A model generated the notes under the pieces. The model worked only from the letters and a program-made list of their open reading frames with translations, made no database searches and had not been told where the DNA came from. The position numbers were made by a program, and so were the translations under genes. Source: an uncultured Candidatus Saccharibacteria bacterium (GTDB lineage: Bacteria; Patescibacteriota; Minisyncoccia; Phycocordibacterales; DATDWN01). Taken from it: a stretch of DNA of 64,000 bases. Positions 1 to 64,000 of this stretch are shown in pieces. The stretch lies in NCBI GenBank assembly GCA_964576615.1, contig CAZNUU010000001.1:164226-228225 (forward strand), in the 5' to 3' direction. The first letter of the stretch is position 1, and each line of letters starts with the position of its first letter.

Positions 1-463
1 GATCGTCCTTACTATGGTAGAGAAAAATTTTACCACCCTGAGATTTTAAAAGATCCAAAGAAGCCGGAAGAACAAAATCAACAATTTTTCTTCCCCCATC
101 AGTATCATATGGAGCCGAAACTAGGAAGGTAGCCTTAATTTGCTTTGGAAGCTTTTCCTCAGAGAGGTATTTTGCCAAAAAAAGTCCGCCCAGAGAGTGA
201 CCAATTAGAATTGTATTTTCATAGATGACATTAAGCATCTTGCTAAAAAGTATTTCCCATTCTAGATATTTTGCGTTTCTACTACTCGGCATCCATGGAG
301 TCAAAACATCATATTCCGAGTCCAGATTTGCTTGCAAATTTGTTTTCCAATCGTCTTTACGAAGACGATCCAGATCTATCTTTGCATTCTTAAGAGACTC
401 GATATACTCATCGTAGGTCACCCAAACATCACCACCGTGTATGACTAGAATCTGCTGTTTCAT
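1..463 (-). CDS. alpha/beta-fold serine hydrolase (YdeN/RBBP9-like). The 5' end is complete and the 3' end is cut by the window edge.
   Basis: Reverse-strand translation from ATG at 463-461 reads MKQQILVIHGGDVWVTYDEY...ILIGHSLGG..., with a GHSLGG nucleophile elbow. Its start overlaps the stop of the upstream ATL gene (ATGA). Not in the ORF track because it runs off the edge. Confidence 0.5.
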   Translation of the reverse strand, partial: MKQQILVIHGGDVWVTYDEYIESLKNAKIDLDRLRKDDWKTNLQANLDSEYDVLTPWMPSSRNAKYLEWEILFSKMLNVIYENTILIGHSLGGLFLAKYLSEEKLPKQIKATFLVSAPYDTDGGRKIVDFVLPASLDLLKSQGGKIFLYHSKDD

Positions 464-777
464 TTAAATTCGAATAATTTTTTATGAAAATTTTTTATTT
501 TGTCTTTCTCGATTTCGATTCCTTCTTTTTTGTAAAGTCTCATTCTCTCTTTTCTGTTTTTTTCACTAACCCAGATTCCCCCATTAGCATAAACTATTCT
601 ATGCCAAGGAATTTTATGATTGCCAGCCATCCAGGCCTTACCTAAAATCCCCGTCACTGATTGAGAAGCCATGGGGCCTCTTGCTCCAGCAGCTTTTGCT
701 ATCCTACCATATGTAGTCACCTTGCCCTTTGGCACGGAAAGAGCTAGTTTCAATACACGCTGACTAAAAGTCTGCAT
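460..777 (-). CDS. alkyltransferase-like (ATL) protein: MGMT/Ogt DNA-binding domain with the active-site Cys replaced by Trp (PWHRIV).
   Basis: VPKGKVTTYGRIAKAAG...GNHKIPWHRIV matches the Ogt C-terminal HTH plus the P-C-H-R-V motif with C changed to W, as in the ATL family. Confidence 0.6.
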   Translation of the reverse strand: MQTFSQRVLKLALSVPKGKVTTYGRIAKAAGARGPMASQSVTGILGKAWMAGNHKIPWHRIVYANGGIWVSEKNRKERMRLYKKEGIEIEKDKIKNFHKKLFEFK

Positions 778-783
778 AAATCA

Positions 784-1194
784 TTACTTGAACACAGATG
801 TACAATGAGCGCATCTTTTTGCTTCCTTTGGGATCTCACTTAAGCACTCTGGACACTTTTTTGTACCTGGCTCAGGTGAAATTTCACCTCTTTTCACCCG
901 AGCAGTTAAGGAATTCACAGGCAGGACTACAAAAAAGTAGACAGCTATAGCCACAAGAAGAAATGACAAAAGTTCATTAACAAAATCACCTATCATAAAC
1001 TTGCTCCCGTTTATGGTGAAATAAATTGATGAAAAGTCAGGCAACTTACCGACCGCCCCTATAACAGGAGTAATAATATCTTTAACTAAGGCTGAAACAA
1101 CGGTCCCGAAAGCAGCTCCTATAACCACACCCACAGCCAAGTCAACTACGTTGCCTCGTAGAATAAACGTTTTAAAATCCTTTAGCATTCTCAA
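784..1194 (-). CDS. mscL: large-conductance mechanosensitive channel MscL with a C-terminal CxxC-x13-CxxC tail.
   Basis: The N-terminus MLKDFKTFILRGNVVDLAVGVVIGAAFG is the canonical MscL TM1 signature. The C-terminus KKCPECLSEIPKEAKRCAHC is zinc-ribbon-like. Confidence 0.85.
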   Translation of the reverse strand: MRMLKDFKTFILRGNVVDLAVGVVIGAAFGTVVSALVKDIITPVIGAVGKLPDFSSIYFTINGSKFMIGDFVNELLSFLLVAIAVYFFVVLPVNSLTARVKRGEISPEPGTKKCPECLSEIPKEAKRCAHCTSVFK

Positions 1195-1197
1195 ATC

Positions 1198-1491
1198 TTA
1201 CCACACTCGATAAATTTCTCGAGAACCACTCTCATACATATCTGTATAGCCTTTCATTTTTTCCATCGCTGCTTTCATTTCCTTGGTTGGTTTCATATAT
1301 GCCTCCCAACTTTTCTCATACGCTGCAAGGTCCTTATACTTACTAACCATTATTACTCTATTATACTGGCCAGTCATGTCTGTCAGAATGTTAACCAAAT
1401 TCTTGTCCTTGGCCATAACTTCTTTAAATAATTTTGCCATCTTTGAAGCATTTCCTGGCTTACACACAAACGTATCGTGAACAATGATCAT
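1198..1491 (-). CDS. hypothetical small protein.
   Basis: 97-aa ORF co-oriented with its neighbours; no motif recognised. Confidence 0.35.
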   Translation of the reverse strand: MIIVHDTFVCKPGNASKMAKLFKEVMAKDKNLVNILTDMTGQYNRVIMVSKYKDLAAYEKSWEAYMKPTKEMKAAMEKMKGYTDMYESGSREIYRVW

Positions 1492-1539
1492 ATAAAATAA
1501 TATTAATGATAATAACAGGTATCTTAAAGCAGCCTTTCT

Positions 1540-1989
1540 TTAGCGTCTAGGAGTAGTACTGGCAAAAAACATGCCTGCTGGCCTAATTTGAATACTACTT
1601 GCAGTAAGACTGCCGTCGCTATTAGTTTGACCCATAGCAGTAATATTCTCTCCGATAGATAAATCATTTATCGAACCGGTAACCGTCTTCATCACCTCAG
1701 TACTTGATGCAATTAAAACAATTTTCGTACTACCATCTGGAGACTTGATCGTAATACCAGTGGCATCTTTTGAAATAATCTCCCCACCATTAAACCCACC
1801 CATACCACGAAGCCCCCTGCCCCCGCCAGCTCCAAACTGCACAAATTGACCACTCCTAACTGGGCCCTTATTTTTGGCATAAGTTATCCCGCCATAAAAA
1901 CCGGCAGCAATGAGAACCAAACCGATTATTCCAATCACAATTTTATTATTCATAATATTCATACGATATACATGTATATCTTGGTGCAC
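1540..1989 (-). CDS. hypothetical membrane-anchored Gly-rich protein at the end of the efflux operon.
   Basis: N-terminal TM (IVIGIIGLVLIAAGFYGG) and a GGGRGLRGMGGFNGG stretch; its start overlaps the permease stop. Confidence 0.4.
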   Translation of the reverse strand: MHQDIHVYRMNIMNNKIVIGIIGLVLIAAGFYGGITYAKNKGPVRSGQFVQFGAGGGRGLRGMGGFNGGEIISKDATGITIKSPDGSTKIVLIASSTEVMKTVTGSINDLSIGENITAMGQTNSDGSLTASSIQIRPAGMFFASTTPRR

Positions 1990-3314
1990 TATTCATAACG
2001 CAGTGCATCAATCGGATTTAAAGACGAGGCTTTCCGAGCTGGATACCATCCAAATATTATTCCAATAGCTGCAGAGACTCCGAATGCAAGAAGAATTGAG
2101 CTAAGTGAAACCGATGTCTGTAGTACACCCAAGGCTGTAACAATATACGAACCTAGCGCGCCAATTGCAATCCCAATCATTCCACTTATTAACGTTAAAA
2201 CTATTGCCTCCGTTAAAAATTGTCTGCTGATATCACTTTTGGTCGCCCCGATCGCTTTTCGTAAACCAATTTCTCGAGTTCTTTCAGTTACTGTTGTAAG
2301 CATCATATTCATAATCCCAATACCCCCAACCACCAAGGATATCCCGGCTATGGCCGTGAGGAGAAGCGTGAATGTTCCAGTAACCGAGGAAACAGCAGAT
2401 AATAGATCGTTCTGATTTAACACAGTAAAATCTGCTTGGGACGAGTCGGATATATGATGACGAGTTAAAAGAAGATTGGTGATGTCGTCTTGCACTTCTG
2501 TCATCACAGATGAATCCTGGGCTTGGACACTTACGTTTGAAACATACCTACCGCCTGCTAAATATCTCCCAGCTGTAGAGAGTGGCACAAAAATCATATC
2601 GTCTTGATTGGTAAAGCCTGTACCGCCTTTTGAAACTGTCACGCCAATAACTTTGAACTCTAGTTTATTAATTCTAATTGTTTGTCCAACGGCCTGCGCC
2701 CCTTCCCCAAATAAATCATCTCTTGCTGTAGGCCCGAGGACTGCAACTTTGGCCGCAGAGGAATCATTTGAGTCAGAAATAAAACTGCCTTCGTCGATTT
2801 GAAGATTTCGAACTGTCAGATAAGCTCCAGTAACTCCTACCACGGACGTATTTGTATTTGTGCCTTTGGCTGTAACCTGATATCGCCCCGAAAGTTCTGG
2901 AGAAACCGCGGAAATATTCGAAATGCTTTTTGAGATAGCATCTGAGTCCTCCAGAGTCAGAGTTCTTGCGGCTCCTCGGCCGGTAGAGACACCGAAGCCA
3001 CCCGGGCCTCTTTGTGCGCCGGGTAAAACTTGAATTAAATTTGAGCCGAGAGATTGAATATTCGACTGAATAGAACTTTGCGCACCTTGGCCAATCGAAA
3101 TAAGTGCGATAACAGAGGAGATGCCAATTACGATTCCAAGTACGGTTAAACCAGACCTGACTTTATTTGCAGATAATGCCGTGTACGTTTCATGTAATAA
3201 ATCATTTATGTTCATGGCGAATTCTTTTTTGATTATGAGATTTGTTATCCGAAACAATTTGTCCATCCCGAACCTGAATAATCCTAGAAGCATGCTCCGC
3301 GACCGAATGCTCAT
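1989..3314 (-). CDS. ABC transporter permease, MacB/FtsX family (likely true start about 3218 at MNINDLL).
   Basis: MacB-like periplasmic core followed by a C-terminal FtsX 4-TM domain (…IMNMMLTTVTERTREIGLRKAIGAT…). Confidence 0.8.
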   Translation of the reverse strand: MSIRSRSMLLGLFRFGMDKLFRITNLIIKKEFAMNINDLLHETYTALSANKVRSGLTVLGIVIGISSVIALISIGQGAQSSIQSNIQSLGSNLIQVLPGAQRGPGGFGVSTGRGAARTLTLEDSDAISKSISNISAVSPELSGRYQVTAKGTNTNTSVVGVTGAYLTVRNLQIDEGSFISDSNDSSAAKVAVLGPTARDDLFGEGAQAVGQTIRINKLEFKVIGVTVSKGGTGFTNQDDMIFVPLSTAGRYLAGGRYVSNVSVQAQDSSVMTEVQDDITNLLLTRHHISDSSQADFTVLNQNDLLSAVSSVTGTFTLLLTAIAGISLVVGGIGIMNMMLTTVTERTREIGLRKAIGATKSDISRQFLTEAIVLTLISGMIGIAIGALGSYIVTALGVLQTSVSLSSILLAFGVSAAIGIIFGWYPARKASSLNPIDALRYE

Positions 3315-3990
3315 GCGTTATTAAAATTACCGTCCTACCTTCTTGTTCGTTTAACTTCTGAAATGTGCCCAAGACAATTTCTCCTGTCTTTGTGTCCAAA
3401 TTGCCAGTTGGTTCATCCGCCAAAATAAGGGTTGGATTATTTACCAAAGCTCTAGCAATAGCTACTATCTGTATCTGCCCACCAGAGAGTTCATTTGACC
3501 TATGTAAAAAATGACTTTCTTCGAGTCCGGAAGAAAACAGAGCATCTCTCGCTTTACTTTCTCTCTCTTCACCCACCACTCCAGCATATATAAGCGGCAA
3601 CATAACATTGCGGAGAACAGTGGTTCGCGGCAAAAGATTAAAGGCTTGAAAAACAAATCCAATTTTATCCTTCCGAATTTTCGCAAGCTCATCGTCCTCC
3701 AAAGTGGATACGTCTTTTCCATCCAGAAAATAAGATCCGCTGGTAGGAGTATCTAGACAACCTAAAATATGCATGAGAGTTGATTTACCTGAACCAGAAG
3801 GCCCCATGATGGCCACGAACTCTCCATCTTTAATATTAAAAGTTACACCCTTTAGGGCTTCAAATGCTGCTTCACCTGTACCATAAATCTTTTTGACATC
3901 TTTTATTTCAATCATTTTATCTGGAGATAAATACAGCGTTGCCACCAGCTGCTCTAGTTCCCCCGCTTGTCGTTCTGTTTCCCCCTCCAA
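3202..3990 (-). CDS. ABC transporter ATP-binding protein (MacB/LolD-like); likely start about 3915 at MIEIKDV.
   Basis: Walker [13 protein letters not shown] signature LSGGQ, Walker [12 protein letters not shown]. Confidence 0.85.
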
Positions 3991-5707
3991 ACAATGACGG
4001 AGCCGTTTGAGTTGTGGTTTTTGTAGTTCCGGAAATTGTTCTTGTCACTATTTGCTCCCCAGGATCAAGTCCAGATGTGATTTCTGTATTAGTATCATCA
4101 GAGATACCAACTTCAACCGAAACTTGCCCTGGCGAAGTAGCTGATACGACACCTGTTGATCCGCCAGTATCAGTTAAAGGTGGAGTGAAAACTTGAACAA
4201 AGCTTTGACCATTTAGAGTTTTAACTGCACTCGACGGAACAGATAGAACATCAGCGTGAACATCAGTGATGATTGAAGCATTTGCCGTCATGCCTGACCT
4301 AATCCTCTCGTCCTGACTATCGAATCCGATTTTAATAGCATAAGAGACAACACCTTGGCTTACAGTTCCAACTGTATCTACTTCTGCCACCTTACCTGTA
4401 AGGGTCAGTCCATCAATAGCGTCGAATGTGAGCGTCGTCTTGTCGCCTTCTTTTATTTTTGCAGCATCAACTTCGTTTAAAGATAACTCTGCAATTTTTT
4501 GATTGGTAATGAGCGTAGCAATCGCGGCAGAATTTCCCGCTGAATCATATTTTTTTATAGAAACCTGGCCGATAACTCCATCAAATGGAGCTCGGATAAA
4601 GTAATTTGCCAAAGTATTATTCGCATCCTGTAGAGCATTCTCCGCCTTGGTAACATTGAGCTGCGCACTTCTAAGGTCTAGGGAGTCCGCACCTGCAGTT
4701 ATTTCATTTAAGGATTCTTGTTTCTCTGTTATGGCTTGCTTGTCTTGGGTAAGACTATTTGTGTCAGAGAGAAGACTTGATAAGTGGGATGCAAGTTTAC
4801 TGGAGTATGTATTTAGATTTGTAATCTGGGTATCAGCAAGAGTAATGTGGGTGAGACCATGAGCTTTGTAGGTATCGATATAAAGCTGAATAAAACCATT
4901 GGCACTTTTTACAGCTTTTGCCACAGTAGTACTAGTATCATAGGTTTCTTTCAGAACTTTCTCAATTGAATCTTTGTCTGTAGAGATACTGAGCGCTTGA
5001 TAGTCGTTAAACATCGCATCGTAAGAAGCTTGTGCCGCTAAATAATCACTATATGCTGCATCTCGAAACGACTTTGCTCTTATATCATAAGGATCGACTG
5101 CATTTTTGTAATAATCAATATTCCACTGGGAGCTAGCCGCATCACTACCGGTCAAGATATTTTTTAAATTCAAGATAATATCAGGCAAATCCACAAACGA
5201 ACTAGCTATGTCAGCCTGGCTATTACTATAGAGTGTCGCAAGATTGCTTTGGGCATTAGTTAAGGCATTTTGGGCCTGCGTCAGTGTAAGCTGGGAGGCC
5301 GGTTTTTGTAATTTCTCTAGTGCAATCTGGGCGCTCTCTAAATTTGCCTGTGCATCTCGTACTGACTTTTGCGCATCCCGTGCATCAAGCTCAGCAATTA
5401 GAGTACCGGCCGAAACTTTTTGTCCCGCAATTACTCCAACATATACCACATCACCTGAAACTTTTGACTTAATTGCTAATTCATTTGAAGATGAAACCTG
5501 ACCAGAAGCCGAAACGGAGGAAACGATTGTCGCCTTTTCAGCAGTACCTAAGACGTAGTGGGTTTGGGTGGAAGTGGTGTGCAGTTTTGAGTAAGTAGAG
5601 TAGCCGGCCGAAAGAACTAAAACTGCAATGACAAACGAGGAGACCTTGTGGATCTTCGCCCAAGCTACCCATTTTTTTAAATGCGGATTTGAAAGTATTT
5701 TATTCAT
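3917..5707 (-). CDS. HlyD-family membrane-fusion (periplasmic adaptor) protein, MacA/YknX-like.
   Basis: N-terminal TM, biotinyl-lipoyl-like hairpin (VSGDVVYVGV...AGTLIAELD), a long coiled-coil region and a C-terminal beta-domain with a Gly/Thr-rich tail. Confidence 0.75.
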   Translation of the reverse strand: MNKILSNPHLKKWVAWAKIHKVSSFVIAVLVLSAGYSTYSKLHTTSTQTHYVLGTAEKATIVSSVSASGQVSSSNELAIKSKVSGDVVYVGVIAGQKVSAGTLIAELDARDAQKSVRDAQANLESAQIALEKLQKPASQLTLTQAQNALTNAQSNLATLYSNSQADIASSFVDLPDIILNLKNILTGSDAASSQWNIDYYKNAVDPYDIRAKSFRDAAYSDYLAAQASYDAMFNDYQALSISTDKDSIEKVLKETYDTSTTVAKAVKSANGFIQLYIDTYKAHGLTHITLADTQITNLNTYSSKLASHLSSLLSDTNSLTQDKQAITEKQESLNEITAGADSLDLRSAQLNVTKAENALQDANNTLANYFIRAPFDGVIGQVSIKKYDSAGNSAAIATLITNQKIAELSLNEVDAAKIKEGDKTTLTFDAIDGLTLTGKVAEVDTVGTVSQGVVSYAIKIGFDSQDERIRSGMTANASIITDVHADVLSVPSSAVKTLNGQSFVQVFTPPLTDTGGSTGVVSATSPGQVSVEVGISDDTNTEITSGLDPGEQIVTRTISGTTKTTTQTAPSLFGGGNRTTSGGTRAAGGNAVFISR

Positions 5708-5708
5708 A

Positions 5709-6197
5709 TTAGAAGTTTTTTATAGAAGTGGTTGACTGCGGTGGAGGCAAGAGCCTTATTAGTCTTGCCTCGATCTGAGAATCATTATCAGGTGAACCGA
5801 AAACAATTACAAAATCATCTGGCTTGAGGTCACTTGGTTGTATGGTTTTATCGAAACTTCTGATTTGAGTACTAGTTGAGATAAACACAGTCTTTTCCAT
5901 ATTATCTCTCTCAGAAACTACAAAGGTCGGCAGATTTATACTTACAATTTTCCCGGCCGCACCATTTCCTTCCATGAATTTGTCGTGAAGTGAGATTTGA
6001 AATACTCTATCACCCATGCCGCCTGGCCCGGCAAAAACTCGATAGTAATGATCACCAAAACCATATGAGAATGCAGCTTTTCTGTAACCGAAAAACATGC
6101 CGGCTTGAAAAATAAGCATGGCTAAAAGAGCAATAGAAAGTCCGATTAGGACACCTTTGAACATATTGGATTTAATAAAATCTTTTATATTTTTCAT
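5709..6197 (-). CDS. hypothetical membrane protein.
   Basis: N-terminal TM; lies in the operon between the sigma/anti-sigma pair and the efflux genes. Confidence 0.4.
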   Translation of the reverse strand: MKNIKDFIKSNMFKGVLIGLSIALLAMLIFQAGMFFGYRKAAFSYGFGDHYYRVFAGPGGMGDRVFQISLHDKFMEGNGAAGKIVSINLPTFVVSERDNMEKTVFISTSTQIRSFDKTIQPSDLKPDDFVIVFGSPDNDSQIEARLIRLLPPPQSTTSIKNF

Positions 6198-6198
6198 G

Positions 6199-6573
6199 TT
6201 AATTTGCTGGGACCATTCTTATGCTCGACTTCAAAACAAAAGCCCGCAAGGAATAAAGTAAAACTAGAATAGCTGCGAGCGAGAGTGTAATCTCGGTGAT
6301 AGGAACTGAACTTACGAGCGACATAAAAAATTCTCCTGAGTGAGACAACACTACATCCCTATCACTTATCGCGAGAGAAAGATAATCGTAAAACCCTGTC
6401 TGGGAAAAATCGCTGATTAAATACTTCAAGAGGAGAACAATTGATGAAGCTGAAATGACAATTGTAGTTGTAAGAAATAGCAAATAATTTCGAGATCTTA
6501 TTTTCTCTTCTTTCTGAATACTAAGTATTACTTTTTCTCGAAGACGAGAAGGAGGATTCATATTCCCTTTCAT
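6199..6573 (-). CDS. hypothetical membrane protein; putative anti-sigma factor by position.
   Basis: Sits immediately downstream of the ECF sigma gene and has two TM segments; the call is positional only. Confidence 0.3.
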   Translation of the reverse strand: MKGNMNPPSRLREKVILSIQKEEKIRSRNYLLFLTTTIVISASSIVLLLKYLISDFSQTGFYDYLSLAISDRDVVLSHSGEFFMSLVSSVPITEITLSLAAILVLLYSLRAFVLKSSIRMVPAN

Positions 6574-6638
6574 ACAAAAACAATACGAAAAATAAGTCTA
6601 TTTTGGTGCAGTAAGGCCCTAAACAAGGGAATAGAAGT

Positions 6639-7196
6639 CTATAGAGATAGAGCTAACCTCCTGAGGGAAGCAATAGCTCGTCGATATTGACTTTTTATAG
6701 TATTCGCAGGTCGTCCAAGTATTTTTCCAATCTCTTCAAATGTTAGATCCCTTGACTCTCGTAACATCAGAACTTCCCGATATTTTGGATCAATCTGGGA
6801 TAAAAGTTTTTGAACATAGTCGATATCTTCCGCCCTTTGTATGAGATCAAGCGCGTTTGGTTCTGTATCAATAAGATTGTGAGTTAGGATATTTTTCGCA
6901 TCAGCGTCTTCGAATGCAGAGAGGTTAATCTCTTTCTTTTTTCTCAAGTGGTCAATAGCGGTATTTCTAGCAATTCTAAACAGCCAACTTTTAAAATTGT
7001 TCCCTCTTTTATACTTTCCGATATTTTTCCAGACTTTTATAAATGATTCCTGGGTAGCATCCTCGGCAATCTGCAAATCTCCGGTTAGTCTGTACAAAAA
7101 ATTATAAACATCATCCAGATAGCGACTAACTAAAGTGCTGAGTGCGTTTTCATCACCTTCGATATATGAAGAAATCAGATCTTCGTCTTTAAACAT
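6639..7196 (-). CDS. ECF-type RNA polymerase sigma-70 factor.
   Basis: From MFKDEDLISSYIEGDENA...: region 2 (FLYRLTGD...AEDATQESFIKVW) and region 4 (REVLMLRESRDLTFEEIGKILGRPANTIKSQ). The listed 310-aa ORF N-terminus is a GC-rich artefact. Confidence 0.8.
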   Translation of the reverse strand: MFKDEDLISSYIEGDENALSTLVSRYLDDVYNFLYRLTGDLQIAEDATQESFIKVWKNIGKYKRGNNFKSWLFRIARNTAIDHLRKKKEINLSAFEDADAKNILTHNLIDTEPNALDLIQRAEDIDYVQKLLSQIDPKYREVLMLRESRDLTFEEIGKILGRPANTIKSQYRRAIASLRRLALSL

Positions 7197-7216
7197 GGAG
7201 ACTATTATAGCATACT

Positions 7217-7264
7217 CGCAAAAAAGAAAGAGTCCGCGCAAAGTTGCGCATGTTGCGCGGACTC
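7217..7264 (-). terminator. Rho-independent terminator downstream of the GC-rich gene 7274..7864.
   Basis: 12-bp perfect stem GAGTCCGCGCAA/TTGCGCGGACTC (7230-7264) followed on the minus strand by TTTCTTTTTTG. Confidence 0.7.
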
Positions 7265-7273
7265 TTCGCGGAC

Positions 7274-7864
7274 TTAGGTGAAGGCGAGATAGAGTGTGAC
7301 ACCGGAGAAAATCATGGCGGTGATTTGCACCCACCAAGAATTTTCCTGCATCAGCCTCTCGACCGCTGTTCCTGCTGCATCCTTGTGATGGATGCGCAGG
7401 TGGACCGTGAGACTCGCGATTTCCCAGAGCCCAACTGTTGTGGCCAGCCAACCGCCTGCCCCCAGATACCCCGTGAGATACCACGGGATGGCAAATGCCA
7501 GGAGAACAGGACAGAGAGACCAGGCCTTGAAGTGGCCGGGAATCCAGGGATCCGGAGTTCTGACTGCCCACTCCTTCAGGGCCTCCTTCATCGGATCACT
7601 CATAGGCACAACTGTCACCCCATTGCGATCGGCCAAATCGACCAGCTTCCACATTCTATCGGTCATCTCCCGACCGAAAAACCAGAGCTCGTCGACAAAG
7701 CGGCGCTCGAAGTACCTCTCCAGGTGATCCGAACTCACATCCTCAAGAAAGATCGGGGTTACGATCTCCCTGGAAGCCTGGAGGGCTTCCAGTTCACCCA
7801 TCATCCTTCTCTCGCTTAGGGAATTGCCGCCGGATTCGGCGACCATCACAATCTTCGTGGCCAT
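7274..7864 (-). CDS. hypothetical protein with a C-terminal TM region, in a GC-rich islet.
   Basis: 196-aa ORF in a GC-rich block within a low-GC backbone; ends in hydrophobic helices and is followed by a strong terminator. Confidence 0.45.
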   Translation of the reverse strand: MATKIVMVAESGGNSLSERRMMGELEALQASREIVTPIFLEDVSSDHLERYFERRFVDELWFFGREMTDRMWKLVDLADRNGVTVVPMSDPMKEALKEWAVRTPDPWIPGHFKAWSLCPVLLAFAIPWYLTGYLGAGGWLATTVGLWEIASLTVHLRIHHKDAAGTAVERLMQENSWWVQITAMIFSGVTLYLAFT

Positions 7865-7928
7865 ATTGGCCCTCCTTCTGTCCCTATTTCTACTCTTTTA
7901 TATCTCCCCTGTCAAAGACAGTCTTGCA

Positions 7929-8426
7929 CTAGGCGTTTTCCAAATCCGCAATAATAATTTTCTTCATCTGGAGCATTGCTTGAAGTGATCTCTTGGCTTT
8001 TTCCTTATCCGGATTGTTAAGCCATGGTTCCATGTCAGGCACAATCTGCCAGGAGAAACCATACTTATCCTGAAGCCAACCACATTGTCCAGCTTCCGGA
8101 TCTGCAGAAAGATTGTTCCAGAAATGGTCAATCTCAGCTTGATCTTTGCAGTCGACAAGAAGTGATACTGCATTGTTTGGTTTAAAAATTGGCCCTCCAT
8201 CGAGACACATATAAATTTGGCCTTCTAATTCAAAAACTCCCGTTAAAACTTTACCGCCCATATCTGGCATAGGACCAACTTGCATGTCTGAGGGATATCT
8301 TTTGATATTTATAATTTTTGACTCTACTTTTTTGTTTGGATTATTGTTAAAGACCGATACATAAAAGTTCATTGCTTCTTCTGCACTCTTGTCGAACCAT
8401 AAAAACGGTGTAATTTTTTGTTTCAT
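7929..8426 (-). CDS. VOC-family protein (PhnB-like, 3-demethylubiquinone-9 3-methyltransferase-like domain).
   Basis: ITPFLWFDKSAEEAMNFYVSVF... has the typical N-terminus of this glyoxalase-fold family. Confidence 0.6.
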   Translation of the reverse strand: MKQKITPFLWFDKSAEEAMNFYVSVFNNNPNKKVESKIINIKRYPSDMQVGPMPDMGGKVLTGVFELEGQIYMCLDGGPIFKPNNAVSLLVDCKDQAEIDHFWNNLSADPEAGQCGWLQDKYGFSWQIVPDMEPWLNNPDKEKAKRSLQAMLQMKKIIIADLENA

Positions 8427-8455
8427 AGTTTAATTATAATTATTAATAACTATAT

Positions 8456-8848
8456 TTACAATTGACGACTGATAAACAAAGTAATTACAGAGACCAATCC
8501 CGTCGCAAATCCTCCCCACAACATATCGACTATTGTCGCTACATTTGACCACTCCTTGATTGTGGCAGAATTAACTAGATCATATGTACCGTACGCAACT
8601 AGTCCAAGCACTAGTCCAGAAACAAAAACGTGCATTAAGTTTTTTGAAAGATTCGGCTCGAGGATAATATAAACTATCCCAAAGACATACAAGAAATAAA
8701 AAACTACTATGGGTAAATAATTTATTTTATCCACAAACAAGAAACTCAATTGTTTTCGGTAAAACCCGCTAGCAATCACACCAACCCAAAGAGAGTCCAA
8801 AATCACATAGGATACTAAAGAAATAATGTAAAGTTTTAAAAAAGTCAT
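8456..8848 (-). CDS. small polytopic membrane protein (DUF2177-like).
   Basis: Four predicted TM helices; resembles the DUF2177 pattern. Confidence 0.4.
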   Translation of the reverse strand: MTFLKLYIISLVSYVILDSLWVGVIASGFYRKQLSFLFVDKINYLPIVVFYFLYVFGIVYIILEPNLSKNLMHVFVSGLVLGLVAYGTYDLVNSATIKEWSNVATIVDMLWGGFATGLVSVITLFISRQL

Positions 8849-8854
8849 TTTTTG

Positions 8855-10081
8855 TTAGGGCTTACACGCAAAATACGCACCTATGTATGTGCACGAACCC
8901 CAAACACTTGCACCAACCACACAAGAGGCCCCAGATGACTTACCCTGACATGCATCTATTGCCTCTTGGGGTGGAGCGGGTGGACTTCCACTCCCGGACG
9001 GAGACTGGCCACTACCAGATTGCACACTCCCACTACTTTGGCCTTGCTCACCCCCTCCGCCTGGTTTAAATGTTGAGACTCCTTTAAAACAACTAACCGA
9101 GTAAGGGAAATCCTGGGTTAGAACATAGTGGTATGTATAAGTACTTTTACCATCGAGTGAAATCGTACTTTTGATTCCATGACACTCGTCCAGATCATTT
9201 GTGGTTAGATATTTTCCAGAAGGTAAAAGTGGTCCGGTGATTGGAAAACCATCCAGAGCGAAACCAACCACTTGGGATACTTTTTCTGTTTTAAGTTCAT
9301 TTTCAAACCCGTGATGATGATACTCTCCTGTTTTCTCGGGATGCCCGGCGTATGAATCTTGAACTTCGTGAGCAACAGCATCCCTGTTTTCCGCATCAAA
9401 ACCATCAAACAGCATGACACCATCGTTCATTACACCCACTTCACCGTATATACATTGCGGATTACTTTGGATCATGGGACTAACAGGAAAAGTGAAAGAT
9501 AAATTCTGAGCGGAAATAGAATTTGGATTTCTGTCGTATTGATACGCTGGATCTGTCGACTGAATCGGGAAAACTCCAGTTGTGTGATTTATTGGTAGAT
9601 CATTAAAAGTGATTAGCCTGTTACTCCCAGATATTTTCATGCTGTAACTCGCTTGTGGCCAAGAGACAGAACCAGAGACAGAGACTTTCTCTCCTGGTGT
9701 CCAACTCGAACCATGTATCCAAGACGGATTGCCTTGCGCCCCGCCACCGCTGCCAACATGGCAAAGATAAATGTATCCCTTCTTTGGAGCAGCTGTGACA
9801 TATTTACCATCACCCAGCGGAACAGTACTCACCCAATCAGAACCAGCGGGTATTGTCTCGACGGAGTTGTTTGTTGGACTCGTGTTCGAGGTTGTTGTTT
9901 TTGCCGAAACCGATGATGAAACTGGTGTGGATTTATTGCTTTGCTTTTCTACAGTATTTACATCAGTTGTTGTTAAATCAACACTCGGCAAAACGGAATG
10001 GCTTTGTTTTAGATAAAAATTTATTCCAAAAAAAACTCCAATTACCGCCAAAAAAGCACCTACCCAATAAAAATACTTCAT
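8855..10081 (-). CDS. secreted YHYH-motif domain protein with Ser/Thr/Gly-rich linkers and a Cys-rich C-terminus.
   Basis: N-terminal TM/signal sequence, a YTYHYVLTQDFPYSVSCFKG motif, and a C-terminal ACQGKSSGASCVVGASVWGSCTYIGAYFACKP. Confidence 0.5.
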   Translation of the reverse strand: MKYFYWVGAFLAVIGVFFGINFYLKQSHSVLPSVDLTTTDVNTVEKQSNKSTPVSSSVSAKTTTSNTSPTNNSVETIPAGSDWVSTVPLGDGKYVTAAPKKGYIYLCHVGSGGGAQGNPSWIHGSSWTPGEKVSVSGSVSWPQASYSMKISGSNRLITFNDLPINHTTGVFPIQSTDPAYQYDRNPNSISAQNLSFTFPVSPMIQSNPQCIYGEVGVMNDGVMLFDGFDAENRDAVAHEVQDSYAGHPEKTGEYHHHGFENELKTEKVSQVVGFALDGFPITGPLLPSGKYLTTNDLDECHGIKSTISLDGKSTYTYHYVLTQDFPYSVSCFKGVSTFKPGGGGEQGQSSGSVQSGSGQSPSGSGSPPAPPQEAIDACQGKSSGASCVVGASVWGSCTYIGAYFACKP

Positions 10082-10230
10082 ATCTTGTTACTGCTCATTC
10101 GATCGTAGACAAAGCTCACTACACCTAGACCAAGAACTAGTAATTTACTTGTTAATGAGCCTGTACCTGAAATAAATCCGACTAATGACAACACAACTAA
10201 AACGATACCAACAATTTGAAAAGTTTTCAT
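10078..10230 (-). CDS. small (50 aa) membrane peptide translationally coupled to the YHYH gene.
   Basis: Reverse translation reads MKTFQIVGIVLVVLSLVGFISGTGSLTSKLLVLGLGVVSFVYDRMSSNKI; its stop overlaps the downstream start (ATGA). Confidence 0.35.
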   Translation of the reverse strand: MKTFQIVGIVLVVLSLVGFISGTGSLTSKLLVLGLGVVSFVYDRMSSNKI

Positions 10231-10266
10231 AATTAATAATTATAAACCAAAATCACCACAAATGTT

Positions 10267-10298
10267 AAACCGCCAAGCAACGAAATGCTTGGCGGTTT
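10267..10298. terminator. bidirectional hairpin terminator.
   Basis: 13-bp stem AAACCGCCAAGCA / TGCTTGGCGGTTT lying between convergent genes. Confidence 0.55.
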
Positions 10299-10310
10299 GT
10301 CGAGAGAGAC

Positions 10311-10703
10311 CTATTTCTTCCTCGCCGTGACCGGTTTCTTTCTCTCCTCGAGAAGCTCGTAGACGATGTGCTCGTCAGAGTCCTTCGGTGGAGACTCGAA
10401 AAATTCGTCAGGCAATTCATCGTAAGTATCGTCTCTCATTGCCTGTCCTCGACTCCGACCCATTTCATCGGACCGGCGCCTGAGCTCCTTGGTGTCGAGC
10501 TTGCCGAGTTCAATCTTGCGAGCCCGATACCGCGTTTCCCTCTCGGCCCCACTTGTGGCGAACCTGCTCAAGCCGTCGAGATACCTCGAGATCTCGCCCT
10601 TGTGAGCAATGATCTTCTTTAGCTCCTCATCTGTCAGTTCGCGATCCTCGAGAAGGAGAGCAACAAAGCCACGCGCCCTCTTCCTTTCTTCTTCGTAGGA
10701 CAT
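10311..10703 (-). CDS. hypothetical highly charged protein in a GC-rich islet.
   Basis: 130-aa Arg/Glu-rich ORF in a GC-rich block. Confidence 0.4.
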   Translation of the reverse strand: MSYEEERKRARGFVALLLEDRELTDEELKKIIAHKGEISRYLDGLSRFATSGAERETRYRARKIELGKLDTKELRRRSDEMGRSRGQAMRDDTYDELPDEFFESPPKDSDEHIVYELLEERKKPVTARKK

Positions 10704-10770
10704 GACCTACCTCCGAGGGTACCCTAACAGAGTTTAAAAACTGAAGCAAATGTTAAATTATTTCATACTA

Positions 10771-11142
10771 TTATGAATACCCACCAGCCAGATCGTCCTT
10801 GCCAACAATTAAATGCAAATGAAAGTGATCTGGGAAGGACTTGCCCATTGCTTCTATTATCCAGTGATATCCTTGAGTTGATATATATGACTCTTTTATT
10901 TTCTCTAATTCTTCTCTTTCTTCCGGATTTAGTTCCCTTTCTTTGACGTGTCTCTTACTAACTAAAATATGATGCGTTTTGGCGACGAGATCATAAGGGA
11001 AACGATTGTCGATAATTCTCCAACCATTAAAATCTTTTATGGATTGTTCCTCACACATGGGACAAAACTTCGTAAGGTCGAGGGTTTTAAAATAGTCTTT
11101 GTATTTAATATCACTTTCCGGAGTTCTGAGTGTTTTGATCAT
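10771..11142 (-). CDS. HIT-family (histidine triad) hydrolase-like protein.
   Basis: C-terminal DHFHLHLIV fits the HxHxHxx triad; N-terminal CPMC motif. Confidence 0.55.
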   Translation of the reverse strand: MIKTLRTPESDIKYKDYFKTLDLTKFCPMCEEQSIKDFNGWRIIDNRFPYDLVAKTHHILVSKRHVKERELNPEEREELEKIKESYISTQGYHWIIEAMGKSFPDHFHLHLIVGKDDLAGGYS

Positions 11143-11693
11143 CTGACTATTATACTAGAACTGTTCTTTCTTCTCATTATGAAGTCGCCGTCGACTACTT
11201 TGCCTGTAAACTCAAATCCATAGGACTTGTAAAGTTTCTGAGCACCAATATTTTTCTCCCAGACATCCAGATATACATTCTGTGCTTTTTTTATTTGGTC
11301 GTAACCAAAGGCTTTGTCGAGCAGTTTTTTGCCAATTCCCATTTTCTGGTAATTTTGCAATACGTACAATCTCCGTATCTCTTGATCTCCTTCCTGAAAA
11401 TCGTCGGTAGGATAAGATGAGTCAATCGGACCAAACTCGCAATAACCAATCAGGATATCATTATCTTCCGCAACTATTGCAGTATTATCTTTCAAAGAAT
11501 CTGTAAAATATTTCTCTGAACGCCCCTCCTCCAAAGCAGCCTGTAAATCCTCAGGATTTTTAAAAGTATGTCCAAATGCATCCGTATAAGTCTTGGCTGC
11601 TAAAATAGCCAGATTCGGTATATCTTTTTCTGTAGCTTCCCTTGTTATCATTTTATCTATTGTACCAAACGAAATGCCGGGTAGCGCTTTCAC
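11139..11693 (-). CDS. GNAT family N-acetyltransferase.
   Basis: RRLYVLQNYQKMGIGKKLLDKA (acetyl-CoA binding motif A). Confidence 0.8.
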   Translation of the reverse strand: MKALPGISFGTIDKMITREATEKDIPNLAILAAKTYTDAFGHTFKNPEDLQAALEEGRSEKYFTDSLKDNTAIVAEDNDILIGYCEFGPIDSSYPTDDFQEGDQEIRRLYVLQNYQKMGIGKKLLDKAFGYDQIKKAQNVYLDVWEKNIGAQKLYKSYGFEFTGKVVDGDFIMRRKNSSSIIVR

Positions 11694-12307
11694 GCTACCC
11701 GGTTCTTAAAGTACTGTTCGTTGGCCGACTTGATCTGCCACGCGTCGGCGACAAACACCAGCGAGACTGCCTGTTGCAATGCAAGCCAGAAGTAGCCTTG
11801 CATGAACATGAGGATCCCAGCCGAAGCGTTCATGAGAAAGAACCAACCATACCCGTCGAGGTGATCTTTGGCGAGGCGGTAGGTCCCGACCAGGAAACCT
11901 ACCGTGACACCGAGCTCGACCCACTGACTCACGTGAATCATGAAGCCAAGCTTCCAGACACTGACAGCGACCCCGACGATTGCGGCCACAACCGCAAATC
12001 GATCGAGAATCTTCACTGACAGATCCCTGAACCAGCTCGGCTTCTTGTCCAGGCGCCGAAGCGCGAGAACAAGTCCGAGTACCATAGCCGGTGCGCCACC
12101 CGCTTCAACCAGAGTGACCATCAAATCGTTTTCACGGTAGAGGATCACCAGCCAAGCCGGCAGACCAACGATGTAGACCGCCCACGCCGCGATGTTCCAG
12201 AGACGCCATTCACGACCCTTCTCGGGTGACCTTTCCTTGCGGCTAAGGAAGATCTTGTTGAGAAGGTAGAAAACACCTCCCCAAGTCTGCAGTAATCCTG
12301 TGGTCAA
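11690..12307 (-). CDS. PnuC-like nicotinamide riboside/NMN transporter family membrane protein (GC-rich islet).
   Basis: Polytopic; GWFFLMNASAGILMFMQGYFWLA resembles the PnuC W-x-L-x-N...QG-Y signature. Confidence 0.4.
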   Translation of the reverse strand: MTTGLLQTWGGVFYLLNKIFLSRKERSPEKGREWRLWNIAAWAVYIVGLPAWLVILYRENDLMVTLVEAGGAPAMVLGLVLALRRLDKKPSWFRDLSVKILDRFAVVAAIVGVAVSVWKLGFMIHVSQWVELGVTVGFLVGTYRLAKDHLDGYGWFFLMNASAGILMFMQGYFWLALQQAVSLVFVADAWQIKSANEQYFKNRVA

Positions 12308-12405
12308 TCGCCACCTCCATCTACCCGGACAATATCATTTTTTATGGAAAAGTCAAATATAATTGGAAAAATCACTCAAAAAGTGTAGTATTTAATTTGT
12401 TTTAT

Positions 12406-12476
12406 TGCCGACTCGTCTAACGGTAGGACGTCTCCCTTTGGAGGAGAAAATTGGGGTTCGATTCCCTGGTCGGCAG
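12406..12476 (+). tRNA. tRNA-Gln (anticodon TTG).
   Basis: Cloverleaf with acceptor TGCCGAC/GTCGGCA, D-loop containing GG, anticodon stem TCTCC/GGAGA with loop CTTTGGA, and T-arm GGGG-TTCGATT-CCC. Confidence 0.7.
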
Positions 12477-12478
12477 CT

Positions 12479-12862
12479 ATGGACTTCGCATACATTGGAT
12501 ATTTATTATTTGTGGTTCCTGGATTTTTTCTTGTCTGGACATACAGACATTTTACAAATGCAGAAAAGATAGGGGAATTTGAATATGCAGCATGGAGTTT
12601 TTTCTTTGGAGTATTCCTTTTTATTGCGGATATTTACATATTATCAATCAACAACAAGTCACTACCCCCAATCCCCATAAACAACATTGCTGATCTCTTG
12701 GGAAGTATAATAGGCATATCTCTTGGAATTGTTCTTGGTTCATCATTTTTAATTGGTTACATCGGGGCGTTTATATCAAGAATGGGACTTTTTAGATGGG
12801 TAGATAAGAAATTGTTCAAATTTCTAGATTGGCTAGAAGAAATAGCCCATAACTTTTTATAA
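12479..12862 (+). CDS. hypothetical membrane protein abutting the tRNA-Gln 3' end.
   Basis: 127 aa with multiple TM helices; begins 3 nt after the tRNA. Confidence 0.4.
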   Translation: MDFAYIGYLLFVVPGFFLVWTYRHFTNAEKIGEFEYAAWSFFFGVFLFIADIYILSINNKSLPPIPINNIADLLGSIIGISLGIVLGSSFLIGYIGAFISRMGLFRWVDKKLFKFLDWLEEIAHNFL

Positions 12863-12886
12863 TTTAAACTGTTATATACTATAGTC

Positions 12887-13450
12887 ATGCAAAGATTATT
12901 AAATGTATTTTTTCACTGGATACCACTCGGAGCTACAATAGCCATCCTAGGTATTTGTATTTATGCAGTTGCACAGCAGAATTATAGGCAAGGTTTAAAT
13001 GATCCCCAGATTCAGATGGTCGAAGATGCCCAGACAGCAATTAATTCAGGGCTATCCCCTGTAGAAGTTGTCGGACGTGCTCCTCTATTTGATGCAGAAA
13101 AATCTCTAGCACCATTTATCGTAGTTTATGATTCAAACTACACCCCACTCGAATCTTCAGCATCAGTCGGAAATACTCCTCCAAAACCACCTTCTGGTGT
13201 TTTCGAATACGCCAAAGCTCATGGCGAAGACAGAGTAACCTGGCAACCAAATCCAGATACACGAATAGCTCTAGTCGTAAGACCGACAAAAAATGGCTTC
13301 GTTGCTTCTGGTAGAAATATGCGAGAAGTTGAGGGAAGAATTCGAGATATTGGCAATAAAATTTATCTGGGAATAATTGTCCTTCTTATTTTTACTTTCT
13401 GTCTCGATCTTATTGGAGACATTTACAGGAGACGCCAGATGGCTAAATAA
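12887..13450 (+). CDS. hypothetical membrane-anchored protein.
   Basis: N-terminal TM and C-terminal TM; no motif recognised. Confidence 0.4.
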   Translation: MQRLLNVFFHWIPLGATIAILGICIYAVAQQNYRQGLNDPQIQMVEDAQTAINSGLSPVEVVGRAPLFDAEKSLAPFIVVYDSNYTPLESSASVGNTPPKPPSGVFEYAKAHGEDRVTWQPNPDTRIALVVRPTKNGFVASGRNMREVEGRIRDIGNKIYLGIIVLLIFTFCLDLIGDIYRRRQMAK

Positions 13451-14632
13451 TTACTTGAGATCCAGATAGGAATTTATATAGTGCACAGCAAATCCCCCAA
13501 AACTACTGTAACCTTCAAATGCTGAAGCTAGATTTGTTTTTTGTTTATCTAAATAACTTTTATTCGTGCTGTAAAAAGTTACATAGGATGGCTGAACGTT
13601 TCCGGTCTCTTGGGCAATCACGACTTTTGTTTTAGCTAAGAGCGCATCTTTTATTTCTCCTTTTGAAATGTCTATCGAGCCATCGTCGCCTCGACTAAAA
13701 TTCCGGTATGACATAACAACTAGTTTACTGCCCGAACGTCTGTCCAGTACACGGAGTAAGTGATCAAATGTAAAACCGTTCTCCCCTCTATATGAATACT
13801 CGGGCGTCTCGTTGCTATCGCTATCATAAAAATCCGGCACAACCACAGAGAGTAGTAGGTCCGTATTGTTTAATTTCGCAACAGTTTGGTCAACCAGATT
13901 TACAAAATTATAGAGAGTAACTTGTTTATTCTCTTCGTACTGTGGTAGCAAATACGACTCAACATCATACTGAAACCCCCGAAACTTTTCCGGGTGACTT
14001 TTATTAAACGCGATCACATAATCCAAAACAGCCAGCGGTTTATAAAGATTGCCGAACTCGGCCCAGTTTTGCCAGCCAGCCTCGGCATCTACAGAAATGC
14101 CGTCTTTGTGAGCGTCAGCAATAAATTTTTCAACTGCATTATCAAAAGCTAATTTAGATTTGTCTCTTTTTTCTCCGTTAGGCATGAGAAAAATGTCCAA
14201 ATAGGAATCTATGGAAAGATAAATTGTCTTAATTCCATTTTGTTTAGCACCAGAAATAACAAACTCTTTATAGGCAGGGGTAATATCCATAACTGGTGTC
14301 CAAAGCCAAGTGCCCACCTCCTCTCCTCCATTTATATTGCCAGTATTGTTGGAAACCGAACTTATCACACTCGCCAAAAGCAGATTTTTGTCAAAAACCA
14401 CAGTGTCTTTATATTTCGTATTTGCCTCAGAAATGCTTTTTGGATAATGGATATCAGAGTACTGTCTTGGATAGTAAATTTTTTTCGCTGTTGTTTTAGG
14501 CAAGAGAGCAATCGCCGGTTTTGGCTTTGTAGATTTGAGCGAAACAATAAAAAATCCCCCCATGATAATCACAAAAGCTCCTGCCCAAATCAATCGTTCG
14601 AAACTTAATACAGATTTTTTGCTTTTTTTCAT
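13451..14632 (-). CDS. hypothetical membrane-anchored protein, possibly glycoside-hydrolase-like (TIM-barrel).
   Basis: 393 aa with N-terminal TM; alternating beta/alpha pattern with conserved acidic/aromatic positions. Weak call. Confidence 0.3.
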   Translation of the reverse strand: MKKSKKSVLSFERLIWAGAFVIIMGGFFIVSLKSTKPKPAIALLPKTTAKKIYYPRQYSDIHYPKSISEANTKYKDTVVFDKNLLLASVISSVSNNTGNINGGEEVGTWLWTPVMDITPAYKEFVISGAKQNGIKTIYLSIDSYLDIFLMPNGEKRDKSKLAFDNAVEKFIADAHKDGISVDAEAGWQNWAEFGNLYKPLAVLDYVIAFNKSHPEKFRGFQYDVESYLLPQYEENKQVTLYNFVNLVDQTVAKLNNTDLLLSVVVPDFYDSDSNETPEYSYRGENGFTFDHLLRVLDRRSGSKLVVMSYRNFSRGDDGSIDISKGEIKDALLAKTKVVIAQETGNVQPSYVTFYSTNKSYLDKQKTNLASAFEGYSSFGGFAVHYINSYLDLK

Positions 14633-15648
14633 TTTGCAATACTGACAAGAGCCAACTCAAGTGGCAGGGACTGAATATAGGCTCCGGTGGTTCTCTCGAG
14701 AGCGGTGAGAAGCTCGATTAAAACAGTCGAAGAGAATACTGTGTCCGTCTTTGATATATTACTCACAAACTCAAATTCTTTTTCTGATAAATCTTCCTTA
14801 ACCATACTCGTCTCTCCAAATCTAACCAAAAGTACAGCCCTGGCTGTATGTAAAATAAGCCTTAGAAAAACTGACATGTCGATATTTTGATTGGCCGCTT
14901 TCCTTACAGCACCGAGTCCCAGATCTAAATCCTTCGTTGATATAGAAGTTATGATGTCATGGACAAGTTCAATAGCGGGAGCGCCTGTAACTAAACGAAC
15001 TTCCTCTTCGGAAATTTTTTTATCTTTGGAATAATGAAGAATCTTTTGAACAATTCCCACCGTATCACGAAAAGATCCGTCCCCAAGTAATGCTACAAGC
15101 TCAGCTGATGGTTCGTCCATACTGTAGCCTTCTTTCTTAGCAACGGATATAGCCATTTTTTTAAGAAGATCTTGGCTTGGCTTTTTGAAAGTATAGACTT
15201 CGCAGCGAGACAAGACAGTTTCGGGGATTTTGTGAATTTCTGTTGTGGCAAGAATGAAAATTACATGGGAAGGTGGCTCCTCCAACGTTTTGAGAAGAGC
15301 GTTTGAAGCCGATTTCGAAAGCATGTGAACTTCGTCCAAAATATAGACTTTGTACTTGGATTCAAAAGGCAGAGTGAAAACAGACTCGTTTAGACTACGA
15401 ATGTCTTCCACAGAAGTATTGGATGCCGCGTCTATTTCGTAAATATCGTTTTTACTCGTACCTACTCCTGCAGCAAAAATTCTAGCTACGGATGTCTTCC
15501 CGGTTCCCCGGGTTCCGTAAAAAAGATAAGCGTGTGATATATTGCCGGACTTGGATTCTGCTTCGAGAACTTTAACAACATGATCTTGCCCAATTACATC
15601 AGAGAATTTAGTCGGCCTGTATTTTCTGTAGAGAGTTTGATTTTCCAT
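14629..15648 (-). CDS. dnaX: DNA polymerase III subunit gamma/tau (short form).
   Basis: YRKYRPTKFSDVIGQDHVVKVL, P-loop GTRGTGKTSVARIFA, ILDEVHMLS, and sensor LSRCEVYTF. Confidence 0.85.
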   Translation of the reverse strand: MENQTLYRKYRPTKFSDVIGQDHVVKVLEAESKSGNISHAYLFYGTRGTGKTSVARIFAAGVGTSKNDIYEIDAASNTSVEDIRSLNESVFTLPFESKYKVYILDEVHMLSKSASNALLKTLEEPPSHVIFILATTEIHKIPETVLSRCEVYTFKKPSQDLLKKMAISVAKKEGYSMDEPSAELVALLGDGSFRDTVGIVQKILHYSKDKKISEEEVRLVTGAPAIELVHDIITSISTKDLDLGLGAVRKAANQNIDMSVFLRLILHTARAVLLVRFGETSMVKEDLSEKEFEFVSNISKTDTVFSSTVLIELLTALERTTGAYIQSLPLELALVSIAK

Positions 15649-15665
15649 TGTCGAACTAAGTATAA

Positions 15666-15960
15666 CAATTTTTTTGAAACGAAAAATACCGTCAGAAAGA
15701 CGGCATCGGTCGGGCCACGTGAGATATCGAATTCAAGACATCTCACGTGGCAGGTCGCTTGTTACCGGACTTCTCCCTTCTGCGCCACGCGCCGATGGAG
15801 ATGCGGTGAGGCTAAGGACGGATCTGGGCCAAGACAGAAGCCCGCCTGGGCACATTCTGCCCCCAAATCTCCCACCTGACCGGAGCAAGGGCACGATTGC
15901 GGATTTTTGCCACCATTTTACTGGACTCGCCAGTACTACTGGTGTCTTATGGGGAGATGT
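15666..15960 (-). ncRNA. candidate structured RNA immediately upstream of dnaX, ending in an intrinsic terminator. Possibly SRP RNA by synteny; unproven.
   Basis: GC-rich, with an 11-bp perfect hairpin CCACGTGAGAT...ATCTCACGTGG (15705-15745) and a minus-strand terminator CCGTC-AGAAA-GACGG plus a T-run (15666-15703). A GGTCAGGT segment is only weakly SRP-like. Confidence 0.3.
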
Positions 15961-16035
15961 ATCCCAATCCCTCGCGCTCTCTCTTTCTATACAATCATCC
16001 TTTACGAAAAAAATGTCAAGACAATAAAGTTGTGG

Positions 16036-16320
16036 ATAAAAAGAAAAGCCCCGGCGCGGTTTTCTGCGCCGGGACCCGTTGTTCTTCTTGACTCCATGGT
16101 CTAAGCCCACTATTTTAATCAGGTTAGCGGGAACCTGCCGGGGCGACACGCCCTCGGTGAAATGTTCGCATTTTTCCAAGCCCGGAGCTCCACATTAGCC
16201 AGTAGATATCTCGCGGTGGATGAGCCAGCCTCTTCCTCTCTGCCGGTTTTATCCTAGTTATTCCGGCTCAGTGGGTGTGGCGTGCAATTGCCCAGCATCT
16301 GGGGATCACACAACCATGAC
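16036..16320 (-). ncRNA. candidate structured GC-rich RNA downstream of dus, ending in a strong intrinsic terminator.
   Basis: Minus-strand terminator CCCGGCGC-agaaaacc-GCGCCGGG plus CTTTTCTTTTTAT (16036-16073). A possible TTGACT-N16-TACCAT promoter lies near 16345. Contains AAGCCCGGAGCUCCACA, which resembles the RNase P P4/P5 string, but the motif order does not fit RNase P. Confidence 0.3.
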
Positions 16321-16365
16321 CAGTCCAGGAGCAATGGTAGCACAGTAGAAAATTAAGTCAATCTT

Positions 16366-17334
16366 TTATTTTGATGCCTCAATATAGTCATTTATTACTG
16401 CCTCGACTTCACCTCCGTTATTTGCTTCCATTAATTTCATGCGAAGCTCTTTTGAACCGTCGAAGCCAGCTACATATGCCTTAAAATGTTTTTTCATAAT
16501 TGAAAAACTTTTCTGAGACAATAATTCCTCAAATAATTTTGTATGTTCGATTAATACTCTAAGCCTTTCCTCTATTGAAATCTGATCTCGAGAAATATTT
16601 TTATCAAACAGCCATGGGTTACCAAAAATCGCCCTCCCCAACATAACTCCATCACAACCCGTCTCATCACACTTCCTCCTACCGTCGTCAATGTCTACGA
16701 CATCACCATTTCCAAAAATCAAAGTATCTTTTTTTAGTTCGTCTCTAATCTCTACTGCCCCCTTAACATACTCCCAGTTTGCTGGAACGTTTGACATCTC
16801 CTTCCGCGTCCTGGCATGAATAGTTATCACAGCCGGATTTACTTCCAGAAGTGCCGGTAGCCAGGTTTCTAATTCATTTTTATTGTAACCAACTCTCGTT
16901 TTCACACTAACTGGTAAATTTTTTCCATCTTTTTTAGCACCTTTCATTGCTGCCATAATTATTTCCTGGGCAAGTTTTGGATTTTTAATAAGTGCTGCTC
17001 CCCCACCTTGCTTCTCCACACTTTTATCAGGACAGCCCATATTTATATCGATACCGTCGAAACCAAGATCACAAGCAAGTTCAGTTGCTTTTTGCATCAT
17101 GTCTGGTTTACTTGTAAAAAACTGTGCCACAATTGGCCTTTCGGCATCGGTAAATGCCAGGTCTTTTATCAAATGCTCATAACCTCCCATAAAAAGTCCG
17201 TCGGCTGAGACAAACTCAGTCCACATTACATCCGGTTTGCCATACTTTGCGATGATACGTCGAAAAGCTGGATCCGTAACATCAGCCATTGGAGCTAGAA
17301 CCATTAGAGGTTTTCTTAGATTTTGCCAAAACAT
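16366..17334 (-). CDS. tRNA-dihydrouridine synthase.
   Basis: LAPMADVTDPAFRRI...DINMGCP...TIHARTR matches the Dus TIM-barrel signature. Confidence 0.85.
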   Translation of the reverse strand: MFWQNLRKPLMVLAPMADVTDPAFRRIIAKYGKPDVMWTEFVSADGLFMGGYEHLIKDLAFTDAERPIVAQFFTSKPDMMQKATELACDLGFDGIDINMGCPDKSVEKQGGGAALIKNPKLAQEIIMAAMKGAKKDGKNLPVSVKTRVGYNKNELETWLPALLEVNPAVITIHARTRKEMSNVPANWEYVKGAVEIRDELKKDTLIFGNGDVVDIDDGRRKCDETGCDGVMLGRAIFGNPWLFDKNISRDQISIEERLRVLIEHTKLFEELLSQKSFSIMKKHFKAYVAGFDGSKELRMKLMEANNGGEVEAVINDYIEASK

Positions 17335-17389
17335 CGTTTGACTATATTATATACATTCGTTATAAACAAATCGGAGGCAAGATAAAATC

Positions 17390-18019
17390 ATGTCAAGAAA
17401 ACCAATGCTCGCCGTGATGGCGTCCGGAACAAAAACAGGCGGTGGCTCGGGTTTTGAGAATCTGGTCAAGGCTTCACGGGACGGCAGACTAGACGCTGCT
17501 ATCTTCGTCATTTCTAATCACGAAAATGGCGGAGTACGCGAAAGAGCCAACAAGCTCGGTGTTCCCTTCACCTACTTCCCTGGGCCATGGACCGCGGAGA
17601 ACTACCGCAAGATAACTGAAGGAGCTGATTTCGTAGCTCTTTCTGGTTGGCTCAAGATGGTTTATGGGCTTGATCCCAAGACAACATTCAACATCCACCC
17701 GGGACCACTTCCGAAATTTGGTGGTGACGGAATGTACAGTCACCATGTCCACGAGGCGGTGGTCAGCGCATATCGCAGAGGAGAGATCGCCGAATCAGCT
17801 GTGACAATGCACTTTGTGATCGAAGGTTACGACAAGGGACCGATCTTCTTCGCCGAGAAGGTAGAGATGAGGCCAGACGATACACCAGAGTCACTTCAGG
17901 TCCGTGTCAACATGGCGGAGCATAAATTTCAACCCTTGGTGACTCAAGCTGTGTTACGAGGCGAGGTCAGTTGGGATGGCAAGGATCCTTCCACGCTTGT
18001 ATCGCCGTATCATTTCTGA
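17390..18019 (+). CDS. formyltransferase-domain protein (PurN/GART-like), moderately GC-enriched.
   Basis: N-terminal Rossmann-like region and NIHPGPLPKFGG (PurN NIHPSLLP motif analogue), followed by a hairpin at 18024-18047. Confidence 0.55.
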   Translation: MSRKPMLAVMASGTKTGGGSGFENLVKASRDGRLDAAIFVISNHENGGVRERANKLGVPFTYFPGPWTAENYRKITEGADFVALSGWLKMVYGLDPKTTFNIHPGPLPKFGGDGMYSHHVHEAVVSAYRRGEIAESAVTMHFVIEGYDKGPIFFAEKVEMRPDDTPESLQVRVNMAEHKFQPLVTQAVLRGEVSWDGKDPSTLVSPYHF

Positions 18020-18053
18020 ACAGATCCCCGCTTGAAAGAGCGGGGATAATCCA

Positions 18054-18896
18054 TTATTTCATTTTATAAAAAAGTTTATTGCCAAAACGGAGATCAATAT
18101 AATCTACTGAATCTAAACTATCAGTGAGAGGCTTGGTTTTAAGTAAGGCAGAAAGATTTTGGTAAGTCTCCTCGAGAGGATTTTTTGTATCAAAATAAAT
18201 TTTTAGACCTTTCTGTAAAATTATGGAAAATTGACTATCACTATCGGCTACTAGATAAAGAGGATGAAGATTGAGTGCTTTTATTGAATCGATAAATCCA
18301 GAAATTGCGGCAAACTCAGTACTGGATGAAATATATTCTTTACCTAGAGGATCGCCTGAGACCAACCCGTAGTATTTAAAATAAGCATCACCTGAAAAAA
18401 GAGGGGCTTCCGCAAATACAGTACTGTTTTGGTCTAGAAAATAACATTTCTCTGAATCTTGATAAGTCAGATCGCCGACTATGGCAGGTGGTTTGTCACA
18501 CCAAATAGCATAAGGACTTCTTTCCTTTATAGAAATCTGTAAGGTATGAAAGTCCTTAAGCTGCATGTCTAATGTATCTATTCGTTTGAACTGATCCTTC
18601 AGGTAACTTTCTAGCTTTTTTCTAGGTAACCAGAGTACATTGTTTTTTGGAAATAAATATAAATACGAACCGCTTAAAAAAGAAAGACTTTTGTCACTTA
18701 CCTCCTCTTCGGTCACCAATACTCCTCCGCTTAGTTCAACCTTTGAGAGACAAAACCCTGGTCGATGCGCTGCATATGAAGCCGCAGCTATTAAAAGAAC
18801 CAGTACTATAATTAGAATCAAATACCTTAGCCTTCTTTGATTTCTCTTTTTTTTCAGATACGCCTCGCGTAAAGGCAGAGAACTGGTAGTTATCAT
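18054..18896 (-). CDS. FtsQ/DivIB-like cell-division protein (POTRA domain).
   Basis: Cytoplasmic basic N-terminus, single TM, then LSKVELSGGVLVTEEEV...ISIKERSPYAIW typical of FtsQ POTRA. Confidence 0.5.
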   Translation of the reverse strand: MITTSSLPLREAYLKKKRNQRRLRYLILIIVLVLLIAAASYAAHRPGFCLSKVELSGGVLVTEEEVSDKSLSFLSGSYLYLFPKNNVLWLPRKKLESYLKDQFKRIDTLDMQLKDFHTLQISIKERSPYAIWCDKPPAIVGDLTYQDSEKCYFLDQNSTVFAEAPLFSGDAYFKYYGLVSGDPLGKEYISSSTEFAAISGFIDSIKALNLHPLYLVADSDSQFSIILQKGLKIYFDTKNPLEETYQNLSALLKTKPLTDSLDSVDYIDLRFGNKLFYKMK

Positions 18897-20161
18897 TTTG
18901 AAATAACTTTTTTACCGTTCATATAAGGCTGTAGCACTTCCGGAATTTTTATCGATCCATCGGCCTGCTGATAATTTTCAACAATCATAATAAGTGGACG
19001 ACCTGAGAGGGCGGTATTGTTTAAGGAGTGAACAAATTTTAACTTACCATCTGTATCGCGGTAACGAATATTTAGTCTTCTGGTCTGAAAATCGTGAAAG
19101 TAAGAAGCTGATCCTGTTTCTCGGTAGGTGTTTTCCGAAGGCAGCCAGGCTTCAATGTCATATTTTTTCACCTGTCCTAGTCCTAAGTCCCCAGCGCAAT
19201 TTATGACTACATGGTAAGGGAGACCAAGAGCCTCGGTAAATTCTTCTGCGTTCTTTTGTATTTCTTCGTGAAATTTTACCGACTCTTCGTGAGATGCTTC
19301 ACATAAAACAACCTGTTCAAATTTATAAAATTCGTGAACCCTAAGAATTCCTCTGGTATCTTTACCGTGGGCGCCGGCTTCTCGTCTGTACGCTTCGGAA
19401 AAAGAGAAAAACTTCATTGGCAAATCTTTTTTTTCTAAAATCTCATCCATGAAGTACCCCATGGTTGCTACTTCCGCCGTTCCAGATAGGTATTCTCCAT
19501 CTTGAGTTCTATACAAATCTTCCTCACCCTGAGGCAAATATCCTGTACCTAATAAAAGTTCCCGCTTAAGAAGTGTGGGTACGATCATTGGCACAAAACC
19601 ACCTTTTTTTTCAAAAAAATCCTGAGCGAATCGCCAGAGCGCAAACTGAAGCCTGGCTCCATCACCTTTTAGAAAATACCCTCTGAATCCTGAGACCTTT
19701 ACCCCTCGTTCTAAATCGAGCATGTCGAGGTTGGTCATGAGCTCAATATGATCCTTGGGTTTAAAATCAAACCCGGGAATCTCTCCCCACTTCTTTACCT
19801 CCTTGTTATCTTTATCATCAACCCCTTCTGGCACCGAGACATCCGGAATATTCGGCACAGAAATCATGAGTCTTTGCCAATCGTGCATTATCTCCTTCAG
19901 TTTTTCCTCTTCTTTTTGTAATTCGTCTTTGACCACCTTCATCTCTGCAATCATTTGAGATTTTTTGTCTTTCTCAGGAGTCTTGACTATCTTGTCGTTA
20001 AAATCGTTCTGTTCGGCTCTTTTTTTCTCAATAACTGCTATGAGTTCCCTTCTTTTATCATCCACTAGGATAAGATCATCAACATTAAAATCAAGGTGCT
20101 TCTTCTGGGCAGCCATTTTAATTAGATCCTTGTTTTCCCGAATGAATTTAATATCCAGCAT
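18893..20161 (-). CDS. serS: seryl-tRNA synthetase (start at MLDIKFIREN).
   Basis: N-terminal coiled coil, class II motifs, and ...HSLNNTALSGRPLIMIVENYQ at the C-terminus. Confidence 0.9.
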   Translation of the reverse strand: MLDIKFIRENKDLIKMAAQKKHLDFNVDDLILVDDKRRELIAVIEKKRAEQNDFNDKIVKTPEKDKKSQMIAEMKVVKDELQKEEEKLKEIMHDWQRLMISVPNIPDVSVPEGVDDKDNKEVKKWGEIPGFDFKPKDHIELMTNLDMLDLERGVKVSGFRGYFLKGDGARLQFALWRFAQDFFEKKGGFVPMIVPTLLKRELLLGTGYLPQGEEDLYRTQDGEYLSGTAEVATMGYFMDEILEKKDLPMKFFSFSEAYRREAGAHGKDTRGILRVHEFYKFEQVVLCEASHEESVKFHEEIQKNAEEFTEALGLPYHVVINCAGDLGLGQVKKYDIEAWLPSENTYRETGSASYFHDFQTRRLNIRYRDTDGKLKFVHSLNNTALSGRPLIMIVENYQQADGSIKIPEVLQPYMNGKKVISK

Positions 20162-20196
20162 AATATTAGTGTAACAAAATAGACACAAAATGGAAC

Positions 20197-20218
20197 GGCG
20201 GGCCCCGTAGGACCCGCC
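20197..20218 (-). terminator. hairpin terminator after the GC-rich small gene.
   Basis: GGCGGGTCC-tacg-GGGCCCGCC on the minus strand, followed by a T-rich run. Confidence 0.5.
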
Positions 20219-20227
20219 AAATTACTC

Positions 20228-20485
20228 TTACGTTGTGACTGCCATGTCGCGAGAGGCCGGCCGCAGGCACTTTTCCGCTTCATACGCAAGGACGAAGTAG
20301 CTGAGATCGCCCAGCCTCACCTTCACCATCTCGCGATGTTTCCTGATGCCTTCCACCTGCATCCGCTGGATCTCCCCGTCGGTTACGACCGAGGTCTTGG
20401 CTGGGAGAGACCCCAGCTTTCGAAGTCCGCTCCCCGTGATTTCGCTGAAGTAGTTCAGTCTCCGGCTGATCTGCATTTGTTGCAT
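20228..20485 (-). CDS. small hypothetical protein in a GC-rich islet (start probably at MQQMQISRR).
   Basis: GC-rich ORF; the listed 112-aa ORF extends into a low-GC N-terminal artefact. Confidence 0.3.
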   Translation of the reverse strand: MQQMQISRRLNYFSEITGSGLRKLGSLPAKTSVVTDGEIQRMQVEGIRKHREMVKVRLGDLSYFVLAYEAEKCLRPASRDMAVTT

Positions 20486-20560
20486 ATGCCCTCCAGATAT
20501 TACCTTACATCCTGGCTTGGAGACTGTCAAAACAAGTTTTATTATTGTTAGAATAATAGT

Positions 20561-21412
20561 ATGCAAATTCGTGACCTTCCTAAAAAAGACTGGCCGAAGC
20601 TACTCCTGCAAATAAACGACCCACCTAAGTCTCTGCGAATCATTGGTGAGTTACCAAAGACAGAAAAGTATCTGGCTGTAGTCGGTTCTAGAAAGTACAG
20701 TGAATACGGCAAGGCTGTTTGTGACAAGTTGATTGAGGGGCTGCGTGGTTACTCTATTACTATAGTCTCCGGCCTGGCTCTTGGCATGGATGCGATCGCT
20801 CATCGTGCAGCACTACGAGTGGGGTTACCAACAGTCGGAGTACCTGGCTCAGGTCTTTCCGAGAAAGTTTTATATCCCTCCACCAATCGAAATTTAGCAA
20901 AAGAGATACTAGAAAAAAGCGGGGCGTTAATTTCCGAATTCCCTGATGATTTTAAGGCTACTCCATACAGTTTCCCTCAAAGAAACAGAATCATGGCTGG
21001 AATGTCTCATGCCTCACTTATAGTAGAAGCTGCTCTCCAGTCTGGAACATTGATTACGTCTAAATTTGCAACTGAATATAACCGAGATGTTTTTACCGTG
21101 CCTAATTCTATTTTTTCCAAAACCGGCGAAGGTCCTCATATGTTGCTACGTCTTGGTGCTACACCAATCACCCAACCCGAAGACATTGTTACAGCTCTGG
21201 GATTGGAGTTAAAAGATATAAAAACAAAGAAAGATTACAAAGATTGTTCAAGTGATGAATTAGAAGTTATAAATTTACTGGAAGAACCGATGGAAAGAAA
21301 CGAAATCATAAGGCGACTCGGTAAACCAATCTACGCAACCCAAACTATTTTGGCCACGATGGAAATAAAAGGACTTATTGAGGAAGTAATGGGTGAGATT
21401 CATTTAAAGTGA
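20561..21412 (+). CDS. dprA: DNA-processing protein DprA (Smf).
   Basis: Rossmann-like core with VVGSRKYSEYGKAV...IVSGLALGMDAIAHRAAL. Confidence 0.85.
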   Translation: MQIRDLPKKDWPKLLLQINDPPKSLRIIGELPKTEKYLAVVGSRKYSEYGKAVCDKLIEGLRGYSITIVSGLALGMDAIAHRAALRVGLPTVGVPGSGLSEKVLYPSTNRNLAKEILEKSGALISEFPDDFKATPYSFPQRNRIMAGMSHASLIVEAALQSGTLITSKFATEYNRDVFTVPNSIFSKTGEGPHMLLRLGATPITQPEDIVTALGLELKDIKTKKDYKDCSSDELEVINLLEEPMERNEIIRRLGKPIYATQTILATMEIKGLIEEVMGEIHLK

Positions 21413-21429
21413 AGATCGTGCTATCGTGT

Positions 21430-21731
21430 AAAAGGAGGGCAGATTCATGACCGTGATGGAAAGAACGCCGGCATTCGAAATCTCCGAGGCAGGGACGTTA
21501 ATTGCGACGGAACACTAAGTCGATGCGGGAACCCGAGTCCCCATCGGCAGCAAAAGACGCGCTCGCTACCACGGGCACAGTGTCTCGGTCATTCAGATCG
21601 AGCACGCGAACGAGCAGTTGTATCTCATCGACGACCCGGCGTTTCTGGAACACGTCCAGGAAGAAGCCGACGGCAGAATCGCATCGTAAGTACACCAAAG
21701 GGCTTGGCACCGTGCCGAGCCCTTTTGATTT
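21430..21731 (+). other. GC-rich ~300-bp insertion between dprA and topA, ending in an intrinsic terminator.
   Basis: Composition jumps to GC-rich. Terminator GGGCTTGGC-accgt-GCCGAGCCC plus TTTTGATTT at 21700-21731. Only short overlapping ORFs. Confidence 0.4.
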
Positions 21732-21774
21732 AACAAATTGGACAAAAGAATTTATTTGCTGTACTAATTAAGGA

Positions 21775-23970
21775 ATGTCAAAACTTTTGATCGTCGAATC
21801 TCCAGCAAAAGCAAAAACAATTTCAAAATATCTGGATGGCAAGTACGAAGTTGTAGCGAGTGTCGGACATATTCGGGATTTACCAAAATCAAATAAAAAA
21901 GCCATCGATATCGAAGGTGGTTTTATTCCTCACTACGAAATTACTAAAGGCAAAGAAAAAGTAGTAAACCAGATAAAGGAAAAAGCCGATGAAGCAGACG
22001 AAGTCCTGCTTGCAACTGACCCTGATCGCGAAGGAGAAGCTATTGCTTGGCATGTGGCACAGGCGACTGGCCTTAAAAAACCCAGAAGGGTTGTTTTTTA
22101 CGAGATTACAAAGGATGCAGTGAAGGATGCAATTGAACACCCTCGCGATATTGATATGGACTTGAAGCGAGCTCAGGAAGCTAGGCGCGTGCTAGACAGA
22201 CTGGTGGGTTATGACCTCTCTGGCCTCATCTGGAAGAAAGTTCGTTATGGTCTCTCTGCAGGAAGAGTTCAGTCCCCAGCTTTACGTATAATAATGGAAC
22301 GCGAGAGAGAAATAAGAGCTTTCAAATCACACCCGTACTGGATTATTTCAGCAGAAGTGGAAGGAGAAAAGAAAATCCCTTTTACTATTGTCTGCGAAGA
22401 GGAGCCAACAGATAAACTGCAAGTTGAAAAAATAATGTCGGCTGCAGAGTCAGGTAATTGGCAGGTAAAAGATATTAAAGAAACAGATGTCAAAAAATCT
22501 CCTCGGCCACCTTTTATTACCTCAACTCTTCAACAAGCTGCATCATCCAGACTAGGATTCTCACCATCGAGGACTATGGGTATTGCTCAGAAACTTTACG
22601 AAGCTGGCTTCATCACCTACATGAGAACTGACTCTGTAAATTTGAGTTCTGTGGCAGTAAACCATATAAAAGAAGTAGTGGAGAAAAAATTCGGCAAAGA
22701 ATTTGTAGAGGTGCGAGCTTATGCAGCAAAAAGTAAAAACGCGCAGGAGGCCCATGAAGCAATAAGACCGACAAACTTTGACCTAGAGAATGCAGGGCAT
22801 AATGATGAACAGAAAAAACTTTATAATCTAATCTGGCGCAGATCCGTCAGCTCCCAAATGAAGGACGCACTAACCCTACGCACCAAAATTACAGCAAACA
22901 TTACAGACGGAAAGGATACTATTCCAGATTTCTCAATAACTGGCTCACAAATAAAATTTCCGGGTTGGTTACTCGGCGACCCGGCTTCCCGAGGTGATGA
23001 TGTAGAGTTACCAAAGGTCTTAGTTAAAGAAAAACTCGATTTGAAGAAAATATGGACAGATGAAAAGCAAACAGAACCCCCAGGCAGATATTCTGAAGCA
23101 GGTCTAATTAAGGAGCTTGAAAAAAGAGACATCGGTCGTCCATCTACATACGCAAGTATCATAAAGACTCTGGAAGACCGGGGTTACGTAGAAAAAGTAA
23201 ACAAATCTCTCGTACCAACAGACACTGGTGATGTGGTCTCGAGTTTTCTAGAAGAACACTTCTCTAACTACATTTCTGATAGTTTCACCGCTGAAATGGA
23301 AGATGAACTTGACCTAATTGCGGATGGCAAGGCGGATTATGTAAAAATACTTAGCACTTTCTATAAACCATTCCTGAAAGATGTTAAAAGCAAAGACAAA
23401 TTAGACAAAGTAACAAATCTAGGGGATGCACCACCAGAATTTAAATGTCCGGTATGTGGTAGTCCGATGATCATAAAGCTTTCGCGGGGTGGAAAATTTC
23501 TTTCTTGCTCTAGATACCCAGATTGCGAGGGTTCCCTAACTATAGATGGCAAGGAGATTAAAAAAGAAGAACCGATTGGCACTGATCCTGAATCTGGATT
23601 ACCTATCTATATAATGATCGGCAGATTCGGACCATACGTTCAACTTGGTGAAAAGGTCAAAGGCAAAGGATCTAAAAAAGCACCGAAGCCAAAGATGGCG
23701 AGTATTCCAAAAGAAAAAGATCCTTCTACAGTTACTCTTGAAGATGCTTTGAAATATTTGTCTCTACCACGTATATTGGGAGTTCATCCTGATACCGGCG
23801 AAACTATTACAGCAAACGTGGGACGTTTTGGACCATACATTGTTCACCAAAAAGATTTTAGATCTCTAAAACAGGACGATGTTTATAAAATTGAACTGCC
23901 ACGGGCCCTAGAAATACTGAAAGAAGAGAAAAAAAAGCGTGGTTGGGCAAAGAAGAAAGAAACTAAATAA
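21775..23970 (+). CDS. topA: DNA topoisomerase I.
   Basis: TOPRIM LLIVESPAKAKTISKYL, active-site region, and C-terminal zinc ribbons CPVCGSPMIIKLSRGGKFLSCSRYPDC. Confidence 0.9.
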   Translation: MSKLLIVESPAKAKTISKYLDGKYEVVASVGHIRDLPKSNKKAIDIEGGFIPHYEITKGKEKVVNQIKEKADEADEVLLATDPDREGEAIAWHVAQATGLKKPRRVVFYEITKDAVKDAIEHPRDIDMDLKRAQEARRVLDRLVGYDLSGLIWKKVRYGLSAGRVQSPALRIIMEREREIRAFKSHPYWIISAEVEGEKKIPFTIVCEEEPTDKLQVEKIMSAAESGNWQVKDIKETDVKKSPRPPFITSTLQQAASSRLGFSPSRTMGIAQKLYEAGFITYMRTDSVNLSSVAVNHIKEVVEKKFGKEFVEVRAYAAKSKNAQEAHEAIRPTNFDLENAGHNDEQKKLYNLIWRRSVSSQMKDALTLRTKITANITDGKDTIPDFSITGSQIKFPGWLLGDPASRGDDVELPKVLVKEKLDLKKIWTDEKQTEPPGRYSEAGLIKELEKRDIGRPSTYASIIKTLEDRGYVEKVNKSLVPTDTGDVVSSFLEEHFSNYISDSFTAEMEDELDLIADGKADYVKILSTFYKPFLKDVKSKDKLDKVTNLGDAPPEFKCPVCGSPMIIKLSRGGKFLSCSRYPDCEGSLTIDGKEIKKEEPIGTDPESGLPIYIMIGRFGPYVQLGEKVKGKGSKKAPKPKMASIPKEKDPSTVTLEDALKYLSLPRILGVHPDTGETITANVGRFGPYIVHQKDFRSLKQDDVYKIELPRALEILKEEKKKRGWAKKKETK

Positions 23971-24000
23971 CAAAAGGGTCCTGAAGGATGGTTCAGAACC

Positions 24001-24291
24001 CTACTGGCGGCCAACTTTCAAAAGTTCGACACCGCAGATCGGACAGAACGGCCAGGAAAACTCAACCGCGACGAGATGTTCGTCAATTTCCTTTTCGGTT
24101 TCCCCTTCCGCCAGGTTGTGCCAGGTCGGACACCACCTCTTGCGTGCTTGCTCCAGAGTCGCATACCCTTCTGCATTTAGAGCCAGGATACTGAATCCCC
24201 CATTGCTCTTACCGCAATGCATACAGAAGGGACACCAATTCTCGAGCAAGTGTTCACAATGAGGACAGGTCGGAGACCTCATAGCCCTCAT
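24001..24291 (-). CDS. small zinc-ribbon protein (multiple CxxC) in a GC-rich islet.
   Basis: From MRAMRSPTCPHCEHLLENWCPFCMHCG...WPFCPICG; GC-rich. Confidence 0.35.
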   Translation of the reverse strand: MRAMRSPTCPHCEHLLENWCPFCMHCGKSNGGFSILALNAEGYATLEQARKRWCPTWHNLAEGETEKEIDEHLVAVEFSWPFCPICGVELLKVGRQ

Positions 24292-24395
24292 TGCTCCCTC
24301 GAGCTGTTTTTTGGTCAGTCTCAAATAAACCTCCGGTCTCAGATTAGCATGAAAAAATAATAGCAGAAAGTCCCGGCAGACCTTCTGCTCGGGAC

Positions 24396-24671
24396 CTAAT
24401 GAGTGGTATCGAGAACGACCTTGATTGGAGGCTGTGTGACGACGCCATCCTTGATGTACTTCACACATTCCTGCGGAAGTTGCCCTCCTTGAAGGCACGG
24501 GTTGAGAAACTTCCTCAACTCATCAGGGTAGACGAGCCCATCAGGCTTGCCGAGTGCCTGATAGGTGACATCAGAGTAGTGCTTGGGTGTGAGTCCCATC
24601 GCAACCTGAAAAACGAGGAGAAACGCAATGCCAATCACGAAACCAACAACCGCCGAAGCCATTCTGTTCAC
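24396..24671 (-). CDS. small membrane-anchored hypothetical protein in the same GC-rich islet.
   Basis: N-terminal TM (VVGFVIGIAFLLVFQVAMG) and a C-terminal Cys pair; an overlapping plus-strand ORF is the alternative reading. Confidence 0.3.
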   Translation of the reverse strand: MNRMASAVVGFVIGIAFLLVFQVAMGLTPKHYSDVTYQALGKPDGLVYPDELRKFLNPCLQGGQLPQECVKYIKDGVVTQPPIKVVLDTTH

Positions 24672-24782
24672 ACGACCTCCTCACGGCCACTAATCCTTGG
24701 CCAAGTCTTAAATTAGACTACATTAAAAAACAGTCTTGTCAAGAATTAATTGAAGATAGTTTCAATATATAATTAGCATTTT

Positions 24783-26231
24783 ATGAACGACATCTCCCAG
24801 ATAATAAGTCTCATGCAAAACCCTTCTGCCAAAGATATAGCTTTGGTTGAAAAAGCCTATGACTTTGCAAACCGAATTCACGAGGGACACAAGAGAAATA
24901 ACGGTGACCCGTACTTTACTCACCTATTTGAAACAGCTAAGAACATCGCTTCCCTTGGCATGGGAGCAAGCACAATTGCAGCTGGCTTTTTACATGACTC
25001 AATAGAAGATATGAAGGTTACCCCAGAGGAGATCGGAAAAGAATTTGGTAAAGAAATATTATTTTTGGCCGAGGGTGTGACAAAACTTGGAAAAATAAGG
25101 TATCGGGGCACAAATCGATATAACGAAAGCTTACGAAAACTATTTGTTGCAATGTCTCAGGATATTCGGGTTTTAATAATTAAACTCTGTGATCGTCTTC
25201 ACAACATGCAGACACTGGAATACGTGCCCAAAGAAAAGCAACTTCGTATTGCAAAAGAAACACTTGAGATTTATGCCCCTATCGCTTATCGATTGGGAAT
25301 CAAAAAACTCCAACGGGATTTGGAGGACTTAGCCTTCGCTTATGTTTATCCAAAGGAATACGAAGAGATCAAAAAAATATTAAAGAAAAAGAAAAAGGAG
25401 GTCGAAAAACATTTGGATAAGTCACAAAAGTATCTAAAAAGAGCTTTGGCCGAGCATAGCGTAACAAAATTTAGAATGGATTATCGAGTTAAGAGTATGT
25501 ACTCGCTCTACAAAAAAATCCAGAAATACAAAGGGGATGTGGAAGCAATTTACGATATTTCCGCCCTCCGAATAATGGTCCAAACCATTCCAGAGTGTTA
25601 TAGAGTTTTAGGCATTGTTCATGGTATCTGGAAACCTCTACCGGAAAGAATAAAGGATTATATTGCTTCGCCTAAACTAAACGGTTATCGCTCAATTCAC
25701 ACCACAGTTTTTACCGGAGATGGAAGTATAATTGAGGTCCAGATCAGGACGGAAGAAATGAACAAAGAAGCAGAGTATGGTATCGCCTCCCATATCTCTT
25801 ACAAAGAAGGCAAAGATAGTCCAAGTATTCAGTGGATAAATAAAATACTGCCTAAAAAAAGCGAAGCGCCAAGTTGGGTAAAAGAATTAGTGGAGTTTCA
25901 GAAAAATGCTGGAGACAATTTTGTGGAAGAAATTAAATCTGATTTTTTTGAAGAAAGAATATTCGTATTTACCCCAATTGGAGACGTTATTGATTTGCCC
26001 AAAGGCTCATCGGTGATCGATTTTGCATTCGCCATCCACACAGATATTGGAAGCCATATGTCCGGAGCAAAAATAAATGGCAAAATGGTCGCTATTACTA
26101 GCCAACTTAAAAATGGAGATAGAGTTGAGATTGAAACCAAAAAGACTGCAAAACCAAGTCAGAAGTGGTTGGAGTTTTGTAAAACAACCCTGGCAAAGCG
26201 GAGAATCAACCACGCCCTCGGTGTCAAATAG
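24783..26231 (+). CDS. rel: (p)ppGpp synthetase/hydrolase RSH (Rel/SpoT homolog), short form without an ACT domain.
   Basis: HD domain (H...FLHDSIED), synthetase domain (GYRSIHTTV) and TGS domain (IFVFTPIGDVIDLPKGSSVIDFA). Confidence 0.85.
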   Translation: MNDISQIISLMQNPSAKDIALVEKAYDFANRIHEGHKRNNGDPYFTHLFETAKNIASLGMGASTIAAGFLHDSIEDMKVTPEEIGKEFGKEILFLAEGVTKLGKIRYRGTNRYNESLRKLFVAMSQDIRVLIIKLCDRLHNMQTLEYVPKEKQLRIAKETLEIYAPIAYRLGIKKLQRDLEDLAFAYVYPKEYEEIKKILKKKKKEVEKHLDKSQKYLKRALAEHSVTKFRMDYRVKSMYSLYKKIQKYKGDVEAIYDISALRIMVQTIPECYRVLGIVHGIWKPLPERIKDYIASPKLNGYRSIHTTVFTGDGSIIEVQIRTEEMNKEAEYGIASHISYKEGKDSPSIQWINKILPKKSEAPSWVKELVEFQKNAGDNFVEEIKSDFFEERIFVFTPIGDVIDLPKGSSVIDFAFAIHTDIGSHMSGAKINGKMVAITSQLKNGDRVEIETKKTAKPSQKWLEFCKTTLAKRRINHALGVK

Positions 26232-27258
26232 AAAAATTTTTAACCGAGTAAATATCTTCCTCGGTATTTTCGGCTTTTTCTTTCTCTTCTGGAGTCCTGT
26301 CATCCAAATCTTCTGCGGTCATTGTAGTAGCACGTGAATCATTTACGTAGTTTGGAATATCTTCATTTTTTGGTGGGATAGGATTTTTTTCTATATGTCT
26401 ATCGAGCATTTCGCTGGGAGATTTTAATTTATTTGATTTTATTAAATCCAAAATAGAGTGAAGATCGTCGTTGGAAAAAAAGTCGATTAAAATCTTGCCC
26501 CCATTTTCCCTTTTCTCAATAGAAACTCGAGTACCGAGCGTCTCTGTAAGTTTTTCTTCGAGTTCCTGGGTTTCTGGATCAAGTGTTATACCTTTCTTAC
26601 GGATTTTATCGTAAGCAATTCTTCTGGAAATTGCTTCTGCCTCTCGCACAGTAAGCCTCTTGAACAAAATCTCCTTAAAGAGGGTCATCTGTTCCTCCGG
26701 CCTGTCCCCCAACATCATAAGTGGCCTGGCATGTCCTTCGGAAATCTTTCCTTGAGAGAGTGAATCAAGAATTTCTTTTGGCAACGCGAGAAGACGAACT
26801 GAGTTTGAGACATATTCGCGACTTTTGCCAACTTTTTTACTTATCTCCAAATGTTTAAAACCAAATTCATTTATGAGGCGCTCAAATGCCCTAGCTCTAT
26901 CAACTGGATTTAAATCTTCACGTTGAATGTTTTCAATAATCGCAAGCTCGAGCTTTAGTAAATCATTTCCTTCATCTCCTGTTTTGATAAGAACTGGAAC
27001 CTGAGAGAGTCCGGCTAATTTTGAAGCACGAAGTCTTCTCTCTCCCGCAATTAATTCATATTCCACACCCATACCCCCGTCAGCTCTCTCTACTTCTTTA
27101 CGAGTCACAACTAGAGCTTGAAGAACCCCATACTGCCTGATTGAATCAGCCAGAGACTGAAGTTCTTGTTCATTAAACTCCCTTCTCGGTTGGAAAGGGT
27201 TGGGTACTATTTTATCTACATCAATCCAGAAAATAGAATCGTTATAGAACTGCGACAT
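26224..27258 (-). CDS. parB: ParB/Spo0J-family partition protein with a long acidic C-terminal extension.
   Basis: PNPFQPRREF...LIAGERRLRASKLAG box plus HTH. No parA adjacent; 8-nt convergent overlap with rel. Confidence 0.8.
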   Translation of the reverse strand: MSQFYNDSIFWIDVDKIVPNPFQPRREFNEQELQSLADSIRQYGVLQALVVTRKEVERADGGMGVEYELIAGERRLRASKLAGLSQVPVLIKTGDEGNDLLKLELAIIENIQREDLNPVDRARAFERLINEFGFKHLEISKKVGKSREYVSNSVRLLALPKEILDSLSQGKISEGHARPLMMLGDRPEEQMTLFKEILFKRLTVREAEAISRRIAYDKIRKKGITLDPETQELEEKLTETLGTRVSIEKRENGGKILIDFFSNDDLHSILDLIKSNKLKSPSEMLDRHIEKNPIPPKNEDIPNYVNDSRATTMTAEDLDDRTPEEKEKAENTEEDIYSVKNFSI

Positions 27259-27322
27259 ACAAGTATTTTAACAAATTTTTGACTCTTTAAAAGAGCTATA
27301 GTAGGGTATCTCCGGAGGCTTT

Positions 27323-27862
27323 ATGCCAGAAAACTTGCAGGACCCGACCCCTCCCAAAAAAGAGCGTGGCAACGGAGCGAACGTCATCGCTGTAAATGAG
27401 GTCGGAGGTATTCTCCTCGTCAAACACAACTACGGAGGCGAGCAGTGGGGTCTTCCGGGCGGTGAAATTGAGCGAGGTGAGGCCCCGACTCACGCTGCTT
27501 GTGAAGAGACAGAGGAGGAATCGGGTCTGGTGATTGATCCTCACGATCTCAAACTCATCGGCTGGTTCATCCAGAGACCTAAGGGGGTCGTCTTCCTCTT
27601 CGAGACACGGAAGTACGCCGGGACCGTCATAACAGAACCGAACAACGAAGTCTCAGAGGCTCGCTTTATGAGCCTTAGAGAAATCGTTGACCTTGGCGAG
27701 AAAGTCGGTCTGGCCTATCGAAGAATGATTCTGCGGTATATCCGCTGCATCGAGAGGATCGACCCGATCCCCTACGAAGGACGGCTGGCAGATCCGGTCG
27801 AGTATCCGAAGGATCTTGTCTCGGGCGAGGGAAAGTTCGCCGACATTGTTCACCGAGTCTGA
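27323..27862 (+). CDS. Nudix hydrolase (GC-rich islet) with a non-canonical Nudix box.
   Basis: GGEIERGEAPTHAACEETEEESGL fits GX5EX7REUXEEXGU except that R-E is replaced by E-E. Confidence 0.55.
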   Translation: MPENLQDPTPPKKERGNGANVIAVNEVGGILLVKHNYGGEQWGLPGGEIERGEAPTHAACEETEEESGLVIDPHDLKLIGWFIQRPKGVVFLFETRKYAGTVITEPNNEVSEARFMSLREIVDLGEKVGLAYRRMILRYIRCIERIDPIPYEGRLADPVEYPKDLVSGEGKFADIVHRV

Positions 27863-27927
27863 AAAAGGGGGCCAGAGATGGCCTCCTTTCGCTTGTAAAA
27901 AATAAAATAAAAAATTAAGATAAAAAT

Positions 27928-28608
27928 ATGAAAGCTGTTATCCTAGCCGCTGGAGTTGGCACAAGACTTCTGCCACTTACAGAAACCATTCCAAAAACAT
28001 TAATCCGAATCAATGGTGTGCCAATTATCGACAAAGTTTTGGAGTCCCTACCAGATGAAATAGATGAAATAATTATTGTTGTTGATTACCTAAAAGAAAA
28101 AATTAAAGATCATACAGGCGATAATTTTAAAGATAAAAAAATAATTTTTACGGAGCAAGGTGAATCCAAAGGTACTTTGGCAGCACTTCAGTCTGCAAAA
28201 TATTTGTTTTCTGAAAACGAAAGGTTTTTAGTTTTAAACGGAGATGATATTCATGACAAAGAGGAGCTCATGAGTTACCTGCTTTATCCCCGGTCGTTTG
28301 GAGTGCAGAAAATGATTATGCCAAATTATTATAGTGTTAAGCTCGGCAAGAAAAATCATATTGAGGGTTTTACTGCTCAATCTGAAGAAGAAAAAAGAAA
28401 CGGGGCACTTATTGCAACAGGTGCTTATGTTATTGACTCAAATATTTTTAAGCATCCCGGAGTAATGGTTTTTGGCGGTGAATATGGATTACCGCAAACT
28501 ATACTCGCCCAGAAAGAGGAAACGCCAATTGTTGGCATTGTGACTGAAAAATGGATCCCAATAAATTATGCTTCAGATATTGAGAAGGCAGAGAAGATGT
28601 TAGAATAA
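27928..28608 (+). CDS. sugar-phosphate nucleotidyltransferase (NTP_transferase fold).
   Basis: MKAVILAAGVGTRLLPLTETIPKTLI is the canonical G-x-G-T-R-L motif. Confidence 0.7.
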   Translation: MKAVILAAGVGTRLLPLTETIPKTLIRINGVPIIDKVLESLPDEIDEIIIVVDYLKEKIKDHTGDNFKDKKIIFTEQGESKGTLAALQSAKYLFSENERFLVLNGDDIHDKEELMSYLLYPRSFGVQKMIMPNYYSVKLGKKNHIEGFTAQSEEEKRNGALIATGAYVIDSNIFKHPGVMVFGGEYGLPQTILAQKEETPIVGIVTEKWIPINYASDIEKAEKMLE

Positions 28609-28634
28609 CCTTCGATTCTCGGATGCTCCGTCTG

Positions 28635-28716
28635 TGCCGGGAGAGAGAATCGAACTCTCAAGGATTGCTCCGCACGATTTTGAGTCGTGTGCGTCTACCA
28701 ATTCCGCCATCCCGGC
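28635..28716 (-). tRNA. tRNA-Leu (anticodon CAA).
   Basis: The reverse complement gives GCCGGGA...anticodon loop CT-CAA-AA, a long variable arm, and T-arm GAGTTCGATTCTC; acceptor 3' TCCCGGC-A. Confidence 0.8.
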
Positions 28717-28788
28717 AATTTATATAAATTATCACAAATCTTATTTGCATAAAAGTTTAGGGCCGGCTTCGGCCGACCCCAGAGATAA

Positions 28789-29316
28789 CTACTTACGTAC
28801 AACCAAGCTGACAACAACCCCGAGGGGTTTGCGCTCTTTCCTCCTACGCCTCAACTCGTAATACATTCTCCGTGCTCGATCCGGGTTATGCTCTGGCAGC
28901 CCTCTTACTACCGCCGAGAGCACACTAACCTTGGTCCCAGCCCGGATGATTCTTTTGTATTCCGGGTCGAGGAAATAACCCATTTCCTCGATTGTTTCCT
29001 GAACCCGCCTTAGAGCAGTCGATGACTTTGCAAATGATTTGTCTTTTGCAATTGGCAACCAACCTGCCTGGGTAAACAACCCAATGACAGCTCGCTCTTG
29101 AGAGCGGTTCGTCCCCTTCCAGATTGCATTCAGGATGGAGAGCAAGAAATCCTCGGTGAGTGCGACCATGGTCTGTTCTCGCCGAGCCTCCCAGTTCTTG
29201 AGCCGCTTTTCTAAAGCTACACTGTCTCTCTCCTTTTGTTTTCTTGATTGACCCATTGAGCCCTCTCTAAAGCTGAGTTTGCGAGGAGAAACTATCCGTC
29301 GTATAGTCTTACACAA
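28789..29316 (-). CDS. hypothetical basic protein, moderately GC-enriched, upstream of tRNA-Leu(CAA).
   Basis: 175-aa ORF, Arg/Lys-rich; no motif recognised. Confidence 0.3.
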   Translation of the reverse strand: MCKTIRRIVSPRKLSFREGSMGQSRKQKERDSVALEKRLKNWEARREQTMVALTEDFLLSILNAIWKGTNRSQERAVIGLFTQAGWLPIAKDKSFAKSSTALRRVQETIEEMGYFLDPEYKRIIRAGTKVSVLSAVVRGLPEHNPDRARRMYYELRRRRKERKPLGVVVSLVVRK

Positions 29317-29320
29317 TCAG

Positions 29321-30220
29321 ATGAAGATAGTCAAAAAAGATAGGCTTCTGGTCATATTGGGTCAAACAGCAACTGGCAAAAGTGACCTTGCTGTAAAAAT
29401 CGCCAAAAAATATAACGGTGAGATTATTTCTGCTGACTCCAGGCAAGTTTACAAAGGACTCAATATTGGCACTGGAAAACTTACTAGAAAAGAGATGCGA
29501 GGTGTTCATCACTGGATGATCGATGTGATTTCCCCCAAGAAAACTTTTTCAGTTACAGATTGGAAGAAAATGGCGGAGGAAAGAATTGAAGTAATATTAA
29601 AGAAACACAAATTGCCTATTATCTGTGGTGGCACAGGTTTTTACATTCAGTCGATCGTGGATAATATTGTTTTGCCAGAAGTACCTCCAAACAAAAAATT
29701 GAGAGGAGAGTTAGAAAAAAAATCTGCCTTGGAACTTTTTAACATTCTCGAAAAAGTAGACTCAAACAGAGCCAAAAATATTGATAAGCATAATAAAGTA
29801 AGACTAATAAGAGCAATTGAGATAGCAAAGGCTATGGGCAAGATCCCAAAATTAAAGAAGAATAGAGTTACTTTTGACGTACTACAAATAGGCCTGAAAA
29901 GCGAAAATTTGTCAGAGAATATACACAAAAGACTCATTCGCCGTTTGAAGAAAGGCATGATCACTGAAGCAACAAGGCTTCACAAAAATGGCCTGTCCTT
30001 CAAACGCATGCGAGAACTCGGTCTGGAATACAAATACTTAGCTGACTTATTAGAGAAAAAAATAACAAAAAAAGATTTTATGAAAAAACTTGAAGCAGAT
30101 ATCTGGCGTTATTCAAAAAGACAAATGACCTGGTTCAAGAGAGATAAAAGAATAGAGTGGTTTGACCCAAGTGAAATAAAGAGAATTAATAGACTAATTA
30201 AAAAATTTCTAGTAGCATAA
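29321..30220 (+). CDS. miaA: tRNA dimethylallyltransferase.
   Basis: P-loop GQTATGKSDLAV, and ISADSRQVYKGLNIGT. Confidence 0.85.
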   Translation: MKIVKKDRLLVILGQTATGKSDLAVKIAKKYNGEIISADSRQVYKGLNIGTGKLTRKEMRGVHHWMIDVISPKKTFSVTDWKKMAEERIEVILKKHKLPIICGGTGFYIQSIVDNIVLPEVPPNKKLRGELEKKSALELFNILEKVDSNRAKNIDKHNKVRLIRAIEIAKAMGKIPKLKKNRVTFDVLQIGLKSENLSENIHKRLIRRLKKGMITEATRLHKNGLSFKRMRELGLEYKYLADLLEKKITKKDFMKKLEADIWRYSKRQMTWFKRDKRIEWFDPSEIKRINRLIKKFLVA

Positions 30221-30228
30221 AACGGTCT

Positions 30229-30299
30229 GGGGGGTTAGTTAAGTGGCATAACTACGGTCTCCAAAACCGTTGTCGGGAGTTCGATTCTTCCACCCCCCG
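30229..30299 (+). tRNA. tRNA-Trp (anticodon CCA).
   Basis: Acceptor GGGGGGT/ACCCCCC, D-arm GTTA-AGTGGCA-TAAC, anticodon stem ACGGT/ACCGT with loop CT-CCA-AA, and T-arm GGGAG-TTCGATT-CTTCC. Confidence 0.8.
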
Positions 30300-30398
30300 C
30301 TTTCATGCAAAGCTTGCTTTGCGTGGGAGAATCGAAGGCCGGAGCGCGACGGCGCGAGGCGGGGTCGAAAGTAAAGTCAGCAGACTTTGACTTGTGAC

Positions 30399-30418
30399 CG
30401 ATTCTTCCACCCCCCGCC
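30399..30418 (+). repeat. direct repeat of the tRNA-Trp 3' end (att-like).
   Basis: CGATTCTTCCACCCCCCGC at 30281-30300 recurs at 30399-30418, 98 bp downstream. Confidence 0.7.
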
Positions 30419-30451
30419 ACAACAAAAATTCGCCTTATGGGCGAATTTTTG

Positions 30452-30607
30452 TTATTTCTTTACTTCTTTAAATACAACTCTCTTTCGCAATTTCTTGCTG
30501 TATTTTTTAAGCTCGATTTTTCGCTCTACTTTTCTTTTATTCTTGGAAGTCCAATAAACTTCGCCTGTTTCCTTATTCTTTATCTGTATTAATCTATCCT
30601 GTGACAT
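30452..30607 (-). CDS. rpmG: 50S ribosomal protein L33.
   Basis: Unlisted 51-aa ORF: MSQDRLIQIKNKETGEVYWTSKNKRKVERKIELKKYSKKLRKRVVFKEVKK (L33 KNKRN...LELKKY pattern). Followed by hairpin AAAAATTCGCC-ttatg-GGCGAATTTTT at 30424-30450. Confidence 0.7.
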   Translation of the reverse strand: MSQDRLIQIKNKETGEVYWTSKNKRKVERKIELKKYSKKLRKRVVFKEVKK

Positions 30608-30664
30608 AGTTTCTTCAAACTATCAGAAAACCCATAAAAAGGCAATCTATTGAGTCGATACACA

Positions 30665-31444
30665 TTATTCAAACTCAACAAGTATCGGGCTGTGGTCTGA
30701 TACCTCATAAGGTAATACTTTAAAATTAGTGATCTTTATTCCGTCACTCACAAAGACATAGTCCGCCAATCTATGTTTCTTTTTATATAGACTTGTTCTG
30801 GTAGACGTAACATTGTTTTCTCTGATTAGGTTCCGCAGACCAAATTCTTCAAATTTTTTGAGACTTTCTGTATCTGGTAATAGATTAAAGTCACCACATA
30901 ATATGAAAGGGTTATTTAATGTTTTAAGGAATTTAATTATGTTGTCAGATTGTACTAAACGATCTTCAGTATCAGTTTTACCCTTTCCGTTCCAAATACC
31001 GTGAAAGTTAATTACAGTTATCGGTCCATTTTTAGCATTTATAGTCGCATACTGGACATTTCTAGCATGATTACCAACATCTCCTGTTGGTATATAGCTT
31101 CTATCCTTGTATACAAAAAAATCTCCCTCTTCCCTCAAACCCAAATCATTCTTAATAAACATACCTAAGCCATAATGAGTCCCGTAATGTGGCCTAAAAA
31201 AACCCATGTGATTAGTCAGGGTTTTTTGAAGTCTCAAAAACATATCCTCCATCATGTCTTTGAGCACTACTCCCCCAACTATTGCATTTACAAGAGATGC
31301 ATACATTTGTTTCTGATTCTCCTCATTGACATTCCAAACTTCTTGCAAGCAAAAAATATCTATTTTATTTTTATGCTCTTCAAAAAAATCCAGAAAAATA
31401 GAATCAACCCTCCCACCCCAGGTATTTAAAGTAATTAACTTCAT
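30665..31444 (-). CDS. endonuclease/exonuclease/phosphatase (EEP) family protein.
   Basis: MKLITLNTWGG...IFCLQEV start, and C-terminal SDHSPI. Confidence 0.7.
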   Translation of the reverse strand: MKLITLNTWGGRVDSIFLDFFEEHKNKIDIFCLQEVWNVNEENQKQMYASLVNAIVGGVVLKDMMEDMFLRLQKTLTNHMGFFRPHYGTHYGLGMFIKNDLGLREEGDFFVYKDRSYIPTGDVGNHARNVQYATINAKNGPITVINFHGIWNGKGKTDTEDRLVQSDNIIKFLKTLNNPFILCGDFNLLPDTESLKKFEEFGLRNLIRENNVTSTRTSLYKKKHRLADYVFVSDGIKITNFKVLPYEVSDHSPILVEFE

Positions 31445-31452
31445 AAAAAGGG

Positions 31453-31535
31453 TGCGCCGGGCAGGATTCGAACCTGCGTAGCCCGAAGGCGACAGATTTA
31501 CAGTCTGTTGTAATTGACCACTCTACCACCGACGC
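31453..31535 (-). tRNA. tRNA-Tyr (anticodon GTA).
   Basis: The reverse complement gives GCGTCGG...anticodon loop CT-GTA-AA, a long variable arm CGCCTTCGGGCTACG, and T-arm CAGGTTCGAATCCTG. Confidence 0.8.
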
Positions 31536-31575
31536 AATACAAAAAAGATTAACACATTACCTGAACAATTTCCAT

Positions 31576-34260
31576 TTAAGCCACTGCGCCTTCTTGTACA
31601 AAACCTTCAGTTACAAATGATCCGTTCTTGCCTTTTTTCACAGAGAAAGTGAACTCATCCCCTTTCATATCGACTGTAATCGATCCACCTTTTGCTAAAC
31701 CCTTACTTACCATAAGTGAAGCGATCTGGGTCAGGATTTTTGTTTGAATCAATCTTTTTAGGGGTCTTGCGCCGTATTGCGGACTGTAACCTTCTTTTGC
31801 CAAATGATCCATGACTGCATTAGTTAGAGTTAATTTAATCTCTTTTTGAAGAAGCCTCTCACGCACAATATCTACTTGAATTCTGACAATCTCTTTTATG
31901 GCTTCGTGACTTAGGATATCGAAAACAATTATGTCATCTAGTCGATTCAAAAACTCTGGTCTGAAGTGATCTTTTAAGGCATCCAGAACGCGAGCTTTAG
32001 CATCTGCGTAGTTTGCCTTCTCATTACTACCATAAGCAAAACCAATTTTTTCCATTTTATCTATAAACTTTGCGCCAATATTGGAAGTAAGAATTATCAC
32101 TGTATTTCGGAAGTTAACTACCCTACCCTTTGCATCAGTTAAGCGACCATTGTCTAAAACCTGAAGCAAAATATTAAACACTTCTGGGTGTGCCTTTTCG
32201 ATTTCATCAAAGAGAACAACAGAGTATGGTCTATGACGAATCATCTCTGTTATAGTTCCACCTTCTTCGTGACCTACATAACCCGGAGGAGCACCGATAA
32301 TTTTTGAGACAGAGTGTTTTTCCATAAACTCTGACATATCTATTCGGATCAAGGATTTCTCATCATTAAAGAGAAACTCTGCTAAAGCCTTGGTAAGTTC
32401 TGTCTTACCTACACCCGTTGGACCAAGAAACAGAAAAGAACCGATTGGTCGGTTAGGGTCAGAAATACCAGCTCGACTTCTTTTTACTGTATCTGAAATC
32501 TTCTTAACTGCTTCGTCTTGACCCACAATTCGTTTCTTTAATACGTCATCCATCCTGTTTAATTTGTCAGCTTCTTCTTCCAGCATTCTAGAGACAGGTA
32601 TACCAGTCCATTTTGAAACAATCATAGCAATATCGTTTTCTGTGATTTCTTCCTTTAAAATCCTGCGAGAACTTTGGAGCTTTTTTAGTTTCTTTGATTT
32701 GGTATCCAGATCTCGCTCCAGAGCTGGAATTTTGACATAGCGAATTTCCGCAGCCCGAGATAAATCTGGCCTTGCCTCTGCTGCCTCAGCTTCACGACGC
32801 AATTCCTCTAGCTGTTTCTTTATGGCTTTGATATCGGAGACGGTTTCCTTCTCGTTGTTCCATTTTAGTTCAATCTCCCCTGTTTCCTCCTTGAGATCAG
32901 CGATTTGTTTATCTATTTCTTTTAGTCTTGCTTTTGATTTTGGATCAGTTTCCTTTTTGAGAGCTTCGTGTTCTATCTGTAATTTCACAATACTTGAATG
33001 AGCTTTCTGCAAAACTGGGGGCTTATTTTCCATCGCAATTTTCAAATACGAAGCAGATTCATCAATTAAGTCCACCGCTTTATCAGGCAAAAATCTGTCG
33101 GTAATGTATCTAGTAGAAAGATTCACAGCCGCAACTATCGCTTCATCTGTGATTCTAACCCCGTGGTAAAGTTCATATTTTTCCTTGAGACCTCTAAGTA
33201 TTGTTATGGCATCCTCTACCGAAGGCTCGTTTACATAAACAGGCTGAAAACGTCGGGTTAGAGCGGGATCTTTTTCAATATGCTTTTGGTATTCTTTGAG
33301 TGTAGTTGCGCCAATGGCCCGGAGTTCCCCCCTCGCCAAAGCCGGTTTTAGCATATTCGATGCATCGAGGGAGCCTTCTGCAGAACCAGCACCAACTATG
33401 GTGTGAATTTCATCCACAAAAAGAATTATTTTGCCATCCGACCTCTCAATCTCTTTTAAAATATTTTTTAGCCTCTCTTCAAACTCACCTCTGTATTTTG
33501 TCCCAGCAATAAGTAAGCCAAGGTCTAATGACACAAGCTCTTTATCTTTAAGCGACTCTGGCACTTCTCCCATGGACATACGTAAAGCCAAGCCTTCTAC
33601 AATAGCGGTCTTGCCTACTCCGGCCTCACCAATCAAAATCGGATTATTTTTTGTCCGACGAGAAAGGATTTGAATAATCCTTGAGATTTCATCGTCTCTG
33701 CCAATAACTGGATCTAATTTATTTTGCTGAGCAAGCTTAGTTAAATTTCTGGTAAATTTCGAAAGTGCTTTAAATTTCTTTGGCGCCTCATGTGTCGTCG
33801 GCGAAGCTGCCCTTATCTCTTCTATTACTCGTAGTACCGAGTCTTTGTTTATTTTAAATTTATGAAGAAGATCTTTGGCTGGAGATGAAACTTCAGTTAA
33901 AGCTAGAAAAAGGTGCTCGGTTGAAACAAATTCATCACTTAGAGCAGTTAACTCCTTGGTTGAAGCTTCGATAGTCTGTGCTAACTCCGGAGTTAGATAA
34001 ATCTGATACGATGCAGAAAGTGTTTGCCCTGCCTCAACACCTTCAATCGATTCGAGTAGTGAGTCGGTAAGTAAAATAGTATCTACTTCTAGTTTATCCA
34101 AAATCGAAGTAACCACGCTCTCCTCCTGAAGGATAAGTGCAGTTAAAAGGTGGAGAGGATTTACATGATTCTGACCTCGTTCAATAGCGAGTTCGTGAGC
34201 TTTTCTGATTGCTTCCTTAGCCTTGGTTGTAAAGTGATTAAATGGTGGCATAGCCTTCAA
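31576..34260 (-). CDS. clpB: ATP-dependent chaperone ClpB.
   Basis: Clp_N repeats, two AAA+ modules (GEAGVGKT and GPTGVGKT), a long M-domain coiled coil, and 894 aa. Confidence 0.9.
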
Positions 34261-34405
34261 TTATATAGACGAAAGAATCTTTATATTTGGCGCAACATCT
34301 CTTGGATCTGGGATTTTATTTTCGTCGTGTTGTACAGCAATTATATAGGCCAAAAATCGAAAAGTCAAGAAAAATAGCCTTATTTTTAGTTGTTTTTTGA
34401 CAATC

Positions 34406-35215
34406 CTACCAAGTCGAGATTTCTTTTCTTAGAAACGATACTGGAGTAAATGACCTTGCAGAGTCCGAGGAGAGTTTAATGCCGATTATGTCACCAGAGA
34501 GATTAAAGACTGGGCTACCGTCAACTAAATCCTTGGTAGAAAGATCCGTATCGATATCTATAAGTGTTTTTGCTGTGCTTGAAGAAGTGTTTGAGTTTTT
34601 TGTTTGGAGCGAAACTACACGACCGACAGATACTGCATTCTCAGTCTCGCCTCCTAGGCCAATCACAGTCTGACCAAGTTTTGGCTCAGTGTCCGAAAAG
34701 GATGTGGCTGTAAATATGTAACTTTTTGTTTTATCTGAAGAAATTACTTTAAACTCGATAAAATTCGTTTGTTTATCAACCCCCAATGGGTTTAACTGAA
34801 ACTCTGACCCATCACTGAAAGTCCCGTAATATGTGTTATCTGCCAGGATAGTATTTTTGTCCGCCGCGATAACTCCATCTTTGTTTACCACAAGACCAAT
34901 CCCATAAAATGTTGCCGCCCCGTCTTTGTCTTTGGCTTTTATCCTGACAATGCTTTTTACATTTTTATCAATTGAAGTTAGGACTTGGTCTTCCTCTTTA
35001 ACTACCACTGTAGTAATCTCCTTTTGCCCCGGAGTTACTACCCCGGGGGTTGTGACAGTCTCGATAGTTTTTTCTACAACTCGGTTGATATTTCGAGTAA
35101 CCTCAAGAGGCGCTTCTTGAAGAAGATAATTTGTCATAATTCCCGTAGCAATCGAAGTTACAAAAGATATGAGGAGTGTGAGGAGAATAATTTGATTCTT
35201 ATTTAGATCTTCCAT
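34406..35215 (-). CDS. membrane-anchored protein with a degenerate trypsin-like (S1/HtrA-like) fold.
   Basis: VDGSPVFNLSGDIIGI resembles GNSGGPLxNxxGEVIGI but lacks a clear catalytic His/Ser context. Confidence 0.3.
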   Translation of the reverse strand: MEDLNKNQIILLTLLISFVTSIATGIMTNYLLQEAPLEVTRNINRVVEKTIETVTTPGVVTPGQKEITTVVVKEEDQVLTSIDKNVKSIVRIKAKDKDGAATFYGIGLVVNKDGVIAADKNTILADNTYYGTFSDGSEFQLNPLGVDKQTNFIEFKVISSDKTKSYIFTATSFSDTEPKLGQTVIGLGGETENAVSVGRVVSLQTKNSNTSSSTAKTLIDIDTDLSTKDLVDGSPVFNLSGDIIGIKLSSDSARSFTPVSFLRKEISTW

Positions 35216-35221
35216 TGGGAT

Positions 35222-36391
35222 TTATTTTAGCACATTTTGTAAAACACTAACCAATCTATCTATATCGCCCATTTTGCTCTGTCGCCCCAGAGTAAACCTG
35301 AGACTTGATTCACTACAATCTTTTTTACCCAGACTAGATATTACGTAAGATGACGAATCCTCCTTTAGAGTCTGACAAGAAGACGAATAGGAGGCGGAAA
35401 TTCCTAAAACATCGAGAGAAATAACAAGAAATTCGGCATCTTTACCAGGGAAACAGATGTTTACATTGTTTGGAAGCCTATCTTTTTGTGGGCCATTTAA
35501 GGTAGAGCCCGGGAACGTCTTCAAAATTTTTTCAATTGCATAATCTCGAATTGAACTAAGTCTAGAAACTTCACTATTTTTTATTTCTTCAGTAATCTCG
35601 ATTGCTTTAGCCAAGCCTAAAGCAGCGGCTACGTTTTCTGTTCCACTACGCAAATTTTTTTCTTGCCCACCACCAAATATAATCGGCGCGATCTCAACTG
35701 TAGATTTAATATACAGCGCTCCCGTTCCTCGTGGACCATAAATCTTTATTCCGTCCAAAGTAAGAAGGTCGACACCTAACTTCAAGACATCCACTGGTAA
35801 ATATGAAATCGCCTGGCAAGCATCGGTGTGAAAATACGGGAATGAAGAATTATTCTTGTGTTTATATTCCCTTATGACTTTTGCAATTTCTTTTATGTTT
35901 TGAATCGAGCCAATTTCGTTATTCGCATACATAATTGAAACCAGGATTGTATTTTCTTTGATAGAATGGCGAACATCGTTCGGGTCAACAATACCCTCAG
36001 TGGAAACGGGCAAAATAGTAACCTCACCCCCGCGTCGTTCAATTTCCCTTACACACTCCAAAATCGAGGAGTGCTCAATTGAAGATGTAATCATATGAGG
36101 AATAAATCCGTCTCTTCTATTTTTTTCAAAAATTCCAATTAGCGCCAAGTTATTCCCCTCTGTTCCGCCACTTGTAAACACGACTTCCTCACTTCTTGCA
36201 TTAAGAATGTTAGCAATACTTTTTCTTGCACTCTCCAATTCTTTTTTTGCAAAAAGCGCCTCTTCATATAGTGCAGAGGGATTAGCAAAGGATTTTTCTT
36301 CATACTGCCTCATAACCCTGGAGACTCTCTTGTCCAAAGGAGTTATTGAAGCATAGTCTAGAAAAATTCTTTTTTTTCGCCCAAATAACAT
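35222..36391 (-). CDS. cysteine desulfurase (class V aminotransferase; IscS/NifS/SufS-like).
   Basis: FLDYASITPLD...FTSGGTEGNNLAL and a PLP-lysine region. Confidence 0.85.
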   Translation of the reverse strand: MLFGRKKRIFLDYASITPLDKRVSRVMRQYEEKSFANPSALYEEALFAKKELESARKSIANILNARSEEVVFTSGGTEGNNLALIGIFEKNRRDGFIPHMITSSIEHSSILECVREIERRGGEVTILPVSTEGIVDPNDVRHSIKENTILVSIMYANNEIGSIQNIKEIAKVIREYKHKNNSSFPYFHTDACQAISYLPVDVLKLGVDLLTLDGIKIYGPRGTGALYIKSTVEIAPIIFGGGQEKNLRSGTENVAAALGLAKAIEITEEIKNSEVSRLSSIRDYAIEKILKTFPGSTLNGPQKDRLPNNVNICFPGKDAEFLVISLDVLGISASYSSSCQTLKEDSSSYVISSLGKKDCSESSLRFTLGRQSKMGDIDRLVSVLQNVLK

Positions 36392-36426
36392 GCGATTATA
36401 TTACTCTCTGTCTTCATAAATCACAA

Positions 36427-36614
36427 ATTGCAAAAACATTGCGCAGGAAATTAGAAAACAAAGACGAAAGCGTCAGTCTGGAGACACTGTTTGAGGCGAT
36501 AGCCGAGTTTGTCGAGAAGACGAGTTTGAGGATATTGTTTTCTTGATTTCCGAGCATAGTAAAATTGCACCAGCAATTTATACGTATTTTTGCAATTTGT
36601 GATTTAGTTTCTTT
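36427..36614 (+). ncRNA. conserved structured intergenic element, copy A (paralog of 59822..59994).
   Basis: Closed by a perfect 19-bp inverted repeat AAATCACAAATTGCAAAAA / TTTTTGCAATTTGTGATTT. The interior shares CATTGCRCAGGAAATTAG, GAGACACTGTTTGAG, CGAGTTTGNCGAGAAG and TTGTTTTCTTGATTT with copy B; internal hairpins covary. Confidence 0.5.
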
Positions 36615-36650
36615 TTTGCAAATCACAACAAAATATGCCATAATTCCTGG

Positions 36651-37118
36651 ATGTTTTTAGACCCACTATTTATAAAATACGCAGTAATTGGTCTTTTTAT
36701 AATTCTGGTGGGATGGCAAATTCGACTTGAAATAAAGATAAAAAAACTTCTTATTGGCAAGAATTCGAAATCACTTGAGGATTCGATTGTAGCTGCTGGC
36801 ACAAACCTTGAAAAACTAAACAATTTCCAAAAGGAGGCTGCCTCATACTTTACCAACATTGAAAGAAGACTTCGCAGAAGTATCCAAGCAGTAGAGACAG
36901 TTCGTTTTAATCCCTTCAAGGGCACAGGAGACGGAGGAAACCAGAGCTTTTCTACTTCTTTTGTCTCCGAAAATGGCGATGGGGTCGTAATCTCTAGTCT
37001 TTATTCCAGGGAGAGAATTGGCATTTTTTCTAAACCAGTCGAAAAGTTCCAGAGTCAATTCGAGTTAACCGAAGAAGAGAAAGAGGTTATAAATAATTCC
37101 AAAAGTTCGCTTGGCTAA
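36651..37118 (+). CDS. hypothetical membrane-anchored protein.
   Basis: 155 aa, N-terminal TM; directly downstream of repeat element A and upstream of infB. Confidence 0.4.
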   Translation: MFLDPLFIKYAVIGLFIILVGWQIRLEIKIKKLLIGKNSKSLEDSIVAAGTNLEKLNNFQKEAASYFTNIERRLRRSIQAVETVRFNPFKGTGDGGNQSFSTSFVSENGDGVVISSLYSRERIGIFSKPVEKFQSQFELTEEEKEVINNSKSSLG

Positions 37119-37150
37119 GCCCAGTGTCATGAACCAGAAAATTAACTTTT

Positions 37151-38665
37151 ATGCAGAAAGAAAACACACATCTTACAGAGAGGGATCCTGTCGTGGCGAT
37201 AATGGGTCACATCGATCATGGTAAATCCACGCTACTTTCATATATTCGAAAAAGCAATAAACCGCTTGGCGAAGCTGGTGGAATAACTCAGCACGTCTCA
37301 GCGTACGAAGTCGAGCACAAGACAAAAGAGGGTAAAACTCATAAAATCACTTTTATTGATACCCCGGGTCATGAAGCCTTTGGGGGGATAAGAAAAAGAG
37401 GAGCTGGTGTTGCGGACATTGCTATCTTAGTTGTAGCCGGAGATGATGGCGTTAAACCTCAAACCTTAGATGCCTTGAAAGCAATCAAAGCAAGCGGTAC
37501 ACCTTATATTGTTGCGATAAATAAAATAGATAAGCCAGATGTAAATATTGAGAAAACAAAACAAAGCTTGGCAGAGAATGAAATATATATTGAAGGTTAC
37601 GGTGGAGACATACCTTCAGTTTCCGTGTCAGCAAAGACTGGTGAAGGTGTCTCTGAGTTACTAGATTTAATTTCGCTTGCCGCAGAGCTGGAGAATCTAA
37701 AGGGTGATAAAAATAAACTGGCCGAAGGCATTGTTATTGAAAGTAATCGCGACACCAAAAAAGGAATATCCGCTACCTGTATTATAAAAGATGGTAGTCT
37801 AAAAAAAGGTATGTTTGTAACCTCGGGCGAAGCTTCAAGTCCAATTCGGATCATGGAAAATTATCTCGGAAAACCGATAGATAGCGCTTCATTTTCCGCT
37901 CCAGTAAAGATAATCGGTTGGGACTCCATCCCAGAAGTCGGTGCTAAGTTTTCAGCACATAACGAAAGAGAAGAAGCTAGATCTGCAGTTGAGGCTGAGA
38001 AGTCAAAACCAAAAAATAAAAAGGGTGAAAAATTAGAGGAAATCGCAGAGGGAGAAGTTAAGGGCTTAGTCTATCTAGTAATTAAAGCGGACACATCAAG
38101 TAGTCTAGAGGCGATAGTAGGTGAGATCGAGAAAATGCCTAAGGATAAAGTGACGGTAAAAATAATTTCTTCTGGTGTTGGTACAGTCTCGGAAGGTGAT
38201 ATTCGCCTGGCAGATGGTAGCCTAAAATCAACCGTGGTAGGGTTTCAAACCAAAACAGATCCTTTGGCTAAAAACTTGGCCGAGAGAAACTCAATCGAAA
38301 TTCAAAACTTTGATGTTATTTATAAATTAACTGACTGGCTAAAGGAAAAAGTAGAATTAAACGTACCGAAAGTAAAAACTGTAGAAACTATCGGACGTGC
38401 CAAAGTCCTGAAAATATTTAGCAAAGTAAAGGATAGGCAGATAGTAGGAGGAAGAGTTGAAGAAGGTGTAATAGCGCTTGGCTCTATGGTAAAAATCCTG
38501 CGAAAAGATGCAGAAATTGTAGAGGGAAAAATAAAAGAGTTACAACAAAACAAAAAAAATGTAAGTGAAGTCAATGTTGGTAGTGAATTCGGAACATTAA
38601 TTGAAGCTAAAATTGAGATTGCCCCTGGAGATTACATTAAAAGTTTTACTGTTGTTGAAAAATAA
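37151..38665 (+). CDS. infB: translation initiation factor IF-2 (short form).
   Basis: G domain with GHIDHGKSTLL, DTPGHEAF and NKID, plus C-terminal beta-barrels. Confidence 0.9.
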   Translation: MQKENTHLTERDPVVAIMGHIDHGKSTLLSYIRKSNKPLGEAGGITQHVSAYEVEHKTKEGKTHKITFIDTPGHEAFGGIRKRGAGVADIAILVVAGDDGVKPQTLDALKAIKASGTPYIVAINKIDKPDVNIEKTKQSLAENEIYIEGYGGDIPSVSVSAKTGEGVSELLDLISLAAELENLKGDKNKLAEGIVIESNRDTKKGISATCIIKDGSLKKGMFVTSGEASSPIRIMENYLGKPIDSASFSAPVKIIGWDSIPEVGAKFSAHNEREEARSAVEAEKSKPKNKKGEKLEEIAEGEVKGLVYLVIKADTSSSLEAIVGEIEKMPKDKVTVKIISSGVGTVSEGDIRLADGSLKSTVVGFQTKTDPLAKNLAERNSIEIQNFDVIYKLTDWLKEKVELNVPKVKTVETIGRAKVLKIFSKVKDRQIVGGRVEEGVIALGSMVKILRKDAEIVEGKIKELQQNKKNVSEVNVGSEFGTLIEAKIEIAPGDYIKSFTVVEK

Positions 38666-38770
38666 CTTGTCCCGTATTGAAAATGAATGACTCGAATAAT
38701 CATAGTACTATTAAACAATGCAAACCTATTGGATTAACAAGTTGTTTAGTTATAATTTTCTAATACTGGG

Positions 38771-39091
38771 ATGAGCACAAAAGACGAGAGGGTGAAAGAG
38801 ATTTTGAGAGACTTAGGTGCAAGATTTTTGGAATTAAATGCAAACAAAAGTTCCCTACTCACCGTAACGAGAGTTGAATTAACGAAAGACCGAAAACATG
38901 CTACTATCTTTTTTACAGTTTTCCCTGACAATTTAGAGAAAACTGCACTTGAGTTCGCCAAGAGAAAAAGGAGTGAATTTAAGGAATTCGTAATTGAGAA
39001 ATCAAGTCTTGGCCGAGTACCAAACCTGGATTTCCAAATTGACGAAGGAGAAAAAAATCGACAGCGGATAGATAGTCTTCTAAATGAATAA
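38771..39091 (+). CDS. rbfA: ribosome-binding factor A.
   Basis: KH-like VKEILRDLGARFLELN...LTVTRVELTKDRKHATIFF; conserved infB-rbfA order. Confidence 0.8.
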   Translation: MSTKDERVKEILRDLGARFLELNANKSSLLTVTRVELTKDRKHATIFFTVFPDNLEKTALEFAKRKRSEFKEFVIEKSSLGRVPNLDFQIDEGEKNRQRIDSLLNE

Positions 39092-39430
39092 GGCGTAGTA
39101 GCCAAGTAGCATGAGCATAGCGAACTAGTAAAAAGCCAAGGGTCTGCATGCAGACAAATCTGAAATAATTTCAGATAATGAAGAACGAAGTAAATAGTGG
39201 CGTAGTAGCCAAGATAGCAAGGCAAAGGTCTGCAAAACCTTTATGCGGCGGCGCACATCCGCCCTACGCCTCCAGGCGAGGAAGCAAGCAAATTTATTTG
39301 CTTGCTTGCGGATGTGCGAGCCGCAGATATATTTTTTCAGTAGAAAAAATAATCGAGGCGGGGTCGCGAAATTTTGCAAGCGACGGCGAGCAAAATATTT
39401 GTGACCGCATCCGTCTTCGCATTTATATTT
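39092..39430 (+). repeat. GC-rich highly structured region with a tandem imperfect repeat, upstream of tRNA-Leu(TAA).
   Basis: GGCGTAGTAGCCAAGTAGCA...GGTCTGCA repeated at 39094 and 39198; palindrome GTCTGCATGCAGAC; hairpin ATCTGAAAT-aa-TTTCAGAT; 11-bp stem CGCACATCCGC...GCGGATGTGCG enclosing hairpin GCAAGCAAA-ttta-TTTGCTTGC. Confidence 0.4.
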
Positions 39431-39431
39431 T

Positions 39432-39513
39432 GCCCGGATGGCGGAACTGGTATACGCGCACGACTTAAAATCGTGTCTCGCAAGGGATGTGGGTTCGATT
39501 CCCACTCCGGGCA
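39432..39513 (+). tRNA. tRNA-Leu (anticodon TAA).
   Basis: GCCCGGA...anticodon stem CACGA/TCGTG with loop CT-TAA-AA, a long variable arm, T-arm GGGTTCGATTCCC, and acceptor TCCGGGC-A. Confidence 0.8.
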
Positions 39514-39536
39514 CAAATTTCCATTTATTTTAATAA

Positions 39537-39566
39537 TTGACAGATACATATAAACCGTGCTATAAT
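39537..39566 (+). promoter_or_regulatory. consensus sigma-70-type promoter with a strong Shine-Dalgarno, driving the GC-rich ORF at 39586.
   Basis: TTGACA (39537-42), 18-bp spacer, TATAAT (39561-66), then AAGGAGG (39572-78) 7 nt before the ATG. Confidence 0.6.
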
Positions 39567-39585
39567 TGAAAAAGGAGGCAGACTC

Positions 39586-39915
39586 ATGGAACTTGTTCCG
39601 TACCACCTGGCAGCCATCGTGGCTGGTCAGATCGCGCAGCAGGACTTCAGGGTAACCCTCAGCGAGTACATCTCGCGTAAAGGAAGCCCTTGGGTCATCA
39701 CCGTCGGGGAATCCTACTGGCAACGGCACCTGGTGATCGAAACGGTCATCCATGGTGGCAACGATGCCACGTTGGCGATTCTCGCCAACGAACAGTCAGT
39801 CTTGCGTACCCTCGACATCGACACGACGAAGGTCGACCGCAGGGTCTCGCTCAAGGAGCTCCTCGCCGGACGCTACAGTGGCATAAGGCAGGCTCTCGAT
39901 GCCGTTCATGCGTAG
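39586..39915 (+). CDS. hypothetical protein (109 aa), strongly GC-rich cargo gene.
   Basis: ORF with a perfect promoter and RBS, followed by two hairpins (39929-39955 and 39964-39995); no recognisable motif. Confidence 0.45.
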   Translation: MELVPYHLAAIVAGQIAQQDFRVTLSEYISRKGSPWVITVGESYWQRHLVIETVIHGGNDATLAILANEQSVLRTLDIDTTKVDRRVSLKELLAGRYSGIRQALDAVHA

Positions 39916-40000
39916 CGATGTTCGAAACGAGTGGGAGAGATGTATTCTCCCACTCGGCACTCTCGATAATTCAGAAGAGTTATCGGGATTTTTTGTATTT

Positions 40001-40039
40001 AAAAATCAATAGCCGAGAAACGTGAACCGTTTCTCGGCT
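40001..40039 (-). terminator. Rho-independent terminator for the minus-strand gene 40054..40671.
   Basis: 12-bp stem AGCCGAGAAACG/CGTTTCTCGGCT followed on the minus strand by a T-run. Confidence 0.65.
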
Positions 40040-40053
40040 AGAAGCTCAACCAC

Positions 40054-40671
40054 TTACGGGACCTCCCTACGAACGTGATAAGCCCCCCTGAGAAGAGAAG
40101 CTGAGATCACAAATAACGTGAGCGTAGAGAAGCACCAGAAAATGATCTTTGGTAGATCATCAGCTGGTGGGAGTCCAGTCCGCAGTAAGAGCCCTGAAAT
40201 GAACAGTGCTCCGACTGTAAACGCCGCCGCCATACCTTCGAATCGCAGAATCTCCTTACGCTGATAAGACCTTTGAGGCCTCGACAGCATTCCAATGGCG
40301 AGAGCCACCAGCAAGACTGTTGAGATTGTGATCACAACATCAGGAACTTCAAAACCAAACCAGCTTTTGAAAATCCTGATGATGAAGGGCTGCGGAACTC
40401 CCCCAATCCAGTTATCCTTGACGAATTCGGGATTGGAGAGACCTCGCAGGTAGGCCGAGAGCAGAGTGAGAGGACAGATGAAGTTGAACGGAATTTGCGC
40501 AAGACCGACTGTGATCAGGACAGCTCGATTGTACTTGAAGATCCTCGAGTAGCGAGAAGACAACGCAAAAAATGGACCAACTGCCATACCCACCATGATT
40601 ACAAGCACGACGAGGTGGAAAAAATCCACCAACATAGCCAGCCTTTCATAGAAGTTCATAACTTCCTCCAT
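40054..40671 (-). CDS. hypothetical polytopic membrane protein, GC-enriched, directly 3' of tRNA-Lys.
   Basis: 205 aa with about 5 TM helices. Confidence 0.4.
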   Translation of the reverse strand: MEEVMNFYERLAMLVDFFHLVVLVIMVGMAVGPFFALSSRYSRIFKYNRAVLITVGLAQIPFNFICPLTLLSAYLRGLSNPEFVKDNWIGGVPQPFIIRIFKSWFGFEVPDVVITISTVLLVALAIGMLSRPQRSYQRKEILRFEGMAAAFTVGALFISGLLLRTGLPPADDLPKIIFWCFSTLTLFVISASLLRGAYHVRREVP

Positions 40672-40723
40672 TGCGGATAATACGATTTAAATCGCTAATG
40701 TCAAATTCAGAAAAAACTTATTA

Positions 40724-40800
40724 GTGGTGCGCCCACCAGGGATCGAACCTGGGACATTCTCCTTAAGAGGGAGCTACTCTACCAGCTGAGTTATGGGCGC
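40724..40800 (-). tRNA. tRNA-Lys (anticodon CTT) with encoded CCA.
   Basis: The reverse complement gives GCGCCCATAACTCAGCTGGTAGAGTAGCTCC-CTCTTAA-GGAGAATGTCCCAGGTTCGATCCCTGGTGGGCGCACCA. Confidence 0.85.
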
Positions 40801-40839
40801 AGTATTTTTATTATACTCACTTTTATTCAGACTTCAATT

Positions 40840-40871
40840 TCTATATCATACGATATATCGTATGATATAGA
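40840..40871. promoter_or_regulatory. 32-bp perfect palindrome (operator-like), copy 1.
   Basis: TCTATATCATACGATATATCGTATGATATAGA, 2 nt beyond the regulator stop and about 40 nt upstream of the tRNA-Lys 5' end. Confidence 0.6.
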
Positions 40872-40872
40872 T

Positions 40873-41259
40873 TTAAAATTGCAAAAAATGTTTAAATCTA
40901 TCTCTGCCAACTCTAGGAGGTATTATTTTTTTGATTAATGTTTGGAAACTTTTTTGAAGCTTTATTTCTTTTATAATATTGTCATACTTCCCTATCTCAT
41001 AGCTATCTGAGATTCTGGCTACGGTCGATGGACTAACTTGTAATATATTTTCAATTGCATAAGAAGTTTCACCCTCATCAATCATAACTATCATAGCCAG
41101 TCTTTTAGCAAGCATTATTTTCTCTGTTTTGGTCAATACCTCATCAAAAAATACTTTTGTTTTACCAGACCGAACAAGATTTTGAATATTTTTATACAGT
41201 TGCTTGTTTATTTCTATAAATTTATTCCTTTCTAATAATTTTTTTGAAATATGTGGCAT
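40873..41259 (-). CDS. TrpR-family YerC/YecD-like HTH DNA-binding protein.
   Basis: ...VFFDEVLTKTEKIMLAKRLAMIVMIDEGETSYAIENILQVSPSTVARISD... matches the YerC pattern (FFDDLLTPNE...LAKRL...GxTYxEIxxxTGxSxxTVxR). Confidence 0.5.
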   Translation of the reverse strand: MPHISKKLLERNKFIEINKQLYKNIQNLVRSGKTKVFFDEVLTKTEKIMLAKRLAMIVMIDEGETSYAIENILQVSPSTVARISDSYEIGKYDNIIKEIKLQKSFQTLIKKIIPPRVGRDRFKHFLQF

Positions 41260-41264
41260 TTATA

Positions 41265-41288
41265 TATCATACGATATATCGTATGATA
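41265..41288. promoter_or_regulatory. 24-bp perfect palindrome (operator-like), copy 2, identical core to copy 1.
   Basis: TATCATACGATATATCGTATGATA, 5 nt upstream of the regulator ATG and about 50 nt upstream of tRNA-Leu(TAG). Confidence 0.6.
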
Positions 41289-41339
41289 AGAACAACTAGT
41301 TATATTGGGATGTTTGTGATATATTTCCTCTATTAATTT

Positions 41340-41420
41340 GGGCGAGTGGTGAAATGGCAGACACGCATGCCTTAGGAGCATGTCCCGCAAGGGGTGGAGG
41401 TTCAAGTCCTCTCTCGCCCA
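41340..41420 (+). tRNA. tRNA-Leu (anticodon TAG).
   Basis: GGGCGAG...anticodon stem CATGC/GCATG with loop CT-TAG-GA, long variable arm TCCCGCAAGGGGTG, T-arm GGAGGTTCAAGTCCTCT; followed by terminator AAACTGGC-gttca-GCCAGTTTTTG (41425-41449). Confidence 0.8.
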
Positions 41421-41617
41421 CAAGAAACTGGCGTTCAGCCAGTTTTTGTGCGGACTAGAGAGGACTTGAAGACCGATTGAGATATTTTTGGAGTTACGAG
41501 CAAAAATATCCAATTGGGATACTGATCGTGTAACGATCAAGTCCGCTTGCTAAAAATAGTTCCTGAACTATTTGACTTTTTTTAAAAAATCGATAGATTG
41601 GCCGAAGAGAGGATGAC

Positions 41618-41851
41618 ATGGCAAACAGAAAACCACGTCGCCGAGCTTCAGAAAGACTCATTCGGATAACCACAGATCTGGAGAAGGAAGACTACCAAGA
41701 TCTAATGGATCTAGGACGCAAGCGGCTTGCCTCGAGCCAGGCTGTCCTGGTGCGCAAAGCAATTCGACTCCTTGCGGCACTGGAAAAGGGGGAGATCTTC
41801 CTCACAACACGAAATGGAGAAAAAATACCCAAGTCAGTGATCTTCTCCTAA
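41618..41851 (+). CDS. small ribbon-helix-helix (CopG/Arc/ParD-like) protein, GC-enriched.
   Basis: Beta-strand ERLIRITTDL followed by two helices (EDYQDLMDLGRK, SSQAVLVRKAIRLLAA); terminator at 41871-41900. Confidence 0.4.
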   Translation: MANRKPRRRASERLIRITTDLEKEDYQDLMDLGRKRLASSQAVLVRKAIRLLAALEKGEIFLTTRNGEKIPKSVIFS

Positions 41852-41884
41852 TACGAGGTTCTGAACCAGAAACCGGCACAACGC

Positions 41885-42367
41885 GTGTCGGTTTTCATTT
41901 ATGTTACAATTTATAAAGCAATGCATTCTCACTACAGAAAATTGACAGTGATGGTTATCCTCTCTTTTGTTGCGATGTATTTTCTCATGTTTGCAATGGT
42001 GAATACTTTCGATAATGTTTTCATTGGCATAAACCAGTTCTATATGGCAGGCCTCATGACTTCGGCAATGGTTTTAATTGAACTTGGGATAATGGGTTCA
42101 ATGTATGGAAACAAAAGAGTAAATACAATTATTTGTATCGTAAGTCTTGTAGCGTTAGTTGGTTTCTGGTCAGCGATAAGAAGTCAGCACGCAATCAGAG
42201 ATAGAGAATTTTTGAAATCGATGATTCCCCACCACGCGGGCGCTATACTTATGTGTAGTGAGGCAAAGTTAAGTGACCCAGATGTAATAAAACTTTGTCA
42301 AAATATTATAAAAGGTCAGCAAAGTGAGATTGATTTTATGAAATTAAAACTTAATCAAACAAAATAA
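41885..42367 (+). CDS. DUF305-family membrane protein.
   Basis: MIPHHAGAILMC matches the DUF305 HH motif; three TM helices. Confidence 0.5.
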   Translation: MSVFIYVTIYKAMHSHYRKLTVMVILSFVAMYFLMFAMVNTFDNVFIGINQFYMAGLMTSAMVLIELGIMGSMYGNKRVNTIICIVSLVALVGFWSAIRSQHAIRDREFLKSMIPHHAGAILMCSEAKLSDPDVIKLCQNIIKGQQSEIDFMKLKLNQTK

Positions 42368-42368
42368 A

Positions 42369-42569
42369 ATGACATACCCAGAATTTGTAGAGGAACTTAT
42401 AAATCGTTTCGGAGAGCAAGGAGTTTTAATGGCCTTGCGCGCAGAAGTTGGATTCCTACGACGTTTTATGGAAAAGCAAAATTTTCCGGACTTTCAAAAG
42501 GATCAAGAAAAAATGATTGAGGATTTCCTAGATCGCCACCCAAAAGGCCATCAAATGAGACATCATTAA
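42369..42569 (+). CDS. small hypothetical protein coupled to the DUF305 gene.
   Basis: 66 aa; 1-nt gap after the upstream stop. Confidence 0.3.
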   Translation: MTYPEFVEELINRFGEQGVLMALRAEVGFLRRFMEKQNFPDFQKDQEKMIEDFLDRHPKGHQMRHH

Positions 42570-42715
42570 TTCTGCCTAATTCTAACTTTATTATTAGCCA
42601 TATTTTTCCCTTTTCCATACTTGACTTTTAGATATTTTGTGATACAATGGCCCTAGGGTTGGGTCGGAATTTTCGACCTTTAACATATATGCAAGTTACT
42701 TGAGAGGAGAGAGAT

Positions 42716-43936
42716 ATGAATGGTGTGAGACCACAGCGACTTCCGGAGAGCCACGCGAAAGCGGCGCTCATCCTGATGGTCGCACTCGTGGTGAATCTGG
42801 CGCTTTTCGGGACAGCGGTCCTCATGATCCTCTTCGGAAGAAGTACGGGATCGTGGTGGGATACGCTTTCACAGGTCAACTTGGAAACGGGAGGGGTCTT
42901 GATCCTTCTCATCCAAGTCTTTCACGCTTTAAACAGCGTGAAGAACGTGAACCTCAACCAGCAGGCAATTCTGCTGCTGTTTGGGGCATTCGTGAAGTAC
43001 GTCGAGCCGGGGCTCATTTATGTGCCCTGGGGTTTCTGCAGGTTGCTTCGAGCGACCACCGAGACGATCGAGAAAGACGTCCCGGCAGACTCACGGTTCA
43101 TAGACCACAGCGATGTTACCGATCAGACCACCGGTGGAACGGGAGTAATCCGAAAGGGCTACTTCCCTCCCATTCGAGTGACCTTTGCACCAGCAAAGGC
43201 TGCGGAAACAATCGAGGTGGGCGGTGAGAGGATCACGATTCCGGCGGACGATCCCTACGGCAAGAGAAATACTGCCGAAGTGGAGTTCTCCTACGGTTTC
43301 GAGATCTACGACTACGCGCGAGTGGTAAAGCGGTTCGGCACTGACGATCCAATCGGCAAGGCCAAGAACCAGCTGGACGACGTCGGCATCGGAGTCGTAA
43401 ACGACGAGTTGTCGCGAATGACAACCGCCAGAGCGATGATGAGTCAATCAGCGGTAGCGAACAAGATCCGGGATACTCAGTCTACCGAATCGGCAGACTG
43501 GGGAGTTCAGATCCTCTTCGTTCGCTTGAAGCCGTTTGGGTTCAGTCACAAACTGAACACTGCGGTCAGACAAGCAGCGGAGTCGTTTGCGCTGAAACAG
43601 GCAGTCGTCGTCGCCTCAGAAGGCGAACGTGAGAGACTCACCAACGTCGGCACGGGCACAGCAGAAGCAGAACGTCTGCTTTTGGAGGCACGGGCCAAGG
43701 GTGAAGCGGCGCTCGCCAAGGTCGCAGAGACACCTGGTGGCAAGTACGCCATGGCGGTCCGAGAAATCGGGCAGGCTGTGACGGCTGCCAGGGCAGTCGT
43801 CGTTCCGGGAGATAATCTCCTCGGAGCGGTGGCAAGTGCTGCGGCACTGGTCAAACAAGTCGGTGACGTAACGGAAACCGGCACAACCGGCTCAGCAAGC
43901 GGAAGCAACACGCGACCGCCTGCATCGAGACCATGA
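42716..43936 (+). CDS. SPFH/band-7 (stomatin/flotillin-like) membrane protein, strongly GC-rich.
   Basis: N-terminal TM, then AILLLFGAFVKYVEPGLIYVPWGFCRLL...(SPFH core) and a flotillin-like Ala/Glu coiled coil ERLLLEARAKGEAALAKVAE. Confidence 0.6.
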   Translation: MNGVRPQRLPESHAKAALILMVALVVNLALFGTAVLMILFGRSTGSWWDTLSQVNLETGGVLILLIQVFHALNSVKNVNLNQQAILLLFGAFVKYVEPGLIYVPWGFCRLLRATTETIEKDVPADSRFIDHSDVTDQTTGGTGVIRKGYFPPIRVTFAPAKAAETIEVGGERITIPADDPYGKRNTAEVEFSYGFEIYDYARVVKRFGTDDPIGKAKNQLDDVGIGVVNDELSRMTTARAMMSQSAVANKIRDTQSTESADWGVQILFVRLKPFGFSHKLNTAVRQAAESFALKQAVVVASEGERERLTNVGTGTAEAERLLLEARAKGEAALAKVAETPGGKYAMAVREIGQAVTAARAVVVPGDNLLGAVASAAALVKQVGDVTETGTTGSASGSNTRPPASRP

Positions 43937-43946
43937 GGTGTGAGAG

Positions 43947-44714
43947 ATGATCATCGCAGCGGTCGTCGTGGTGCTCGCAGCCATTTACATTTGGCTGCGA
44001 GCACAACAAGATCGAGACAGCAGAGGTATTGCGCGGGAGAGGCAGGAAGCCCCTCCCGACCAGGCAGATACGCCCCCGCAACCCGAAAGGGATGCGGATG
44101 GCGACTTCCCTTGGTACAAGTGGTGGAAGAGGCCCGGGTGGTGGAAAGAGAACATCTTTACCATTCCACTCGGAATCCTCCTCGGCCACATCATCGTCGC
44201 TGTCGCGACTCCAGATTTGTACTTCGAGTACATCTGGAGTTCGTGGCAGTTCTGGGCGCTGCAAGCGGTGATCGTTATCGCCGCCTGGATGATTCCGCAA
44301 GGAAATGTCCAGTACCATCCGAAGCTTGGCAAGATCATTGTCGTTACCGCTCTGCTAGCTGTTGTATATGTCTGGGGAAACAAAGCCCTGGATGATGCAC
44401 AGAAAAGCGCAGCGGCATCGAACAATGCTCAAGCCAGCTCATCGACCCAGAACACCCCGCCACCGAACAACGGAGGCAGGATCGTGATCACCGCCCCGCC
44501 GGTCTCGCAAGAGCCGACGGGTCGCATCGCACTACCACCGAGAGCCGTGCTCTCGGCGAACAAGCCGTTCACAATTTTTCAACTCGACGAGAGGGGAAAA
44601 GAGGCCTCCTACGACGGAGGTCCGGGCATGGAGGGGGTTCATCTCCCGCCATCTCCCTACGCCAGGTTCCGGTCAAAATCAGAAGAACCGGTCCTGATAA
44701 CCTTCATCCAGTAA
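43947..44714 (+). CDS. polytopic membrane protein, possible NfeD-like SPFH partner, GC-rich.
   Basis: 4 TM helices plus a C-terminal soluble beta-rich segment; followed by terminator CCCCCCCGCA-tacg-TGCGGGGGGG (44742-44765). Confidence 0.35.
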   Translation: MIIAAVVVVLAAIYIWLRAQQDRDSRGIARERQEAPPDQADTPPQPERDADGDFPWYKWWKRPGWWKENIFTIPLGILLGHIIVAVATPDLYFEYIWSSWQFWALQAVIVIAAWMIPQGNVQYHPKLGKIIVVTALLAVVYVWGNKALDDAQKSAAASNNAQASSSTQNTPPPNNGGRIVITAPPVSQEPTGRIALPPRAVLSANKPFTIFQLDERGKEASYDGGPGMEGVHLPPSPYARFRSKSEEPVLITFIQ

Positions 44715-44780
44715 CTGTACGCAGTTTGTACATTCATATAGCCCCCCCGCATACGTGCGGGGGGGATTCGTTTATACGAG

Positions 44781-45065
44781 TTAGAGATTTAGAAACGATC
44801 TAGCCGTAGGAACATCACTTGGCGCAATGCCAAAAGTATCGAGGGTGAATTTTATAAGACCGTAGACAGAAAACATTATAACTAGACCCACAATACTCCA
44901 GAGTATTGCATTACGAGCCTCGTCCCTATCCGTAGAGTCAGCACCGAGCCTGAGAAATCGAACAACACTGTAGAAAAAATATGCAAAGGCTAGGGCAAAG
45001 CCGAGCGTAATTATGGGATTGAGAATAACACTATTTACATTATAGAGAAAAGTCGTGATAGTCAC
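44781..45065 (-). CDS. pilin-like small membrane protein, paralog A (no signal peptide; possibly truncated).
   Basis: Shares the two-helix core LxFALAFAYFFYSV...AILWSIVGLVIMFSVYGL with five upstream paralogs. Confidence 0.4.
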   Translation of the reverse strand: MTITTFLYNVNSVILNPIITLGFALAFAYFFYSVVRFLRLGADSTDRDEARNAILWSIVGLVIMFSVYGLIKFTLDTFGIAPSDVPTARSFLNL

Positions 45066-45073
45066 GAGAAACT

Positions 45074-45421
45074 TTATGAGTTAGGAAGCTTAGGTAGGTT
45101 GATGTTTGTATCTGTAAGACCAAACGTATTAACCAAGAAGTTGATTAGACCGTAGACAGCAATCATCACAGCCAAAGCTACGACACCCCAGATCATTATA
45201 CTTCTTCCCTCTGCAGCAGCCTTTGGATCGCTACCAACATTTCGGATGTATTTAATAAGACCCCAGAAGAAGTAGATAATAGCTAGACCGAAAAGAATCG
45301 GCAGTACTCGATCTAATACCTCTGTCTTAAACTGACTAAGTAAAGTACCCAGACCAGTTAGGCTTGCGGCAAAAGCCAAGGCAGGGCCAAAAACTAACAC
45401 TGAATAAGCAATTTTTTTCAT
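45074..45421 (-). CDS. VirB2/TrbC-like pilin-family small membrane protein, paralog B.
   Basis: Sec signal peptide (…ALAFA), then hydrophobic helix 1 (PILFGLAIIYFFWGLIKYI), polar loop (NVGSDPKAAAEGRS) and helix 2 (IMIWGVVALAVMIAVYGL). Confidence 0.45.
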   Translation of the reverse strand: MKKIAYSVLVFGPALAFAASLTGLGTLLSQFKTEVLDRVLPILFGLAIIYFFWGLIKYIRNVGSDPKAAAEGRSIMIWGVVALAVMIAVYGLINFLVNTFGLTDTNINLPKLPNS

Positions 45422-45505
45422 ATCTTAATGTAAATAACCTGTAATATCTTAATTATATAGTAAATAGTAAGGAAAACAAGCTAGTTGTGGATAAAAAGAA
45501 TAGCG

Positions 45506-45859
45506 TTATGGCCCAAATATACCGCTAAAATCACCGCCTGGTCTTATACCTAGAGCATCACCTATTGCAAACAATATTCCGTATATAGCAACGAATACAA
45601 ATAGAGCGACAATCCCCCAGATAATCTTATTTTTACCGTCCTCTCTGGTCTTATCGTTACCGGCATCATTTAAGATAAACTGGGCCAAGCCCCAGAAGAA
45701 GTAGACTATCGAGAGGCCAAAAAGAATCGGAACTATGCTCGATAGAATTTGCATTATTTCTTGGAGCAACCCCTTTATTCCATTTAATTGGGCAAAAGCT
45801 AAATTAGGTAACAAGACTAATAATGTATATTTTATTTTTTTCATATTTTTATGGACCAC
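45506..45859 (-). CDS. VirB2/TrbC-like pilin-family small membrane protein, paralog C.
   Basis: Signal peptide …NLAFA; VPILFGLSIVYFFWGLAQFIL ... IIWGIVALFVFVAIYGIL. Confidence 0.45.
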   Translation of the reverse strand: MVHKNMKKIKYTLLVLLPNLAFAQLNGIKGLLQEIMQILSSIVPILFGLSIVYFFWGLAQFILNDAGNDKTREDGKNKIIWGIVALFVFVAIYGILFAIGDALGIRPGGDFSGIFGP

Positions 45860-46202
45860 CTTTTAAATATGGTATGGCTGAGGCGGGACCAAAGCCAAGG
45901 TCACTTGCAATAAAACTGGTAATTGTTCTGAAAGTGAGAAGAATGAATAATGCCAAGATACCCCAAAGCATGTAGCTTTTACCCTTTTCTATATTTTCAT
46001 GACTATCCGAGTGGAGAATAAATTTGGAGAGCCCCCAAAAGAAAACAATGAAGGCAAGCGAAAAAAGAACAGGAACTAGAAGACCAATGGCACTAACAAT
46101 ATATTTTATTGTAGCCCCCAGAGTAGTGGAAAATAAGGAAAAAGCAAAAACTGGAATTGGACACAGAATCAAGAAAACAATTATAGATCTTATTTTTTTC
46201 AT
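45849..46202 (-). CDS. VirB2/TrbC-like pilin-family small membrane protein, paralog D.
   Basis: Signal peptide …VFAFS; VPVLFSLAFIVFFWGLSKFIL ... YMLWGILALFILLTF. Confidence 0.45.
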   Translation of the reverse strand: MKKIRSIIVFLILCPIPVFAFSLFSTTLGATIKYIVSAIGLLVPVLFSLAFIVFFWGLSKFILHSDSHENIEKGKSYMLWGILALFILLTFRTITSFIASDLGFGPASAIPYLKGGP

Positions 46203-46203
46203 G

Positions 46204-46581
46204 CTATGGACAAGGGAAGGAACCCGTTGCTACCACACTACAGACTGTACTCTGGATAACGAGTGAGATGCCAGCTGCCCCAAGAAGAATACCCGCACCA
46301 ACTAGTGCCCATAGTAGCCTCTGATGTGCTTCTTCTATTTTTTTTGGATTGCCTTGCGCAGTTAGATAAGTAAAACCTGCCCAGATAATCCAAAGTACGA
46401 CGACGATAGCGGCAACCGGCATTACAATCTTGTTCAAAATAACAGAAAGGAGCTGGGGTAAGGTATTTGCGCCACTTAGCGGGTTCGGAATAGAGGTGCC
46501 AGATCCTATTGTTTGAGCATATAAAACACCCGGTAAAAGATAGGCAAGATATTTAGTTTTTGTGAGAAGTTTCATACTCAA
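46204..46581 (-). CDS. VirB2/TrbC-like pilin-family small membrane protein, paralog E (C-terminal Cys pair).
   Basis: Signal peptide …VLYAQ; IVMPVAAIVVVLWIIWAGFTYL ... LLWALVGAGILLGAAG; ends CSVVATGSFPCP. Confidence 0.4.
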   Translation of the reverse strand: MSMKLLTKTKYLAYLLPGVLYAQTIGSGTSIPNPLSGANTLPQLLSVILNKIVMPVAAIVVVLWIIWAGFTYLTAQGNPKKIEEAHQRLLWALVGAGILLGAAGISLVIQSTVCSVVATGSFPCP

Positions 46582-46583
46582 TA

Positions 46584-47036
46584 TTATATTAAATTTGGAA
46601 TACTGCTGTTAAGTAAAGTTGAGGTGATTAAGTGGACAATGAGCCAAGCACCAAGGATAACCGCTATACCAATTGCACACTTAAGAAGTGTCTGGTTTGC
46701 CTCCGATCTTTTGCCGGGATTGGGACCTGAGATCATATACTTCCAGCCCGCAAAGGCAATCACAATCACAGTAAACAAAAGTGCAGTGACTGTTCCAAAG
46801 TTAACAATATTTATTACTTCCGGAATGAGATCTTTGTAAAAATCACAATCACCTGCTCTGCCTGTACTACCCCCCGTGCATTCCCAAACGATGCCAGTCT
46901 TACCACCAGAGCCTGCAGCCTGAGCATGAATTGTAAAAGGCAGAACAAAAAGAAATAATGTCGGAATAATTAGGAGAAAGAATGAAAAAATTTTTCTATT
47001 TAAAAACATACTACTGTATTTGGCTATTAAGTTCAT
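46584..47036 (-). CDS. VirB2/TrbC-like pilin-family small membrane protein, paralog F (Cys pair after the signal peptide).
   Basis: Signal peptide …TIHAQA; VWECTGGSTGRAGDCDF; TVTALLFTVIVIAFAGWKYM ... LLKCAIGIAVILGAWL. Confidence 0.4.
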   Translation of the reverse strand: MNLIAKYSSMFLNRKIFSFFLLIIPTLFLFVLPFTIHAQAAGSGGKTGIVWECTGGSTGRAGDCDFYKDLIPEVINIVNFGTVTALLFTVIVIAFAGWKYMISGPNPGKRSEANQTLLKCAIGIAVILGAWLIVHLITSTLLNSSIPNLI

Positions 47037-48300
47037 CGTTAGCTCTTTCTAGGGCTTCAGTTGAGCGTAAGTTTCCGCTTGTTACTCCCTCAATCATATC
47101 ACGGAAGGTATTCGAACTTGCCTTCGGATCTGGATCAAGCCAAGATTTTGAAATTAGAGCTGAGTTATAGAAAACAACTTTGAAGGCATCTGAGGGTCTA
47201 CTCGCCAAGAGGTCCCGACGAACCGGTGGTAAGTTAGTAATAGGTGCAAGAGCATTGATAGCCGCTGGCTCTATCAAAGCAAGAACAGCAGTGTAGGCAC
47301 CAGCAAGTTGTTTTGACTGCTTCACAATAGATAGAGAATAAATATGAGCATAGACAGTTTGTCTTTCCGCATCTCTGATCTGAGGTACAACCGATACATC
47401 AAAATTTAAATTAGGATTTTTTTGCTGAATGCCAAATATTTCACTAGCAAAACCTATGTACATCGACAATTTACCTGACAAAAAGAATGTAAGTGAGTTA
47501 GGCAGCGATCTGTTCCAGGTGTAGTTCGGAGATGTTGGGTTAGAGAATTGGGTGTAGAAATTTAGAGCGGATTGGCCAGGCCTAACTGGATAATTGAACT
47601 GAGCAGTAAGTTGTGACTTCACCCCATCCTTGGTTCTAGCTACGATAGGCGTCCCGGCCTGAAGCAAAAGCGTCGCAAAAACTTCTTTGGAATTAAGAAT
47701 ATTTCGCCACTCACCTAAGGCAATGGTTGAAGTCAGCACGTTTCCAGATGTGTCTTTGCGAGTTATTTTATCTAGCATAGGTGTAATCTCATCCCAATAT
47801 TTTGGCGATTGCGAAATGAGAGCATTTGAAAACATATCCCTATTCCAATACATCACCATTGGATCAACCATAAAAGGCAGAGCTAAAACTCCTTCGGGGG
47901 TAAGATATAGTTCCCCACCCTCAATAAAAGTATCCTTGAATGTTCTCTCAGAATAATTAGCAAAAGGTATGACAAAGAGCTTGTTTCTTTCTTTATACAA
48001 ATATTCATCTCGTAAAATAACAATATCTGGACCACTGCCTTCGGCTAGTGCTTCCGTAAATTCAGCATCAAAAGTTGTGGGGTCTTTCTCCACGTACTCA
48101 ACTTTGATGGTTTTACTATGTGCGACCGAAGAAGCAATATATGCTGCGTGAAACTGATCAGCAGAAATCGGCCCCCAGATTACCAGGTTTGACTCCCCTG
48201 TTGATCCCACTTTGGAAATAGCAAAAAGAACAATCCCAATAACCATACTCAAGACAAAGACTGCAATCACGACTATTTTAAATGTACTGGTTTCGTTCAT
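47011..48300 (-). CDS. membrane-anchored extracellular solute-binding protein (ABC-type SBP family 1-like), orphan.
   Basis: N-terminal TM anchor, then two-lobe periplasmic binding fold (…IVILRDEYL..., WNRDMF...); its 3' end overlaps paralog F. Confidence 0.55.
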   Translation of the reverse strand: MNETSTFKIVVIAVFVLSMVIGIVLFAISKVGSTGESNLVIWGPISADQFHAAYIASSVAHSKTIKVEYVEKDPTTFDAEFTEALAEGSGPDIVILRDEYLYKERNKLFVIPFANYSERTFKDTFIEGGELYLTPEGVLALPFMVDPMVMYWNRDMFSNALISQSPKYWDEITPMLDKITRKDTSGNVLTSTIALGEWRNILNSKEVFATLLLQAGTPIVARTKDGVKSQLTAQFNYPVRPGQSALNFYTQFSNPTSPNYTWNRSLPNSLTFFLSGKLSMYIGFASEIFGIQQKNPNLNFDVSVVPQIRDAERQTVYAHIYSLSIVKQSKQLAGAYTAVLALIEPAAINALAPITNLPPVRRDLLASRPSDAFKVVFYNSALISKSWLDPDPKASSNTFRDMIEGVTSGNLRSTEALERANDELNSQIQ

Positions 48301-48824
48301 AACTTCTTAAAAATTATTCCATAATGATGGCTACCGGCCGAGATCTCTTTGTCCTGACTAAATCCAACTTTTTCAAACATTTCTTTAACCACATTTTTCT
48401 TGACGACACTTTCCGGTTTTGGACCAATCCCTCCGAATGAATCCGTCCACTCCACCAAAAGCACTCTGCCACCAGGTTTTAGAATTCTTTTAGCTTCATT
48501 TATTGTCTCGTTTTTTTTCTCCAGTTGAAAAAGTAGATTACATATTAAAACGAGGTCAACCGATCCATCTCGCAGTTTGGTGCCGTTTGGCTTTTCCACA
48601 TCACCCCAGATAACTTCAACATTATATAGACCCTCGTGAACGGCGGAATTTTTTAATTTAGAAAGAAGATCCTTTTGAATATCTACGGAATAGACACGTC
48701 CCGTAGACATAAGAGCCTTGGCCACCTGGAAACTATAAGAACCAGAGCCTGAGCCGAAGTCAGCAATGTCCATCCCAGGCTGTATTCCAGATTGCTCAAT
48801 AATTCTGACAGGGTCAGAGAACAT
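48297..48824 (-). CDS. class I SAM-dependent methyltransferase.
   Basis: Motif I DIADFGSGSGSYSF, followed by VYSVDIQ and LLVEW. Confidence 0.7.
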   Translation of the reverse strand: MFSDPVRIIEQSGIQPGMDIADFGSGSGSYSFQVAKALMSTGRVYSVDIQKDLLSKLKNSAVHEGLYNVEVIWGDVEKPNGTKLRDGSVDLVLICNLLFQLEKKNETINEAKRILKPGGRVLLVEWTDSFGGIGPKPESVVKKNVVKEMFEKVGFSQDKEISAGSHHYGIIFKKL

Positions 48825-48923
48825 ACCTTTATTATATGATTAAAAAATTGCTATCGCACTTAGGTTTTCAACATAAACACGAAGGCTCCACACTTATGAA
48901 GCTGTGAAGCTTCGTGTAGAGCC

Positions 48924-49352
48924 TTACCTATCGCAACTGACGATGACACCGGCACTTCTCTTTTCGCCGACGAAGGCCTGACAGGTGATAGAGACCCCGT
49001 CTACCTTTATCGTAAGAAGTATCATGTTGACAACTCCGCCGGGGCGACGCTTGCCTTTGACCCTCTGCCACCTTTCGTTGATGGGAACATCCAGAGCTTT
49101 GTCGAAGTCGTGGTACGAGACCTCGACGGCGTCGAGACCACGGTGGACATGGTCATCCAGAATCTCGAATCCGCCCTGACCATCGTTTCGAACGATGACC
49201 AATTCACGTGAGAATTCGATCGCAACCATGTTACCGGCAGCGATTGAACCCATCGAATCCGACGTGTACACGAAGCTTTTGGTCGAGTCCGTAGCAGGGC
49301 TCTCGATGCAGGCACTCATGGCCAGAACCAGAGATACAAGGATCAATCTCAT
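48924..49352 (-). CDS. putative lipoprotein, strongly GC-rich islet.
   Basis: Signal peptide with lipobox-like LAMSAC; a beta-rich body. Confidence 0.35.
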   Translation of the reverse strand: MRLILVSLVLAMSACIESPATDSTKSFVYTSDSMGSIAAGNMVAIEFSRELVIVRNDGQGGFEILDDHVHRGLDAVEVSYHDFDKALDVPINERWQRVKGKRRPGGVVNMILLTIKVDGVSITCQAFVGEKRSAGVIVSCDR

Positions 49353-49423
49353 TGAAACCTCCTAGATAGATACTAACACAATAGTAACAATAAGTCAATA
49401 AAACTTTCAAATTTGAAAGTCTT

Positions 49424-51883
49424 CTATAAGCAAATAAGTGAAGCAATCCTATCTCCCTCTCGCAATTTCATCACCCTAACTCCTTGAGTTTGTCTGCCGT
49501 GAACAGGAATCTCTTTGGCATCCACTCGGATAACTTGTGATTTCTTGGAGATGGCCACAATTTCACCCTGACCTTCTGCAAAAACTTTGGCAGAAATCAA
49601 ATCCCCTGTCTTTGCATTAACCTTAGCTGTTTTTATGCCAGAACCACCTCTGTTTTGAACCTTATACTCATCAATATCAGTGCACTTACCATAACCATTT
49701 GCGGAAATAACCATGATGCTGGCGTTGTTCAATTCATTTGGCACAACTTCAGCGGAAATTACTTGATCACCTTTTTTAAGTTTTATTGCCCAAACTCCCA
49801 TAGCCGTCCTGCCCATTTCCCGAATATCAGATTCCTTAAAATGAATTGACTGACCTTTGGCTGTTACTACCATAACTGTGTCTTTCTTTCTTACAATGTT
49901 CGCCGAGATCAGAGCATCACCCTCTTCCAGTTTAATCGCAATGATTCCAGAAATTCTTACGTCTTCAAAACTTTTTGTAGCGACTTTTTTGGATACGCCA
50001 TTTTTTGTAACCATCATGACAGAACTTTCGGAACCCTTAACTTGTTTTGGCACAGGCAAAATTGAGGTAATCTTCTCTTCCCCTGAAAGTGGCAAGAAAT
50101 TCACGATGGATTTCCCTTTTGTTGCCCGACGACCCTCTGGAATGTCGTACATTTTGGTTTGATAAACTTTGCCTTTGTTTGTGAAAAAGAGTAGATCCGA
50201 GTGAGTGGAAGCAATAAGTAGATTGGTCACAAAGTCCTCCTCTTTTGTATCAAGGTCAACGACACCAACTCCTCCTCTTTTTTGTTTCCTAAACTCATCC
50301 GGATTTGTTCTCTTTATATAACCTCCCGCTGTAAGAACTAATGCATTTTCCTCATCGGGAATTAAATCCTCTTGGGATAGAATTGTTGCTCCACCTTTTA
50401 CAATTTTTGTCCTTCTTTCATCACCATATTTTTCTTTTATTTCCTCCGATTCTTTCTTTATGATACTTAAAATTTTCTTAGGTGAAGAAAGGATAGATTT
50501 CATTTCTTCGATAAATTCTTGAACAGTTTTTAGCTCATCCTCAATTTTCTTTCTCTCGAGTCCCGCCAAACGTGAAAGTTTCATCTCCAAAATAGCATTT
50601 GCTTGAATAGCTGAGAATTTAAACTGAGCCATGAGGTTTTTATGTGCCTCTGGAGTATCTTTGGAACTTTTTATGAGTTTAATAATCGCATCTATATGAT
50701 CAAGAGCTTTTTTGAGACCAAGTAAAATATGCTCTCTTTCTTCTGCCTTCCTTAAGTCATACTCTGACCTGCGTCTTATCACAGTCACTCTATGAGAGAC
50801 AAATTCCTCCAGGATGCCCTTAAGCGACATTGTCTCTGGTACTCCGTTAACTAAAGCCACCATGTTGTAATGAAATGTATCTTCCAGCTGAGTATGTTTA
50901 TAAAGATAATTTAAAACTGTCTGAGGATGCGCGGAAGATTTTAAGTCAATAACAATTCTAATGTCTTTGGCAGACTCGTCGCGCACATCTTTTATTTCTA
51001 TTTTCTTATCGCGATAAAGTTCGGCAATTTTAACCAGAAGATCTGCTTTGTTTACTCGAAATGGAATTGAGGAGATGACAATTTGGTAGTTTCCAGCTTT
51101 GTTTTCAACGATTTCAGCAACACCTCTGACAACCACAGGGCCCTTGCCGTTGGCATAAGCATGATTTATATCTTTTTGGTTAAAGGCCACAGCTCCAATT
51201 GGGAAATCTGGCCCTTTAATAAACTGGAGCAGATCTTCGGTTGCAGCATCCTTGTTGTCCGCCATGTGAATCACAGCATCCATCACTTCATTTAGGTTGT
51301 GAGGTGGAATATTAGTTGCCATTCCAACGGCAATGCCCAATGTCCCATTCAAAAGCAAGTTCGGCACAGCAGTCGGCAAAACTTTTGGCTCTTTTTTCGT
51401 GCCGTCGTAGTTTGGAATAAAATCAACAGTCTCTTTTTCAATATCACGTAAAAGTTCCGCGGCAAGTTTGGACATTTTTGCTTCGGTGTATCTGTAAGCG
51501 GCAGCATTATCACCATCAATTGATCCGAAGTTTCCTTGGCCAGTAATTAACGGATAGCGCATGGTAAAGTCCTGGGCCATTTTTACCATCGAGTCGTAAA
51601 CGGCCACATCACCATGAGGATGGTAATCTCCAATCACCGCTCCCACGACTGTTGCAGACTTTCTGGTCTTGGCTCCAGAAGTTAAACCTTCCTGATGCAT
51701 GGCATAAAGAATTCTGCGGTGCACTGGTTTTAGACCATCTCGCACATCTGGAAGCGCACGGTCAGTAATCACCGACATCGCATAGTCGATAAAAGAAGTC
51801 TTCATTTCGTCCGTAATTTCCTGCGAAATAACGTTCATTTGTATAGGTGATTTTATGCCCTCTTCTGTGTCCTTTTTAGCCAT
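49424..51883 (-). CDS. gyrA: DNA gyrase subunit A.
   Basis: [21 protein letters not shown], active-site [28 protein letters not shown], and C-terminal beta-pinwheel repeats. Confidence 0.95.
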
Positions 51884-51936
51884 ATTATTAGGTATATTTT
51901 AGCATATTCCAGCTTTTATTTCAAACGAAAAAATGG

Positions 51937-52287
51937 TTAATTTTGAGTGGTAGTACTAACGTCGTCCTTTGCAGGTATTTCAGGTGAAGAACTGGCCGAA
52001 TAATAAGTTGGCCCAGATGAGAAGGCAGTCATCGCTTCTTTTAATTTTTGATACTGGTCTTTTATGCCTGTCATACCCTGCGAGAAAAAACTTGTAAAGT
52101 TATCTGTGGGATTTGCTTGAATACTTGATATCTTACTTTGTTTCTCTTGGGTATCGACAAAATCAGGATAGATAACAGAGAGCCAAACCACAAAAATAAT
52201 TCCAGCAAAAGAAAAAGCTGTGAAAAAAGCGATCTGTTTTTTCACCCTTGCTGGTTTTTTTCTTATTTTATCTAAGAAGTTAAACAT
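51937..52287 (-). CDS. hypothetical membrane-anchored protein.
   Basis: 116 aa, N-terminal TM. Confidence 0.4.
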   Translation of the reverse strand: MFNFLDKIRKKPARVKKQIAFFTAFSFAGIIFVVWLSVIYPDFVDTQEKQSKISSIQANPTDNFTSFFSQGMTGIKDQYQKLKEAMTAFSSGPTYYSASSSPEIPAKDDVSTTTQN

Positions 52288-52456
52288 ATTGTTGAAAATG
52301 AAATTTTTTGAGCATTCGCAAACTTTTGTATCAGATAAAAATAATTTTTGAAGTCCGAAGCACGTGACCGTAGGGCGACCGAAGGGAGTCTGCGAAAGGA
52401 CAAAGAAAATTATTCATTATCTGTCAAAAGTTGAGGACGCGAAAAAAATTCCATTT

Positions 52457-53098
52457 TCATATTGCTTCAAGCACAACCACCTCCCCCTCCATCTCAGCAA
52501 TATCTTTTTTCTTTATGGTGAGCTTATCTAAAGCCTTGGTACCTTCTGCGCCTTCTTCTTTTAGAAATGTTTTGAGGGCGTTCTTGTCTCCAACTTCGCC
52601 ATAATGACTGGGGATAATAATCCCTGGCTCAAACTGAACCGCCAGCTTGTGCGCGGAGGAAGCATCCAGTACTCCATCACCACCAGTTGGCACAAATAGT
52701 ATATCAACACCATCAATAGCTTCTTTTGTCTCAGCTTTGAGCTCTTTTTCAGAGAGAGCTCCCAAAAAACACAGATTCATCCCCTCCAGCGAGACCGTAT
52801 ATATAGTATTGATATGCTCCTCTCCTCCATATTTGGACTTCGAGGGAATCCCTTTTATGAAAACATCCGAAACTTCATACTCACCCGGACCACTTATGAG
52901 AAATGATTCTTTGTCGCCTCGGGAAGTTGTTTCAGCCCCGTTGTGCTCAGGAGAATTTAAAGAGACCAGTGTAATGTCAGCACCAAATCTAGAATTTTTA
53001 AATTTAGAATCTTTCGAAACAGGATTGACCGCTATTGTGGTGTTGCCAAATGTAACCTTAAAATAATCCACTCCGTGATATGTGATAATCATGTCCAC
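52457..53098 (-). CDS. MBL-fold metallo-hydrolase.
   Basis: MIITYHGVDYFKVTFGNTTIAVNP... is a beta-lactamase-like fold start; conserved Asp/His positions. Confidence 0.6.
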   Translation of the reverse strand: MDMIITYHGVDYFKVTFGNTTIAVNPVSKDSKFKNSRFGADITLVSLNSPEHNGAETTSRGDKESFLISGPGEYEVSDVFIKGIPSKSKYGGEEHINTIYTVSLEGMNLCFLGALSEKELKAETKEAIDGVDILFVPTGGDGVLDASSAHKLAVQFEPGIIIPSHYGEVGDKNALKTFLKEEGAEGTKALDKLTIKKKDIAEMEGEVVVLEAI

Positions 53099-53164
53099 AG
53101 TTTATCAAGAAAAGTCTCGATGGCAAGGTTTGACAGAAAATTTCACTTAAGTATCATTGAACCC

Positions 53165-53483
53165 GGAAGGGGTAGGAAGAAAACAATAGTGATTCCCCAT
53201 GGGAAACCTGGGGCTTACAAAACAGCCCAAACCTGAGGCAAACCGGAGTAATCCGCGAGAACCGCAGGGGTTGTAGGATCCCGCAAAGTCCCGCTTCGTT
53301 TGGTAGGGACTAAGGAGTTACCAACCGGCTCGACCGGCTCCCGCGCGATACCTGAGTAATGATCTGTCACCGCATGCGGGGCAGAGGCATGAAACCACGT
53401 GACGAGGACAATTCGCACGTAAGGCTAAACTGACCCCCTTCCAGCTAATGCGGCGCGCAATGTGTGCGCCGTTTTCTTTTTTC
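53165..53483 (+). ncRNA. candidate GC-rich structured ncRNA with its own promoter and intrinsic terminator (family unknown).
   Basis: Promoter TTGACA-N16-TATCAT at 53130-53157. P1-like closure CCGGAAGGGG (53163) with CCCCTTCCAG (53434-43). Internal hairpins CCCCATGG-gaaa-CCTGGGG and GGGCT-uacaaaaca-GCCC. Terminator GGCGCGCA-atg-TGTGCGCC plus GTTTTCTTTTTTC (53452-53483). The string AAAGUCCCGCUUC...GUAGGGAC is weakly RNase-P-like. Confidence 0.35.
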
Positions 53484-53532
53484 TTTATTTAAAGTGTTTC
53501 AAATTCAATATTTGACATAATTATATAAATGT

Positions 53533-53775
53533 GTGAGTATTGACCATAGAGAGGAGATGCTGATGGCCAAGGAAGATCGTGGTTTTGCGTCGATGGATTC
53601 GAAGAAGCAGCGAGAAATCGCGAGCAAAGGTGGGAGAGCGGCACACGAGAAAGGTACCGCCCACGAGTGGGACGCGAACGAAGCTCGTGAAGCAGGTCGC
53701 AAAGGCGGCCACGAAACCCAGAAACGTCGGAAAAAGCAGGGTCTACCAGCGTGGATCAGGAAGAAGAAAAAATAA
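53533..53775 (+). CDS. KGG-repeat general stress protein (YciG-like), GC-rich.
   Basis: ASKGGRAAHEKG...AGRKGGHETQKRR are KGG motifs; terminator at 53788-53819. Confidence 0.5.
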   Translation: MSIDHREEMLMAKEDRGFASMDSKKQREIASKGGRAAHEKGTAHEWDANEAREAGRKGGHETQKRRKKQGLPAWIRKKKK

Positions 53776-53966
53776 GTTCGGTACCGAGGCGGCGTGCAAC
53801 GTGCGCGCCGCTTTTGTTTGCACAAATACCTATGACTTAGAACCAACGACACTAATGCTACAATATACTGTAGCATTAGAGATAATGACTTTTTATAAAT
53901 GAAGTCGAATATATTAAAACAAGAAAAGGTTCGACTCGGAGAGCGTCTAACCCCCCTTGTCGAACC

Positions 53967-54293
53967 TTACTTTTTCGAAAACTTCACGTGTCGGAACTCC
54001 TCACTCCGGAATCGGCCGATGTCCGATTCGGAGATCCCCTCTTGTTTCATTGCCTCTTCGAGGGCGGACCCCTTGGCAAGGCTTCGGCTGAAGAAGCCTG
54101 AGAGCTCGTCGAGGGAAACTTCCTCGCCGGCGAGGACCTTCTTCGCCGTTCTTGCCTGGGTCCGCCGATCTGCCTCTTGAGCCTTCTTCAGCCCCGGAAC
54201 GGCGATCGCTGCGATGATTCCGACAAACAGGATGACGATGAGAAACTCGATCAGGGTGAATCCTTTGATCGAACGCGCACGAGAAACTGTCAT
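53967..54293 (-). CDS. type IV pilin/pseudopilin-like protein (prepilin N-terminal methylation motif), GC-rich.
   Basis: MTVSRARSIKG|FTLIEFLIVILFVGIIAAIAVP is a class III signal peptide; GGAGG RBS before this Met; terminator hairpin AGGTTCGAC...GTCGAACCT downstream. Confidence 0.5.
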   Translation of the reverse strand: MTVSRARSIKGFTLIEFLIVILFVGIIAAIAVPGLKKAQEADRRTQARTAKKVLAGEEVSLDELSGFFSRSLAKGSALEEAMKQEGISESDIGRFRSEEFRHVKFSKK

Positions 54294-54404
54294 CTCAACC
54301 TCCTCCACCTTTATACCACCAGTATTTAATATGTCAAGCTATCCAAACTTCCTCATTTTTGTATACTTAAAGCCGTATTTTATTAGCCACTATATACGCT
54401 AAAT

Positions 54405-55571
54405 TTGGCTCTTCCCGAGGATACTGACCGAGACCAAGCCGTCTATAGAAAAATACTCATGGCAAAAGCCGTTTTAGACGAGGAAAAAGAGGAGGTAACT
54501 TCTGGGGCACAAAAGGAGGACCTCATGACTCACATTTTAAATACGAGCCTAACTCCCCCATCTGTAGATGATGTGGTGGAAGGCAAAGTAATTGGCGTAG
54601 AGAAAGCCAAGGTCTTTATCGATATCCCGCCTTTTGGAACCGGAATAATTTATGGCCGTGAATTTATAAATGCGCGTGACATAATAAAAAAAATAAATAT
54701 TGGTGATACAGTTGCGGGAAAAGTTATAGGTATTTCTAACAAAGATGGCTACATTGAAATCTCTCTTAAAGAAGCTCGCCAGGCGCTCATTTGGTCAGAG
54801 GCGGAGGACGCAATCCGAGATAAGAAAATATTTGAACTCGCTGTCCAAGAAGCAAACAAAGGTGGACTTATTTTAACTTGGCAAGGAATCACGGGATTTT
54901 TGCCAGCATCCCAGCTGAAAACAGAGCACTACCCACGCGTTGCGGATGGAGATAAGGACAGAATTTTGGAGGAATTGAAAAAACTAGTTGGTCAGAAAAT
55001 TTCAGTTGCAATAATCGGTGCATCGCCAAAGGAGGGCAAACTTATCTTCTCCGAAAAGAATCCGGAGCAGAAAAACAAAGACTATATTATTGGCAAATAC
55101 GCACTAGGCGACGAAGTCGTAGGCGAAGTTACGGGCATGGTTGATTTCGGTGTATTCGTAAAACTAGAAGAAGGACTTGAAGGTCTAGTTCACATATCTG
55201 AGATTGATTGGGCATTGGTTGAGAACCCAAAACTACTATTCCACATTGGTGAAAAAGTAAAAGTAAAAATTATAGAAATAAAAGACGGTAAGATTTCACT
55301 CTCAATTAAAGCTCTCAAGGAAAATCCTTGGAAAGACGCCGAAAAGAAATACAAAAAAGATGATGCGGTGGACGGGGTGATTATTAAATTTAACAAACAC
55401 GGCGCTCTTGCTTCGATTGAAGAAGGTATCGCTGGACTAGTTCACATCTCAGAATTTGGAAGTGATCAGATTATGCATGACAAACTGGAACTTGGTAAAA
55501 GTTACAAATTTAAAATAACTATGTTTGACGCCAAAGAGCAGAAGATGACATTAAGTTTTGTGGAAAAATAA
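54405..55571 (+). CDS. rpsA: 30S ribosomal protein S1 (four S1 domains).
   Basis: Repeated S1 OB folds (GKVIGVEKAKVFIDI, GDTVAGKVIGIS, DEVVGEVTGMVDFGVFVKL, DAVDGVIIKFNKHGALASI); terminator at 55581-55605. Confidence 0.7.
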   Translation: MALPEDTDRDQAVYRKILMAKAVLDEEKEEVTSGAQKEDLMTHILNTSLTPPSVDDVVEGKVIGVEKAKVFIDIPPFGTGIIYGREFINARDIIKKINIGDTVAGKVIGISNKDGYIEISLKEARQALIWSEAEDAIRDKKIFELAVQEANKGGLILTWQGITGFLPASQLKTEHYPRVADGDKDRILEELKKLVGQKISVAIIGASPKEGKLIFSEKNPEQKNKDYIIGKYALGDEVVGEVTGMVDFGVFVKLEEGLEGLVHISEIDWALVENPKLLFHIGEKVKVKIIEIKDGKISLSIKALKENPWKDAEKKYKKDDAVDGVIIKFNKHGALASIEEGIAGLVHISEFGSDQIMHDKLELGKSYKFKITMFDAKEQKMTLSFVEK

Positions 55572-55605
55572 AAATGAGAAGGGGCGGCATCGGCCGCCCT
55601 TTTTC

Positions 55606-55863
55606 TTATGCCTCCAGCCTACGCAGGAGACTGCCATGCACCGAAAGAGCAACTCGCCCTTCGGGCGTCCAGATCGTGACATGATAACTGCCTGCCCCCA
55701 TCTCCATCAGATGATCGAGTGCAGACTCTGCTGTCACGAAGTGACCGTCGATTCTCGTTGTCGCTGACTGAGCCACCATTCGAAAAGGAGCTGGTGACAT
55801 CGGCAAGTGACAATCTGGATCAGGTGTCATCTCTCCTGGTCTACGCGGTCCAATTGGTGCCAT
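55606..55863 (-). CDS. hypothetical protein in a GC-rich islet (uncertain).
   Basis: 85-aa ORF in a GC-rich block; overlapping alternative frames exist. Confidence 0.2.
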   Translation of the reverse strand: MAPIGPRRPGEMTPDPDCHLPMSPAPFRMVAQSATTRIDGHFVTAESALDHLMEMGAGSYHVTIWTPEGRVALSVHGSLLRRLEA

Positions 55864-55931
55864 AATCCCCCCAAATTGAATCCTAACATAAGCATTTTGA
55901 GCGCACGACTTTCATCGTGCGCTCTCGTGTC

Positions 55932-56321
55932 TTACCCGACTACATGAAGATTGTCGTGTTCGTCATCTTGCGGAGGAGCTGACCTTCCACCTCGAAGTGC
56001 ATCACCCTCAGCACGGACTCTGGCAACTCTGGCTTCAACCCTCCTCTGCTGCCGTCGGATGTGAGCAACGACGCTCGCCACCTCACCACTCAGCAGATGT
56101 GGGCTGTATGTGTAGATCGTGCTTTGCTGGGCTTGCCAGAGCTCCGCGATGGCATCGTGGTTCTCTGGGATCTTCGTCGCCAAGATCAATTTGGCCAGGA
56201 TGTTCATGGCATTCGCAGTATTTGCCTGCGGTATGACATTAGTGATTGAGAGATGGAACGGCTTGGTACCGTCATCATCCATCACATCTTTTCCTTGACC
56301 GAGAAAAACTCCGTCACTCAT
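55932..56321 (-). CDS. hypothetical protein in a GC-rich islet (uncertain).
   Basis: 129-aa ORF; an overlapping plus-frame ORF is the alternative reading. Confidence 0.25.
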   Translation of the reverse strand: MSDGVFLGQGKDVMDDDGTKPFHLSITNVIPQANTANAMNILAKLILATKIPENHDAIAELWQAQQSTIYTYSPHLLSGEVASVVAHIRRQQRRVEARVARVRAEGDALRGGRSAPPQDDEHDNLHVVG

Positions 56322-56353
56322 GACAGTCTCCTTTCCGTGATTACCCTACCACA

Positions 56354-56941
56354 TTAGTTAAACTCTGTCATCATTTTCTGCAAGCCGTCTGAGATAAAAG
56401 TCTCAAGGGCTTGATTTATTTTTTTGGATAATTTTTTGAGCATAGTCGTTTCTTCAGGTTTCCATTTACCCATTATGACCTTGGTCACAGCTTCTTCCCC
56501 ACTAGGCTTTTTTATTTTGCCGCTTTGAGTAATTGGGGAGATCCCGACACGGATACGTGTAAACTTTTCAGTCTTTAATGCTTTTATGATTGACTCCAAA
56601 CCTTTGTGACCCCCCGAAGATTTATTGAAAGAAATTTTTAGAGTACCAAATGGCAAATCCAAGTCATCGTAAATCACTACAACTTTTTCTGCTGCTTTCT
56701 GACTTTTTACCAAAGCTCCCACCGCCTTACCAGAGTTGTTCATAAAAGTATTTGGTAAAAGCAAAGTTACCTGATTTTTCCCAAGTTTCACCTTTGAAAC
56801 TGTCGCGTTTAGTTTTTTATCTTCCTTCCACTCTGCACCGAGGGACTTGCCGAACCATTCTAAGAGAATTCGGCCAGTGTTGTGCCGACTGTCCTTGTAT
56901 TCTTCCCCTGGATTTCCTAGACCGACAAATATATATGACAT
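56354..56941 (-). CDS. pth: peptidyl-tRNA hydrolase (start at MSYIFVGLGNPG).
   Basis: FVGLGNPGEEYKDSRHNTG...; upstream extended -10 TGTGGTACAAT. Confidence 0.85.
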   Translation of the reverse strand: MSYIFVGLGNPGEEYKDSRHNTGRILLEWFGKSLGAEWKEDKKLNATVSKVKLGKNQVTLLLPNTFMNNSGKAVGALVKSQKAAEKVVVIYDDLDLPFGTLKISFNKSSGGHKGLESIIKALKTEKFTRIRVGISPITQSGKIKKPSGEEAVTKVIMGKWKPEETTMLKKLSKKINQALETFISDGLQKMMTEFN

Positions 56942-57103
56942 GAAGGGATTGTACCACACTAAAAATCTCGTTGAAGCGTATCTTTTTTCGAGCATTCGCA
57001 GGCGGGTAGCCGAGACAGAACAAAAAGCCAACAGGCTTTTATGTGGTGAGAAAAAAGATAAGCTGAATAAGAGATTTTTGGAACTAAATCACGCAAATTC
57101 CCA

Positions 57104-57739
57104 TTGTGTCAAATAAGTTTCGCCTGTATACTTCTCTTCATGAATCAAGAAGAAACCCAAAATCTCTCAAATTCTTCTTCTACTTCTTCCCAAAAAAGCA
57201 CTTTTAAAGAAATCCTGAAAGAAATTTTAATTTTTGGGGCAATCGCGATCGGCATTGTCATGCCTTTTCGAATTTACATAGCAGAACCATACCTGGTTGA
57301 CGGCAGATCCATGTCGCCGACGTTTGAAACAGCTGACTATTTGATAGTAGATAAAATTAATTCTGGCATTGGAAAATTAGACAGAAATTCGGTGGTAGTT
57401 TTCAAATACCCGGACGACACATCCAAAAGTTTTATAAAAAGAATAATCGGACTACCCGGAGAAACGGTCAAAATCGAAGATAATAAGGTAACAATTGTAA
57501 ATAATGATCATCCGGAAGGATTTGGTTTGGATCAATCATATATAGTGCACAAATCCGTCGGCTCTTATGAGAAAACTTTAGATGCAGATGAATATTTCGT
57601 TATGGGTGATAATCGAGCTGAGAGTTTTGATTCAAGATCCTGGGGACCACTCCCCCAAAAAGATATTTTAGGTAAACCAATCTTACGACTTTTCCCTTTT
57701 ACCAAAATAAGTTTTATGCCGGGAGAGCTAAAAAATTAA
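57104..57739 (+). CDS. lepB: signal peptidase I.
   Basis: N-terminal TM, catalytic Ser box DGRSMSPTF, box D/E KRIIGLPGE...GDNRAESFDSR. Confidence 0.8.
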   Translation: MCQISFACILLFMNQEETQNLSNSSSTSSQKSTFKEILKEILIFGAIAIGIVMPFRIYIAEPYLVDGRSMSPTFETADYLIVDKINSGIGKLDRNSVVVFKYPDDTSKSFIKRIIGLPGETVKIEDNKVTIVNNDHPEGFGLDQSYIVHKSVGSYEKTLDADEYFVMGDNRAESFDSRSWGPLPQKDILGKPILRLFPFTKISFMPGELKN

Positions 57740-57754
57740 TTCTGACCTAAGTCC

Positions 57755-58966
57755 ATGGCTAAGAAGGAAGAGAAAAAAGAAAAAATTCATCTTGAGACCA
57801 TAACTGATAAAATTGGCGAAATCGCTGTCCATTATGGTTTTACGGTAATAAAGCCACCCCATATCACATCGGAAGATATTTCAAAGGCCAAACAATTTAA
57901 GGATTTTGATTTTTACGAAGACGCGGTAGAGAAAATTGCCATGACCAGGTGGTATATGGAAAATAGACTAGACCTCGAGATTCAACCCGTACTCTTGCAC
58001 TACAAGAAACCCCTGCCTGGAAGTAGCGTAAGGAAAAAACCTTCTGTTGAGACTTATGGTTTTGAAATCATGGGAAGTTATAAATCCACCTCCGAGGCAC
58101 TTTTAGTTAAATGCGCCATCGCGGTTTTAGAAGAAGCTGGCTATAACAATCTTTGCATCGACATAAATAGTATAGGTGACAGAGAATCGATCGGTAGATT
58201 TGAACGAGAGGTTCATTCCTATATAAGGAAAAACGGCAACAATTTACCTGCAAAAATAAAACAAGAACTTAAAAAAAATCATTATGAATTACTCTCGAAG
58301 CCTCTGGATGATGAGAAAGATTTTTTCAAAAATTTCCCTCAACCGATCTCAGCTCTTTCAGATGTAAGTAGGATACATTTTAAAGAAGTCCTAGAATGTG
58401 TTGAAGCTTTTAATGTCACATATAAGATCAAGCCAAATATTTTATCCAACAAGCTGTTCGCCGCTTATACAGTTATGGAGATACGAGACCTAAGCAAGGG
58501 CGAGGATGGTGAACTACTCGCTTATGGTTATCGCTACAATCATTTAGCCAAGAAACTCGGAGGAAAAAGAGAAATCCCAACTGTCGGCCTCACCGTAATG
58601 GTTAAAAAGAATCCTAAATTAGCTAAAAAAATTCCAGTAAAGAAGATTAAAAAACCTCATTTTTATTTGGCTCAGCTGGGAAACTTAGCCAAGATAAAAG
58701 CACTAAATATTGTTGAGATGCTTCGCAAAGAAAAAATACCGGTTGGACACTCGATTACAAAAGATAAAATAACTGGACAGCTTTCTGGAGCTGAATTTAT
58801 GAAAGCAACCCATGTTCTGGTTATGGGGCAAAAGGAAGCGATTGAGAACAGCATGATTGTGAGAAGCCTCATAAACAGAGAGCAAGAAACAGTCTCGATC
58901 GATGAACTATCTGAGTTTTTAAAGAAAATTGAAAGTGGTAAGAAGAGTTTGGTAAAAAAACGCTAG
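57755..58966 (+). CDS. histidyl-tRNA-synthetase-like protein (class II aaRS fold with anticodon-binding domain), apparently degenerate catalytic motifs.
   Basis: Motif-1-like IAVHYGFTVIKPP; ETYGFEIMGS~CDFDIIGS; motif-3-like AYGYRYNHLAKKLGG (vs GGGRYDGL); the C-terminus KKPHFYLAQLG...HVLVMGQKEAIENSMIVRSLINREQETVSIDEL resembles the HisRS/ThrRS anticodon-binding domain. Confidence 0.45.
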   Translation: MAKKEEKKEKIHLETITDKIGEIAVHYGFTVIKPPHITSEDISKAKQFKDFDFYEDAVEKIAMTRWYMENRLDLEIQPVLLHYKKPLPGSSVRKKPSVETYGFEIMGSYKSTSEALLVKCAIAVLEEAGYNNLCIDINSIGDRESIGRFEREVHSYIRKNGNNLPAKIKQELKKNHYELLSKPLDDEKDFFKNFPQPISALSDVSRIHFKEVLECVEAFNVTYKIKPNILSNKLFAAYTVMEIRDLSKGEDGELLAYGYRYNHLAKKLGGKREIPTVGLTVMVKKNPKLAKKIPVKKIKKPHFYLAQLGNLAKIKALNIVEMLRKEKIPVGHSITKDKITGQLSGAEFMKATHVLVMGQKEAIENSMIVRSLINREQETVSIDELSEFLKKIESGKKSLVKKR

Positions 58967-59180
58967 ACTAGTTTCATTTTTCAGTTTCAGAGCTTCCGCA
59001 GGCTGCAAGCAGGGTTCTGTCAACGTCCCGCTAAAGTTTTGTAATCAAAATTTAGGCGGGCTCATTGACAGATTGCAGCCGAGGACAGCTGAAAAAGCTC
59101 GCTGGAGCTTTTGAGGGTGCGATGAAATTGAAAAATGAAACTAGTTGAACAAATCCGATGATTATGTTAAGGTATTCCCC

Positions 59181-59426
59181 ATGATAAATGCAGAAGTAAC
59201 CAGAAACGGCAACGAAAATAACGTAAATCTAATAAGGAGATTCACCAAAAAGGTCCAGGCCTCGGGTGTATTGCCACGTGTAAGAGGGATCAGATATGCC
59301 TCTAGAAAAGCATCCGAATACGTAAAACAAAAGAAAACCCTAAAGACACTTAGGAAGAGAGAAGAAATTAGCGAGTTGATTCGTATGGGTAAAATGCCAG
59401 AGTTTGGTACACGAGGTAAAAAGTAA
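59181..59426 (+). CDS. rpsU: 30S ribosomal protein S21-like.
   Basis: MINAEVTRNGNENNVNLIRRFTKKVQASGVLPRVRGIRYASRKASE... follows the S21 pattern (ALRRFKR..EKAGVL.E.RRR..YEKP); preceded by a long imperfect hairpin at 59015-59095. Confidence 0.5.
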   Translation: MINAEVTRNGNENNVNLIRRFTKKVQASGVLPRVRGIRYASRKASEYVKQKKTLKTLRKREEISELIRMGKMPEFGTRGKK

Positions 59427-59809
59427 TGCCAGTTGAGTTAACGATCACAAATAAGTCAAAAAGCACGCCTCCCAGCGTGCCTTTTGCAAAGATAAAGGAC
59501 TCAATTCTAGGTAAAAAATACGAACTCTCCTTGGTGTTTGTGGTAGGAAAAGAGTCCCAAAAACTTAATAAAAAATATAGAGGAAAAAACAAACCAACAA
59601 ATGTTTTAAGCTTTGAACTCGAGAAAACTGCAGGCGAGATCTTCATTTGTTTGCCTGTTGTTAAAAAAGAAACAGTTAAATTTGGTATAGATTTCAAGAG
59701 TTTGACGACCCTCCTATTTATCCACGGATTACTTCATTTAAAAGGACTGAATCATGGTAGGATAATGGATAAGGCTGAAGAAAAATTCCAAAGGAAATTT
59801 GGAATTTAA
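59426..59809 (+). CDS. ybeY: rRNA maturation endoribonuclease YbeY.
   Basis: VLSF...GEIFIC...HGLLHLKGLNH (H-x3-H-x5-H metal site). Confidence 0.8.
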   Translation: MPVELTITNKSKSTPPSVPFAKIKDSILGKKYELSLVFVVGKESQKLNKKYRGKNKPTNVLSFELEKTAGEIFICLPVVKKETVKFGIDFKSLTTLLFIHGLLHLKGLNHGRIMDKAEEKFQRKFGI

Positions 59810-59821
59810 AACTTGTTTCGA

Positions 59822-59994
59822 CTCAAAATTTTTTAGAGCATTGCACAGGAAATTAGGAAACAACAGTGAGTCACGCCAGCCAGAGACACTGTTTGAGCGA
59901 AGCGAGTTTGGCGAGAAGCCAGTGACGAACGCTTTGTTTTCTTGATTTACGAGGATAGCAATTTGCTAGCAAGCAAAATATGCGTGCTCTCAAA
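59822..59994 (+). ncRNA. conserved structured intergenic element, copy B (paralog of 36427..36614), immediately upstream of ftsA.
   Basis: Closed by inverted repeat CTCAAAATTTTTTAGAGCA / TGCTCTCAAAAAATTTTAAGG. Shares conserved blocks with copy A. Internal hairpins GTGA-g-TCAC (A: GACG-aaag-CGTC) and TTTGCT-agca-AGCAAA (A: AATTGC-acca-GCAATT) covary. Confidence 0.5.
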
Positions 59995-60017
59995 AAATTT
60001 TAAGGATAAACCCCATT

Positions 60018-61196
60018 ATGCGTAACATTACAGCAGGAATAGATATAGGAAGCTACCAAGTCAAGGTAGTAGTGGCCGAACTCGTCAAAGAAAATGGGAA
60101 GCAAGTAACTAAGATTTTAGGAACCGGCATGACAGAGTCAAAAGGACTTCGTCATGGTTACATTATTAACAACGCAGAAGTAACTCAAAGTATTATTGCG
60201 GCTGTGAGGTTAGCCGAAAAAGCATCAGGTGTAAAAATAAACAGGGCTTATGTTTCCGTGGGAGGAATTGGTCTCTCTGGAGTAACTTCTACTGCAAGCA
60301 TTATTATTAGCAAAGCCGATCAGCAGATCACTGACCTTGATATTGAAAAGTTAACCAAGCTGGGAGAGGACAACCTGCCCATAACTCAAACTCAAAATCA
60401 CAAGATCCTACACAGTATCCCACTACAATACAAAATCGACGGGAAAGCAGTTTTAGCAAAATCCCCCATCGACATGAAAGGCACAAAGCTAGAGGTAAAA
60501 ACTCTTTTCATCACTTGCCTTGAGCCGCACTTAAATGATCTCCTGGAAGCAGTGGAGGAGGCTGGCATCGAGGTTATCGATGTTATGGCCTCACCTATTG
60601 CTGCCTCTTTTGTAACTTTAACTAAACAACAAAAGATGGCTGGTTGTGTTCTAGCAAACATTGGTGCGGAAACAATTTCCATCGTGGTGTTCGAAAACAA
60701 TATTCCGATTTCACTTGAAGTTTTCCCGATTGGTGGAGCCGATATCACCAACGACATCGCACTTGGCCTAAAAATACCGCTGGAAGAAGCTGAGAACATA
60801 AAGTTGGGAGGTTTCGGCATAAATTCTGTGCCAAGAAAAAAACTAGAAGAAATTATTTCTGCGAGATTGGCCGACATGTTCGAACTTATTGATAATCATC
60901 TTAAAAAAATAGGACGTAACGGACTACTGCCAGCCGGAATTTTCATAACTGGAGGCGGAGGTGGTATCGGTTCAATCGAAGACTTTGCAAAAATCTCACT
61001 TAAACTTCCTTCTCGCATTGCCGGGATAACACAACCTGAACAAAAGAGCACAATAAAAGATTCTACTTGGGCAGTTGCTTACGGACTTTGTATGCTGGGA
61101 CTGTCAAAAGAGGATAAAAATAATTTAGGCATAAAAGGAAATTTAGGAAAAGGAGGCCGAAAACTTTTAGGTTGGTTTCAACAATTTTTGCCATAA
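60018..61196 (+). CDS. ftsA: cell division protein FtsA.
   Basis: Actin-fold GIDIGSYQVKVVVAE, SVGGIGL, GGADITNDIA and FITGGGG. Confidence 0.9.
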   Translation: MRNITAGIDIGSYQVKVVVAELVKENGKQVTKILGTGMTESKGLRHGYIINNAEVTQSIIAAVRLAEKASGVKINRAYVSVGGIGLSGVTSTASIIISKADQQITDLDIEKLTKLGEDNLPITQTQNHKILHSIPLQYKIDGKAVLAKSPIDMKGTKLEVKTLFITCLEPHLNDLLEAVEEAGIEVIDVMASPIAASFVTLTKQQKMAGCVLANIGAETISIVVFENNIPISLEVFPIGGADITNDIALGLKIPLEEAENIKLGGFGINSVPRKKLEEIISARLADMFELIDNHLKKIGRNGLLPAGIFITGGGGGIGSIEDFAKISLKLPSRIAGITQPEQKSTIKDSTWAVAYGLCMLGLSKEDKNNLGIKGNLGKGGRKLLGWFQQFLP

Positions 61197-61365
61197 GAGC
61201 CCCGTGAGATAAGTTAATTTCTCCATAAATTCTCATTTTTTTGTCCCAAAATAGCCTAAAAATGGCTTAAATTATGGACATAAATATCTCACGGGGTCAA
61301 TTGCTTTTATAGGGGTTCTTTATGCTATAGTACTCACAACTAACAGACCAAAATAATAAATTTAT

Positions 61366-62499
61366 ATGCCCCAAGTTAAACCAGATATCGAAAGTTTTGC
61401 CCGAATAAAAGTGCTGGGAATCGGTGGTTCCGGGAAAAATGCCATAAACCACATGATTAATTCCAGGGTTAAAGGCGTAGATTTCGTGGCTATAAACACA
61501 GACTCGCAGGATCTCCATCAAGTTCAAGCCAAACAAAAAATTCATATCGGAAAAAATTTAACCCGAGGACTTGGGGCAGGCATGAACCCAGAACTTGGCA
61601 AAAGAGCAGTTGAAGAAACAAAAGAAGAAGTGCAAGAAGCCGTAAAAGGCGCAGACATGGTTTTCGTAACTTACGGTTTAGGCGGAGGCACAGGCACTGG
61701 CGCAGGCCCGATCGTAGCAAGAGTTGCAAAAGAAATGGGCGCATTAACAGTTGCAGTGGTAACTAAACCATTTTTCTTTGAGGGACAACAGAGAATGAAA
61801 TTGGCCGATGTTGGTCTCGAGGAACTAAGGCAAGCAGTCGACGCAACCATAGTTATTCCAAACGACAGACTTCTTTCAAGTATCACCAAAGAAACTTCCG
61901 CCAAACACGCTTTTGCAATGTGTGACGACGTCTTGAAGTCTGCAGTGGAAGGAATTTCAGATCTCATAACTACTCCTGGAATAATCAACATCGACTTTGC
62001 AGATATTAAAGCAATCATGGCTGACGCTGGTTCTGCACTTATGGGAATTGGCACCGCAACCGGAGAAAAGAGAGCCGAGGAAGCCGCAAAAATGGCAATC
62101 AACTCCCCTCTTCTAGAAGTCTCTATAAACGGCGCAAAAGGTGTCCTATTTTCAATCGCTGGTGGAGAAGATCTTGGCATGTTTGAGATTCAAGACGCTG
62201 CAAAAATTATTACAGAATCAGTCGATCCTAACGCAAAAATTATATTTGGTACCGTAAAAGACGAGAAGCTAAAGAAGGGTGAAGTTAAAATCACAGTTAT
62301 TGCATCAAACTTCCCAGATAACTTCAACAAGAAAACTCTTTTCCAGGCTGCTGCAGCAGTACAACCACCAAAAGAAGCTCAGGAAAAAGGTAAAATCTAT
62401 AATTCAGTTCCATCTCCTACAGCTGATACCAAACTGGAAGAAGAAGACGACGAATGGGGTGCCGTTCCAGCTTTTCTACGCAGATCTAAGCTAAAGTAA
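61366..62499 (+). CDS. ftsZ: cell division GTPase FtsZ.
   Basis: GIGGSGKNA, tubulin signature GGGTGTGAGP, NTDSQDL. Confidence 0.95.
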   Translation: MPQVKPDIESFARIKVLGIGGSGKNAINHMINSRVKGVDFVAINTDSQDLHQVQAKQKIHIGKNLTRGLGAGMNPELGKRAVEETKEEVQEAVKGADMVFVTYGLGGGTGTGAGPIVARVAKEMGALTVAVVTKPFFFEGQQRMKLADVGLEELRQAVDATIVIPNDRLLSSITKETSAKHAFAMCDDVLKSAVEGISDLITTPGIINIDFADIKAIMADAGSALMGIGTATGEKRAEEAAKMAINSPLLEVSINGAKGVLFSIAGGEDLGMFEIQDAAKIITESVDPNAKIIFGTVKDEKLKKGEVKITVIASNFPDNFNKKTLFQAAAAVQPPKEAQEKGKIYNSVPSPTADTKLEEEDDEWGAVPAFLRRSKLK

Positions 62500-62531
62500 G
62501 AGAAAGCCGCGTGGGTACGCGGCATTGAGGG

Positions 62532-62657
62532 AGTGCTCAGACGGTAACAGGTCTGGGTCGGTTTTTGACCAGTTAGGTAAGGACACTTCGTGAAGCAGCT
62601 GGTTCAAGGCTGAGTCGAGACAGCTGGCAGACATGTCATTGCAGGTTCTGAGCACTC
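62532..62657 (+). other. structured element downstream of ftsZ bounded by a 10-bp inverted repeat.
   Basis: GAGTGCTCAG (62532-41) ... CTGAGCACTC (62648-57) enclosing CAGCTG...CAGCTG; downstream hairpin CTTGTCAAG-aaaggtgc-CTTGACAAG. Confidence 0.3.
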
Positions 62658-62851
62658 TAGATAAATTATAGCATATTTTATATATAACGCTCACCAAATA
62701 ATTTTTCAGACCGTTCACTTTTCCAGCGAAAAGTTCACTTAGTCCTCGGCATCTACTTGTCAAGAAAGGTGCCTTGACAAGACCATGCTAGAAGCCTGCG
62801 GAGTCTGAAAAATTATTTGGTTCGCTGGAGAATTGCTGTATACTAAATCTT

Positions 62852-63775
62852 ATGCTTTACGATTTAATAATCATCGGCGCGGGGCCTGCAGGAGTTTCGG
62901 CGGGGGTGTACGCTGCAAGAAAAAAACTAAAAACTCTGCTTATTGCCCCAGAATTTGGCGGTCAGTCCATCGTTTCTGAAGGTATCGAAAACTGGATAGG
63001 CACAGTAAAAATCCCTGGTGCAGAACTTGCCCACAATCTAAAAAATCATCTAGCTGCCTATGCAGCGGATTCGGTAAAAATAAACGAAATGGAATGGGTG
63101 CAGGATATACAAAAATCTGCTGATAATTTCAAAGTAATAACAGACAAAGGTGAGTACGAAGCTAAAACCGTCCTCATTGCCACCGGAAGCACTAGACGAA
63201 AGCTTGATGTTCCAGGAGCAGCAGAGTTCGATAATAAAGGCCTGACCTATTGCGCTTCCTGCGACGGTCCCTTGTTTGCCGGTCAGGATGTAGTAGTGGT
63301 TGGTGGTGGTAATGCTGCATTTGAGACAGCCGCCCAGCTTCTCGCCTATTGTAAATCAGTGACACTTCTGAATCGAACGGAGAATTTGAAAGCGGACGAG
63401 ATTACTGTAACCAAGCTCAAGAAAAATCCTCATTTTCAAATAATTCTTAACTCTGTTCCAAAAGAAGTTAAGGGTGATCAATTTGTAAAAAGTATTGTGT
63501 ATGAAAATGCTGTAACAAAAGAAAGACATGAACTACTAACAGCTGGAATTTTTGTAGAGATTGGTCTTCTCCCAACAACCGATTTTGCAAAAAATATTCT
63601 AGAGTTAAATAAAATCGGCCAGATACCGACAGATCCGAGAACTCAACAGACTGCCGTGGAGGGAATCTGGGCTGCCGGAGACTGCACGGATGGACTTTAC
63701 CACCAAAACAATATTGCTTCCGGTGATGGGGTGAGGGCATTAGAAGATATCTACATGACGCTTCATACAAAATAA
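62852..63775 (+). CDS. trxB: thioredoxin-disulfide reductase-like FAD/NAD(P) oxidoreductase.
   Basis: FAD site IIIGAGPAGVSAG, redox CASCDG, NAD(P) site VVVVGGGNAAFE, and AAGDC. Confidence 0.8.
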   Translation: MLYDLIIIGAGPAGVSAGVYAARKKLKTLLIAPEFGGQSIVSEGIENWIGTVKIPGAELAHNLKNHLAAYAADSVKINEMEWVQDIQKSADNFKVITDKGEYEAKTVLIATGSTRRKLDVPGAAEFDNKGLTYCASCDGPLFAGQDVVVVGGGNAAFETAAQLLAYCKSVTLLNRTENLKADEITVTKLKKNPHFQIILNSVPKEVKGDQFVKSIVYENAVTKERHELLTAGIFVEIGLLPTTDFAKNILELNKIGQIPTDPRTQQTAVEGIWAAGDCTDGLYHQNNIASGDGVRALEDIYMTLHTK

Positions 63776-64000
63776 GTAAAATCAGCTCATCTACGTTTAT
63801 TTATTTTGTGGGATTCGATAAAAAGAAAGGGCCTCACCGAGGTGAAGCCCTTCAAACTGAACACTGGGATACCCAGTGCGAAAGAACGGATTTTTGTTGA
63901 GTGGGCCGAGGCAACACTCAACAGAAACGTATTAAGATCAGGGAGAGTGATTGGAGAGAAACTGGTACCAGTTCCTCGATCCGCACACCCTCTAAAACCT

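What the first reader, a model, noticed from the sequence alone, without database searches (positions are those of the whole stretch)
53130..53483. Promoter- and terminator-bounded GC-rich candidate ncRNA of about 320 nt with a P1-like closing helix
A TTGACA-N16-TATCAT promoter at 53130-53157 precedes a GC-rich stretch that stands out from the AT-rich flanks. The stretch starts with CCGGAAGGGG and ends with CCCCTTCCAG (a terminal closing helix). It contains multiple stable hairpins and is followed at once by a canonical intrinsic terminator GGCGCGCA-atg-TGTGCGCC plus a U-run. Only short overlapping ORFs occur. The size and P1 closure suggest RNase P RNA, but the P4 5' strand is only approximately matched (AAAGUCCCGCUUC) and no complementary 3' strand was found. 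tmRNA (no T-arm) and TPP riboswitch (no CUGAGA) also fail. It may be a divergent RNase P RNA or a new RNA.
Basis: seen in the sequence. Interest (0 to 1): 0.55.

Follow-up and report, generated by a model that had tools for sequence, protein, structure and literature searches.

The report
Orphan promoter-to-terminator noncoding RNA cassette
A small stand-alone unit in an ultra-small (Patescibacteria) bacterium has its own promoter and terminator, lacks a credible protein-coding frame, and most likely makes a folded RNA of about 285-315 bases; this RNA is not RNase P or any other catalogued RNA, no relative of it was found anywhere, so its function is unknown and the find is only moderately interesting.

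Summary
The sequence features are real. A near-consensus sigma-70 promoter lies at 53130-53157. About 280 nt with no plus-strand ORF of 30 aa or more follows. The first and last bases pair in an 8-bp helix (53165-53172 with 53435-53442), and a canonical intrinsic terminator lies at 53450-53482. Promoters and terminators of this strength are several-fold to roughly 30-fold commoner in the window than in shuffles, and the other examples flank genes. The terminal helix is unlikely by chance (p about 0.002).

The RNase P reading is not supported. No Rfam family matches, even at E<=10 on the bare 291 nt. The AAAGUCCC motif sits in a local hairpin, and no RNase P architecture can be threaded onto the sequence. 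tmRNA, TPP, 6S, SRP and group I intron also fail.

The host is a Paceibacteria-type bacterium. Its closest available relative (about 80% DNA identity) has the same flanking genes with 12 nt in place of this roughly 381-bp cassette. That site, between rpsA and an MBL-fold hydrolase gene, carries different small cassettes in each relative.

Searches of 17 related loci, phage and plasmid records, viral contigs, JGI metagenomes and billions of predicted proteins found no homolog. No covariation test is therefore possible. GC richness and folding energy do not distinguish the region within this genome.

Best reading: a lineage-specific accessory small RNA gene of unknown function.

The parts
53113..53493 (+). 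The whole cassette (promoter, RNA and terminator). It is present in this genome and replaced by about 12 nt in the closest relative, L001.
   Evidence: MAFFT alignment of the MBL-KGG intergenic regions. The blastn homology blocks stop at 53092 and resume at 53499. Boundaries are good to about +/-5 nt. No target-site duplication or terminal inverted repeat was seen.
53130..53157 (+). Sigma-70-type promoter TTGACA-N16-TATCAT. The transcription start is inferred at about 53164.
   Evidence: 11/12 match. There are six such sites in the window against 1.9 in shuffles, and the other five lie upstream of ORFs. The start site is inferred from spacing, not measured.
53165..53172 (+). 5' strand of the terminal closing helix (GGAAGGGG).
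   Evidence: Pairs with 53435-53442 at mean pair probability 0.91. Chance probability is about 0.002.
53173..53188 (+). Purine-rich stretch UAGGAAGAAAACAAUA, mostly predicted unpaired (53173-53175 pair weakly in the MFE, P 0.35) and the longest such segment.
   Evidence: MFE, centroid and MEA structures. Prediction only.
53189..53218 (+). Hairpin 1: GUGA..CCCCA.GG[GAAA]CC UGGGG.UUAC.
   Evidence: Pair probabilities 0.89-0.98.
53222..53274 (+). Hairpin 2: a long interrupted stem capped by CGGA[GUAA]UCCG.
   Evidence: Pair probabilities 0.5-0.8.
53275..53353 (+). Branched domain 3.
   Evidence: AGUCCC/GGGACU pair probability 0.99. The outer stems are at 0.77-0.79.
53359..53390 (+). Hairpin 4: UCUGUC.CCG[CAUG]CGG GGCAGA.
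   Evidence: Pair probabilities 0.98-0.99.
53395..53424 (+). Hairpin 5: ACGUG.CGAG[GACAA]UUCG CACGU.
   Evidence: Pair probabilities 0.97-0.98.
53435..53442 (+). 3' strand of the terminal closing helix (CCCCUUCC).
53450..53482 (+). Intrinsic terminator: a 10-bp stem with 7 G-C pairs, a 3-nt loop, then UUUCUUUUUU.
   Evidence: Pair probability 0.95.
53215..53418 (-). 67-aa GTG-start ORF on the opposite strand, judged not to be a gene.
   Evidence: No Pfam hit. Against 1.84 billion representative proteins there are only four weak hits to long repetitive proteins. There is no Shine-Dalgarno sequence at a usable distance (AGGGGG lies 16-17 nt upstream), and the gene caller did not call it on the identical Logan contig.

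Best explanation
This is a lineage-specific, self-contained small-RNA gene. RNA polymerase starts at a strong sigma-70 promoter, at about 53164. It transcribes roughly 285 nt with no credible reading frame and stops at a canonical intrinsic terminator, at about 53480.

The 5' and 3' ends of the body pair in an 8-bp G+C-rich helix that encloses about five hairpin domains. This is the layout of stable, exonuclease-resistant bacterial RNAs.

The unit sits as a roughly 381-bp cassette in a hypervariable site between rpsA and an MBL-fold hydrolase gene, and the closest relative lacks it. It is therefore accessory, not housekeeping.

Shown: the promoter, the terminator, the absence of an ORF, the end pairing, the presence/absence difference with the relative, and the absence of any Rfam match or homolog.

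Inferred: that the RNA is transcribed and stable, and that it acts in trans, as a protein-binding or base-pairing regulator, rather than in cis.
For: - Promoter at 11/12, in a genome where such sites are enriched about threefold over shuffles and otherwise precede ORFs.
- Terminator of a class enriched about 30-fold over shuffles.
- No plus-strand ORF of 30 aa or more.
- Terminal helix with p about 0.002 and pair probability 0.91.
- The downstream KGG gene keeps its own upstream (promoter) block, which is conserved in the relative that lacks the cassette, so the unit is independent of KGG.
- No similarity to any predicted protein in any of the six frames.
- No Rfam family matches.
Against: - There is no homolog, so there is no covariation or conservation evidence that the fold, or even the sequence, is under selection.
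- The folding z-score (-2.8) and the GC content are ordinary for GC-rich segments of this genome.
- GNRA-capped hairpins are not enriched (p = 0.08).
- Every other identifiable cassette at this hotspot encodes a small protein, which raises the prior that this one is a decayed gene.
- No expression data are available.
Confidence: 0.5

Rival explanations
1. It is a decayed accessory cassette: a former small GC-rich protein gene whose promoter and terminator survive while the reading frame has been destroyed. The transcript, if made, would have no function.
For: - The rpsA-MBL site holds small protein cassettes, each with its own promoter and terminator, in this genome and its relatives. Examples are KGG, a pilin-like protein and small predicted proteins (41-75 aa) of unknown family.
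- The window has many GC-rich small genes, and at least one looks frameshifted (21413-21774).
- SD-like AGGAAG lies 9 nt before a GTG at 53189, but that frame stops after 15 codons.
- Orphan status fits drift.
Against: - The plus strand has 5-7 stops in every frame across the region, and none of the six frames resembles any protein at E<=1.
- A decayed ORF does not predict the 8-bp pairing of the transcript ends (p about 0.002).
Confidence: 0.2
2. It is a highly divergent RNase P RNA, as the first reader leaned towards. The terminal helix would be P1 and AAAGUCCC the 5' strand of P4.
For: - The size, paired ends and GAAAGUCC-like motif fit.
- Candidate-phyla-radiation bacteria are reported to carry diverged RNase P RNAs that fall below Rfam thresholds (PMC8172020).
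- No RNase P RNA was detected elsewhere in the 64-kb window.
Against: - No RNase P family is listed even at E<=10 on 291 nt, where 13-bit junk is shown.
- The motif is locked in a local hairpin (P = 0.99).
- The motif lies about 125 nt from the 5' end, and its only distal complement leaves about 80 nt for the whole specificity domain, P15 and P18.
- There is no CR-V-like sequence before the 3' strand of P1 (read directly from the sequence).
- The cassette is absent at this locus from a relative with about 80% DNA identity, and 12 degenerate patterns found nothing in JGI metagenomes that do contain relatives.
- The window is only a fraction of the genome, so the real rnpB is probably elsewhere.
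Confidence: 0.03
3. It encodes a small protein: either the 67-aa minus-strand ORF (53215-53418) or a plus-strand micropeptide of 15-25 aa.
For: - The 67-aa frame is open.
- A hairpin followed by a partly T-rich run (53208-53191, minus strand) follows its stop codon.
- GC by codon position (0.63/0.51/0.56) resembles that of the real KGG gene.
- AGGAAG-N9-GTG at 53174-53191 could start a 15-codon ORF.
Against: - The 67-aa ORF has a GTG start and no usable ribosome-binding site. There is no minus-strand promoter, and it was not called on the identical Logan contig.
- It has no homolog among 1.84 billion representative proteins apart from compositional hits, and no Pfam hit.
- The strong promoter and terminator are on the other strand.
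- The plus-strand 24-25-aa ORFs have no Shine-Dalgarno sequence.
Confidence: 0.08
4. It is a cis-acting leader or attenuator for the downstream KGG stress-protein gene. The terminator would be conditional and read-through would add to KGG expression.
For: It is on the same strand as KGG and immediately upstream of it (53563-53775). A long structured leader ending in a terminator is the riboswitch/attenuator layout.
Against: - KGG has its own upstream block, conserved in L001, which lacks the cassette entirely.
- No competing anti-terminator pairing was evident in the predicted folds (terminator pair probability 0.95); none was specifically searched for.
- No riboswitch family matches.
- The element is not found next to KGG in any relative examined.
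Confidence: 0.05

Closest known systems
Independent bacterial small RNA genes (sigma-70 promoter, no ORF, intrinsic terminator), including strain-specific sRNAs carried on accessory DNA
   Same: It has a stand-alone promoter, a noncoding body and a Rho-independent terminator. It lies in a variable intergenic hotspot, and its presence differs between close relatives.
   Different: At about 285 nt with paired termini and five predicted hairpin domains, it is longer and more compact than typical base-pairing sRNAs of 50-200 nt. No target complementarity was found in the window. No family assignment is possible.
Bacterial RNase P RNA, type A (Rfam RF00010), including the diverged forms described in candidate-phyla-radiation bacteria (PMC8172020)
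   Same: The length class is similar, a terminal helix could be called P1, there is one GAAAGUCC-like heptamer, and the sequence is G+C-rich in an A+T-rich genome.
   Different: There is no covariance-model match, no P4 pseudoknot, no CR-V sequence and no room for the specificity domain. It is not conserved in relatives.
6S RNA and other stable RNAs with paired 5'/3' ends (SRP RNA, Y RNA)
   Same: It has an independent promoter and terminator, and its ends are closed by a helix.
   Different: The predicted fold is a multi-branch junction, not a rod with a central bubble. There is no Rfam 6S or SRP hit. Those RNAs are housekeeping and conserved, whereas this one is an indel.
GC-rich intergenic structured-RNA candidates found by the 'GC-IGR' approach in AT-rich genomes (e.g. 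PMC8632094, PMC11109978; listed)
   Same: It is a long, unusually G+C-rich intergenic region in an A+T-rich genome, which is exactly the signal those pipelines use.
   Different: Those studies need several representatives to name a motif, and here there is only one. In this genome GC-rich islands are often small protein genes, so the signal is weaker.

Membership tests
RNase P RNA (bacterial type A/B; Rfam RF00010/RF00011) | A match to the family covariance model. | tested here: not met
   There is no RNase P hit at gathering score, at E<=10 on 601 nt, or at E<=10 on the bare 291 nt with the laxest filters, where hits of 12.7-13.8 bits are already listed.
RNase P RNA (bacterial type A/B; Rfam RF00010/RF00011) | A P4 pseudoknot: a GAAAGUCC-type 5' strand (CR-I) pairing with an ACAGAA-NNN-GGCUUA-type 3' strand (CR-V) that lies immediately before the 3' strand of P1. 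| tested here: not met
   AAAGUCCC (53285-53292) pairs with GGGACU (53306-53311) at probability 0.99. The 20 nt before the 3' strand of P1 read GUAAGGCUAAACUGA, with no complement to AGUCCCGC. The only complement, GCGGGGC at 53376-53382, lies more than 50 nt upstream of the P1 3' strand (sequence).
RNase P RNA (bacterial type A/B; Rfam RF00010/RF00011) | A specificity domain (P7-P12) and P15/P18 lying between the two P4 strands. | tested here: not met
   Only about 80 nt lie between the candidate P4 strands, and they form two simple local hairpins.
RNase P RNA (bacterial type A/B; Rfam RF00010/RF00011) | An essential housekeeping gene present in related genomes. | tested here: inconclusive
   It is absent at the syntenic site of L001 and of 15 other related loci. 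Twelve degenerate 24-nt patterns found nothing in JGI metagenomes that hold relatives. Whole related genomes could not be searched, and the rest of this genome is not in hand.
tmRNA | A tRNA-like domain (acceptor stem, T-arm, CCA end) plus a tag reading frame. | tested here: not met
   ARAGORN finds no tmRNA in the window and Rfam gives no hit. There is no T-loop sequence before the 3' strand.
TPP and other riboswitches / T-box leaders | A match to an aptamer model, plus a regulated downstream gene that lacks its own promoter. | tested here: not met
   No cis-regulatory family scores above noise. KGG keeps its own conserved upstream block.
Group I intron (common in Patescibacteria, PMC13011429) | A P3-P9 core with P7 formed by a 5' GACUA-type strand and a 3' UAGUC-type strand, embedded in a host gene. 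| tested here: not met
   There is no Intron_gpI hit. AGUCCC precedes GGGACU, which is the reverse of the group I order, and the two form a plain hairpin. No tRNA, rRNA or protein exons flank the element.
6S RNA | A rod-like fold with a large central bubble, and a match to a family model. | tested here: not met
   No 6S-type Rfam hit. The MFE, centroid and MEA structures are all five-branch junctions. This rests on structure prediction only.
Stand-alone bacterial sRNA gene (generic kind) | Own promoter, no reading frame and an intrinsic terminator, all on one strand. | tested here: met
Stand-alone bacterial sRNA gene (generic kind) | A detectable, discrete transcript. | not testable with these tools

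The most novel reading that the evidence does not exclude
The cassette could be the first sighted member of a new class of compact, end-closed structured RNAs that move as promoter-RNA-terminator modules between accessory hotspots of Paceibacteria genomes. A second ORF-poor, promoter- and terminator-bounded, end-pairable GC-rich unit at 16046-16345 (minus strand) in the same window hints that such units may recur. The two units show no significant sequence similarity.
Probability: 0.15. Interest if true: 0.55.

Novelty: new member of a known kind. Interest (0 to 1): 0.3.

Why it matters
Almost nothing is known about noncoding RNAs of candidate-phyla-radiation bacteria beyond rRNA, tRNA, introns and diverged RNase P RNAs. 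An expressed 285-nt structured accessory RNA would be one of the first examples. It would also show that their small, streamlined genomes still exchange RNA-only cassettes.

In practical terms, the result removes a false RNase P call. It also shows that, in this genome, GC-rich intergenic islands cannot be read as RNA genes without further evidence, because many are small protein genes.

Tried and rejected
- **Rfam.** I searched at gathering score on the window, at E<=10 on 601 nt, on 291 nt and on the whole window, on the second island and on 15 related loci. Only tRNAs and noise appeared.
- **Synteny.** I examined 13 genome loci encoding the neighbouring MBL hydrolase plus 4 contigs reached through its closest homologs. 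nhmmer, blastn and tblastn found no copy of the RNA apart from the identical Logan contig.
- **Phage and plasmid records.** A blastn 'distant' search gave nothing in phages and one 23-nt chance match in a Streptomyces plasmid.
- **Translation trick.** I used two reading phases of the RNA as pseudo-proteins, which gave 12 degenerate 24-nt patterns, against viral contigs and JGI metagenomes. Nothing passed confirmation.
- **Predicted proteins.** The 67-aa antisense ORF against 1.84 billion representative proteins gave only compositional hits. The open stretches of the other five frames against 5.8 billion proteins gave nothing.
- **Exact look-up of the KGG protein** returned only the same contig.
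- **Replication origin idea.** It was prompted by the local GC-skew minimum and the divergent gene orientation. I rejected it because there is no DnaA-box cluster and no clean skew switch.
- **Paralogy with the 16-kb island.** An eye-catching alignment proved not significant.
- **tRNA with an intron, group I intron, hammerhead, SRP domain IV, retron or DRT-type template RNA.** Each was rejected from the sequence or the context: no T-arm, wrong P7 order, broken hammerhead core, no 5' strand for SRP helix 8, and no reverse transcriptase nearby.
- **Intrinsic signals.** GNRA-hairpin enrichment and folding z-score gave no signal beyond background.
- **Mobile-element context.** The 2-kb, 68% GC island at 42.7-44.8 kb encodes an SPFH/Band 7 protein, not a transposase.

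Full report
**What is in the sequence**

- TTGACA-N16-TATCAT lies at 53130-53157 and scores 11 of 12.
- The body starts about 7 nt later with GGAAGGGG (53165-53172) and ends with CCCCUUCC (53435-53442).
- GCGGCGCGCA-AUG-UGUGCGCCGU (53450-53472) and a U-run follow at once.
- GC content is 0.52-0.60 inside and 0.35-0.39 in the immediate flanks.
- On the plus strand, the transcript holds no ORF of 30 aa or more. It has only ORFs of 24 and 25 aa, neither with a Shine-Dalgarno sequence.
- On the minus strand there is a 67-aa GTG-start ORF (53215-53418).

**Is it more than chance?**

I scanned the whole window for promoters at 11/12 or better. There are six against 1.9 in shuffles, and the other five lie upstream of ORFs.

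Terminators with at least 8 bp, at least 5 G-C pairs and at least 6 U in 8 nt number about ten, against about 0.3 in shuffles.

With the ends defined independently by promoter and terminator, I asked how often the first and last 20 nt hold an 8-bp Watson-Crick complement. The answer is 0.18% of 20,000 shuffles. The helix has pair probability 0.91 in the ensemble.

So a real, self-contained transcription unit whose product closes its own ends is well supported.

- The window has 34 islands at GC 0.55 or more, and several are small protein genes with strong ribosome-binding sites.
- The folding z-score of -2.8 falls inside the spread of twelve other GC-rich segments, which run from +0.4 to -4.3.
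- GNRA-capped hairpins are not enriched (p = 0.08).

**Known RNA families**

Rfam 15 finds only tRNAs in the window at gathering score. At E<=10 on 601 nt, on the bare 291 nt and on the whole window, it reports only noise such as snoRNA, miRNA and DUF3085, at 12.7-25 bits. ARAGORN finds eight tRNAs and no tmRNA.

A published survey shows that candidate-phyla-radiation genomes carry diverged RNase P RNAs that need lowered thresholds (PMC8172020). A missing gathering-score hit is therefore not enough, and I checked the architecture by hand.

- AAAGUCCC (53285-53292) pairs with GGGACU 14 nt downstream at probability 0.99.
- The only distal complement, GCGGGGC (53376-53382), would leave about 80 nt for P5 through P18. 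It also lies more than 50 nt before the 3' strand of P1 rather than abutting it.
- The sequence that does abut P1 (GUAAGGCUAAACUGA) has no partner resembling CR-I.

RNase P is therefore not supported. The group I intron idea was worth checking because these introns are frequent in Patescibacteria (PMC13011429). It fails because AGUCCC precedes GGGACU, which is the wrong order for P7, and because there are no exons.

**Context and relatives**

Homologs of the neighbouring MBL-fold hydrolase place the genome in Patescibacteria, among the Paceibacteria/Parcubacteria. The flanks are as follows.

| Gene | Coordinates | Strand |
|---|---|---|
| gyrA | 49424-51883 | - |
| MBL-fold hydrolase | 52457-53092 | - |
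| KGG-repeat stress protein | 53563-53775 | + |
| pilin-like protein | 53967-54308 | - |
| rpsA | 54405-55571 | + |

The closest genome available is L001. Its DNA identity is 76-82% across gyrA, MBL, KGG and rpsA, and it has the same gene order.

Homology stops at 53092 and resumes at 53499. After allowing for a roughly 105-nt inverted-repeat insert that is private to L001, about 12 nt in L001 replace about 381 bp here. The 381 bp are exactly the promoter, the RNA and the terminator. The sequence upstream of KGG is conserved in both genomes, so KGG does not depend on the cassette.

Other relatives carry different small cassettes at the same rpsA-MBL site. These include a 41-aa predicted protein with a hydrophobic stretch, a 62-75-aa small ORF, or nothing at all. 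The unit is thus accessory cargo in a hotspot.

**Search for homologs**

- nhmmer, blastn and six-frame tblastn against 17 related loci and the rest of the window found only the identical Logan contig.
- Phage and plasmid collections gave nothing meaningful.
- Only exact-pattern scans of the large collections were possible. I therefore submitted two reading phases of the RNA as pseudo-proteins, so that each scan used six 24-nt patterns with wobble positions. Neither viral contigs nor JGI metagenomes yielded a confirmed relative, although JGI data do hold relatives at 78% MBL identity.
- As a further handle, I looked for any ORF ever called over a homologous region. The 67-aa frame against 1.84 billion representative proteins gave four compositional hits to long repeat proteins. 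The open stretches of the other five frames against 5.8 billion proteins gave nothing at E<=1.

These methods would miss relatives below roughly 75-80% identity, and I could not scan the genome collection with DNA. The statement is therefore 'no close relative in what was searchable', not 'unique'.

A conserved housekeeping RNA in genus-level relatives should nevertheless have been hit. This is an inference from pattern-match probabilities, not a measurement.

**Interpretation**

The best-supported reading is a lineage-specific small-RNA gene (confidence about 0.5).

- Shown: the transcription signals, the absence of a frame, the end closure and the accessory nature.
- Inferred: the expression, the stability and a trans-acting role.

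The main rival is a decayed small-protein cassette (about 0.2). It fits the neighbourhood and the orphan status, but it does not predict the terminal helix or the lack of protein similarity in every frame.

The remaining rivals are a small protein (about 0.08), a KGG leader (about 0.05) and RNase P (about 0.03).

Without homologs, no covariation test can separate a selected fold from a fortuitous one. For that reason the interest score stays modest.

**Other things seen**

A second unit with the same layout lies at 16046-16345 on the minus strand. It has a promoter-like site, about 270 nt of ORF-poor GC-rich sequence, ends that could pair, and a very strong terminator. An alignment with the 53-kb unit looked suggestive but is not significant. 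Further items are listed separately.

Noticed in passing
window 16046-16345 (minus strand): This is a second ORF-poor, GC-rich (about 0.6) stretch of roughly 270-290 nt. It has a promoter-like TTGACT-N16-TACCAT, ends that could pair (5' CUCCUGG with 3' CCAUGGAG) and a very strong terminator (12 bp, 9 G-C pairs, T-run). There is no Rfam match, and its similarity to the 53-kb unit is not significant.
   Followed up: partly
window 30229-30453: tRNA-Trp (30229-30299) is followed, after a GC-rich spacer of about 100 nt, by a second copy of its 3' end (CGATTCTTCCACCCCCCG plus CCA, about 30402-30422) and then a terminator. It looks like an att-type duplication left by an integrating element, or a short insertion in the 3' part of the tRNA.
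   Followed up: no
window 21413-21774: This GC-rich intergenic island has a strong ribosome-binding site and an ATG, a stop after 23 codons, and then a long open frame in another phase. It may be a frameshifted small accessory gene.
   Followed up: no
L001 about 3870-3995; L008 about 3521-3650: L001 has a roughly 105-nt insert with terminal inverted repeats (TCCCGTTA...TAACGGGA) just upstream of the MBL start codon. A similar TCCCGTTAGAG...CTCTAACGGGA pair occurs in L008. This looks like a miniature inverted-repeat element shared among these Paceibacteria.
   Followed up: no
L015 1-462: The region upstream of the MBL gene in this relative holds three TGTGGAT(A/T)(T/A) motifs resembling DnaA boxes, together with repeated GCCGAGGCGAAGCCTTGGCAG inverted repeats. 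The window has no comparable cluster.
   Followed up: partly
window 53093-54400 and the matching parts of L001, L002, L007, L016, L017: The space between rpsA and the MBL hydrolase gene is a hotspot. Each relative carries a different set of small cassettes with their own promoter and terminator. These include KGG, a pilin-like protein, small predicted proteins (41-75 aa), the RNA unit, or nothing.
   Followed up: partly
window 42690-44766: This 2-kb island at up to 68% GC lies in a 42% GC genome. It encodes an SPFH/Band 7 protein and a 255-aa protein with no Pfam match, and was probably acquired horizontally.
   Followed up: partly
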